A stretch of DNA of 35,192 bases from a virus. Lineage: Duplodnaviria; Caudoviricetes. The notes beneath the pieces are model-generated. The model was not told the DNA's origin, did no database searches, and worked only from the letters and a program-made list of their open reading frames with translations. The position numbers were made by a program, and so were the translations under genes. The stretch is from the IMG/VR virus record IMGVR_UViG_3300027956_000028, positions 1 to 35,192 of that record. One strand, 5' to 3'. This document shows positions 1 to 35,192 of the stretch, one piece after another. Within the stretch, counting starts at the first letter, position 1. Every line of letters begins with the position of its first letter.

Positions 1-2406
1 CTGCCCGCCGCCGTGAATGGTTGTCTGCCCCGGCGCCACTTCGCAGTCCAGAGAGATGTAGCGCGCGAACGGAGTGCGCTCGAAAAACTCCATCGACCAC
101 TGCTCCAGGATGGGCGGGGTGGTGGATACAGAGGTGTTCATCCTGAAGCGCGGGCGCAGCTTGCGTTTATTGCCCACGCCGATCTCGATAGAGTCCTCCG
201 GGCTTTCCACAAATGTCCCAGCCTGGAACCAGGTGCTCCCGCCCACGTAGTTGTCCATCTGGTAATCCACAAAGATCTCCATCCCCGAGTCAGAGAGGTT
301 CTTTGTTACCGCCGAGAGTTTGCCGAAGAATTTGGGGTTGGTGTTGAGGTCGATGGTCGAGAGCTCGAGCACGCATTCCGGCATGTACTGCACAGACGGG
401 TCATTGATGGGTCTGGGCGTTCTCGGAAATACCTGGTAGATCAACTCCCCGCCGATCTCCGTCCAAAGGAAGGGGTTGGTTTCGTCGTTCGGCTGCCAGA
501 ACACCGAGCGGATCCTGCGCCCGACCTCGAAGCCTCGCAGGCATTCATGCCAGCTCTGGGTCTCGTTGCTCCAGATCATCACACTGGATGTACCCTCCAC
601 TCCGGCATCCAGCGCGACGAAGACCCAGCCCAGAGCCGAAATCCCGCCGCGCACATAACCCACCCGTGTCGCCGGCAGGTTGGAGAGCCACAATCTTGTA
701 TCTGAGATCGTCCCGCCAATGAGCTGCATCAGGTTTGTTTGGAAGGAAATATAAAGGGGGTCTCCGGCGATGATCATCGCTTGCCCGTTGTAGATCGAGG
801 GCATGTCCTTCGCAGGATACTCGCGCGCCACAGCCCGGTCATTGGATACCGTGAACAGGTTATCTTCCTTATGCACGAACAGGGAGCCGTTGTGGAACCG
901 TATCCCTGTGATCAGTGTATTTGTAGAGCCGATGTAGATCCCTTTTGTCCCCGTGGCGTTCGGCAGGAGGAAGGCGAGTGCCACGCCCCAGCCCACTGCT
1001 TTGGCGCGCGAGGCGGTCTTCGCTCCGCCCGACCCCGTTGCGTCAGTGTTGTTGGCGCGCCACAGTTGCGGACCGTCCGCCGGGTCGAACCCGGCTTCCA
1101 CGAAGGAAGCCGTCCCCTGGTTGCCCGTCGCCGCTTCGCTCCCGAAATTATGGACCTTGGTCGAGGAGTTCCACTGCATCCGCCTCATCCCCACGCTGTC
1201 ACCCTGGGGGAAGTAGGCGATCCCGTTCACGACCGCCGGCTGAGAGTAGACATACCCAAGCCCGCTAGCACCCACTGCTGCGTTGGTAAACCCGTTTATG
1301 CCGGTCGCGCCCACTTTGTGGAACCAGTTCGAGGCGTAGACCACATATTCGCTGTCCGAGGATGGGTTTACAGACCAGGCCGGGGAAACCGTGAAGGCGG
1401 TCGTGTTGTTGTCGGTGATCTGCCTCGCCTGCCCCGCGCCTGTCCCGCGAATGATCTGGATCCAGGCTCCGGTGTAGCGGTCGGCGGTCATATTCAGAGC
1501 GCCATCCACCAGACTAAGGGCCGTGCCGCTGGTAGCCTTGCCGCGCCCGCCGTTGATGTAGAGAGAGGAAGCCGCGCCCGAAAGCGGGCTGTCCACCACG
1601 TACATCGCCCCGTCGAAGAAGAAGGGGTGCAGGCGTCTCTCGGTGTCTGCATCGGTCAGGCGGTAGTAAGGCGAATAGGCGGTTGCGGTCCAGGTGCTGT
1701 TATCTGCCGAGCGTTTGCCGGCCGCGGCCGCATCACAGCCGATCTCCCAGCAATTGTCGTCGTCGGTGTCACTCGAGGCGAACACCAGGTGATAGGTAGT
1801 GGAGGCCACCAGGGCGAAGGCTGTGGGTTCGCCGTCGAAGATCACCATCGGCGTGTCGGGGATGTCGCTTTTCGTGATCGTGACGGACTGGTGGAAGGTG
1901 ATCGAGTGGGGTTCGCCCGCGTCGTTGGGGCGCAGGGTGACGGTGAGCGTTCCGGGGTTGCCACGCCTGCGGATCGGGAACTGGATGTGTCGGCCGGTAA
2001 AGCCTGAGGACGCGAACGAGACACTCAGGTATGGGTCGCCGTTGGTGCTGATCTTCCTCCACTCCACCGAGCCAAACCAGTGCAAGTCCTGGCTCCTGAG
2101 GCCAAGCCCGAATCGCCAGAGCAGGGTCGGGTGCGCCTTGCCGAGGGTTTGCAGCCAGGCGTCCTTCGCGTCCCAATATCCGAAATGCCGGCTTTTGTTC
2201 AGGAACGACTCAAGCCCCCGTCCGAGGTGGTACGAGATCTGTGATACCTGATCCACCGGGGAAGTGGTCTGGGGCGCGTTGTCCCGGATGGAACCCACTC
2301 CGTCCCTGAGCCGCAATCCATACTTGAGCCCGCTGGGCAGCGCCAGCGCCACTTCGTGGGTGTAGGTCGAGGAGCCGGGGTAGACGTTGGAGACAGGAGT
2401 GGGCAT
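1..2406 (-). CDS. Tail nozzle/tail tubular-like virion protein, truncated at the window edge
   Basis: Absent from the ORF track because it has no stop in the window. The ATG at 2406 (MPTPVSNVYPGSSTYTHEV...) opens a frame that appears continuous to base 1 (...YISLDCEVAPGQTTIHGGGQ). It is beta-rich and directly follows the adaptor-like gene. Confidence 0.7.
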   Translation of the reverse strand, partial: MPTPVSNVYPGSSTYTHEVALALPSGLKYGLRLRDGVGSIRDNAPQTTSPVDQVSQISYHLGRGLESFLNKSRHFGYWDAKDAWLQTLGKAHPTLLWRFGLGLRSQDLHWFGSVEWRKISTNGDPYLSVSFASSGFTGRHIQFPIRRRGNPGTLTVTLRPNDAGEPHSITFHQSVTITKSDIPDTPMVIFDGEPTAFALVASTTYHLVFASSDTDDDNCWEIGCDAAAAGKRSADNSTWTATAYSPYYRLTDADTERRLHPFFFDGAMYVVDSPLSGAASSLYINGGRGKATSGTALSLVDGALNMTADRYTGAWIQIIRGTGAGQARQITDNNTTAFTVSPAWSVNPSSDSEYVVYASNWFHKVGATGINGFTNAAVGASGLGYVYSQPAVVNGIAYFPQGDSVGMRRMQWNSSTKVHNFGSEAATGNQGTASFVEAGFDPADGPQLWRANNTDATGSGGAKTASRAKAVGWGVALAFLLPNATGTKGIYIGSTNTLITGIRFHNGSLFVHKEDNLFTVSNDRAVAREYPAKDMPSIYNGQAMIIAGDPLYISFQTNLMQLIGGTISDTRLWLSNLPATRVGYVRGGISALGWVFVALDAGVEGTSSVMIWSNETQSWHECLRGFEVGRRIRSVFWQPNDETNPFLWTEIGGELIYQVFPRTPRPINDPSVQYMPECVLELSTIDLNTNPKFFGKLSAVTKNLSDSGMEIFVDYQMDNYVGGSTWFQAGTFVESPEDSIEIGVGNKRKLRPRFRMNTSVSTTPPILEQWSMEFFERTPFARYISLDCEVAPGQTTIHGGGQ

Positions 2407-2408
2407 TT

Positions 2409-3251
2409 TTACATATCCCGGATGTTCAGGAACTTCGAGATGGGCTTATTGGTCGACTGGATGCGGTTGCGGCTCTCGATCTGCGCCAGGTCGCCGCGCT
2501 TGATCTGGAGTCTCCTCATCATGTCCTCGCTGATCCGCCCTTCCTTTTCCAGAAGGTAGCTGAATAGTTCACTCCTCACATATTCGATAGCCAGCGGGTC
2601 GGGGATGGTGCCGGAGATTGCATCCTCGTAGGTGTCCAGTGTCGCGTGATAGCCCTTGTACCAGATGCGAAAAGTCTGGTTCGCCGGGGTGGTTCCGTCG
2701 TAAGGCGGCTGGTCTTTGAACTCCAGCACGTGCGTGCCCGTGGAGGTTGCGGGGTGGATCTTCTCGCATTTGGTGGTGTAATCGGGCCAGCCGTCTGTGT
2801 TGTTGCCGATCTCCACTTTCTCGATCGGGTATCTGGCAACCGCCGCGGGCAGGTTGTAGCGCAGGGTGGCAGCCGCGCCGGTCAGGGAGACATCCGTCAG
2901 GGAGATCAACCCCATCTTTTGGAACGCCTGGTTCACAAGCCTCAGCACCGTGTACAGATTCCAGATCGGGTCAGCAACCGCGTAGTAGTCGCCCGCGCCC
3001 ACCACGGCGGTCAGGGCAGGGGAGAAGGTGAATGTGCCGCTGGAATCCGTGAAGGCAGAGATGACGGAATATTGATCCACCGGCGCGAGGGCATCCGTGG
3101 TCACACGGATGAAGGTGATCGCATCCTTGAAAGAGTCGTCGTCGTATTTGCCTGTCAGAGACGAATCGGCGAGAGTAACCGACGAGCCGCCTGTACATTT
3201 GCCCTCTAATACAATGGGCAGAGATTGAACCAATAGTTGCCCGAGGTTCAT
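2409..3251 (-). CDS. Putative head-tail adaptor / tail tubular protein A-like
   Basis: 280 aa. Segments such as 'LRLVNQAFQKM', 'RYNLP' and 'RIWYKG' resemble podoviral adaptors. It lies between the capsid module and the nozzle-like gene. Confidence 0.6.
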   Translation of the reverse strand: MNLGQLLVQSLPIVLEGKCTGGSSVTLADSSLTGKYDDDSFKDAITFIRVTTDALAPVDQYSVISAFTDSSGTFTFSPALTAVVGAGDYYAVADPIWNLYTVLRLVNQAFQKMGLISLTDVSLTGAAATLRYNLPAAVARYPIEKVEIGNNTDGWPDYTTKCEKIHPATSTGTHVLEFKDQPPYDGTTPANQTFRIWYKGYHATLDTYEDAISGTIPDPLAIEYVRSELFSYLLEKEGRISEDMMRRLQIKRGDLAQIESRNRIQSTNKPISKFLNIRDM

Positions 3252-3307
3252 TTACGCCTCTTCTTCCTGCTGATCGTCTTTTTGGATTTACCTTTTTTCA
3301 ATGGCAT
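3248..3307 (-). CDS. 19-aa basic peptide MPLKKGKSKKTISRKKRRK
   Basis: AGGTG RBS, ATG at 3307, and a TGA overlapping the next ATG (ATGA). The start resembles small 'MPLKKG.SKKTIS' phage proteins. Confidence 0.5.
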   Translation of the reverse strand: MPLKKGKSKKTISRKKRRK

Positions 3308-3314
3308 ATTTCAC

Positions 3315-4058
3315 CTAGTACACCTTCCATTTTTCGTTCAGATAACTCCTGACAAGTTCTCTATTGGCAACAGACAGCGCGGAATTGAATAATAAAAACT
3401 CCATGATGTAACCGCTCAGGTTTCCGCCGCCCTCGAAGTTGCCAAAGAGAGTGATCCCTGTCAACGCCTGCGCGCCGGCGTCCCCCGAAGAGATCCCCAC
3501 GCCATTCTCGAACAGCGGACTATTTGCCCCGTTGAAAACCACCTCATAGAGGGTGCTCTCGGTTGCCACGACTCCACCACCCCAGCTCGAGCCGGCAAAC
3601 CAGTTGATCTGATCGGTGTAATCAAACGCAGCGTGTCTCTTGTCTGAGGCGATCCCGTCGAAATAAACCTCTGTCCCCGAGTAAGCCGGGTTCCTTGCCA
3701 CAAGAAAAATGGTGTTGGGTTGCGCGATCTCGGTAAATGCAGCGGTGTCCAGATGGTCTCCGCCGTCACCCAGCGCCGCGGCTCTATTGCCCTGAATGCC
3801 TGTTTTGTAGGCGGGTCTCGCGCCTTCGGTGCCCTGCGTCAGGTGGTGAGCATTCCCGCTTTTATCCAAAACCTTCCCGATCGGGTCAGCGTCTGCGGCT
3901 ACCGCAGTCGTCCCGTCTGCGTCCTGGAACAGTGTCGAGAGGTCCGAGAAGTCGAACCACGTATGAGGAGCCAGCGCCAGAACAGACGCGCCCGAAAGCA
4001 GATCGCGCCTTGTGCGTGAGTAACCCCTGCGTCCCTTGTCGGTAAATCCCATTCCCAT
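3315..4058 (-). CDS. LamG/concanavalin-like virion fibre or head-associated protein
   Basis: Motifs 'WFDFSDLSTLFQD', 'DKSGNAHHLTQ...RP' and 'G.I.EFLLFNSALS...YLNEKW' are typical of phage LamG-like domains. The ATG at 4058 follows the upstream stop. Confidence 0.7.
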   Translation of the reverse strand: MGMGFTDKGRRGYSRTRRDLLSGASVLALAPHTWFDFSDLSTLFQDADGTTAVAADADPIGKVLDKSGNAHHLTQGTEGARPAYKTGIQGNRAAALGDGGDHLDTAAFTEIAQPNTIFLVARNPAYSGTEVYFDGIASDKRHAAFDYTDQINWFAGSSWGGGVVATESTLYEVVFNGANSPLFENGVGISSGDAGAQALTGITLFGNFEGGGNLSGYIMEFLLFNSALSVANRELVRSYLNEKWKVY

Positions 4059-4060
4059 GG

Positions 4061-4414
4061 TTACACCTTTTTCAGCCAGAGTCTGCCGGGCTTCCCGCGC
4101 ACCCTGACCCATTTATAGACATCGCCGTTGATGATCTTTTTATCCCCTGCCTTTACCTTCTTCTTCGGCATGGCTACACCAGAGAATCTATATTTGTGTC
4201 CGGGTTCTGCAAATTCAAGCGGTCCCATGGCTACGTCCTGTTTGTATTTTTCCTGGATCTCACGCGCCACCTTCTCGTCTTTGACGTAAAAAGAGTTCCT
4301 GCTGCCGAAGAACATCTTTTTGCCGCCAACCTCCACGTGGTCAAAGCCGGGCTTGGTGGTGGCTTTCATCACCAGCATTCTCTTTCCGGGTTTGTAGTAG
4401 CCGCCGATCGCCAT
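4061..4414 (-). CDS. Hypothetical basic protein
   Basis: 117-aa Lys-rich ORF translationally coupled to its neighbours. Confidence 0.6.
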   Translation of the reverse strand: MAIGGYYKPGKRMLVMKATTKPGFDHVEVGGKKMFFGSRNSFYVKDEKVAREIQEKYKQDVAMGPLEFAEPGHKYRFSGVAMPKKKVKAGDKKIINGDVYKWVRVRGKPGRLWLKKV

Positions 4415-6333
4415 CAGCTCACCGACACCTTGATCTTCTTCGGGTCCATGAATTTCGCGCAGTGCTCAACAAGTTTCTCAGGGGTTTCGTTCTCCAGTCC
4501 TCTGTGAAACTCGCCGCGCATAAATTCCACTTTCGACAGATCCATATTCGGCAGGATCTCGTACTCTGCAAACTCCGCGTCGATCTTGAGCAGCTTGATC
4601 CTGCCTGTCTCTTTCAGAACATCACCGGCTGAAATAGACTTCACCTCGAACACCTGCGCGGCCGCCTCCGCCCGCAGATACATCGAAGAGGCGCCGTTGT
4701 TCTTTTCCAGGTCCCCGCCGATCTTCACGTCCCGGCCGTCTTTGGTCACAGCCAGGTTATGCGGGATGACGTTCTTCACTCCCGCCAGTTCGATATTCTT
4801 CAAGAGATATTCATAGTTTTCGGGGATGGGTTCGTAGGCGTAGACCTTCGCCTTGGGGTACATCTTCGCCAGGTAGATGCTTACCAGTCCAATGTGCGCG
4901 CCGATGTCCACGATCACATCGCCGTTCTTCACGCCCAACCCGTCCAGTTTGTAATCTCTCACGATCTCGCGCGCGATGATCTTGCCCACGCTCCCGGCAT
5001 GGTCGGGCTCCACAAAATCGAAGGCGGGTTTATAGCCATTCGGGACGATCCGCTTCACACCCTTCGGATTAATAATGAGTTCGTCGTTACATTTGTAACA
5101 ATAGGCGCTCACTGTCCCATCCGGGTTGGTCAGTCCGGTCTCGCTCCATTCATGATCGTGTTTGGGTTTGGCGGCGATCTCTTCGATCACAGGCTTGAGG
5201 TAGGTCTGGTACACGGTCTGGAAGTCGAAGCCTAAAGCAAAGTCTCGGGCTTTCTTTTCCAGCTTCGGCATGTATCCGGTTCTCCAGGCTTGATAGGCTT
5301 TTTCCAAAGCATCCACGGCGCTCTTTACATCCGCGATCCCATAGAAGGAATTGTTGGGCGTCCACTGCTTCGCGATGATCGGCACCTTCCAGCCTGCCCC
5401 GCAAAGGGTTCCCTGCGCGGCGAAGTCGGTTGTGATCACCGGCACGCCGCAGGCCTGCGCCTCGATCAGGGGTACCCCAAAGCCCTCGCCCTTCGAGAGC
5501 AGAATGAACACATCGAAGGCGTTATAGATCCTTGCCATCTGTTCAGGACCAAACATCTCGCCGGTGTAGTATTGCCACACATCCGGACCGATGATCTTGA
5601 TCCCATACATATCCGCCAGCGCGCCCAGGTTCATCCCGCCGAACTGCCCCGAAAGTTCAGAGTGGATGTAATACGCCGAGTCGGGGTGTCTTTTGTGGAA
5701 GATTGAAAACGCCTCGAAAGACTGCTGGAAGCCTTTACGGTCGAAGAAGCGGTCGATGTTCGCGGCAACCGTTCCCACCACGAAGGTCTTGTCGTCTACG
5801 GTGATCAGCCTCTTCTCGGGGGGGCGGGGGGCAAAGACGGCTGTGTCCACGCCGTGAGGGAAGTAGCGCGCTTTTACTCCATGCTTTTCCAGTTGGTCCT
5901 TCCCGAACAGACTCATTGCCATCGGGTAGGGAGAAGCCTCGAAGCGCGAGAGGATGTCGCCGGGGATAGGGTCGTGGTCGATGGGGCCGATCGCCATCCA
6001 CGGCACGCCCAGAGATTGCAACTCGTAGAGCGCTTCCATCGGGATCGCCCATAGGTCCATAAGGGTGATGATCAGATCCGGCTTGCCTCGCCTGGCATAT
6101 TCCACCATTCCCTGCCAGCCGTAGCTGTGACCGTTGTTCGTGATGGGAGAGGGCTGCCATCCGCCCGGCAGGTGAGCAACACCGTCGTACATAATGGCAG
6201 TGGCGTCGTCTTTATCCATTGCCACCACGCCCACAGTGTGCCCGTCCTTTTGGAGCAGCTTCACAAAGGCATTCGTCTGCACGCCGTAGCCGGTGCGGTT
6301 GTAGATGCTGGAGGAATGCCAGAGAATTCTCAT
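4414..6333 (-). CDS. GT4 glycosyltransferase fused through a CxxC linker to an FkbM-family methyltransferase
   Basis: GT-B features 'TGYG.QT', 'PHGVDT..F.P', 'RKG' and 'EGFGVPLIEAQACGVPVI'. C-terminal 'VDIGAHIG', 'AYEP' and 'LLKIDAE..EYEI' are FkbM motifs. Confidence 0.9.
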   Translation of the reverse strand: MRILWHSSSIYNRTGYGVQTNAFVKLLQKDGHTVGVVAMDKDDATAIMYDGVAHLPGGWQPSPITNNGHSYGWQGMVEYARRGKPDLIITLMDLWAIPMEALYELQSLGVPWMAIGPIDHDPIPGDILSRFEASPYPMAMSLFGKDQLEKHGVKARYFPHGVDTAVFAPRPPEKRLITVDDKTFVVGTVAANIDRFFDRKGFQQSFEAFSIFHKRHPDSAYYIHSELSGQFGGMNLGALADMYGIKIIGPDVWQYYTGEMFGPEQMARIYNAFDVFILLSKGEGFGVPLIEAQACGVPVITTDFAAQGTLCGAGWKVPIIAKQWTPNNSFYGIADVKSAVDALEKAYQAWRTGYMPKLEKKARDFALGFDFQTVYQTYLKPVIEEIAAKPKHDHEWSETGLTNPDGTVSAYCYKCNDELIINPKGVKRIVPNGYKPAFDFVEPDHAGSVGKIIAREIVRDYKLDGLGVKNGDVIVDIGAHIGLVSIYLAKMYPKAKVYAYEPIPENYEYLLKNIELAGVKNVIPHNLAVTKDGRDVKIGGDLEKNNGASSMYLRAEAAAQVFEVKSISAGDVLKETGRIKLLKIDAEFAEYEILPNMDLSKVEFMRGEFHRGLENETPEKLVEHCAKFMDPKKIKVSVS

Positions 6334-6599
6334 AACGGTTCACCCGCTGCGTCGCTCCAGACGGCTCGTCCGCCGTTGTAGGAGCAGGAGTGGTCGCTGT
6401 CACTGTGTCCTTTGGGGAGGGTGCAGGTCAGTGGCTTGCCGTCCGGTCGCTGCCGGTTGACGTGCCCGCATTTAGGGGCGGTGATCAGCTCGTCTTTTTC
6501 AAGCTCTCGCCACTCCACAACTTTGGTTACATCAGCCGGTTTCTCTTCCGGCTTTTCAGCCGGGGTTTCTTCAACAACTATTTTCTTTTTGGGTGCCAT
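6330..6599 (-). CDS. Small hypothetical protein with Cys/His motif
   Basis: MAPKKK... from the ATG at 6599, containing 'CGH...CTLPKGH...HSC'. Coupled to both neighbours. Confidence 0.55.
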   Translation of the reverse strand: MAPKKKIVVEETPAEKPEEKPADVTKVVEWRELEKDELITAPKCGHVNRQRPDGKPLTCTLPKGHSDSDHSCSYNGGRAVWSDAAGEPL

Positions 6600-7189
6600 T
6601 AGATTTCCTCTGTTCTGATTGCTGTGCAATCCTCGGGTAGTGAATAGATTTTGTAAAAGCCAAAACCCGCGCCGGGAACAATTCTTTCGTAGATCTGGGC
6701 GATGGCTTTTCGCTCCGCGTAACTCTTCACCAAATACTTGTAGTGCAGGATGGGGAACGACATCACCATCCCGATCCCAAACGGTGAGCCGCTGTGGATC
6801 GTCTGCCGACCGCCCGCCAGTTCTTTTGCGGTGAGCCGGGTTTGCAGGTCAGGGTAGAGCATGTCGTTGACGATGTAGTGTTTTTCGTCGCCCCACAGGT
6901 TCCAGCGCGGGAAGGTATATATGCCGCTGTCGAATTCGCCGCGCGAGAGCCAGTCGACGAAGTCCTCCCCGATCATCTCGTCGTCGTCCAGGCGCAGGAC
7001 GTAATCGCCGTGGCACATCGCAACGGCTTCATCCAGCACGCTTTCCAGGTAGCCGCCTGAGTGAACATCCGTGCCGTCCACAACTTTTACAAACTCCGCG
7101 CCCAGGGCTTCGGCAACCAGGCACATATCAGCCAGGAAAGGCTTTGCGCGCGGCTCGTTCTTTGTCACACAAAGGATGGATAATTTCAT
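6599..7189 (-). CDS. GT2/GT-A glycosyltransferase
   Basis: Starts 'MKLSILCVTKNE' and has the DxD motif 'YVLRLDDDE', plus 'YPD.Q.RL' and 'ILHY'. Confidence 0.85.
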   Translation of the reverse strand: MKLSILCVTKNEPRAKPFLADMCLVAEALGAEFVKVVDGTDVHSGGYLESVLDEAVAMCHGDYVLRLDDDEMIGEDFVDWLSRGEFDSGIYTFPRWNLWGDEKHYIVNDMLYPDLQTRLTAKELAGGRQTIHSGSPFGIGMVMSFPILHYKYLVKSYAERKAIAQIYERIVPGAGFGFYKIYSLPEDCTAIRTEEI

Positions 7190-7953
7190 GGGATCGTACT
7201 TTCTGTCAGCCAGGTATCTTCCCCGGCTTCGCGCCATTCAATCGTCGGACCGCGCATACTCGTACAGCGGAAGCAGGAGAGCGGCGTTTCTGCCTGGTCT
7301 AAAAATGCCTGCAACTTTTGCTCGGTGATCCCATCCAGAGAGAGAGCGTCCGTCCCCTCGGGTTGGTTCATCACCACGCGAGGAATAAAAACAGAGGTGC
7401 AGCAGCGATAGAAGTATCCGTTGTTCAAGGCTCTCGTCCATTTTTTGAACCAGCAGAATTTATATCTGTGCGCGGCTTCCTGCGGGCTTCCGTGTTCGCG
7501 GGTCAACAGTGCCGAGAAATAAGATGTAACCCGCGCATCCTTGACTTCCAGGTTTCGCCCGGTTTCGATGCATTTATTGCGTATCCACAAAACATCTTCG
7601 TCGCTCACCTTGCCGGGGTAGAGAGACAGAAAAAGCGTGTCGAAGCTCTCCCAAAACTCAGGCGGCTGCCGTCTGAGCGACATGCCGTTTGTCCATACTT
7701 CGATCTCATCCGCAATGCCGCTTGCGCGGACGATATGAAGGATGTCCACCAGCCGCTTGTGCAGGGTTGGCTCGCCTCCCAGGATGGCGTACTTTTCGAC
7801 GTGCGCCACCTCCCGGAAGATATGCAGATCCCGCTCCACGCTCTCCGGCTCCACAAAGGAAGGCTTGAGCGTCCCTACCATCTGTGTACAAGCCACGCAT
7901 TTACACTGGCAGGCGGTCGTAATATTCGTCTCACAATGCGGTAAGAGGATCAT
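7186..7953 (-). CDS. Radical SAM protein
   Basis: CxxxCxxC (CQCKCVAC), GGEP and TNG motifs, with C-terminal cysteines (C...RCC...CFRC) suggesting an auxiliary cluster. Confidence 0.9.
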   Translation of the reverse strand: MILLPHCETNITTACQCKCVACTQMVGTLKPSFVEPESVERDLHIFREVAHVEKYAILGGEPTLHKRLVDILHIVRASGIADEIEVWTNGMSLRRQPPEFWESFDTLFLSLYPGKVSDEDVLWIRNKCIETGRNLEVKDARVTSYFSALLTREHGSPQEAAHRYKFCWFKKWTRALNNGYFYRCCTSVFIPRVVMNQPEGTDALSLDGITEQKLQAFLDQAETPLSCFRCTSMRGPTIEWREAGEDTWLTESTIP

Positions 7954-8629
7954 CCAGAGCCTTTCCAAGTTCCATTTTCGGGAACACATCCAAATGCGTG
8001 TCGAGCGTGCAGTTGTAGACCCGCCCTCCGGCTTTCTCGTACTCCAGCTTTGCCCGTCGGTAGGCTTGTTCCATGCGGGGCAGGTTGGGGTTGTGCAGGC
8101 GTGTGCCGGGTTTGAAATAGTCGTCTGTAAAGTGATCCGGGTCAGAGCCGGTGGAAAGAAGAATCTCGCCTCCGTCTTTTTTATGAGGGGGCAGTTGGTA
8201 GCAATGTTGCACTCCCAAGAGATACGCGGTTCGTATGCCCATATAGAAAGCCAGTTGCAGCAGGAAGTATGTCACCGTGAAACCCAGCGAGAAGGTGTCT
8301 CCGTCCAGCCAGGCAGGCAACCCGTTTTCGTGCTCCGCCCAGCAGGCAGATACAGGAGTGAAATTGTCTGTGTTGGTAAAGTGCCATCTTTCGCAGGGAT
8401 AGAACGCCTGCGCTTTCACCTGGTGGATGATCTCGCTGTGTCTATCCTCGATCACCAGCACGTCCTCCACCGCGTAATACCTCAACGGCAGAAGAGATTT
8501 GTAGATCAGGTTTGAGCCGAAGGTCAGCCTGCCTTCAAAATCCAGAAGGTTCCGCCTGTTCAAAGTTTTGGCGTTGCCAAAAATGAAGGCATGTTTACCT
8601 GCGTGAATGTCTTTGAAGTTACCGATCAC
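7931..8629 (-). CDS. DUF115/MptE-like (Maf or sialyltransferase-like) protein
   Basis: 'FKDIHAGKHAFIFGN', 'TFGSN', 'TVTY..LQLAFYMG...YLLG' and 'HF..DYF' match this nucleotide-sugar transferase-like fold. Confidence 0.75.
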   Translation of the reverse strand: MIGNFKDIHAGKHAFIFGNAKTLNRRNLLDFEGRLTFGSNLIYKSLLPLRYYAVEDVLVIEDRHSEIIHQVKAQAFYPCERWHFTNTDNFTPVSACWAEHENGLPAWLDGDTFSLGFTVTYFLLQLAFYMGIRTAYLLGVQHCYQLPPHKKDGGEILLSTGSDPDHFTDDYFKPGTRLHNPNLPRMEQAYRRAKLEYEKAGGRVYNCTLDTHLDVFPKMELGKALDDPLTAL

Positions 8630-8659
8630 AGAAAGAGAGGGAGGGTTGCCCCTCCCTCA
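8629..8659 (-). terminator. Intrinsic terminator after the capsid and decoration genes
   Basis: Minus strand GAGGGAGGG-GCAA-CCCTCCCTC followed by TCTTTCT. Confidence 0.65.
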
Positions 8660-8678
8660 TAACCTTCCTACTCACTTG

Positions 8679-9020
8679 CTATGCGGCGGTCCCTGCAATG
8701 CGGTACAGTGTTCCGTTCTGGCGGAAATACAACTGCGCCGTGCCGGTCAGGATACCCACCCCCAGGCCTCCGTTCGTGCCGAGGTTGGCAAGTGAAATTG
8801 TCGTGGTCGCGTGCTTGGTAGCCACGTAACCGGCGGGGATCACATTCCCACTCACGTCGATGGTGAGCACTTCGGTGCCATTCGCGCTGCACACCAGGAA
8901 GTCGCCGGATTGTCCAGATGCGCCGGTCAACGTCATGATGTCCGTCGCGGCGGTCTTTTGAACGACTTCAAATTCGCCGTTCAACATGCTATTCAGGGGG
9001 GCTGAAGTTCCTTTCGTCAT
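8679..9020 (-). CDS. Putative capsid decoration/minor head protein
   Basis: 113-aa Gly/Thr-rich ORF directly after the major capsid gene, with a strong RBS (GGAAGGTG). Confidence 0.5.
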   Translation of the reverse strand: MTKGTSAPLNSMLNGEFEVVQKTAATDIMTLTGASGQSGDFLVCSANGTEVLTIDVSGNVIPAGYVATKHATTTISLANLGTNGGLGVGILTGTAQLYFRQNGTLYRIAGTAA

Positions 9021-9032
9021 TTCACACCTTCC

Positions 9033-10265
9033 TTATGCCTGCCCGGCGTCGCGGCTGATCGCCACTTCGCGGCGGTAGAGGCGGGTTTCGATAATCCGGG
9101 AGTAGTTCCCGTAATACTTCCAGCCCAGTTCGACAAACTGCTTCAGGTGCCCCTCGGGGTTCGGTCCAACAATGGTCCCATATTCCCCAACGTAGTCACC
9201 CAGGTTTGTCTCCATGTCCTGCGCGTAGACTTTCGCCAGGCTTTGAGGTCCGCCGAAAGTCACAGGGCAAACGCTGTTGGCGTTGCGAACAGCGGAGGCT
9301 GTCGCGTGGGCATACTTCACCCCGCCGTTCGAGCCTTCGCCGGCGATGGAGATCGTGGTCCCAGAGATGGCAGTGACTACCACGCGCTCATTGGTCGCGT
9401 AGTGGGTGCCTGCGGTTTCCTCGGTCCCGATCGTGAGCCAGCCGCCTACCACCATGCCGGTGGCATCCGCCACAACAATGGATTCGGCGAGTTCAACCAC
9501 CGCGCCGTTGAGGGTGGTCGCGATGGTGGCTGTGGTGTTGTCCGCGCCGGCGCCCCAGAACATCTTCGCCCACGGGCTGACGTTCAGCTTGAAGCGGTCC
9601 AGTTCGCCGATTTCGTTCTTGAAGAGGATGTTGGCTTTCTGGTACTCCGCCACGGCGACGATCTTGGTATCGTTCAGGAGATCAGCCAGGGCGTAGGGAT
9701 GGAAAGTGGCTAGCCACATGGAGCGATCGGCGTCCACAAAGGACGGGACTTTCAGGGTCTGCATATCCGCCCCGGCGTCGATGAAGTTCGAGAGGGCGAG
9801 CAGGTGGGTCGAGGTCCCGCCGGCCAGCGAGGCGCGTGCTACTTTGCGCTGCACAAGAGCGCCCTGCGTCGCCTGGTCGCGGGCTATGAGATCCACCGAT
9901 TCCATCATGTTCTGACCGATGGCATAGTAGGCTTCCGCGCCGTACTTGGTGTAGCTCTGCGTCATCAACTTTTCAGTGTAACGAAGCAGGTTCCAGCGTG
10001 ACGACCAGCCCATGGAAGCCTGCGCGTCCACAAGCGAGGTCGCCTGCACGTCGGAGTCTTCCGGAATTGCCGTGGTTGCGGGCGGCAGTTCGCTCAGGAA
10101 GTTGACATTGATCGTTGACCCCTTGACGTACTCCTTCGGAATTGCGCCGTTCTCGGCATATGCGTCGTACAGGCGGGGAGCCTGCGCGCCCCGGATGTAA
10201 TCCGGGATATATTGCTGACGAACAGCGTAGCTAAGGCTGCTGATCGTCTGAGTCGTGTCGGACAT
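9033..10265 (-). CDS. Major capsid protein (HK97 fold, N4-gp56-like) with an inserted domain
   Basis: Follows the scaffold gene with a strong AGGAGG RBS. Motifs include 'G.TIN...LSEL', 'HP....DL..D', 'NEIGELD.F' and C-terminal 'LGWKYYG'. Confidence 0.8.
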   Translation of the reverse strand: MSDTTQTISSLSYAVRQQYIPDYIRGAQAPRLYDAYAENGAIPKEYVKGSTINVNFLSELPPATTAIPEDSDVQATSLVDAQASMGWSSRWNLLRYTEKLMTQSYTKYGAEAYYAIGQNMMESVDLIARDQATQGALVQRKVARASLAGGTSTHLLALSNFIDAGADMQTLKVPSFVDADRSMWLATFHPYALADLLNDTKIVAVAEYQKANILFKNEIGELDRFKLNVSPWAKMFWGAGADNTTATIATTLNGAVVELAESIVVADATGMVVGGWLTIGTEETAGTHYATNERVVVTAISGTTISIAGEGSNGGVKYAHATASAVRNANSVCPVTFGGPQSLAKVYAQDMETNLGDYVGEYGTIVGPNPEGHLKQFVELGWKYYGNYSRIIETRLYRREVAISRDAGQA

Positions 10266-10282
10266 TTCGTCCTCCTAATTTT

Positions 10283-10954
10283 TTACTGTGCCCTCCCCGT
10301 TTGGAGTTGCTCGCGCAGCTTTTCGACTTCCTTCAGATTGCCTCTCGGGTTCTCGGCTGAGAGCTTGGCAATCCTGCTTGCGATCTTGTCCTTTTGCTCG
10401 GGCGTGAGCACCTTCGCCTGCTGATTCCCGCCTAAGATCGGCGGGTTGTCCTCGGGTCCGGGGGAGGGGGTGGTGGCTTTGGATATGGCGACCTTCATCA
10501 CGGTCACAAGATTGCCAGAGGCAACCGCAGCCGCGATATCCTTGTCGTTCACATCCAAATTCAATTGTTTCGCAATGTCCTGCACGTCCACCTGTCCCTG
10601 CCCGCGCGCTTCCGTGCCTTCGGGTTGCGTGGGAGACGTTCTGCCTTTTCGCTCGCTGAGGATCTCATCGAGTAAGAGGCGTTCCTCTATCTCCGACTGA
10701 GATTTTCCAGCTTTGGCGAGTTCGGTAATCCGTCCAATCTGCGCGGATAAGCCTTCGACTTTCTCTAAAACCCTGGCGTTCTCTTTGTTATTACCCTTCT
10801 GAACGCCTTTATAGAGTTTCTCCAGCTCATCAACACGCTTTTGCAAGGTGGCAACGTCTGCTGAAGGTTGGCTCTGAGGGGTGGAAGATTGGGGCTGGCC
10901 GCCTTTCTCTCCCGGCTCATCAGGGTTTCCATCCAAAACAGTTTCGTCGGTCAT
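10283..10954 (-). CDS. Capsid scaffolding protein
   Basis: Acidic, disordered N-terminus and coiled coil, immediately upstream of the capsid gene. AAGGA RBS before the ATG at 10954. Confidence 0.7.
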   Translation of the reverse strand: MTDETVLDGNPDEPGEKGGQPQSSTPQSQPSADVATLQKRVDELEKLYKGVQKGNNKENARVLEKVEGLSAQIGRITELAKAGKSQSEIEERLLLDEILSERKGRTSPTQPEGTEARGQGQVDVQDIAKQLNLDVNDKDIAAAVASGNLVTVMKVAISKATTPSPGPEDNPPILGGNQQAKVLTPEQKDKIASRIAKLSAENPRGNLKEVEKLREQLQTGRAQ

Positions 10955-10982
10955 CGCTATATTCCTTTCAAGGTACAAAATA

Positions 10983-11083
10983 GAAAAAAGCCAGACAGTG
11001 TTGTCACTGTCTGGCTTCATTCACTTGGCTCGGGCTTGGGTCGCCCTGTTGCAATATTACCACAAACCTCACGGCGCAAACAA
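10983..11083 (-). promoter_or_regulatory. Promoter and leader terminator for the scaffold/capsid operon
   Basis: TTGTTT-18 nt-TAATAT with a TG extension, then CAAGTGAAT, then hairpin AAGCCAGACAGTG-ACAA-CACTGTCTGGCTT and a T run. It may also terminate the upstream gene. Confidence 0.6.
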
Positions 11084-14000
11084 CGACTGTGCTTGTTGTG
11101 GCTTCTGCAGAGCCAGTCCAACCAATCGCAGGAAGCTCTCGGGGCTGTTTGTTCCGAGTTGCGTTCCATAGCGCGAAGCCAAATATTCGATCTGGCTCTC
11201 CGCGGCGGCTGGCAGCCTCGTAAGTTCGCCACTCCAATAACCAACCAGAATCTCCTCCATCGCCGGACTCATATCCTGCCCTGCGATCTGCTTGATCTCG
11301 TCCCATGACGGCGCCTGCTCCGGCTGCAAAGAGGCGATCAGCGCCTCCTGCTCCTGGCTCAGGTTCTCAATGTCGTCCCGCAGCGTCACATATTCACGCT
11401 CCGGCAGCATCCCAGCCACACGCACGAATTCCCGGTTGGCTTCCTCCGTCAATCGCTTCTTGTACTGAGTGGAGGCAGAAAGCCCCGGGTGAAGTTTGAA
11501 GAACATTTTGGCGTTTTTGGTCTGCCCCTGGATCTTCAAATCATAATATTCCTTCCAGAGCGTCGCGGTATCGCCGTACTTCTCTTTCACCGCCGCCCGC
11601 ACTTTGCCGTCGTAGTAATATTCGATGTTGTCTATCGACCCGAAATACTTGAACGCCTCCGGGTTTTGCATGAGCAGTTCCTGGCGGCGCGTCAAGGCGG
11701 CGTTGATCTCGGGGTGGGCATCCTTGAAGTCATAAGCCGCCTCCACGCTGGTATCTTTCAGGTCATAGTAGGCGTCCACCTTATCCCAGATGTCTGAGCC
11801 GAGTTCGTTTTCCACCTGCGAGTAGATGGCTTTATTGGTGTCGCGCGCTTCATTCCAGCCCTGCCGTGTGGCAAGGTCCGGCATCTTGAGCAACGCCCCC
11901 GCATCCAAAATATCCGCCATGAAGCGGCTCTTGTCCTGCTCGCTCCAGGTCGAGAAGTTGCCCTTGCTCTCGTAGAATTGGTCGATCAGGTGCTTGTCGG
12001 TGATGTACTGTCCGGGCGGAATGCGAGAGAGGACGTTATAGGCGTAGGCGCCGTCCCGGTCGTCCCCGCCGCGCTTACTGAGAAGGATCGCATCGGCAAA
12101 CTGGTACTCTTCTTTCAGGCGGTCGAAGGCATCCCGGTACGCCTCAGGGCTGACCTGCTCGCGCAGCGCCAGCAGTTTGTAATATTTGGTGTAGAACTCA
12201 TCCACCAGCATATCGCCCTCAGTCCGGTTCTTATAACCCACGCCCAGGAAGTAGCTGAACATCTGCCCGCCGGCGCGCTCCGTGATCGCGTTCTGCATCG
12301 CCTGATCATATAGATCGCCCTTGCGCTCCAAAAGCTGGTCGTAGGCTTTTTCCTTGATCGACGGGTCTTTCTCGATCATGCCTGCCAGCGCCCGCCCGAC
12401 CCGCTTTTCCTCATACGGGTCCACGCCGCTGCCAAACACATTCACGAACGGGTCGAATTCGCCGTACTTCGTGCCCGGCAGCCTCGAGATATTCGGCATC
12501 AGGTCCACGCCGGTCTTCTCCTCCAGCACATTCAAGCCGGCTTTTATCTTCTCGGTCTGGGGGATCAACCTCCCGATCCACCTCTGCCCGGCTTCGTCTT
12601 CGCCCTTGCGGTACAGGTTGGCAGCTACCAGCCACTGCAAAGGCGTGAAGGTGTTGAAGCCAAATTTACCCAGGTCGTCCAGGGTGGAGGAGATCCAGTC
12701 GCCGCGCCGGTAGGGGTCGTTGAAATCCGTGCCGGTCAGCCCGTAAAGGGGGTTGAGGGTCGCTTCCAAATTGAAATACATCGGGCTATCCTGCATCCCC
12801 AGCAGCTTCCCAATTGGCACATTGTAGCGGTAGTATTCCGGCATGTCGGCGTGCGCCTTGCCGGCTGCGTCCTTCCACTTCGCATACGCCGAAAGAGTCC
12901 CCGGCGTGTCCATGGCTCGCTCCAGCCAGCGCCCATACGTGCGCGATGGCCAGTAATGGTATTGCAGGAACATGCCGAAGAACTTGTCGGCATAGGTCTT
13001 GTTATAGTCGTGCAGGATGAAATTGCGGGTCTCGTCGGCGATCGCCATGGCGGAGGCTCTCACCGTCACCATGCGTTTGTCCATCTCTTTTGAGAAAGCC
13101 GCGATCCCCGTCTCGGCCTCGTCTCCCAGGTTCGACACCGGCACCGTCTCGCCCCACTTCTTCACGGTGGTCGTTACAAACTCGTTGATCGCATCCCGCG
13201 CCCCGCCATTGAGGTTTTCGTGTAGCTGTCGGGCGGTGGTGGGGGTGGTAGATCCCACGTGCGGGGGAATGGGCTTGAGCCGCGCCCTCAAAGCCTGCAC
13301 CGCCTCCTCGAAAGGCACATCGTCTATTGTCGCATAGGTATCCATTCCGCGCGCGGCGCGCTCCTTGTTCACAGCGTTGAAAAGGTGAGTTTTGCCGCCC
13401 TCGAAGTCCACACCGGTCAAGTCCATCTGCGTCAGCTTTGTGCCCGAGGGTGCGCCCTCCAGTGGCTTCAAGGCAGCAGGGGAGATGTATTCCTCCCAAT
13501 CCTTGATCTGTTTGCTCAGTTGCTCCAGTTGCGTCAGTTTCGGGTTGTCTGCCCCGCCGAAGTATTGCATCTTCACATCGTCCAGGGTTGTGCCCGAGAC
13601 GCGCGCCATCTCCTCTAAAATCTCGTCCTGCTTCAAGATAAACGACTGGTTGTAATTGCGCCAGAATTTCCCTTGCGTGTCCTTCACCCACTTCCACGCC
13701 ATCCGCTGGAAGGAACGCGTGTTCAACTGCGCCGGGTCCACGTCCGGGAAGGACTGCCGGAGCGAGACGCGCACCATATTGCCGTTCTCGTCCAGCACCG
13801 TCGCGCGCACGCTGTCCCATAGTTCGGCGGCGGGCTTGCCCTTGCGGCTCTGCTGGTAGGCTCCCTCGTAGAAGTCGGTCGCCAGGTCGCGCGCACCCCC
13901 CACCACTTCGTTGAAATCCGTGTTTGTTTTGGTAAATAGATCGTCGAAGTGACGGAGTTGTGATTCCGGCAGCATCCGCGAGAGTTGCATTTTTAGGCTC

Positions 14001-16648
14001 TGCGCCACGTTCTGGTACGAAAGCCGCATCTGGTCGTAGAGTTCCGTGAGCGCCTTGAACTGGCTAACTTCCTCGCGCCGCAATACGTTGTCGTTGGCGA
14101 TCGCCCGTTCGATCTGCACCACCGCCTCGCCCATCGGGTTCGTGTCACCCACCTGAGGCGGTTCGTCCGCCACGCGCCGCGCCAGGTCTTCCAACTGGTT
14201 CGAGAGTTTTTGCATCCTCTCCACGAACTCATCGGCGCTGCGGGAGGTCTTGCGGATCTCCTCCAGTTCGTCCAGCTTGTTCGTTTTCCTCAACCAGTCC
14301 TTGAAAGTCGGGTCCAGCGGCAACGAGCGGAAGACCTCGAACTGTCCGCTCTTTACTTCGTTCCTGAAAGTCTTGAGTGCGGCTTTGGTGTCGCCGTAGT
14401 TTTCGAGAACCAACTGCTTCAAGCGGTTGCCGTATTCGGTGGGCAGGTTCGGCACATCCGGGATCGAGCCATAGCGCAGCATCTTCTCGATCTCGGTCTC
14501 CACCACATTGCGCACGATGATCGCGCTCTGCACCTGCTCGATCCGTTGTCCGGTAGCCAGGGCTCCAAATCCGGTCTGCCCCGCCTGCCCGGTCCCTTTC
14601 AAGGCCGTGGTGGGCACCGCGCCGCCGAGCAGCTTTTCGAGCTTCCCGATCTCGCGCGCTTCGATGTTCTTTGCAATCGCATCGCCCGCCAGAGGCACCG
14701 CCGCAGCCAGCCCCGCCTCCAGCGCTTCACCCGCCGCTTTGCCTCCCAGGTCGTGCCAGATCGTGAAGGTGTTGTTTTGCAGGTTGCGCAGGGCATAAGC
14801 CGGGGAGAGCCCCATATAGGTATTGGCGAAGAAAGACTGGAAGCCGCGGTAGACCTTATTCTCTGCCAGCGCCTCGTAGGTTTTGGTGGAGCGTTTCACC
14901 CAAGCGGGTAGCTTGCGGTATTGTTCGGCAAGCGCCAACTTGCGGGTGTAGTCGCCTTTCTTGATCTCGTCTCCCAGGTCTAAATTCTTCCCCAACGCCT
15001 TGATCTCGTCGGCGGCCTTGCGCATATCTCCTACAGACGGGAAGGCTTCATCCACCACTTTAAACAGTTTCTCTTCCACCACCTTCGCCAGTTCAGGCAG
15101 GTTGTCGCCATACTTCTCCACCAGCGCCCCGATCTGCACTTCATCGTCCAGCCGGGAAAGGTAGCCAAGCGACCTCATCCCGCCCTCCGAGAAGGGCAGG
15201 TTGCCATACTGCTTCAAAACAGACACCGCCTCCGCCACAAGCTGCGGGTTGCTTGATGTAATATTCTTTGCGGCCTTCACAAACTCGCCCACATCGTCCC
15301 CATCCCGGAAGGTGGAGGCAACCGCCCGGAAGGCAGTCCCAACCGTTTTCCTCATCACATCGGCCTTCGCCGAAGCGTCTCCCGCAAAGAAGCCGTAGTC
15401 ACTCGCCATCTTCTTCGCCGTCCGCCCCACGCTCTCGACGGAAGCTCTCAGCGCCCGCAGCGCAGCCGAGTCGTCCGCGGCCGTCGCCAGGGTTTGCAGG
15501 GTGCGCTCCAGTTCGGGCGTGGCAATTTTGGTAAAGAGGTCGGCGCTGGAGGCAAGCCGAGCCTTGCCGATATTCTTCAAGTGGAAGATCTCAGAAAGCC
15601 CCGGCACGCGCGCCACTGTTTTCCAGGGCAGGTTGAATAACACCTTTTGCGTAAAGGGGATTCGGATGGCAGTCTTTGCCTTGCCGAAATTCCCGATCAC
15701 CCCCATGCCTAAATATGTTGTTGGGTCACCCAGGATCGAGCCGCCCAATTCCACCCAGGGGTTTTGCAACTCCAGTTCCAGAAGGTCCGGGTTCTCGCCC
15801 GCCTTCAGCCGCCTGAGGTATTCCTGTTTCTTGGCTTCGTCCCAGTACATGGTATAGACCATGTCGGAGCCTTTTTGGTAGTCCTTGATCGTTTTATAAC
15901 TATCGGCAAGGTTCTTGCCGCTGGTCATCACACGCAGGGCGTTATAACCCATTACAACCGGGTTGAGCCTGAGCAGCGCGTTCGCGATCCCGCCGAATTT
16001 GGTGGAGTCGTCGAAGGCGGTCACGTCCGGCAGGAGGGAGGACGAATCGCCAATGTCGTCCATAGCCGTCAAGCCTGCCTGTCCTTTACGCATCCCCTTA
16101 TCCACCAGCCCCAGCGCGTCCATCCCCACCGCGATCCCCTGCGAGCCGGCTTTGTAGAAATACTTGGCGCCCGCCTGAATAAACGATTTGGCTTCCTCGC
16201 CCTTCGTCTGCTCGAGGGGGTTGCCCTCCTCGTCCACTTCCATCCCAGTCATCCTCAGCGCCAGCGCGCTGCGCGCCACTTCTCTGGCTTTGACCCCAGT
16301 CCATTTGCCGAGCCACTTGTCCCAGCCGGTGATCTGGTTGAGCTGCGCGCCGCCTGACTTTGCGCCTTGCTCCAATAACTCCGCCTGTTTTTTGGAGGGC
16401 TTCGGCACGTAGAAATCCGGGTTGAAGATGTTGGCGTAGATCTTGCGGGCATAGCCCTGCAAGCCGGCGCCGTAGTAGGGTCGTTTGAAAGCATCCTCGC
16501 CGATCGCCAGGTAGGGCGGAGGCGGGTCGGTTTCTTCGGCTGCCTTCTGTCCGGCGAGCTGTTCCTGCTCGCGCGAAGGCTTACCCTGCCGCAGGCCGCT
16601 CAGGCTTTTATTCGACATCAATCCGGCAAGGCGCGGGTCGGTGGGCAT
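11069..16648 (-). CDS. Large putative internal virion/DNA ejection protein (1859 aa)
   Basis: Very long, predominantly helical ORF in the head module with no enzyme motif recognised. Size and context fit podoviral ejection proteins. Confidence 0.6.
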   Translation of the reverse strand: MPTDPRLAGLMSNKSLSGLRQGKPSREQEQLAGQKAAEETDPPPPYLAIGEDAFKRPYYGAGLQGYARKIYANIFNPDFYVPKPSKKQAELLEQGAKSGGAQLNQITGWDKWLGKWTGVKAREVARSALALRMTGMEVDEEGNPLEQTKGEEAKSFIQAGAKYFYKAGSQGIAVGMDALGLVDKGMRKGQAGLTAMDDIGDSSSLLPDVTAFDDSTKFGGIANALLRLNPVVMGYNALRVMTSGKNLADSYKTIKDYQKGSDMVYTMYWDEAKKQEYLRRLKAGENPDLLELELQNPWVELGGSILGDPTTYLGMGVIGNFGKAKTAIRIPFTQKVLFNLPWKTVARVPGLSEIFHLKNIGKARLASSADLFTKIATPELERTLQTLATAADDSAALRALRASVESVGRTAKKMASDYGFFAGDASAKADVMRKTVGTAFRAVASTFRDGDDVGEFVKAAKNITSSNPQLVAEAVSVLKQYGNLPFSEGGMRSLGYLSRLDDEVQIGALVEKYGDNLPELAKVVEEKLFKVVDEAFPSVGDMRKAADEIKALGKNLDLGDEIKKGDYTRKLALAEQYRKLPAWVKRSTKTYEALAENKVYRGFQSFFANTYMGLSPAYALRNLQNNTFTIWHDLGGKAAGEALEAGLAAAVPLAGDAIAKNIEAREIGKLEKLLGGAVPTTALKGTGQAGQTGFGALATGQRIEQVQSAIIVRNVVETEIEKMLRYGSIPDVPNLPTEYGNRLKQLVLENYGDTKAALKTFRNEVKSGQFEVFRSLPLDPTFKDWLRKTNKLDELEEIRKTSRSADEFVERMQKLSNQLEDLARRVADEPPQVGDTNPMGEAVVQIERAIANDNVLRREEVSQFKALTELYDQMRLSYQNVAQSLKMQLSRMLPESQLRHFDDLFTKTNTDFNEVVGGARDLATDFYEGAYQQSRKGKPAAELWDSVRATVLDENGNMVRVSLRQSFPDVDPAQLNTRSFQRMAWKWVKDTQGKFWRNYNQSFILKQDEILEEMARVSGTTLDDVKMQYFGGADNPKLTQLEQLSKQIKDWEEYISPAALKPLEGAPSGTKLTQMDLTGVDFEGGKTHLFNAVNKERAARGMDTYATIDDVPFEEAVQALRARLKPIPPHVGSTTPTTARQLHENLNGGARDAINEFVTTTVKKWGETVPVSNLGDEAETGIAAFSKEMDKRMVTVRASAMAIADETRNFILHDYNKTYADKFFGMFLQYHYWPSRTYGRWLERAMDTPGTLSAYAKWKDAAGKAHADMPEYYRYNVPIGKLLGMQDSPMYFNLEATLNPLYGLTGTDFNDPYRRGDWISSTLDDLGKFGFNTFTPLQWLVAANLYRKGEDEAGQRWIGRLIPQTEKIKAGLNVLEEKTGVDLMPNISRLPGTKYGEFDPFVNVFGSGVDPYEEKRVGRALAGMIEKDPSIKEKAYDQLLERKGDLYDQAMQNAITERAGGQMFSYFLGVGYKNRTEGDMLVDEFYTKYYKLLALREQVSPEAYRDAFDRLKEEYQFADAILLSKRGGDDRDGAYAYNVLSRIPPGQYITDKHLIDQFYESKGNFSTWSEQDKSRFMADILDAGALLKMPDLATRQGWNEARDTNKAIYSQVENELGSDIWDKVDAYYDLKDTSVEAAYDFKDAHPEINAALTRRQELLMQNPEAFKYFGSIDNIEYYYDGKVRAAVKEKYGDTATLWKEYYDLKIQGQTKNAKMFFKLHPGLSASTQYKKRLTEEANREFVRVAGMLPEREYVTLRDDIENLSQEQEALIASLQPEQAPSWDEIKQIAGQDMSPAMEEILVGYWSGELTRLPAAAESQIEYLASRYGTQLGTNSPESFLRLVGLALQKPQQAQSLFAP

Positions 16649-17571
16649 TAGGATCCTAAAATAACGCTCAGGGTGGTGGTGGCGCTGTCGCCGCGCACCT
16701 GGGCGGCAAGTTCTGCGGCTTGCTGGGCAGCCAGGATCGCGGCATCTGCGGCTTGCTGGGCAGCGATCTGTTCGGCGCTCGGTGCATAAAGCTGTCGATC
16801 CCTTTCCCGGTTGCGGTAGCGCCGCTTGGCTTGCCTGTATTTGCTCTGTCCGGGCTGGGCGTAATACAGCCGCCCGTTCTTGTCAGAGAGCAGCAGGCGC
16901 TTGGAGCCATCCTTGAGGGTGATGTTCTGCCCCACAAAAGGCGCGGTCTTTTCGTCCACGTAATAATGTCCCGGCGTGCCCGCCAGTGGGTCGTTGGAGA
17001 ACGCTTCCGCCTGCGCGCCTCCCACCATTGCCTTCTGCACCAGCGCCGGGTCTGCGCCCTGCGAGATCAGGAAGTTGATCACGTTCTGGTTGAGGCCGGC
17101 CGGCAGGGTGCCGGTCGTCGCAAACTGGTTTAGGGCAGCGTCCGCGTTCAGAGCCTGCGCTCCGGCGCGCTGGGCGTAGTCGGTATAGGGGGTGTTCCCG
17201 GCAGGTTTGGCGGGTGTCTTGCCTGAAACCCTTGCAAGCCATTCGTTTGCCTGTGCGTTGGGAGTGACGGGCGGGGCAGCCGCGCGCCGAAGAGTAGCTG
17301 TGCCGCTGGCGCCGCCTGTCCCTGAGGCAAGGTTAGTCGGTCTCGGGATGACCGCTTGCTCAAACGAAGCCACCGCCCCCGGGTCTGTTCCGAGTGCAGA
17401 GGCCCCGGTCAGTGTGCCCGAGGGCACATTAATAAACTGTCCCTGGCTCAGGCTTTGAACGTATGGGTTTGCCGCTCTCAGCGCCTGGTAATCCACTCCC
17501 AGGTTGGCGGAGAGCGTCAGGAAGTCCTTGTCGTCCGCTGATACCTGATACGGTTTGTCGGGCATTTTCAC
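16648..17571 (-). CDS. Putative ejection protein with an N-terminal LysM-like domain
   Basis: 'LSANLGVDYQALRAANPYVQSLSQGQFINVP' resembles LysM. The remainder is Ala/Gln-rich. Confidence 0.55.
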   Translation of the reverse strand: MKMPDKPYQVSADDKDFLTLSANLGVDYQALRAANPYVQSLSQGQFINVPSGTLTGASALGTDPGAVASFEQAVIPRPTNLASGTGGASGTATLRRAAAPPVTPNAQANEWLARVSGKTPAKPAGNTPYTDYAQRAGAQALNADAALNQFATTGTLPAGLNQNVINFLISQGADPALVQKAMVGGAQAEAFSNDPLAGTPGHYYVDEKTAPFVGQNITLKDGSKRLLLSDKNGRLYYAQPGQSKYRQAKRRYRNRERDRQLYAPSAEQIAAQQAADAAILAAQQAAELAAQVRGDSATTTLSVILGS

Positions 17572-17650
17572 CTTCCAGTTCTTCGATCAATCCCCGAAGC
17601 CAGACCTCCGCTTCGAGTTCCATAAGAGCAAGCCATAGGTCGAGGTTCAT
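17429..17650 (-). CDS. Possible small protein overlapping the next gene
   Basis: Start is coupled to the portal stop (TAATG), but the 3' half overlaps 16648..17571. Confidence 0.3.
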   Translation of the reverse strand: MNLDLWLALMELEAEVWLRGLIEELEGENARQTVSGISGRQGLPDALRQPGSGLPGAESGKPIRSKPEPGTVY

Positions 17651-19545
17651 TATGCCGCCACATCCTCGCCGGTCCTGTCCATCCCGGTCATCTGCTCGCG
17701 CCCCATCCCCGGCGCGCCTTCCATCGGCGGCATCCCGCCTTCCGCCGGATTCATTCCACTCCCGCCCATCCCGCTAAATGGGGTAGGGGAGGGTTCGCCT
17801 CCCGGCGCGCCCTGTCCGGCTTGTGCGGCTTGCGCCTGCTCCATCTTTTGCTGTTCGAGGGCGGCGAGTTTCTGCTGCGTCGCCACCTGCACGTCTGCCT
17901 GCGCCTGAGCGTTGAACTTCGTGATCAGCGCGTTCACCTTGCCGTCCTTCAGCATCTCTTTGGCGCGCTTGTCCTTTTGCAGGGCGGCGTGCGACACGTT
18001 CATCATCTCCAGCGCCTCTTCCATGCTCATGCCCAGCCCCACCAGCTTCTCCACAATGTTCATCTGCTGCATCTTGTCGGTCGGGGTCTCCGGCGTGATC
18101 GTACACTTGATGAACGTCCGGTATAAGTCGTAGTCGTTCTCGCCGATCTGGATCTCCTCCCCCCTTGGAAGTTCCGTGTTCATCACCTTTGCCGGCTCCT
18201 CCCTCCAGGCCTGGATCGGGATTTTTGTGAACTTCGCCCACTCACAAAAAAGATAAACCTCATCTGCAATGGTGTCCTGGATGATGTTCTTCTGCGGGTT
18301 GAGTTTCCCCATCTCCACCTGCACAATGGCGTTCATGGTGGAAAAGGCAGTGTTGGAATATCGGCTCAGGTTCCCGATCGCGCTGGCTGAGGTCGTGCCC
18401 TGCAAAGACTGCTCAATGGCTCCCAGCACCTGGAAGGACTGCGGGTCCACAGTGGTCGGTTGCGGGCGCACCACATCCACGTTCGGCGGCAGGGCTTTTG
18501 CGCCGCCCGAGCCGTCGTCGGCGGGGGCCTGGTCCTGCGTGCCGGGTCCGCGGTAGAACTCGCGCGTCTCCCGCACCCGCCGGATGATGTCAGAAAACAC
18601 CAGCGAGCGCACCAGGACCGAATTTTGCCAGAGTTCATGCCAGTGAGCCGAGGCGAGCATCGGGTGGTATTTGTACTTCGGGTCCACTTCCACTTCGCTC
18701 GCGCCGCCTCGCACTGTGTAAGGCAGGAAGGGGATTTTGTTCTCGGTGTCCACGAAAATAAAATCGTCCGCTCCACCGCCGGCCTCGTCCACGGTCTCAT
18801 CGCCCGCCAAATGTCCATAGTCCAGGCGCTTGTCGTCGTCGGTGTACTGGTAGAGCATGAAGCGCAGTTCGGAATATTCCTCGTTCCCGGCTTCTTCCTT
18901 CACCGCCTGGATCGTTGCCTTGATCTTCCGTCCCTCCTTGTTGGTGCCGGCCAGCGATTCGTAGTAATCCAGCACCTCCGAAAGCGGCAGGTTGCGCGCC
19001 GAGAGAACACAGAACGCGCCGGAGGTGGATGAGATCTGAGTATGGATGTTGTGCGGCGGGATGACCGTGATCGGGAAGCGCCCGAGGCGGGCCGCGCGCT
19101 TGTTGGCTTTACTCCACTTGCTCTTGTCCTTCGGCAGCCAGAACATCAGGTCGTCCACCCGGGTCACACACAGGTCATAGCGCAGCGCCGAGTGCGAGAT
19201 ATCCCAGATCTTGCGAGACGGTCCGCGCATGTTGGCTTTCTCCCAATTCCACTGCAAGGCCTGCTCCATGCGGTTGGCAGACACAAACTCCGCCTCGGCA
19301 TCCCCCAGCGGGGTCACATCCAGCCGCATCCGCGAGTTCGCAAGCGCCACGGTGGCATTGTACAGGGCGTCGTGCGGGCTTGAGTCCTTGATCAGCCGCA
19401 CGTCGTCCAGGTCCTGCAACTGCGCCGGCAGGGCGATCTCTCCGTGGAACATCTTATCCACCTGGTAGAAGATGTCGTAGGAGTCAGAATCGTTCGCCAT
19501 CATCTCGGCGATCTTGCCGCGGTAGTATTCAAAGGTTCTTGGCAT
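17650..19545 (-). CDS. Portal protein
   Basis: 631 aa directly after TerL, with a Gln/Ala/Gly/Met/Pro-rich C-terminal tail typical of podoviral portals. Confidence 0.8.
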   Translation of the reverse strand: MPRTFEYYRGKIAEMMANDSDSYDIFYQVDKMFHGEIALPAQLQDLDDVRLIKDSSPHDALYNATVALANSRMRLDVTPLGDAEAEFVSANRMEQALQWNWEKANMRGPSRKIWDISHSALRYDLCVTRVDDLMFWLPKDKSKWSKANKRAARLGRFPITVIPPHNIHTQISSTSGAFCVLSARNLPLSEVLDYYESLAGTNKEGRKIKATIQAVKEEAGNEEYSELRFMLYQYTDDDKRLDYGHLAGDETVDEAGGGADDFIFVDTENKIPFLPYTVRGGASEVEVDPKYKYHPMLASAHWHELWQNSVLVRSLVFSDIIRRVRETREFYRGPGTQDQAPADDGSGGAKALPPNVDVVRPQPTTVDPQSFQVLGAIEQSLQGTTSASAIGNLSRYSNTAFSTMNAIVQVEMGKLNPQKNIIQDTIADEVYLFCEWAKFTKIPIQAWREEPAKVMNTELPRGEEIQIGENDYDLYRTFIKCTITPETPTDKMQQMNIVEKLVGLGMSMEEALEMMNVSHAALQKDKRAKEMLKDGKVNALITKFNAQAQADVQVATQQKLAALEQQKMEQAQAAQAGQGAPGGEPSPTPFSGMGGSGMNPAEGGMPPMEGAPGMGREQMTGMDRTGEDVAA

Positions 19546-21276
19546 TTACCCTCTCCATTCGTTCCAGTGGATACGCGGAGGGCGGAAGCTATTTGCGCCC
19601 AGCCTGGTCCTCTGGAACAACTGTTCGGTCATCTGGTCATTGGCGCTATTGACCGCCCGAGCCCGCACGTCGAAGTAACCATACAGCAGCGCCACCAGGG
19701 CGTCCGCCACATCCCACTCCGGCGCCAGCGGGCTCGAGATATTGGGGTAGCGGTTCAGGTAATTGCGCAGGACGTTCAGGATCGGGATATCCTCGTCCGA
19801 AATGAAGAAGAAGCCCGAGGCGAGCAGCGGCTGCAAAAAGGTATACTGCCGGTCGCCCTTCTTCTCGTTCGGCAACTGCTTGCTCTCGATCGGGTTGATC
19901 CGCACGCCCGGGTTCTGCTGCACCATCTGCACAAAGAGCGCCCCGCCGCCGTAGGTCTCGCACCAGGCCCGGTTGAAGTTCGGATAGGTCCGCTGGGTCT
20001 GCACCACATAACCCATGCCGGCGCTCGCCGAACACTTCTCAAGTATCCCCCCCGAGACGCACACGCCACCCATCGGGATCCGCAATCCATACAACATGCA
20101 GAAGTGCGACGTGCCGCCTTCCTTCTTGTCCGAGTAGACCGGGTCGATCCCGGCGTCCATCAGCCATTCCGTTTTACGGATCGTCTCATGCCCGATCGTG
20201 TAATACTTGTAGACCGCCCCGGCGCGCCCGGCTTTGTCGTCCAGAAGGAACATTTGCCAGAACCTCTTCGGGTTCATCTGCTGGCTGTTCCAGATCCGCA
20301 CCACTGCCTCCATGGTGTAGACCTCGGGCCAGGTCAATTTCACGCGGCGGTTCAGCGGCTCGAACATTTCCCCTTCCGGGTCGTCTGTAAAGATCGGGAT
20401 CTTCACCAGCTCGAGTAGTCCCGTCCCCAGCATGAAGGCATACACATCGTTGTCACTGTCCCACGGCGTACACACCACTGCAAACGTCATGGGGCGCTTC
20501 GGGTCGGTCCAGGTCGGCAGTACATTGCCGTCGAACATATCCACCACGTTCTTCATCTCGGTCGCGCTTTTGGTATTCTTCTCGTCGTGCAGGTCGTCGA
20601 ACCATTCGCCGTTCGTGGGGTGTAAGCCGATCAGCATCCCGCTTTCAATTCCCGCACACACCAGGCTCGCCTCTGAGGTATGGTCGGCGAAACACATCTC
20701 CCGCCAGCGGCTATACCCGCCCTCGGCGTTCACAATATTCGTATCCTGCACAAAGAAGCCCGCCTTCTTGCTCCAGCCGGCTTTCTCGTCCGGGATCACA
20801 TTGGGAAAGCACGCCTTCCAGGCGAAACTATTCTCGATGATCATGGCAATCGCATCGCCCGATTCCTGCGCCTTCGTGTCGTTGATCCGAATGAATGCCA
20901 TCGAGCCGACCGGGTTGTTCCCCAGAAGCAGCAGCACCCAGACCAGCAGATCCGTAGACTTGCCAATGCCGCGCCACGCCTGCACCATCACACCCTTTTT
21001 CTCTTTGTACGCCTTTAGCAACCCACGCAGGATCGGCATGTGCGACTTCGGATACTCCCGCCGGGTAAGACACCAATATAAATTCTTGTAGCCCGGCTCA
21101 GAAATCTCACGCGCCAGCGTCCCGCGCGCCCTCAGAACCTCCCGCTCCCGCTCGCTCGCCGGCGCATCTGCCCAGGCTTTCAACAGGTCGGCAACCGGAA
21201 CGTTCCCCGCCTCCTTCTGGATCATTTCGATCAGCTTTTCGGTAGGAATGTTCGAAAGGTCGGAATAGTCGATCAC
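19546..21276 (-). CDS. terL: Terminase large subunit
   Basis: Walker A 'AWRGIGKST', Walker B 'WFDDLHD', coupling motif 'VCTPW', nuclease 'GIDP' and 'DVADAL'. Confidence 0.9.
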   Translation of the reverse strand: MIDYSDLSNIPTEKLIEMIQKEAGNVPVADLLKAWADAPASEREREVLRARGTLAREISEPGYKNLYWCLTRREYPKSHMPILRGLLKAYKEKKGVMVQAWRGIGKSTDLLVWVLLLLGNNPVGSMAFIRINDTKAQESGDAIAMIIENSFAWKACFPNVIPDEKAGWSKKAGFFVQDTNIVNAEGGYSRWREMCFADHTSEASLVCAGIESGMLIGLHPTNGEWFDDLHDEKNTKSATEMKNVVDMFDGNVLPTWTDPKRPMTFAVVCTPWDSDNDVYAFMLGTGLLELVKIPIFTDDPEGEMFEPLNRRVKLTWPEVYTMEAVVRIWNSQQMNPKRFWQMFLLDDKAGRAGAVYKYYTIGHETIRKTEWLMDAGIDPVYSDKKEGGTSHFCMLYGLRIPMGGVCVSGGILEKCSASAGMGYVVQTQRTYPNFNRAWCETYGGGALFVQMVQQNPGVRINPIESKQLPNEKKGDRQYTFLQPLLASGFFFISDEDIPILNVLRNYLNRYPNISSPLAPEWDVADALVALLYGYFDVRARAVNSANDQMTEQLFQRTRLGANSFRPPRIHWNEWRG

Positions 21277-21305
21277 GCGTCGATCTCCCTGTCAAGTTCT
21301 TTGTT

Positions 21306-21541
21306 CATTTCACGCTTCCTGTTTTATTGGGACGCCTCGATGGCGGCGAAATGCAACCGTGCTGCGATTGTCACGCCAAGCCCGGATGCGCAACTTGTCG
21401 CCGACGACAGTAAACCGGAACCTGTGAACCAAGCCGCAATCACAGCAGGCTATTTTGTAATCTTTACGACGCCAATCTAAATCCACCTTCTGACCTGCCT
21501 CGATGTTGGGATAGAGTTTTTTTGACATTTCACGCTTCCTG
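21306..21541. repeat. 16-bp direct repeats flanking the 72-aa gene
   Basis: CATTTCACGCTTCCTG occurs at 21306-21321 and 21526-21541. Confidence 0.9.
21310..21528 (-). CDS. Small CCDC..VH protein, paralog of 29400..29717
   Basis: 'YPNIE.GQ.VDLDWR.KDYKIACCDCGLVHRFRFTV.G.KLRIRAWRDNRST.AFRRHR' is shared with the cassette gene. Confidence 0.8.
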   Translation of the reverse strand: MSKKLYPNIEAGQKVDLDWRRKDYKIACCDCGLVHRFRFTVVGDKLRIRAWRDNRSTVAFRRHRGVPIKQEA

Positions 21542-21598
21542 CGAACGGTTGGTGGTCAGTTCTTCGGTCGAGATCTTGGAAGGGTCAGAATAGTTCAT
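21530..21598 (-). pseudogene. Remnant of a terL 5' end
   Basis: MNYSDPSKISTEEL aligns with the TerL N-terminus MIDYSDLSNIPTEKL, and its start is coupled to the upstream stop. Confidence 0.55.
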
Positions 21599-21885
21599 GT
21601 GACGATCATTTGCACAAACTCGGGGTTATCGCGCATAACCTGATAAACACCAAACGATAAAACATCTACCGTCTCTTCGTCCACATCTCGACATGCTTGC
21701 ATGAGAATGCCGTGGATAACCTCATGCAAAAGTACTTGTGTGTTTGCCTGATGATTCATAGACGCCTCAGTCTGAATGGTGGTACTGTGGTGACTGATAT
21801 GTCCATCCAGCTTCTTTTTGCCTCTGTGTAAATCACCAACACGCAGCACATCGTAAACGAGCGCGCCTATTTTTATCTTGTTCAC
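21595..21885 (-). CDS. Small phage HExxH metallopeptidase-like protein
   Basis: 'LLHEVIHGI...EE.V' motif. Likely GTG start at 21885. Confidence 0.7.
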   Translation of the reverse strand: MNKIKIGALVYDVLRVGDLHRGKKKLDGHISHHSTTIQTEASMNHQANTQVLLHEVIHGILMQACRDVDEETVDVLSFGVYQVMRDNPEFVQMIVT

Positions 21886-22025
21886 GGCAGCGGTCTCGCA
21901 AAAATACCCAGGATCACAACACCCGCAAATGCCATCATCAGCAACCAGACAAGGACATACGCCACTTTGCGCGGTATGCCCTTGAGCTTTTCGCCGATGA
22001 TAATGTCGATAATGTCGTAGTCCAT
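21882..22025 (-). CDS. 47-aa single-TM protein
   Basis: MDYDIIDIIIGEKLKGIPRKVAYVLVWLLMMAFAGVVILGIFARPLP, with a GGAG RBS and GTGA coupling to the next gene. Confidence 0.55.
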   Translation of the reverse strand: MDYDIIDIIIGEKLKGIPRKVAYVLVWLLMMAFAGVVILGIFARPLP

Positions 22026-22028
22026 GTT

Positions 22029-22562
22029 TCACACTCCAAGATAATTAGCAACTCTGCGATAGGTTTCAGCAGATAGGAAGTCGGCAGGATGCTTGTTGCG
22101 CTTCTTATTGTTACAGGAGCAGCAGGCTGGAACTATATTTCGTTTCGTGTATTCGCCGCCTTTCGAAACAGGGATGAAGTGTTCCTGAATCAGCCTTTTG
22201 TCAGAGCCGCAATAAGCACACCTGCTGTCAAAATCTATTAGTATTTGCTTCCACTCTTTAGCAGTCAAAGATGATGGAAGCCCATTCTTTTTTGCTGCGT
22301 ATCGCTGGACAGCCATCATTCGAGCCAAGCGTCCCTTTGCTGTTTCGAAGTAACTATTTATCGCTCTTCGAAGCGAAGACTTGCCCTTGTCGCTTTGAAA
22401 ATACCTTTTGTTTGCGCCTTTGTTTGATTCGTACATAAAACTTCTGTAAAGGGGATCGCCTCTCCGTGCTTTCATGCCGCAACGAGGCGAGCAATACGAG
22501 TTCTTTGACTGATTGCCTATATATTGCTTTCTACAAACCGAGCATGTCTTTTGAATTCTCAT
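22029..22562 (-). CDS. HNH endonuclease
   Basis: 'CAYCG...EHFIPVSKGG....NIVPACCSCNNKK' plus an N-terminal CxxC...YCS..C. Visibly lower GC than the flanks. Confidence 0.9.
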   Translation of the reverse strand: MRIQKTCSVCRKQYIGNQSKNSYCSPRCGMKARRGDPLYRSFMYESNKGANKRYFQSDKGKSSLRRAINSYFETAKGRLARMMAVQRYAAKKNGLPSSLTAKEWKQILIDFDSRCAYCGSDKRLIQEHFIPVSKGGEYTKRNIVPACCSCNNKKRNKHPADFLSAETYRRVANYLGV

Positions 22563-22813
22563 AAAATTCTTATCGGTATATTGTTAATCATCGGATAGGT
22601 ATTAATATAATAGGTTAAATAATTTAACAACGTGGCGCCGGGGTGTACGGGGTTTCGTCCCCCCACCCCCCTGGCATCGAAAGTGATTTTGCCGTTTCAA
22701 ATTTTCAGCCTTTCTCTCACGCAGTGGGGGAGTGGCTGGCTTGTGTGTGTCGTGCGCTGGCACATGCACCACATCGTAGTCATACTCAGGTACGTATGCG
22801 ATCATCGGCGCTG

Positions 22814-23377
22814 TCATTCGTCTGCCTTCTGGTCGGTGGGGGAGGCGTCGATCACGCCGTTATCCTGCTCATCTATGCGCACTTTATTACTTGCGGATAT
22901 GTCGCTTTCCGTAACTAATCCCTCTATTGCCTCCGGCTCTCGTTCGTGTAGGTGAGACAACAGCAACACAAGCGTTGGTATGCCTGGCGGCGGTGGCTCT
23001 ACCTCGCCGCGCTCCTGTGATGCCGACAAGCCAGACTCTTGCAGGATGAAGCGGGCCGCGTCGACCTGCTTCGCGTTGTCTGGATTGAGAGCTTTCATCA
23101 TTACGGCCTCGCCAAGAGCCTCCACTACGTCCAGATCACTGGGCGTTTCCCAATCGCCGCCGCGCTCCAGGGTCTTGGCAGCCCCTGCAAGAAGCCTGGC
23201 GCGCTTCTGTTCCTGCCTCGCGCGATGGAGCGCGATAGATTTGTCACTGCTGTCTATGAGTACATGCGGCGGCGGCTTGACAATGTGACCATTGCTTGCG
23301 TCCTTCTCCATGCCGTTGTCATATACCCAAATGGTTTTGCCGCCTCTCTCGACGGTTTCTATTACCTGTGATGCCAT
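22814..23377 (-). CDS. Putative terminase small subunit
   Basis: First large gene of the operon upstream of terL, with helical core 'AVMMKAL....KQVDAARFIL' and an acidic tail. Confidence 0.55.
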   Translation of the reverse strand: MASQVIETVERGGKTIWVYDNGMEKDASNGHIVKPPPHVLIDSSDKSIALHRARQEQKRARLLAGAAKTLERGGDWETPSDLDVVEALGEAVMMKALNPDNAKQVDAARFILQESGLSASQERGEVEPPPPGIPTLVLLLSHLHEREPEAIEGLVTESDISASNKVRIDEQDNGVIDASPTDQKADE

Positions 23378-23396
23378 ATCGGCTATCCGCAATCCA

Positions 23397-23528
23397 CTAC
23401 AACCAGATCCCAATGCCGGCGAGACACAATCCGGCACACAACCAATTGACTCGGCTTGGGCCGCCTATCAACGGCTCAAGCGCGCCAATGCCCCAGGCGA
23501 TCACGGCTAAGACTAAAAAGATATTCAT
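23397..23528 (-). CDS. 43-aa two-TM protein
   Basis: MNIFLVLAVIAWGIGALEPLIGGPSRVNWLCAGLCLAGIGIWL with an AAGGAG RBS. Confidence 0.6.
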   Translation of the reverse strand: MNIFLVLAVIAWGIGALEPLIGGPSRVNWLCAGLCLAGIGIWL

Positions 23529-23546
23529 ATCACACTCCTTCTATAA

Positions 23547-23636
23547 ACACAGAAAGCCGACAGGGACATAATGTCACTGCCGGCTGATATTTGATTTACT
23601 GCCCGTATATTATCACACTTCCCCGCGGCTATACAA
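23547..23636 (-). promoter_or_regulatory. Promoter and leader hairpin of the packaging operon
   Basis: TTGTAT-18 nt-TAATAT with a TG extension, then CAGTAAAT, then hairpin AGCCGGCAGTGACAT-T-ATGTCCCTGTCGGCT followed by TTCTGTGTTT. Confidence 0.55.
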
Positions 23637-23724
23637 CCTCCCCGCCCCTTGCACGATCACACTCCATCTTCCGAGTAGTACAAATGTCATATGTAAGATA
23701 TTACAAATATCACTGTTTCACCCC

Positions 23725-23752
23725 TTGACACAGTATCATTACGTGATACACT
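23725..23752 (+). promoter_or_regulatory. Sigma70-like promoter of the plus-strand island with an overlapping operator
   Basis: TTGACA-16 nt-TACACT with extended TG. Inverted repeat GTATCA-N5-TGATAC at 23733-23749. Confidence 0.75.
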
Positions 23753-23764
23753 AAGAGAGTAAGA

Positions 23765-23886
23765 GCACATTGACAACCGAACAGGTACAAAAGCCCGCCT
23801 CTGCGACAACAGAGACGGGCCGGCTCACCCGCTAGGATAAGCCGCTCCAATTGTACCCCACTCACCCGCTAAAAAAGGAATAAGCC
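23765..23886 (+). promoter_or_regulatory. Structured 5' leader (boxA-like element plus three-stem junction)
   Basis: GCACATTGACAACCGAA, then stems GGTACAA/TTGTACC, GCCCGCCTCTG/CAGAGACGGGC and CGGCT/AGCCG. CTCACCCGCTA...ATAAGCC is repeated. Confidence 0.5.
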
Positions 23887-23979
23887 ATGATCACTCTCGC
23901 CAACGCCCCCACCATCATTATCCTGATCGTAATCGTCCCCTTCGCAATCGCAATCTATAACACCTATTTCAAGTCATAA
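23887..23979 (+). CDS. 30-aa hydrophobic peptide
   Basis: MITLANAPTIIILIVIVPFAIAIYNTYFKS with an AAGGA RBS. Confidence 0.55.
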   Translation: MITLANAPTIIILIVIVPFAIAIYNTYFKS

Positions 23980-23990
23980 GGAAAAACATC

Positions 23991-24281
23991 ATGTTACAAA
24001 TTATTGAAGTCAAGCCCCGCACATACAAGGTTCCTTCCATAGACAACCGCAACCGCAAAGGTTACGCAATGTACTCGCTGGTTGCCGGCAAACTCGGCAC
24101 ACCCCTAACTGCTGAACTGACCACCCTGAGCGGCGATAAGGTAGAAGTTCGGTTCTCAGCGACCGGCTGGACGCTGGATTGCAAACACCCCGCAACCCGC
24201 ATTTACTCCTGGCTTGTTGGTGAAACTCTATGCGCCGGCTGTTGTGTGTGTGGCGCGGTCCTCTCCGGCGGCGTATCATGA
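23991..24281 (+). CDS. Hypothetical protein with a Cys-rich C-terminus
   Basis: AAGGA RBS, 'C.HP...CAGCCVCG' motif and ATGA coupling to the next gene. Confidence 0.65.
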   Translation: MLQIIEVKPRTYKVPSIDNRNRKGYAMYSLVAGKLGTPLTAELTTLSGDKVEVRFSATGWTLDCKHPATRIYSWLVGETLCAGCCVCGAVLSGGVS

Positions 24282-24484
24282 CCCCTCAACGCATCGGCTC
24301 CCTCTCCAAGTCCGCCCGCCTGATCGTCCTGCAAAGGATGATCGACGCCGGCACCCTGTCCACCAATAAGAACGAACTGGCGCGGCTATTCAAAGTCTCC
24401 CGCTTCACCCTCTACCGCGACCTGGCAGACCTTGAAGAACTCAAGCCCATCTTGAAGGAACTACTCAAGAAGGTGCAATCATGA
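24278..24484 (+). CDS. HTH DNA-binding protein
   Basis: 'KNELARLFKVSRFTLYRDLADL' is an HTH_11/DeoR-like helix-turn-helix. Confidence 0.8.
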   Translation: MTPQRIGSLSKSARLIVLQRMIDAGTLSTNKNELARLFKVSRFTLYRDLADLEELKPILKELLKKVQS

Positions 24485-25416
24485 ACTCCCTTACTCTCTC
24501 CCCTTCCACTTTCGACTACTCCGCCCTGGACCGCGCCGACCTTGCACACGGCACCCTCCGGCACTATAAAGCCGCCATTGCCCTGCTGATCGCCTCGAAC
24601 ATCAACCCCTTCGACTACCACCAGCTTGCAGACTACGCCGCGGCTCTGCCTTCCTCCGGGCGCTCCAACCTCAAAGCCGCGCTGGCGATCATCACAAGGG
24701 ATTACGTCAACCAGGTCAAAGCCGGCGCGACCGTGGATAATCACGCAGCCGTGCAGGCGTTCCTCTGGAAGATCGACGCCATGAACGAAGCGATCACCAT
24801 CACCCAGCCCGACTCCCAGCGCCAGCCGCATTGGCTCTCGCAAAGCCAGGTCGACCAGATCACCTCCCTCGCCCTCTCTCGCTCCATGCGGGATTACATC
24901 GTTCTGGCTACCCTCCTGGGTGCAGGCCTCAGACGGGAAGAGATGGAGACTTTGACCTTTGACTCCCTGCGCCAGATCCCAAACCAGAACACCCTACTCG
25001 ATGTCCTGGTCATCCACGGCAAGGGTGATAAAAAGCGCGTCGTCCGTATCTCCTCCCTGCTCGCCTCCCACTTGCGCGAATGGAAAGCGATCACCGGCGG
25101 CGGGCGCGTGGCTCGCTCTCTTGATAAGACAGGCGCGCTTGGGTCCAGCCTGTCCGCGGTCGGCATCTTCAGCATCGTCCGCAAATATGGCGCGCTTCTC
25201 GGCATCCCCAACCTGGACCCCCACGACCTCAGGCGCTCCTACGGCCGGCTTATGTACGAAGCCACCGGCGATATTATCCTGGTCATGAGCCTGCTGGGTC
25301 ACTCCAGCGTCAGGACCACCCAGAAATACATCGGACTGGACATCCGCCTGGACATCGACGAGGCCGCTTTCCCGGTCGGCGACAGGGATTATGTTATGAA
25401 GGTATCCGGCGATTGA
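24481..25416 (+). CDS. XerC/D-like tyrosine recombinase
   Basis: Catalytic residues R (GLRREE), K (HGKGDK), HxxR (HDLRR) and H/Y (LLGHSSVRTTQKY). 311 aa with no obvious arm-binding domain. Confidence 0.92.
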   Translation: MNSLTLSPSTFDYSALDRADLAHGTLRHYKAAIALLIASNINPFDYHQLADYAAALPSSGRSNLKAALAIITRDYVNQVKAGATVDNHAAVQAFLWKIDAMNEAITITQPDSQRQPHWLSQSQVDQITSLALSRSMRDYIVLATLLGAGLRREEMETLTFDSLRQIPNQNTLLDVLVIHGKGDKKRVVRISSLLASHLREWKAITGGGRVARSLDKTGALGSSLSAVGIFSIVRKYGALLGIPNLDPHDLRRSYGRLMYEATGDIILVMSLLGHSSVRTTQKYIGLDIRLDIDEAAFPVGDRDYVMKVSGD

Positions 25417-25422
25417 AACACA

Positions 25423-25517
25423 TAAGCCCTCATCAAAACGATGAGGGCTTACAATAAGTGCTCCCCTTGAACACCCCGTAGATGAGACGACAGTGACGAG
25501 ATCCACCTACGGGGTGT
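25423..25517. terminator. Two hairpins between convergent genes
   Basis: TAAGCCCTCATC/GATGAGGGCTTA (25423-25451) and ACACCCCGTAG/CTACGGGGTGT (25471-25517). Confidence 0.6.
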
Positions 25518-25523
25518 AATTCA

Positions 25524-26171
25524 TTATGGATATTGATACACACTCGGCAGTGGCTGCGAGGTGTCCATCTCTGTTAGCAACTCAAGCGGATAACTCGCAT
25601 CTGTCGAGGTCAGTACCGGCACATAGACCGGCTTCCCCCATCCGCCTTTGAAGGGTCTGATCACAATGCTCCTGAGTTCCACCGACCAATCCACATTGAC
25701 AGCCTCGAACCACAGGAACCGCCGCGCCATGACATATTCCACAGACGGGATCGGCTTGCGGGTATCGATGGCGTCGATCAGCAGCCTGGACCCGCTAGGA
25801 GTACCCGTCAGGAACGCTCCACCACACACCCGCATTTGATCGAAGGCAGGGTCTTTTTCGGTCACGTCCATGTTGTTGATGTAGTCGTGCCGTCCGGGAA
25901 ATCCCGTCCCGTTCGTGAACGCCAGCGTATTCCCCAAACATCGCCGCCACTGGTCGTCTGTGAGTTGTGGATTCATTCCCCGCCATAGCCGCTGTAGGGG
26001 TTCGGTTAGGATGACGTGCAGGTCTGGGTCGAGCCTGAATACCTCCGGCAGGTTCGCTCGCCAGGAGGTTTTGTCGTGGTTGACGCGCCAGATACGCGGC
26101 GAAGCGGAAGGAAGTTCCAGCGCGCCACTTACGGGCTTCTGCCCCTCGACGGCGAGAGTGAAGGCGGTCAC
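25524..26171 (-). CDS. Hypothetical lysis-module protein
   Basis: 215 aa, GTGA-coupled to the endolysin. Its N-terminus repeats the endolysin C-terminal motif. Confidence 0.7.
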   Translation of the reverse strand: MTAFTLAVEGQKPVSGALELPSASPRIWRVNHDKTSWRANLPEVFRLDPDLHVILTEPLQRLWRGMNPQLTDDQWRRCLGNTLAFTNGTGFPGRHDYINNMDVTEKDPAFDQMRVCGGAFLTGTPSGSRLLIDAIDTRKPIPSVEYVMARRFLWFEAVNVDWSVELRSIVIRPFKGGWGKPVYVPVLTSTDASYPLELLTEMDTSQPLPSVYQYP

Positions 26172-27277
26172 GCCTTCTCCAATTCCCCGCTATAAGGCTT
26201 GTATCCATCCACCGCGAGAGTGAACGGCGTTTTCACAACCGGATCGGGCGGCGGCTCATCCGGCACACTCACCCACTGCCAGCCAATGTATTGCTGGCTG
26301 GTCCCGGCGCTTGCCCACTCATCGCCCACCACCGCCGCGCCATTGATCTTTGTCAGGTGCAGCCACTGCGGGAGGGTGGTGTCCTGCCGGTCTGCCTCGA
26401 TCGTGTCACCGGTGACGAGATAGCGCGAAGGGGAAAACGTGCTGCCGGCCGGCGCATTGCGCCGCGTAACATTTCCCTTGGCTGTGCCTTTTATGATATT
26501 CATCGTGCCTCCATTCGGCGCAGGTGCGCCAAGTCCAAACCGCAGACTAAAACTGCGAGCGCTACAGCAGTACCAATTGAGGTCGATCTCAAGCGACCCG
26601 ACCCCGTGCAGCTTTCCGTCTCCACTCGAAGTACGCTGCCAGAAGAGAAGGTCCGACTCACTCCACGGAGCAGGCACCCGCACGACACTCATATTTGCGT
26701 ACCATGCCAGCCACAACGGGTAGCGCTCGAAGAAGGGATCGTTCCCGATGCGCTCTGTGAACCAGAAGAAGCCGGTGTAGATGACAATGCGATCATCCGG
26801 CAGACGGGAGAGCCGCTGGAACTCAAGGATGAATTCCTTCATGTGCGCCTTACTGCCATACGCCCCCCCGTACCCTTCTTCCAGGTCTGCCGCATGTACC
26901 AGCTCGCCCGGGTCGTCCTTGATCAGAGACCACCACAACGCGGCTTGTTTCTTTGGATCCTCCCGGCTGTCGTAGAGCCAGTACGAGCCGCGCGGCAGTC
27001 TGGCTTCCTTCGCCTTCTGCCAGTTCTCCTTGAAGCGGACATCCACCCAGAACCTTTGCCCGGCACGGATGATCACGCCGTCGATCCCCGTTGCTCGCAT
27101 CACCCGGAAGTCGATCTCGCCCTGGTAGTACGAAACATCTGCAAGCTGGACCTGTGTCTCAATTGCAATGGACGGAGCAAGCAGGGCGAGAAGCGAAGGA
27201 TCAAACGCCCGCCCCGCGCTCATTCCAGGACGCTCGCCGCGCAAATGACGGATAACGGACAGTAGACTTGCTTTCAT
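26168..27277 (-). CDS. GH25 muramidase endolysin with an SH3-like C-terminal domain
   Basis: 'DVSYYQG', 'RAGQ...D..F..NW', 'DLE', 'IYTG', 'LWLAWY', 'WQ.TS.G' and 'IDLN' are GH25 motifs. The ATG at 27277 was chosen from ATGA coupling. Confidence 0.9.
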   Translation of the reverse strand: MKASLLSVIRHLRGERPGMSAGRAFDPSLLALLAPSIAIETQVQLADVSYYQGEIDFRVMRATGIDGVIIRAGQRFWVDVRFKENWQKAKEARLPRGSYWLYDSREDPKKQAALWWSLIKDDPGELVHAADLEEGYGGAYGSKAHMKEFILEFQRLSRLPDDRIVIYTGFFWFTERIGNDPFFERYPLWLAWYANMSVVRVPAPWSESDLLFWQRTSSGDGKLHGVGSLEIDLNWYCCSARSFSLRFGLGAPAPNGGTMNIIKGTAKGNVTRRNAPAGSTFSPSRYLVTGDTIEADRQDTTLPQWLHLTKINGAAVVGDEWASAGTSQQYIGWQWVSVPDEPPPDPVVKTPFTLAVDGYKPYSGELEKA

Positions 27278-27366
27278 GTGGGATATCCTGTAAGGTACAA
27301 GCATAGGAGAATGATCAAAGTGATCAGTAGGATCCGCAGCAGCGACCAGAGCAGACGCCGCTTCAC
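27274..27366 (-). CDS. 30-aa membrane peptide
   Basis: GTG start, MKRRLLWSLLRILLITLIILLCLYLTGYPT, overlapping both neighbours by 4 nt. Confidence 0.45.
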   Translation of the reverse strand: MKRRLLWSLLRILLITLIILLCLYLTGYPT

Positions 27367-27782
27367 TCCAGCTCCTCTGTGTACTTCCCGGCGAGTGCAT
27401 CCGTGCGCGCGTTCGCCTTGTCCCGACCTTCCTGTAATCCCTCCGCCCGCGCCGCGTCCGAAGCCGACTTGATAAAGGCATCCAGGCGGCTATTGACCGA
27501 CAGGTGCGTTTCCCGAGCCTGCCGGTTCGTCTCCTGCGATTTCATCAGAGATAGTATCGACGTGGTCGTGGGAGTGAGGAACGCGAACACGACTCCAGAC
27601 ACAACCAGAACATCGAAGTCGGGGCGCAGAGAAACAAGCGCCACTACCCCGCCGATGCCGATCACGAGCGAGATCAGCACGGCCACCAGGTAGGGCGTAT
27701 TGGTGTTCGGGTTCATCTTGGCAAACATTGCCCGGAATTTATCTGTGTCTGAAAGTTCTTCCGGCGTCTTTTTCTTTTTCAT
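27363..27782 (-). CDS. Two-TM holin-like protein
   Basis: ATG at 27782, two hydrophobic helices and 'H..VNSRLD', upstream of the endolysin. Confidence 0.6.
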   Translation of the reverse strand: MKKKKTPEELSDTDKFRAMFAKMNPNTNTPYLVAVLISLVIGIGGVVALVSLRPDFDVLVVSGVVFAFLTPTTTSILSLMKSQETNRQARETHLSVNSRLDAFIKSASDAARAEGLQEGRDKANARTDALAGKYTEELE

Positions 27783-28153
27783 CCGACCGCCTTTCTGCTG
27801 ATATCCTGAATGATCTTCATCAGCTTCGGGTCCGTCTCCAGTTCGAGCGGCGGCAGCGGCGGTTGTTTTCCGATCTGGACGATGTACTCCAGAAGGGCAT
27901 ACACGTACTGCCACAGGGCTGTGTTCTTGGAAATGAACATCGACTGCTCGCGCTTGAGATTGATCACCTCATCCGACAGCTCGCGGACCTTGTCCACCAA
28001 TTCCTGGAACGTCTCGATTTCCACGGCGCTGGCGTCGGCTTTGTCCTTGCGAGCCTTGGCTTGGTTGGTTGCCCGGTTTCCGAAAAAGACAATCGCGCCG
28101 CCCACAACCGATGCAATGGCAGCAATGATCGAGATCAGTATGGGATTATCCAT
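27779..28153 (-). CDS. N-terminal TM plus coiled-coil lysis-module protein
   Basis: Hydrophobic N-terminus, heptad region and a 'PPLPP' tail. Confidence 0.65.
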   Translation of the reverse strand: MDNPILISIIAAIASVVGGAIVFFGNRATNQAKARKDKADASAVEIETFQELVDKVRELSDEVINLKREQSMFISKNTALWQYVYALLEYIVQIGKQPPLPPLELETDPKLMKIIQDISRKAVG

Positions 28154-28400
28154 TCAAGGCCTCAGAGATCAGATAGGCAAGGATCACAGCTTGAAAGAAA
28201 CGCATCCATAACCTGACCTCAAACTCTGGAATAACCCCCAGGATCACCAGTCCGTAGACCACCGCGACATACAGGGCGATAAATAGCCCGCTGATACGCA
28301 ACCCCCTGCGCAAATTCTCTTTGCCAGTGCGCCGCCAGTTGACCCAGATGGCAATGACCGCCAGCGCAAAATTGAGCACAACCCAGATATCGATCATCAT
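28146..28400 (-). CDS. Three-TM membrane protein (holin candidate)
   Basis: 84 aa with three hydrophobic segments. Confidence 0.6.
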   Translation of the reverse strand: MMIDIWVVLNFALAVIAIWVNWRRTGKENLRRGLRISGLFIALYVAVVYGLVILGVIPEFEVRLWMRFFQAVILAYLISEALNG

Positions 28401-28462
28401 GAGGAGATGTCCCGAGTGGGCGTCCAGGCCTTCCGAGGAGGACGCCCACCCGTATCGAAGGA

Positions 28463-28867
28463 CTACTTGAGCAGCGCCTGCGCCCGTTCGCGATGGAACA
28501 CAACCCGGATGTATCCGAGGGTGGCAAGCACCGCAAGCAGGACATTCAAACCGATCATCACGTAGATGTCATACTGGGCCGGCACCACGTCGATTAGTCC
28601 CTGGAGTTGCAGGATCAGGAACTCGGAGACGCCCACCGCCAGCCCTGCACCCAGACCGCGCAGATCGATACCCACTTTGTCGAATGCCCATTGGAGCCCA
28701 AACGTCACCCCAAACAGAACCAGGGCGTTGATCGCCAATTTGAGTTCGATCGGAAGCTGGACTGCCTGGGATGTGGCAATTGCACCGGGGGCCGGAGTAC
28801 ACGCCGAGAGGGAAAAGAGAAACACCAACGCCAGGACTGCAAACAAGAACAACTTACTTATCTTCAT
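28463..28867 (-). CDS. Lipoprotein/membrane protein, first gene of the lysis operon
   Basis: Lipobox 'LSAC' followed by three hydrophobic segments, with an AAGGAG RBS. Confidence 0.7.
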   Translation of the reverse strand: MKISKLFLFAVLALVFLFSLSACTPAPGAIATSQAVQLPIELKLAINALVLFGVTFGLQWAFDKVGIDLRGLGAGLAVGVSEFLILQLQGLIDVVPAQYDIYVMIGLNVLLAVLATLGYIRVVFHRERAQALLK

Positions 28868-28887
28868 GGGAAACTCCTTTTGTGAAC

Positions 28888-29008
28888 AAAAAAAGACGGC
28901 CGCGCAAAACCTTATCAGGTTTCACACGGCCATCCTTGGATCTCCGTCTCGCTCGCGCCCATCCGTAGATCTGCGCGAACTATTTACTTGACAAGATTCA
29001 TTCTACCA
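28888..29008 (-). promoter_or_regulatory. Extended -10 promoter and leader terminator of the lysis operon
   Basis: TGGTAGAAT (29000-29008), then CAAGTAAAT, then hairpin GATGGCCGTGTGAAACCT...AGGTTTTGCGCGGCCGTC followed by seven T residues. Confidence 0.65.
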
Positions 29009-29293
29009 CTACTTGAGCAGTTTATCCCCTTCCGCCTTGACGGTCCCGGCTGCCTTCCAGAACGATTGCCACAACCCGCGCAGCGTACGCCTCTGCCCAT
29101 CTTCGATCCGGGAGAGCTTCGCGTCGATGCCATGCAGGGAGTCGTTCACCTGCCGGAACACCTTCACTACATCCGGCGCTTCGAGGTCTGCGTTCTCCGG
29201 GCGCTCGTGGAGGTTCAGGAGGGCGTGATATACCGCGCGCGTCTTGGTTGTGTCGTTGCCGAACCATTTAGGGACCGATAAAGGGTTGTTCAT
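29009..29293 (-). CDS. Hypothetical protein upstream of the lysis promoter
   Basis: 94 aa from the ATG at 29293, with a GGAG RBS. Confidence 0.65.
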   Translation of the reverse strand: MNNPLSVPKWFGNDTTKTRAVYHALLNLHERPENADLEAPDVVKVFRQVNDSLHGIDAKLSRIEDGQRRTLRGLWQSFWKAAGTVKAEGDKLLK

Positions 29294-29386
29294 GCTTGCT
29301 CCAGTGGCACCGCGCTTTGTAGCACCGACGCGCGCGGTTGTCAATACAAATATCCTACAATAGGGCTACGGGGTGAGTGCAGCGTC

Positions 29387-29509
29387 GCCGAACGGCGCGT
29401 TACTTGCGGGGCGGTTCTTCGGTGATATTCGACCAATCGAAACCGCCTATCGAGCCATCATCCATTTTTCGCCAGCTTTTAGCCCCGTCAGGTGCACGCT
29501 TTGTTAGGT
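29387..29509 (-). mobile_element. attC site (123 bp)
   Basis: Minus strand R'' ACCTAAC, spacer AAAGC, left arm GTGCACCTGACGGGGC, right arm GCCCCGCAAGTAAC, R' GTTCGGC. The arms pair with two unpaired extra bases. Confidence 0.8.
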
Positions 29510-29730
29510 GCGGCACAACTGGAGTATTACGATGGCGACGAAATGCTGACGTACTGCGGTTGTCTCTCCATGCGCGGATTCGCAACTTGCCACCAGCCAC
29601 TGTAAAGCGGAACCGATGAACCAAACCGCAATCACAACAGGCGATTTTATAATCTTTATGCCGCCAATCTAAATCAACGGCTTGTCCTTCTTCAATGTTT
29701 GGATAATCATTTGCCATGTGAACCACCTAA
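29393..29730 (-). mobile_element. Integrated integron-type gene cassette
   Basis: Begins at G|TTAGGTG (29731-29724), the exact complement of CACCTAAC at R''. It carries one ORF and ends at G|TTCGGC. Confidence 0.75.
29400..29717 (-). CDS. Cassette-borne CCDC..VH protein reading through attC
   Basis: Paralog of 21310..21528. The C-terminal 'HLTKRAPDG...' is translated attC sequence. Confidence 0.8.
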   Translation of the reverse strand: MANDYPNIEEGQAVDLDWRHKDYKIACCDCGLVHRFRFTVAGGKLRIRAWRDNRSTSAFRRHRNTPVVPHLTKRAPDGAKSWRKMDDGSIGGFDWSNITEEPPRK

Positions 29731-29731
29731 C

Positions 29732-30016
29732 TTATGACTTTACAAGCACGCGCTTTATTTCGCGTGCAGGTTCAAGGCTCTCCGCCTCTTTCATGATATC
29801 CGCCGCAAGTCTTGGACAGCCGCCATGTGTTCCAAGCAGCATATACTCCCCCGCCAGTTCCAGCAGCGCCTCCCGGTCTCCTGCCACAAGCGCCCGCGTG
29901 TGCCTCTCGTTCATCTGCCCAAGCTGTTCAATGGCGGCGGTCTCTTTCGGCTTGCGCTTCACCTGCATCGCGAAGCGTTCCACGATCTTGGGCTGTTCAG
30001 CAATAATGGTATTCAT
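29732..30016 (-). CDS. Hypothetical protein
   Basis: 94-aa ORF coupled to the upstream gene. Confidence 0.65.
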   Translation of the reverse strand: MNTIIAEQPKIVERFAMQVKRKPKETAAIEQLGQMNERHTRALVAGDREALLELAGEYMLLGTHGGCPRLAADIMKEAESLEPAREIKRVLVKS

Positions 30017-30243
30017 TAGCGCTCCAGCATGATATGAACACTGCCAACTCTTTCGGAGCAGGGAACACGGACAGGCGCTCCGTTTTGATAGGGGCTTTCG
30101 GGTCCGCGTATCTTCCAGCCCAATTCCGTCCCTGCCGGGTTTTTCCGGTTAGCAAACTCGATCACCTGCTCGTCTGTCCAATCCGCAGGTACACAGACCT
30201 GCATGTCTAAGGCTCCCGACCGCGTCATGACTGCCGTGTTCAT
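30016..30243 (-). CDS. Hypothetical phage protein
   Basis: 75 aa containing 'MQVCVP.DWTDEQV..FAN..NP.GT..GW.IR', with a GAGGA RBS. Confidence 0.7.
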   Translation of the reverse strand: MNTAVMTRSGALDMQVCVPADWTDEQVIEFANRKNPAGTELGWKIRGPESPYQNGAPVRVPCSERVGSVHIMLER

Positions 30244-30359
30244 AGTTCCTCGTCGGAGTTGATGCGCTTCTCAAATCGACCGCCGGCGAAGCCTGTCTTA
30301 TATCCAACAATCAAGCCGATGATCAAGCCAGCCAGAAAAATGATGATATAGATTGTCAT
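30240..30359 (-). CDS. 39-aa single-TM protein
   Basis: MTIYIIIFLAGLIIGLIVGY..., with a GGAGG RBS and ATGA coupling. Confidence 0.55.
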   Translation of the reverse strand: MTIYIIIFLAGLIIGLIVGYKTGFAGGRFEKRINSDEEL

Positions 30360-30592
30360 TTCAGCCTCCAATAGCTGTTCGCTTCCGCCAGGATCTTCTC
30401 GGCGCGCTCTTTGCCGAAGATCTCCAGGCACCTCTCACAAGTCACGATAAGAGACTTGTTCCCACTCTTATCCGTCTTTGAAATATCTTCCTTGAACTCG
30501 CTCTTGTTCTCGGAGATGTAGCCGCACGCGGCTTTGTAGGTCGTGGGTTCGCCCGGCGTACAGGACGTGCGAGCGACGAGGTGGGTGTTCAT
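30356..30592 (-). CDS. Hypothetical Zn-binding protein
   Basis: 'H...ACG...VTCERC' motif. Confidence 0.6.
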   Translation of the reverse strand: MNTHLVARTSCTPGEPTTYKAACGYISENKSEFKEDISKTDKSGNKSLIVTCERCLEIFGKERAEKILAEANSYWRLK

Positions 30593-30921
30593 AGCTTCTT
30601 TCTCATTTCGTCTCTCGTTGCCTTTGCCATCTGTCCGACCTTCTGCCTCTGCCCGTCGAACCAGGCTCGCGCCTCAGGGGTATCCTGTAACCATTTCGGC
30701 AAAGGTCGCACCCCGCGCGGCTTCTTCAAGCCCAGCAAGACCAACAGGCGCTTATCCTTCGGCAACCACTCGCCGCCTTTGTTTGCAATCCGGTTGATGG
30801 TTGCATGGCTGATCTGGTTGCCGTAATCCTCGCGGGCGATCGTGCGCCACGATCTGCCTTTGGCGTTTTCGTCGCAGAGGCGTTTTGCGAGTTTCCGGGC
30901 GCGGGCAGCAGAAATGTACAT
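30589..30921 (-). CDS. Putative HTH protein
   Basis: 'SWRTIAREDYGNQISHATINRIA' resembles an HTH. Confidence 0.6.
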   Translation of the reverse strand: MYISAARARKLAKRLCDENAKGRSWRTIAREDYGNQISHATINRIANKGGEWLPKDKRLLVLLGLKKPRGVRPLPKWLQDTPEARAWFDGQRQKVGQMAKATRDEMRKKL

Positions 30922-30961
30922 TGATGTCTTTCCGTGATGCTGGAGGGGCTGTAACAAGTCG

Positions 30962-31123
30962 TTACAACTGCCTCAGAGCCATGTCGACCAGCCGGCGGTT
31001 CACCGGGTGGAAGCCGTCCACGCTCGGCGCAGGTTTTGCGCGCTCTCGCTCCACGTCCAGGATGAACGATGCGACCGCCGCCAGCATGGTTAGTTTGATT
31101 AGGATGGCGACTAAGTCTGGCAT
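30962..31123 (-). CDS. 53-aa protein with a hydrophobic N-terminus
   Basis: MPDLVAILIKLTMLAAVASFILDVER... fills the gap between neighbouring genes. Confidence 0.4.
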   Translation of the reverse strand: MPDLVAILIKLTMLAAVASFILDVERERAKPAPSVDGFHPVNRRLVDMALRQL

Positions 31124-31482
31124 TCGTTCTCACTCAGGAAGCTGGCGTTGACCCAGGCCACGTCGCCGTTCCATTCGATCTGTGCCCAGCCTCCCAGGCA
31201 TTCGCCGGTCAGGGTTACATTGTCGCCGGAGTAGAGATAGCCGATCACAGACGCGTTCTCGTTCGGCTCCTGCCGGACGTGGAGGGACTGGATCGCCGTG
31301 ACTGTGGAAACTGTTGGCAGTTCCGCGGTAGGCGTTGATACTGCGGGGACTGCCAACGCTTCGGCGGTCGGGGTGGGTGAAACTGTTGGCAACGGGTCTG
31401 TGATCGCCGGCATGATCTCAGGAGAGCAGGCCGCGAGTATCAGGCTTGCCAGTATCAGATGTTTTGCCAGTATCGAATTCAT
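31111..31482 (-). CDS. Lipoprotein with an SH3b domain
   Basis: Lipobox LAAC, Pro/Thr linker and 'LHVRQEP.....VIGYL..GD.V...G....GW..I......WV...FL'. Confidence 0.85.
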   Translation of the reverse strand: MNSILAKHLILASLILAACSPEIMPAITDPLPTVSPTPTAEALAVPAVSTPTAELPTVSTVTAIQSLHVRQEPNENASVIGYLYSGDNVTLTGECLGGWAQIEWNGDVAWVNASFLSENECQT

Positions 31483-31952
31483 AGTTCAGCCTCTTGTCAC
31501 CGCGATACTGTCAATCAGGATGTTTCCTTTGCCAGTATCGAATCCAAAGGAATGTTCGGGATGCTCAACTGCTATGTAAATCTTCCCGTCCTTTGCCAGT
31601 ATCGCGACTTTGCACCCGAACGAGCGGAGGTCGAAACAGTCGGTCTGCAAGAGTGATACTGTCTCGCCCAGGGTCTGCGGCTTTGTTCCGTTCGTTTCTT
31701 TCGCGATACTGGCTGGCTCGATACTGGCGACTTCGGGGAGTGGTTGCGATGGGGCCGCCGTAGGGTCGTTTTCGCTTGCCAGTATCGGGGTCTTTGTAGT
31801 CCCATTGCCAGTAGTGATGTCCGGTTTTTCGAGTTGTTCCATCTTTACCTTTGCGCTTTCCTTCAAAGAACGAGATACGTCTGCCTTCAGAAACGTCCGT
31901 GCCAGTATCGCTTGCCAGTATCGAATCCAATTGTTCCAGTACCGATACTGAC
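31433..31952. repeat. Dispersed array of GCCAGTATCG in both orientations
   Basis: Exact copies at 31466, 31531, 31595, 31778, 31901 and 31914 (+) and at 31704 and 31719 (-). Variants at 31433, 31448, 31503, 31654, 31807, 31935 and 31943. Confidence 0.9.
31486..31842 (-). CDS. Hypothetical protein overlapping 31565..31972
   Basis: ATG at 31842 after AAAGGT. Disordered N-terminus, globular-looking C-terminus, and a stop 3 nt before the lipoprotein start. Confidence 0.5.
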   Translation of the reverse strand: MEQLEKPDITTGNGTTKTPILASENDPTAAPSQPLPEVASIEPASIAKETNGTKPQTLGETVSLLQTDCFDLRSFGCKVAILAKDGKIYIAVEHPEHSFGFDTGKGNILIDSIAVTRG

Positions 31953-31972
31953 ACGGACTCTGCTCTATACAC
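31565..31972 (-). CDS. Small basic putative DNA-binding protein
   Basis: 3' part of the 344-codon ORF, containing 'GHHYWQWDYKDPDTGKRKRPYGG', a basic/aromatic beta-hairpin-like segment. The start is uncertain (GTG at 31972). Confidence 0.5.
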   Translation of the reverse strand: MYRAESVSVSVLEQLDSILASDTGTDVSEGRRISFFEGKRKGKDGTTRKTGHHYWQWDYKDPDTGKRKRPYGGPIATTPRSRQYRASQYRERNERNKAADPGRDSITLADRLFRPPLVRVQSRDTGKGREDLHSS

Positions 31973-31983
31973 CTCCGCCGGCT

Positions 31984-32700
31984 CTACCTCCGCGACGGAG
32001 GCCGGATAGGGTCCGGGCTGCTGTGCCCGTTGTTTCCGGCTTCTGTTGACACTCGCAGGGTCCGCTCCATATCCTGCCAACTCTTTTCGCCCTGCTCCCT
32101 TCCGAGTACCGGGGCGCTCTCCTCTGCCAGTTCTTTGTAGCGTTTGGCGCGGGCTTGCGCCATGTTTTTTCGTGCGTCGGCGTCTGCCTGTTTGATCGCC
32201 TTCTCCGCCTCCCTGTTCGTCTTGGCAATCACGCGCCGCAGCGACGCTTCCTCGCTGAAGAAGTAGTGCAGGGTTGCCAGCACTCCCTGCGCTACCGCAA
32301 GAGTCGGAACCACATACACCACCGTCTTTTGTGCCCACTCCGGCACATTTGCAAAGACAGTAAAGATCTGTTCGAGCTGCGCATTCTTCGCCACAATAGT
32401 CACAGAGGCCAGGTCGGTCACGGCGATAGAGACCCACGCCAACCCGGACCCAAGGATAGCGGCTCCCATCTGTACATAATTGCCGTAGTCCTCGATCCGG
32501 TTTGCCCAATACAGACTCGCCCCCTCCGCCAGGAGGACGAGAGCGATCACATAGAGCCAGTTGTGGGTGTACGACCATGCGGCGTAACCTGTCAGGCAAC
32601 CCGTCACGGTCAGGGCGGCATAGCGAAGCCAGTGCCGGGAGAGTCCGGCGAAAAAGTTGATCAGTTTTCGATTTGTCTGGTTTTGGTTTTCTGTTTCCAT
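31984..32700 (-). CDS. Four-TM membrane protein with a C-terminal coiled coil
   Basis: Four hydrophobic segments followed by an Ala/Glu/Lys/Arg helix, with an AAGGA RBS. Confidence 0.8.
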   Translation of the reverse strand: METENQNQTNRKLINFFAGLSRHWLRYAALTVTGCLTGYAAWSYTHNWLYVIALVLLAEGASLYWANRIEDYGNYVQMGAAILGSGLAWVSIAVTDLASVTIVAKNAQLEQIFTVFANVPEWAQKTVVYVVPTLAVAQGVLATLHYFFSEEASLRRVIAKTNREAEKAIKQADADARKNMAQARAKRYKELAEESAPVLGREQGEKSWQDMERTLRVSTEAGNNGHSSPDPIRPPSRR

Positions 32701-32715
32701 AACTAAATTCCTTTC

Positions 32716-32991
32716 CTACAAATCGTCGTTATCGACAAATGAGATTTCCCAGCGGTTGGGTCCAACGTGCGTATGCACTTCGGTAACATTGCCGGCCTCG
32801 GTCGTGCCGGCTGTGATCCTGCTGACATCCTCGCCGCTGCAGGCCCGCACCTCGATGACCGTCCGACCGCACTTGTCTTTGTGCGTGCCGGTGATCGAAG
32901 GCGGAATATATACGTCGTAGGGGTCTGGCTGGGAAGCTAACTCGGACATAATCCCTACTGTGTGGCGAACTAAAGATTTCAAGAAACTCAT
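32716..32991 (-). CDS. Hypothetical protein
   Basis: 91 aa with an AAGGAG RBS. Confidence 0.65.
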   Translation of the reverse strand: MSFLKSLVRHTVGIMSELASQPDPYDVYIPPSITGTHKDKCGRTVIEVRACSGEDVSRITAGTTEAGNVTEVHTHVGPNRWEISFVDNDDL

Positions 32992-33082
32992 ACGGTGCTC
33001 CTTTTGGTAAAATCTGGCTGTCCGCTTGCGCGGGTAGGTGCTCCGCTGCTCTTGCCAGCAGCTCCGCGCAGGCGGACACTAA

Positions 33083-33304
33083 TTATTTGCTTGCCCGTCT
33101 CTTCTCGACCAGATCCAGGACAAACGCGGCGAGCAGGATGAGCGCAGACGCAATGCCGACGACGATCCAGTAGATGTCTATAAGGCGCAGCGTCATATAT
33201 GCGATCACGACGAACAACACAAGCGTGTAGTATCGTTCGCGCTTTGCCTGAGCTGCTCGGGCGATCTCGTCGGCGCGGTCTGCGTCGGCAGTGAAGGGAG
33301 TCAT
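33083..33304 (-). CDS. Two-TM membrane protein
   Basis: 73 aa with ATGA coupling. Confidence 0.65.
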   Translation of the reverse strand: MTPFTADADRADEIARAAQAKRERYYTLVLFVVIAYMTLRLIDIYWIVVGIASALILLAAFVLDLVEKRRASK

Positions 33305-33819
33305 TTCTTTGCCGCCTTCATACCTTCCTTGAAGGCTTCGTTTAGCCGCTTGAAATCCTCTTCTTTCCCGCCAACGTCGGGGTGGTGGACCATCGACAGG
33401 GCACGGAAGGCGCTGCGGATATCCTCACGCGTGGCGTCTGCCTGCACGCCCAATATCTTGAACCATGGATCCTTCCCATCCCCAAGCAGCAGGGCAGTGT
33501 CGTCCGGCGTTGCCAGGAAGCCATTGAAAATACGGTCGAATTCGATGTCGAAGGACGACTCGATAATGTCTTCGGCGTAGACTTCCAGCGCCCGGTACAG
33601 GTACTCGATCTGTAAGCCGATCACCCGCAGGTTGTCCAGGGAGTTTTCGTACTTTGAGCACTCCCGGACGTAGCGCTTCCCGGCGCGGTCGAAGGTGACT
33701 TTCACGCCGCCGCCCATCACGTCCTGCTCCAGGCGCAGGGACGTGGCATTGATCTTTGTCATGACCCGCTGGAGGTCGCGGGTGGTCGTGCTCTGTTGTG
33801 CCGCAAAACGTCGTGGCAT
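33301..33819 (-). CDS. Phage J-domain (DnaJ-like) protein
   Basis: C-terminal 'WFKILGV..DAT..DIR.AFR.L....HPD.GG..E.F..LNEAF'. Start is the ATG at 33819. Confidence 0.85.
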   Translation of the reverse strand: MPRRFAAQQSTTTRDLQRVMTKINATSLRLEQDVMGGGVKVTFDRAGKRYVRECSKYENSLDNLRVIGLQIEYLYRALEVYAEDIIESSFDIEFDRIFNGFLATPDDTALLLGDGKDPWFKILGVQADATREDIRSAFRALSMVHHPDVGGKEEDFKRLNEAFKEGMKAAKK

Positions 33820-33947
33820 TACAAAATTCCTTTCTCGATCAGGATCGACATCACAACAATGACGACGATAGCCCATATAATGGGGGCGCATCCGTCCCGC
33901 CAATCACCGCCGCCTGAACCCGGGAAGGTGCTAGGAAACATGCTCAT
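33819..33947 (-). CDS. 42-aa single-TM protein
   Basis: MSMFPSTFPGSGGGDWRDGCAPIIWAIVVIVVMSILIEKGIL, with a GGAGGTGA RBS and TAATG coupling. Confidence 0.55.
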   Translation of the reverse strand: MSMFPSTFPGSGGGDWRDGCAPIIWAIVVIVVMSILIEKGIL

Positions 33948-34161
33948 GGATCACCTCCACTTCTCGCATCGAAGAATTCCCGGTGGGTATCTGGCTGGTT
34001 TCATAAGTCCTCTCTTTCTGAATAAAAACTATCGGTATTTTTTCTGTGATCGGCTGCGCGCCCTTGCACATCCACACATCGCGGATGTCCAGGACCGTCT
34101 CGGCCGTGACGACCGCGCGGGCCGGGGTGAGGGGAAAGTGGCAATGAGGGCAGGTGATCAT
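33931..34161 (-). CDS. Small hypothetical CxxC protein
   Basis: 76 aa starting 'MITCPHC'. Confidence 0.55.
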   Translation of the reverse strand: MITCPHCHFPLTPARAVVTAETVLDIRDVWMCKGAQPITEKIPIVFIQKERTYETSQIPTGNSSMREVEVIHEHVS

Positions 34162-34163
34162 AG

Positions 34164-34973
34164 CTAAAACCGATAGCCTTCCGGCATGACTTTGCGCCCA
34201 TCCGGTCCATTCAGATACACAACCGGACCCAGGCGGCGATCTGCAAGGCGACTCCTGAGGTACCCATCCAGCGCAGCTTCGCTTTTGTTGGAAGCGATCA
34301 CCGTCAGGGCTTCCTCCCGGATCGCCCGCATGTAGCGCTGGTCAAGGAGTTGGAAGAGTCGCTCCTGCGCCCACGGCGTATCGTTGGATTTATCCAACTC
34401 ATCCAGAAAGAGCACATCCCGCGAAACCCACCAGTCGATCCGGCGCAGAAGTTCGGTGGTCTTATGTTCCTGTGCATCAAATGCCAGGCGGATATCATCC
34501 AGGACCGAGGACATATTGGCATAAGCCGCGCGCTTTCCATCTCGCAGGGCTGTGGAAGTCAGGATCTTGCCGATCAATGTCTTTGCCTGCCCCCATGTGC
34601 CCCACAGAAAGATCATGCCGTAACCACGCATGTAAGCCGGGCGCACGGCATCCATAGCCAATACACCGTCTGAGACTCCGGGTTTGATCAGCGACCAATC
34701 CATGTTCAATTCATCCTCTCGCAGTCCCATACGGGAATAATCGGGCTTGTTCTTCTCAGCCAGAAGCCGGGCCCGCATCTGCGAGGTGCAGGGACAGGTG
34801 AACCAGGTTCCGTATTTCTCGGACTTCTTCCAGCCCCATCCGCCACAGTGGCGGCAGTCCGAGTCAGCGTCCGAGTGCGGAGTGGGCGGGCGCTCCGGCG
34901 CGCCAGGAACGCCACGGCTTTGGATCCTCTCTCGCAGAGTGAGGGACTCTTTTCGCAAAGTTGATAATGTCAT
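34164..34973 (-). CDS. DnaC/IstB-like AAA+ helicase loader
   Basis: Zn motif CRHCGG...CPC, Walker A variant GTWGQAKT, Walker B LFLDE, 'LLDQRY', 'ASN', 'SRL' and 'GPD.R'. Confidence 0.85.
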   Translation of the reverse strand: MTLSTLRKESLTLRERIQSRGVPGAPERPPTPHSDADSDCRHCGGWGWKKSEKYGTWFTCPCTSQMRARLLAEKNKPDYSRMGLREDELNMDWSLIKPGVSDGVLAMDAVRPAYMRGYGMIFLWGTWGQAKTLIGKILTSTALRDGKRAAYANMSSVLDDIRLAFDAQEHKTTELLRRIDWWVSRDVLFLDELDKSNDTPWAQERLFQLLDQRYMRAIREEALTVIASNKSEAALDGYLRSRLADRRLGPVVYLNGPDGRKVMPEGYRF

Positions 34974-35192
34974 TTCATGCCTCCAAACATTTCATCTGCT
35001 CTGGCGCGGGCAAGTTCCAGCTCTTCGCCGGTGAGTTCGGGTTGAACCGGAGACCCAGCGCGTTTTCCATTGGAGCGGGAGGGTTTCTCTTTCCAGTTCT
35101 TCACGGCTGTCTCCAGACTGTCCAGCAGGCCGGCGCGGTTCATCAGGTGGATCTCTTTCTTGAAAGCCCACTGTAACAACTCTTCGGCTTGG
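34970..35192 (-). CDS. C-terminus of a putative replication initiator (partial)
   Basis: The frame is open to the window edge and ATGA-coupled to the loader gene, which is the usual initiator position. Confidence 0.5.
   Translation of the reverse strand, partial: QAEELLQWAFKKEIHLMNRAGLLDSLETAVKNWKEKPSRSNGKRAGSPVQPELTGEELELARARADEMFGGMK

Follow-up and report, generated by a model that had tools for sequence, protein, structure and literature searches.

A candidate site-specific membrane tether, probably expressed by −1 frameshifting, in a tailed temperate phage and its relatives

The phage module examined here (a membrane protein gene, a predicted DNA-binding domain encoded by ORF A, and an array of short repeated words) has partial counterparts in several described systems. 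The SpdB2, SpdA2/sps and TraB/clt components of Streptomyces plasmids (PMC4447253, PMC4170104) likewise include a four-helix membrane protein with a coiled coil on a mobile element, and SpdA2, like the phage module, provides a DNA-binding protein with sites (sps) in its own gene. In the passages of those papers that deal with them, SpdB2 shows no sequence specificity in its DNA binding and SpdA2, a protein of its own, recognizes one to three palindromes, whereas the parts of the phage module are probably joined by a −1 frameshift, its 3–16 sites are non-palindromic and written in phage-specific words, and a TraB motor is mostly absent. The Streptomyces host is filamentous, as the host of the phage probably is too. 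The phi29 protein p16.7, an integral membrane protein, has been proposed as the anchor of replicating viral DNA (PMC4974454, PMC4446434), and it resembles the module as a phage-encoded membrane protein with such a proposed role. It differs in acting via the terminal protein and displaced single strands, and the passages of those sources concerned with p16.7 describe neither a site array nor a frameshift; PHROG and Pfam scans of the membrane protein studied here named no p16.7 family. The AlpA/alpS/AlpC system of Corynebacterium prophage CGP3, as outlined in PMC4446434, shares with the module an integrating prophage, a DNA-binding protein with a local repeat cluster, and, as proposed for the module, the placing of phage DNA at the membrane for replication. 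It depends, however, on an actin-like filament, a soluble adaptor and sites in a promoter, whereas no ATPase was identified in the phage module.

Two further comparisons concern the parts of the module. The arm-type domains of tyrosine integrases (Tn916, PF02920; lambda, PF09003) resemble ORF A, as modeled, in their three-stranded sheet and helix, and the arm sites of IntS, in the part of PMC11963761 that presents them, are also 10-bp non-palindromic sites in several copies; ORF A differs in having no recombinase attached, a longer beta hairpin, scores below the Pfam cut-offs and no structure-search match. Phage −1 frameshifts such as that of the lambda G/GT tail chaperones, as treated in the relevant sections of PMC7618472 and PMC10885494, similarly combine a slippery heptamer before a stop with a stem-loop and yield two products, and 2397 of the 2476 annotated frameshift cases in the SEA-PHAGES set reported there (PMC10885494) are tail chaperones. 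The phage module, in contrast, involves an early membrane gene and an appended, predicted DNA-binding domain. Given that it has no TraB motor, no Par proteins and no family match above cut-off, we regard the module as one that would work like p16.7 or like SpdB2 with SpdA2/sps and is a member of neither system.

A local array of repeated words and its predicted reader

The window, by which we mean the whole stretch of DNA that was analyzed, is one entire virus record of 35,192 bases. Its gene content (terminase, major head protein, GH25 endolysin, tyrosine integrase and DnaC-like loader) is that of a tailed temperate phage, and the part missing from the window was taken from a second, complete record of this phage (G001, 46,344 bases). 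The features of the module and its context are collected in Table 1.

Table 1. Features of the module and of its surroundings in the window
Feature	Position	Strand	Remark
SH3-domain lipoprotein (bacterial SH3), likely cell-wall binding	31111..31482	−	SH3_3 E 5.9e-11
15-site array, consensus (T)GCCAGTATCG	31433..31952	both orientations	lies within ORF A and ORF B and reaches into the beginning of the lipoprotein gene
ORF B (118 aa) in the membrane-gene frame, with its own ATG; overlaps ORF A	31486..31842	−	ATG conservation and codon test
ORF A, −1 frame extension, 147 codons past the shift	31565..32008	−	third-position excess in own frame
ORF A core, predicted three-stranded beta sheet and helix, arm-binding-like	about 31676–31879	−	core pLDDT about 95
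Predicted stem-loop, 5 nt past slippery site, membrane-gene stop in loop	31971..32002	−	MFE −18.2
Membrane protein gene, 238 aa, 3–4 transmembrane segments then coiled coil	31984..32700	−	predicted short product of the likely frameshift locus
Likely slippery site G_GAC_CCT, membrane-gene frame, 21 nt before membrane-gene stop	32008..32014	−	
Tyrosine integrase	24481..25416	+	context: temperate phage
DnaC-like helicase loader	34164..34973	−	context: upstream of membrane gene, same strand

An earlier note on this DNA had reported 8 exact and about 7 near-exact copies of a 10-mer, a count borne out by our scan: eight exact copies of GCCAGTATCG (on the plus strand at 31466, 31531, 31595, 31778, 31901 and 31914; on the minus strand at 31704 and 31719), three with one mismatch (31448, 31503 and 31943) and four with two (31433, 31654, 31807 and 31935). 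The 19-mer that it had located at 31529 and 31912 and the forward-copy spacings of 65 and 64 bp were both found as well. With up to one mismatch allowed, the window held 12 matches, 11 of them in the array, compared to a mean of 2.1 and a maximum of 6 in 100 shuffles of the window. The word is the commonest 10-mer of the contig (8 copies versus 4 for the next unrelated word). A genome-wide k-mer count had been proposed as a check, and the motif proved not to be equally frequent elsewhere, with 8 of 8 exact copies in the complete G001 record falling in the array. An exact 15-mer scan of viral contigs returned 62 loci, with several copies in the same phage only.

Scans with the ORF A alignment yielded 5 viral and 35 metagenome loci, of which 11 were removed as duplicates by match statistics, and the remaining 29 were examined together with the window. 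The core word was present near ORF A in all 30 rows, at 3–16 copies with few copies outside; these rows include three pairs that come from one genome or are near-identical, and the low copy counts stem mostly from cut contigs. The earlier note had wished to know whether homologous loci carry repeat arrays, and all of these ORF A loci do. The positions and orientations of the copies differ from row to row, extending over 500–900 bp with free spacing, and a site profile built from 200 sites in 20 loci gave (T)GCCAGTATCG, the letters on either side being free.

Depending on frame and strand, the word translates as DTG, ILA or SI. In sequence that encodes ORF A only, the Ile codon was ATA in 19 of 19 IL[AED] occurrences, compared to 3% of the Ile codons in eight phage genes, and GATACTGG encoded 16 of 17 DTG. 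Judged by this codon usage, the array is kept at the DNA level through rare codon choice. The reading of the word as a protein repeat, which the earlier note had already argued against, is ruled out by its occurrence in several frames and on both strands and by its upkeep through rare codons.

ORF A has 13 close homologues, and a profile reaches about 16 more distant representatives; a profile search of 1.84 billion proteins gave 18 matches, the last two clearly unrelated. The structural model is a confident beta-beta-beta-alpha arrangement (strands 30–39, 45–58 and 69–72, helix 78–97), and the predicted sheet is basic and aromatic in composition. Its top Atlas matches were the arm-binding domains of the Tn916 and lambda integrases (0.93–0.94), which share 112–127 features with ORF A, fewer than the 170 typical of true family members. 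Pfam Integrase_DNA (PF02920) matched weakly in 3 of 40 ORF A members (best E 0.033, below the cut-off), Foldseek comparison of the model to the PDB and to viral models gave nothing at E 0.001, and PDB sequence searches gave nothing significant for ORF A or ORF B. By the Atlas match, which comes from a language model, and the weak Pfam match, the predicted fold resembles that of an integrase arm-binding domain. The IntS arm-site consensus, presented in the relevant part of PMC11963761 as TGKTGGTATC, shares 7 of 10 letters with TGCCAGTATC. We consider it likely that ORF A reads the word.

A related domain occurs in another setting. The ORF that starts 474 nt past the membrane stop of locus L134 (protein P0026) has the look of what we take to be a T5orf172/GIY-YIG nuclease, and its protein terminates in an ORF-A-like domain (E 0.0007 to the A profile). 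In L069, L082 and L137, genes for nucleases of this kind come after ORF B. By this similarity, a nuclease of the P0026 type is a possible source of the reader domain.

The picture of an array laid over several ORFs, as the earlier note had drawn it, holds, with the amendment that a second conserved gene, ORF B, overlaps the basic ORF. ORF B lies in the +1 frame relative to ORF A and has 40 homologues. Its ATG was at an identical position in 23 of 23 loci, and a GAT or AAT codon of A gave rise to it in 20 of 20 aligned loci, versus 48 of 142 for T-ending Asp/Asn codons in the rest of A. Substitutions favored A's third position in the core of ORF A (0.44 versus 0.30 and 0.26) and B's third position in the tail of ORF A (0.36 versus 0.21 and 0.24). 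By these codon patterns, ORF A and ORF B are two overlapping genes under selection. The N-terminal half of the ORF B protein is of low complexity and the C-terminal domain is alpha/beta, with a model that is poor overall; PDB sequence search and Foldseek gave no fold match and no likeness to any DNA-binding fold. An SH3 lipoprotein homologue was found downstream in 17 of 36 loci, or in 13 of the 18 loci with at least 1.5 kb available, and thus is a frequent, inconstant fourth gene.

The membrane gene and its junction with ORF A

The 4-TM coiled-coil gene of the earlier note is present, although a hydropathy scan found three segments in the window protein, four in most full-length relatives and five in one. 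A Pfam scan of the membrane protein gave no family above cut-off. The basic YWQW...GKRKRPYGG ORF that had been singled out is also real and corresponds to ORF A; it lacks a conserved start codon, and ribosomes probably enter it by −1 frameshifting. Upstream DNA was available for 28 loci. In 27 of them, the longest ORF on that side terminates in the +1 frame relative to ORF A and the A frame is open across its stop, the 28th locus being cut by its own contig end. Often there is no start codon between the upstream stop and the ORF A core. The −1 frame is also open across the membrane-gene stop in 13 of 13 further loci that are described in the next section.

Slippery sites were counted in 25 loci, with two duplicates and the contig-end-cut locus excluded. 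A strict X_XXY_YYZ heptamer in the membrane frame, no more than 15 codons from the stop, was present in 18 of the 25 (4.6% expected): A_AAC_CCT in 10, C_CCA_AAA in 5, C_CCA_AAC in 2 and A_AAT_TTT in 1. As background, strict heptamers numbered 18 in 5703 codons and occurred at 0 of 32 ORF ends on the minus strand of the window. When loci were reduced to 20 junction groups, 14 were strict (binomial p 6e-15). The remaining seven loci end in C_CCT, a class drawn up post hoc after inspection of the data, and include the window with its G_GAC_CCT, which is not of the strict form; the same heptamer is found in L079, L092, L100, L124, L126, L133 and L134. A downstream stem-loop at a spacer of 3–7 nt was supported by a mean MFE of −15.9 versus −7.9 (p 1e-11), and the hairpins of four C_CCA_AAA loci were weak. 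The window hairpin, with the MFE listed in Table 1, was more stable than 41 of 41 gene-body windows and had a z of −1.47 versus shuffles, values that apply to this copy alone. The −1 frameshift signal described in the pertinent section of PMC7618472 has two parts, with the structure usually 5–9 nt away; the heptamer and hairpin match this two-part signal, and the 3–7 nt spacer is close to the usual distance.

The upstream membrane proteins fall into at least five groups unlinked by BLAST, each with about four hydrophobic segments and a charged tail. All of these families keep the signal, which therefore outlasts the surrounding sequence. The slippery heptamer before a hairpin, together with the frame relation, thus makes a programmed −1 frameshift likely, and we infer with high confidence that such a shift fuses the membrane protein to ORF A. 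The predicted products are a short form of 238 aa and a fusion of ~378 aa; a weak search among longer proteins found no natural in-frame fusion. The earlier note had proposed separate membrane and basic proteins as partners in a tether. The tether idea gains ground, whereas the two partners are probably one −1 frameshift polypeptide.

Other explanations of the junction were considered. Sequencing error at the frame change was ruled out: the contig of run X1, possibly the record's source, showed 0 differences over window positions 28011–33500, the X2 contig had 40 substitutions and no gaps over positions 31969–32672, both lack an indel at the junction, and the same frame relation was seen in 27 loci. 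That ribosomes read through the stop of the membrane gene and continue into ORF B is unlikely, because extra stops break that frame in many loci among those listed and ORF B has its own ATG. In L097, an in-frame stop lies within the membrane gene (L097:990) with the slippery site and array intact, either a mutation or an assembly error.

The membrane proteins of L070, L088, L092, L095, L098–L101 and L105 carry a DxDGDG..N..D motif past the last hydrophobic segment, and in those of L081 and L084 the motif is N-terminal with weak EF-hand matches; its sequence suggests calcium binding.

The fusion could instead be a regulatory device that acts as an autorepressor or transcription roadblock on its own gene and sets the expression of the early genes downstream, while the frameshift limits how much of it is made. 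Sites inside and just past the gene are as expected for such a regulator, which a low-yield frameshift would presumably suit; however, up to 16 sites in both orientations, freely spaced over 500–900 bp of coding sequence, exceed the needs of an operator, and the membrane anchor kept across five unlinked families stays unexplained. We consider regulation improbable.

Exchange of domains and words across related phages

Three membrane-family scans yielded 13 further distinct loci after removal of two duplicates and of loci already in hand; a fourth such scan (alignment A6) returned no locus, and an alignment A3 scan returned no new one. A slippery-type site was present in all 13. Ten of them possess another, longer −1 frame domain, an overlapping B-like ORF and a word of their own: GAGCCAACAG in L121, ATATACTGGC in L124, (G/C)CGTTAGGA in both L126 and L134, GGTCATGGA in L129, TGCCATAACA in L131, AATGCCACTG in L132, AAGTAGTGGA in L133, AATCTAATGG in L137 and GCGTTGGCAA in L138. 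The word-by-locus table was near diagonal. Because each word was chosen from its own locus, control windows matter: five copies of any 8-mer were reached in 0 of 166 phage-DNA windows (950 nt), versus 11 of the 13 loci and the window.

L126 and L134 differ in their membrane families and have the same domain family and word, whereas L124 and L137 have related domains (E 4e-30) and different words. ORF B varies together with ORF A across the loci, so that co-variation cannot separate A from B as the reader of the word. The co-variation that the earlier note had put forward as a check is seen in part: each domain goes with its own array word, ORF B co-varies too, and L124 and L137 pair related domains with different words.

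The remaining three loci (L123, L127 and L128) have a short CxxC extension in place of the longer domain, which is zinc-finger-like in L127 and L128. L123 has no array; in L128 (1139–1830) and L127 (3490–4170), a relative of the membrane gene with this extension is followed by 11 and 5 copies, respectively, of TTATCCACA, which we take to be the DnaA box. There, the private word seems to have given way to the site of a host protein. An SH3 lipoprotein follows the TTATCCACA array of L128.

These loci bear on whether the reader of the word might be ORF B or a host protein rather than ORF A. ORF B is conserved and under selection, and like ORF A it changes along with the word; the presumed DnaA boxes of L127 and L128 would be the site of a host protein. 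At least 10 different words nevertheless argue against a single host reader, and it is ORF A that has the basic, aromatic beta sheet and the arm-binding match, ORF B having no match to a DNA-binding fold. A reader other than ORF A thus appears quite improbable.

Neighborhood, host and possible role of the module

Of 14 scanned loci, 10 had replication or recombination genes (DnaB, DnaC, DnaD-like, primase and junction resolvases) on the same strand and no more than about 3 kb upstream, and the module likewise stands behind replication genes in the window and in G002. The O-like initiator genes of G001, G002 and G004 each contain three direct repeats of their own (15–22 nt), which are likely the replication origins of these phages. 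Those of G001, each 22 nt long, lie just past the right end of the window (L109:847–928), contain an inverted element and are in a putative initiator gene upstream of dnaC. The earlier note had offered an origin or operator array as its alternative, and the array could in principle be a set of iterons bound by the fusion as a membrane-bound initiator, given the replication genes nearby and the replacement of the array by presumed DnaA boxes in L128 and L127. This alternative is weakened by the 22-nt repeats in the initiator gene of the same phage; unlike the direct iterons of a lambda-type origin, the array lies outside that gene, its sites are of mixed orientation and variable spacing, and its 1-kb bin is not AT-rich (GC 0.56). 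We judge an origin at the array very improbable.

A tyrosine integrase is encoded by G001, G004 and G010 and a serine recombinase by G008; neither type was found in the complete records G003, G005 and G007, and a tyrosine-type search found none in G011. ParB (PF02195) was detected in 0 of 9 records, a ParA-like ATPase (PF13614) in 0 of 4, and an FtsK/TraB-like motor (PF01580) in 1 of 10, G004, being absent from this phage. In the 56-kb G004 record (L114–L116), the terminase, the portal and the head and tail sets each occur twice, on opposite strands, as if two phages had been joined or two prophages lay side by side; its FtsK-like gene is in the left part, ~29 kb away from the module. The notion of a centromere for an extrachromosomal phage, as the earlier note had it, is weakened by the encoded tyrosine integrase and by the position of the module mostly behind replication genes. 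The phage has an integrase, and its likely origin iterons lie elsewhere, which makes both plasmid partition and an origin less likely as the function of the array.

Several other features of this phage were observed. In the stretch 23437–25416, the integrase, which is short (311 aa), is flanked by the lysis genes and the terminase region and is encoded on the strand opposite to theirs; a single CAGTATC core occurs at 23731 in the AT-richer gap preceding it. A gene with a C-terminal DnaJ domain (Pfam E 7e-11) is located upstream of the module at 33301–33819 (−). A glycosyltransferase/FkbM-methyltransferase fusion and a radical SAM gene lie amid structural genes at 4414–8629 (−), and G003 has a larger sugar-modification cluster. 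Positions 29530–29675 have a second, diverged copy in the run X1 contig, ~1 kb before window position 22500, and thus form a repeated element in the phage.

Searches of cultured phages and plasmids gave no ORF A match, and cultured phages gave no match to the terminase. A GTDB genome scan returned one weak match (26 residues, E 9e-5) that we took as chance, so no host genome was found, and contigs aligned to the window revealed no host junction. The Atlas look-alikes of the membrane protein are phage and Chloroflexota clusters, one cluster being mostly Chloroflexota, and the host is probably a member of the Chloroflexota. SH3 lipoproteins rich in Pro/Thr are typical of Anaerolineae.

The same fusion and sites might serve to pass phage DNA to daughter or neighboring cells, by ATPase-less partition or by spreading along Chloroflexota filaments in a Spd-like manner. 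The membrane protein resembles SpdB2 in its predicted four helices and coiled coil, an SH3 lipoprotein adjoins, Chloroflexota appear among the Atlas look-alikes, and three complete records have no integrase or serine recombinase found and none of the nine searched has ParB. The sequence link to Spd proteins is confined to one weak match to DUF2637 (1 of 21 membrane proteins, E 0.0038, below the cut-off), a family that we take to cover SpdB2-like proteins. In the passages on the Spd proteins, SpdB2 forms pores and has homologues in actinophages (PMC4447253), and SpdA2 recognizes a site within the gene that encodes it and contributes to stability (PMC4170104). On the other side, tyrosine integrases occur in this phage, in G004 and in G010, G008 encodes a serine recombinase, the motor occurs in one record that is apparently two phages joined, the module sits behind replication genes, and the Chloroflexota host is presumptive. 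We regard passage of DNA between cells as possible, if rather doubtful.

We lean instead, with modest confidence, toward a site-specific membrane tether that holds replicating phage DNA. Most ribosomes would stop after the 238-aa membrane protein, and a minority would slip at the G_GAC_CCT heptamer to make the ~378-aa fusion, such that short and long forms would share one membrane patch with the membrane protein in excess. The ORF A beta sheet would bind the 10-bp word, one domain per site, and the 15 sites clustered in the reader's own gene would create one avid attachment point per genome, by which the fusion would hold phage DNA at the cell membrane during replication. ORF B and the SH3 lipoprotein are probably accessory; we guess that the lipoprotein fixes the patch to the wall. 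The module occurs in integrating and apparently non-integrating phages, behind replication genes, and use during DNA replication is therefore favored, although the purpose (replication versus spreading versus partition) is the weak step. The membrane-tether idea of the earlier note gains from the conservation of the array with ORF A and from the other words that accompany other domains, whereas the extrachromosomal centromere has become weaker.

A bolder and more doubtful extension is that the module is a widespread, exchangeable "address system" of Chloroflexota-type phages, in which a small number of frameshifted subunits with a private reader, whose gene would hold the word peculiar to that phage lineage, clamp their own genome to a wall-anchored patch or pore for motor-free carriage into daughter or neighboring cells. 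If so, the differing words would keep co-resident phages apart, like incompatibility groups.

A full-text literature search, with most subscription journals outside its coverage, found no paper on such a frameshifted membrane anchor, and the family is hidden in databases because gene callers miss the predicted fusion. The module offers a compact case in which phage DNA may be fixed to the membrane via a site-specific anchor, in contrast to known anchors that, as the cited sources present them, are non-specific (p16.7, SpdB2) or filament-dependent (AlpAC). If true, it would represent a new phage use of −1 frameshifting beyond tail and capsid genes, one that sets the share of DNA-binding subunits in a membrane complex. 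The roughly ten natural domain-and-word pairs offer a set for the recognition code of small beta-sheet DNA readers, and they may also be usable toward orthogonal DNA-to-membrane tethers.
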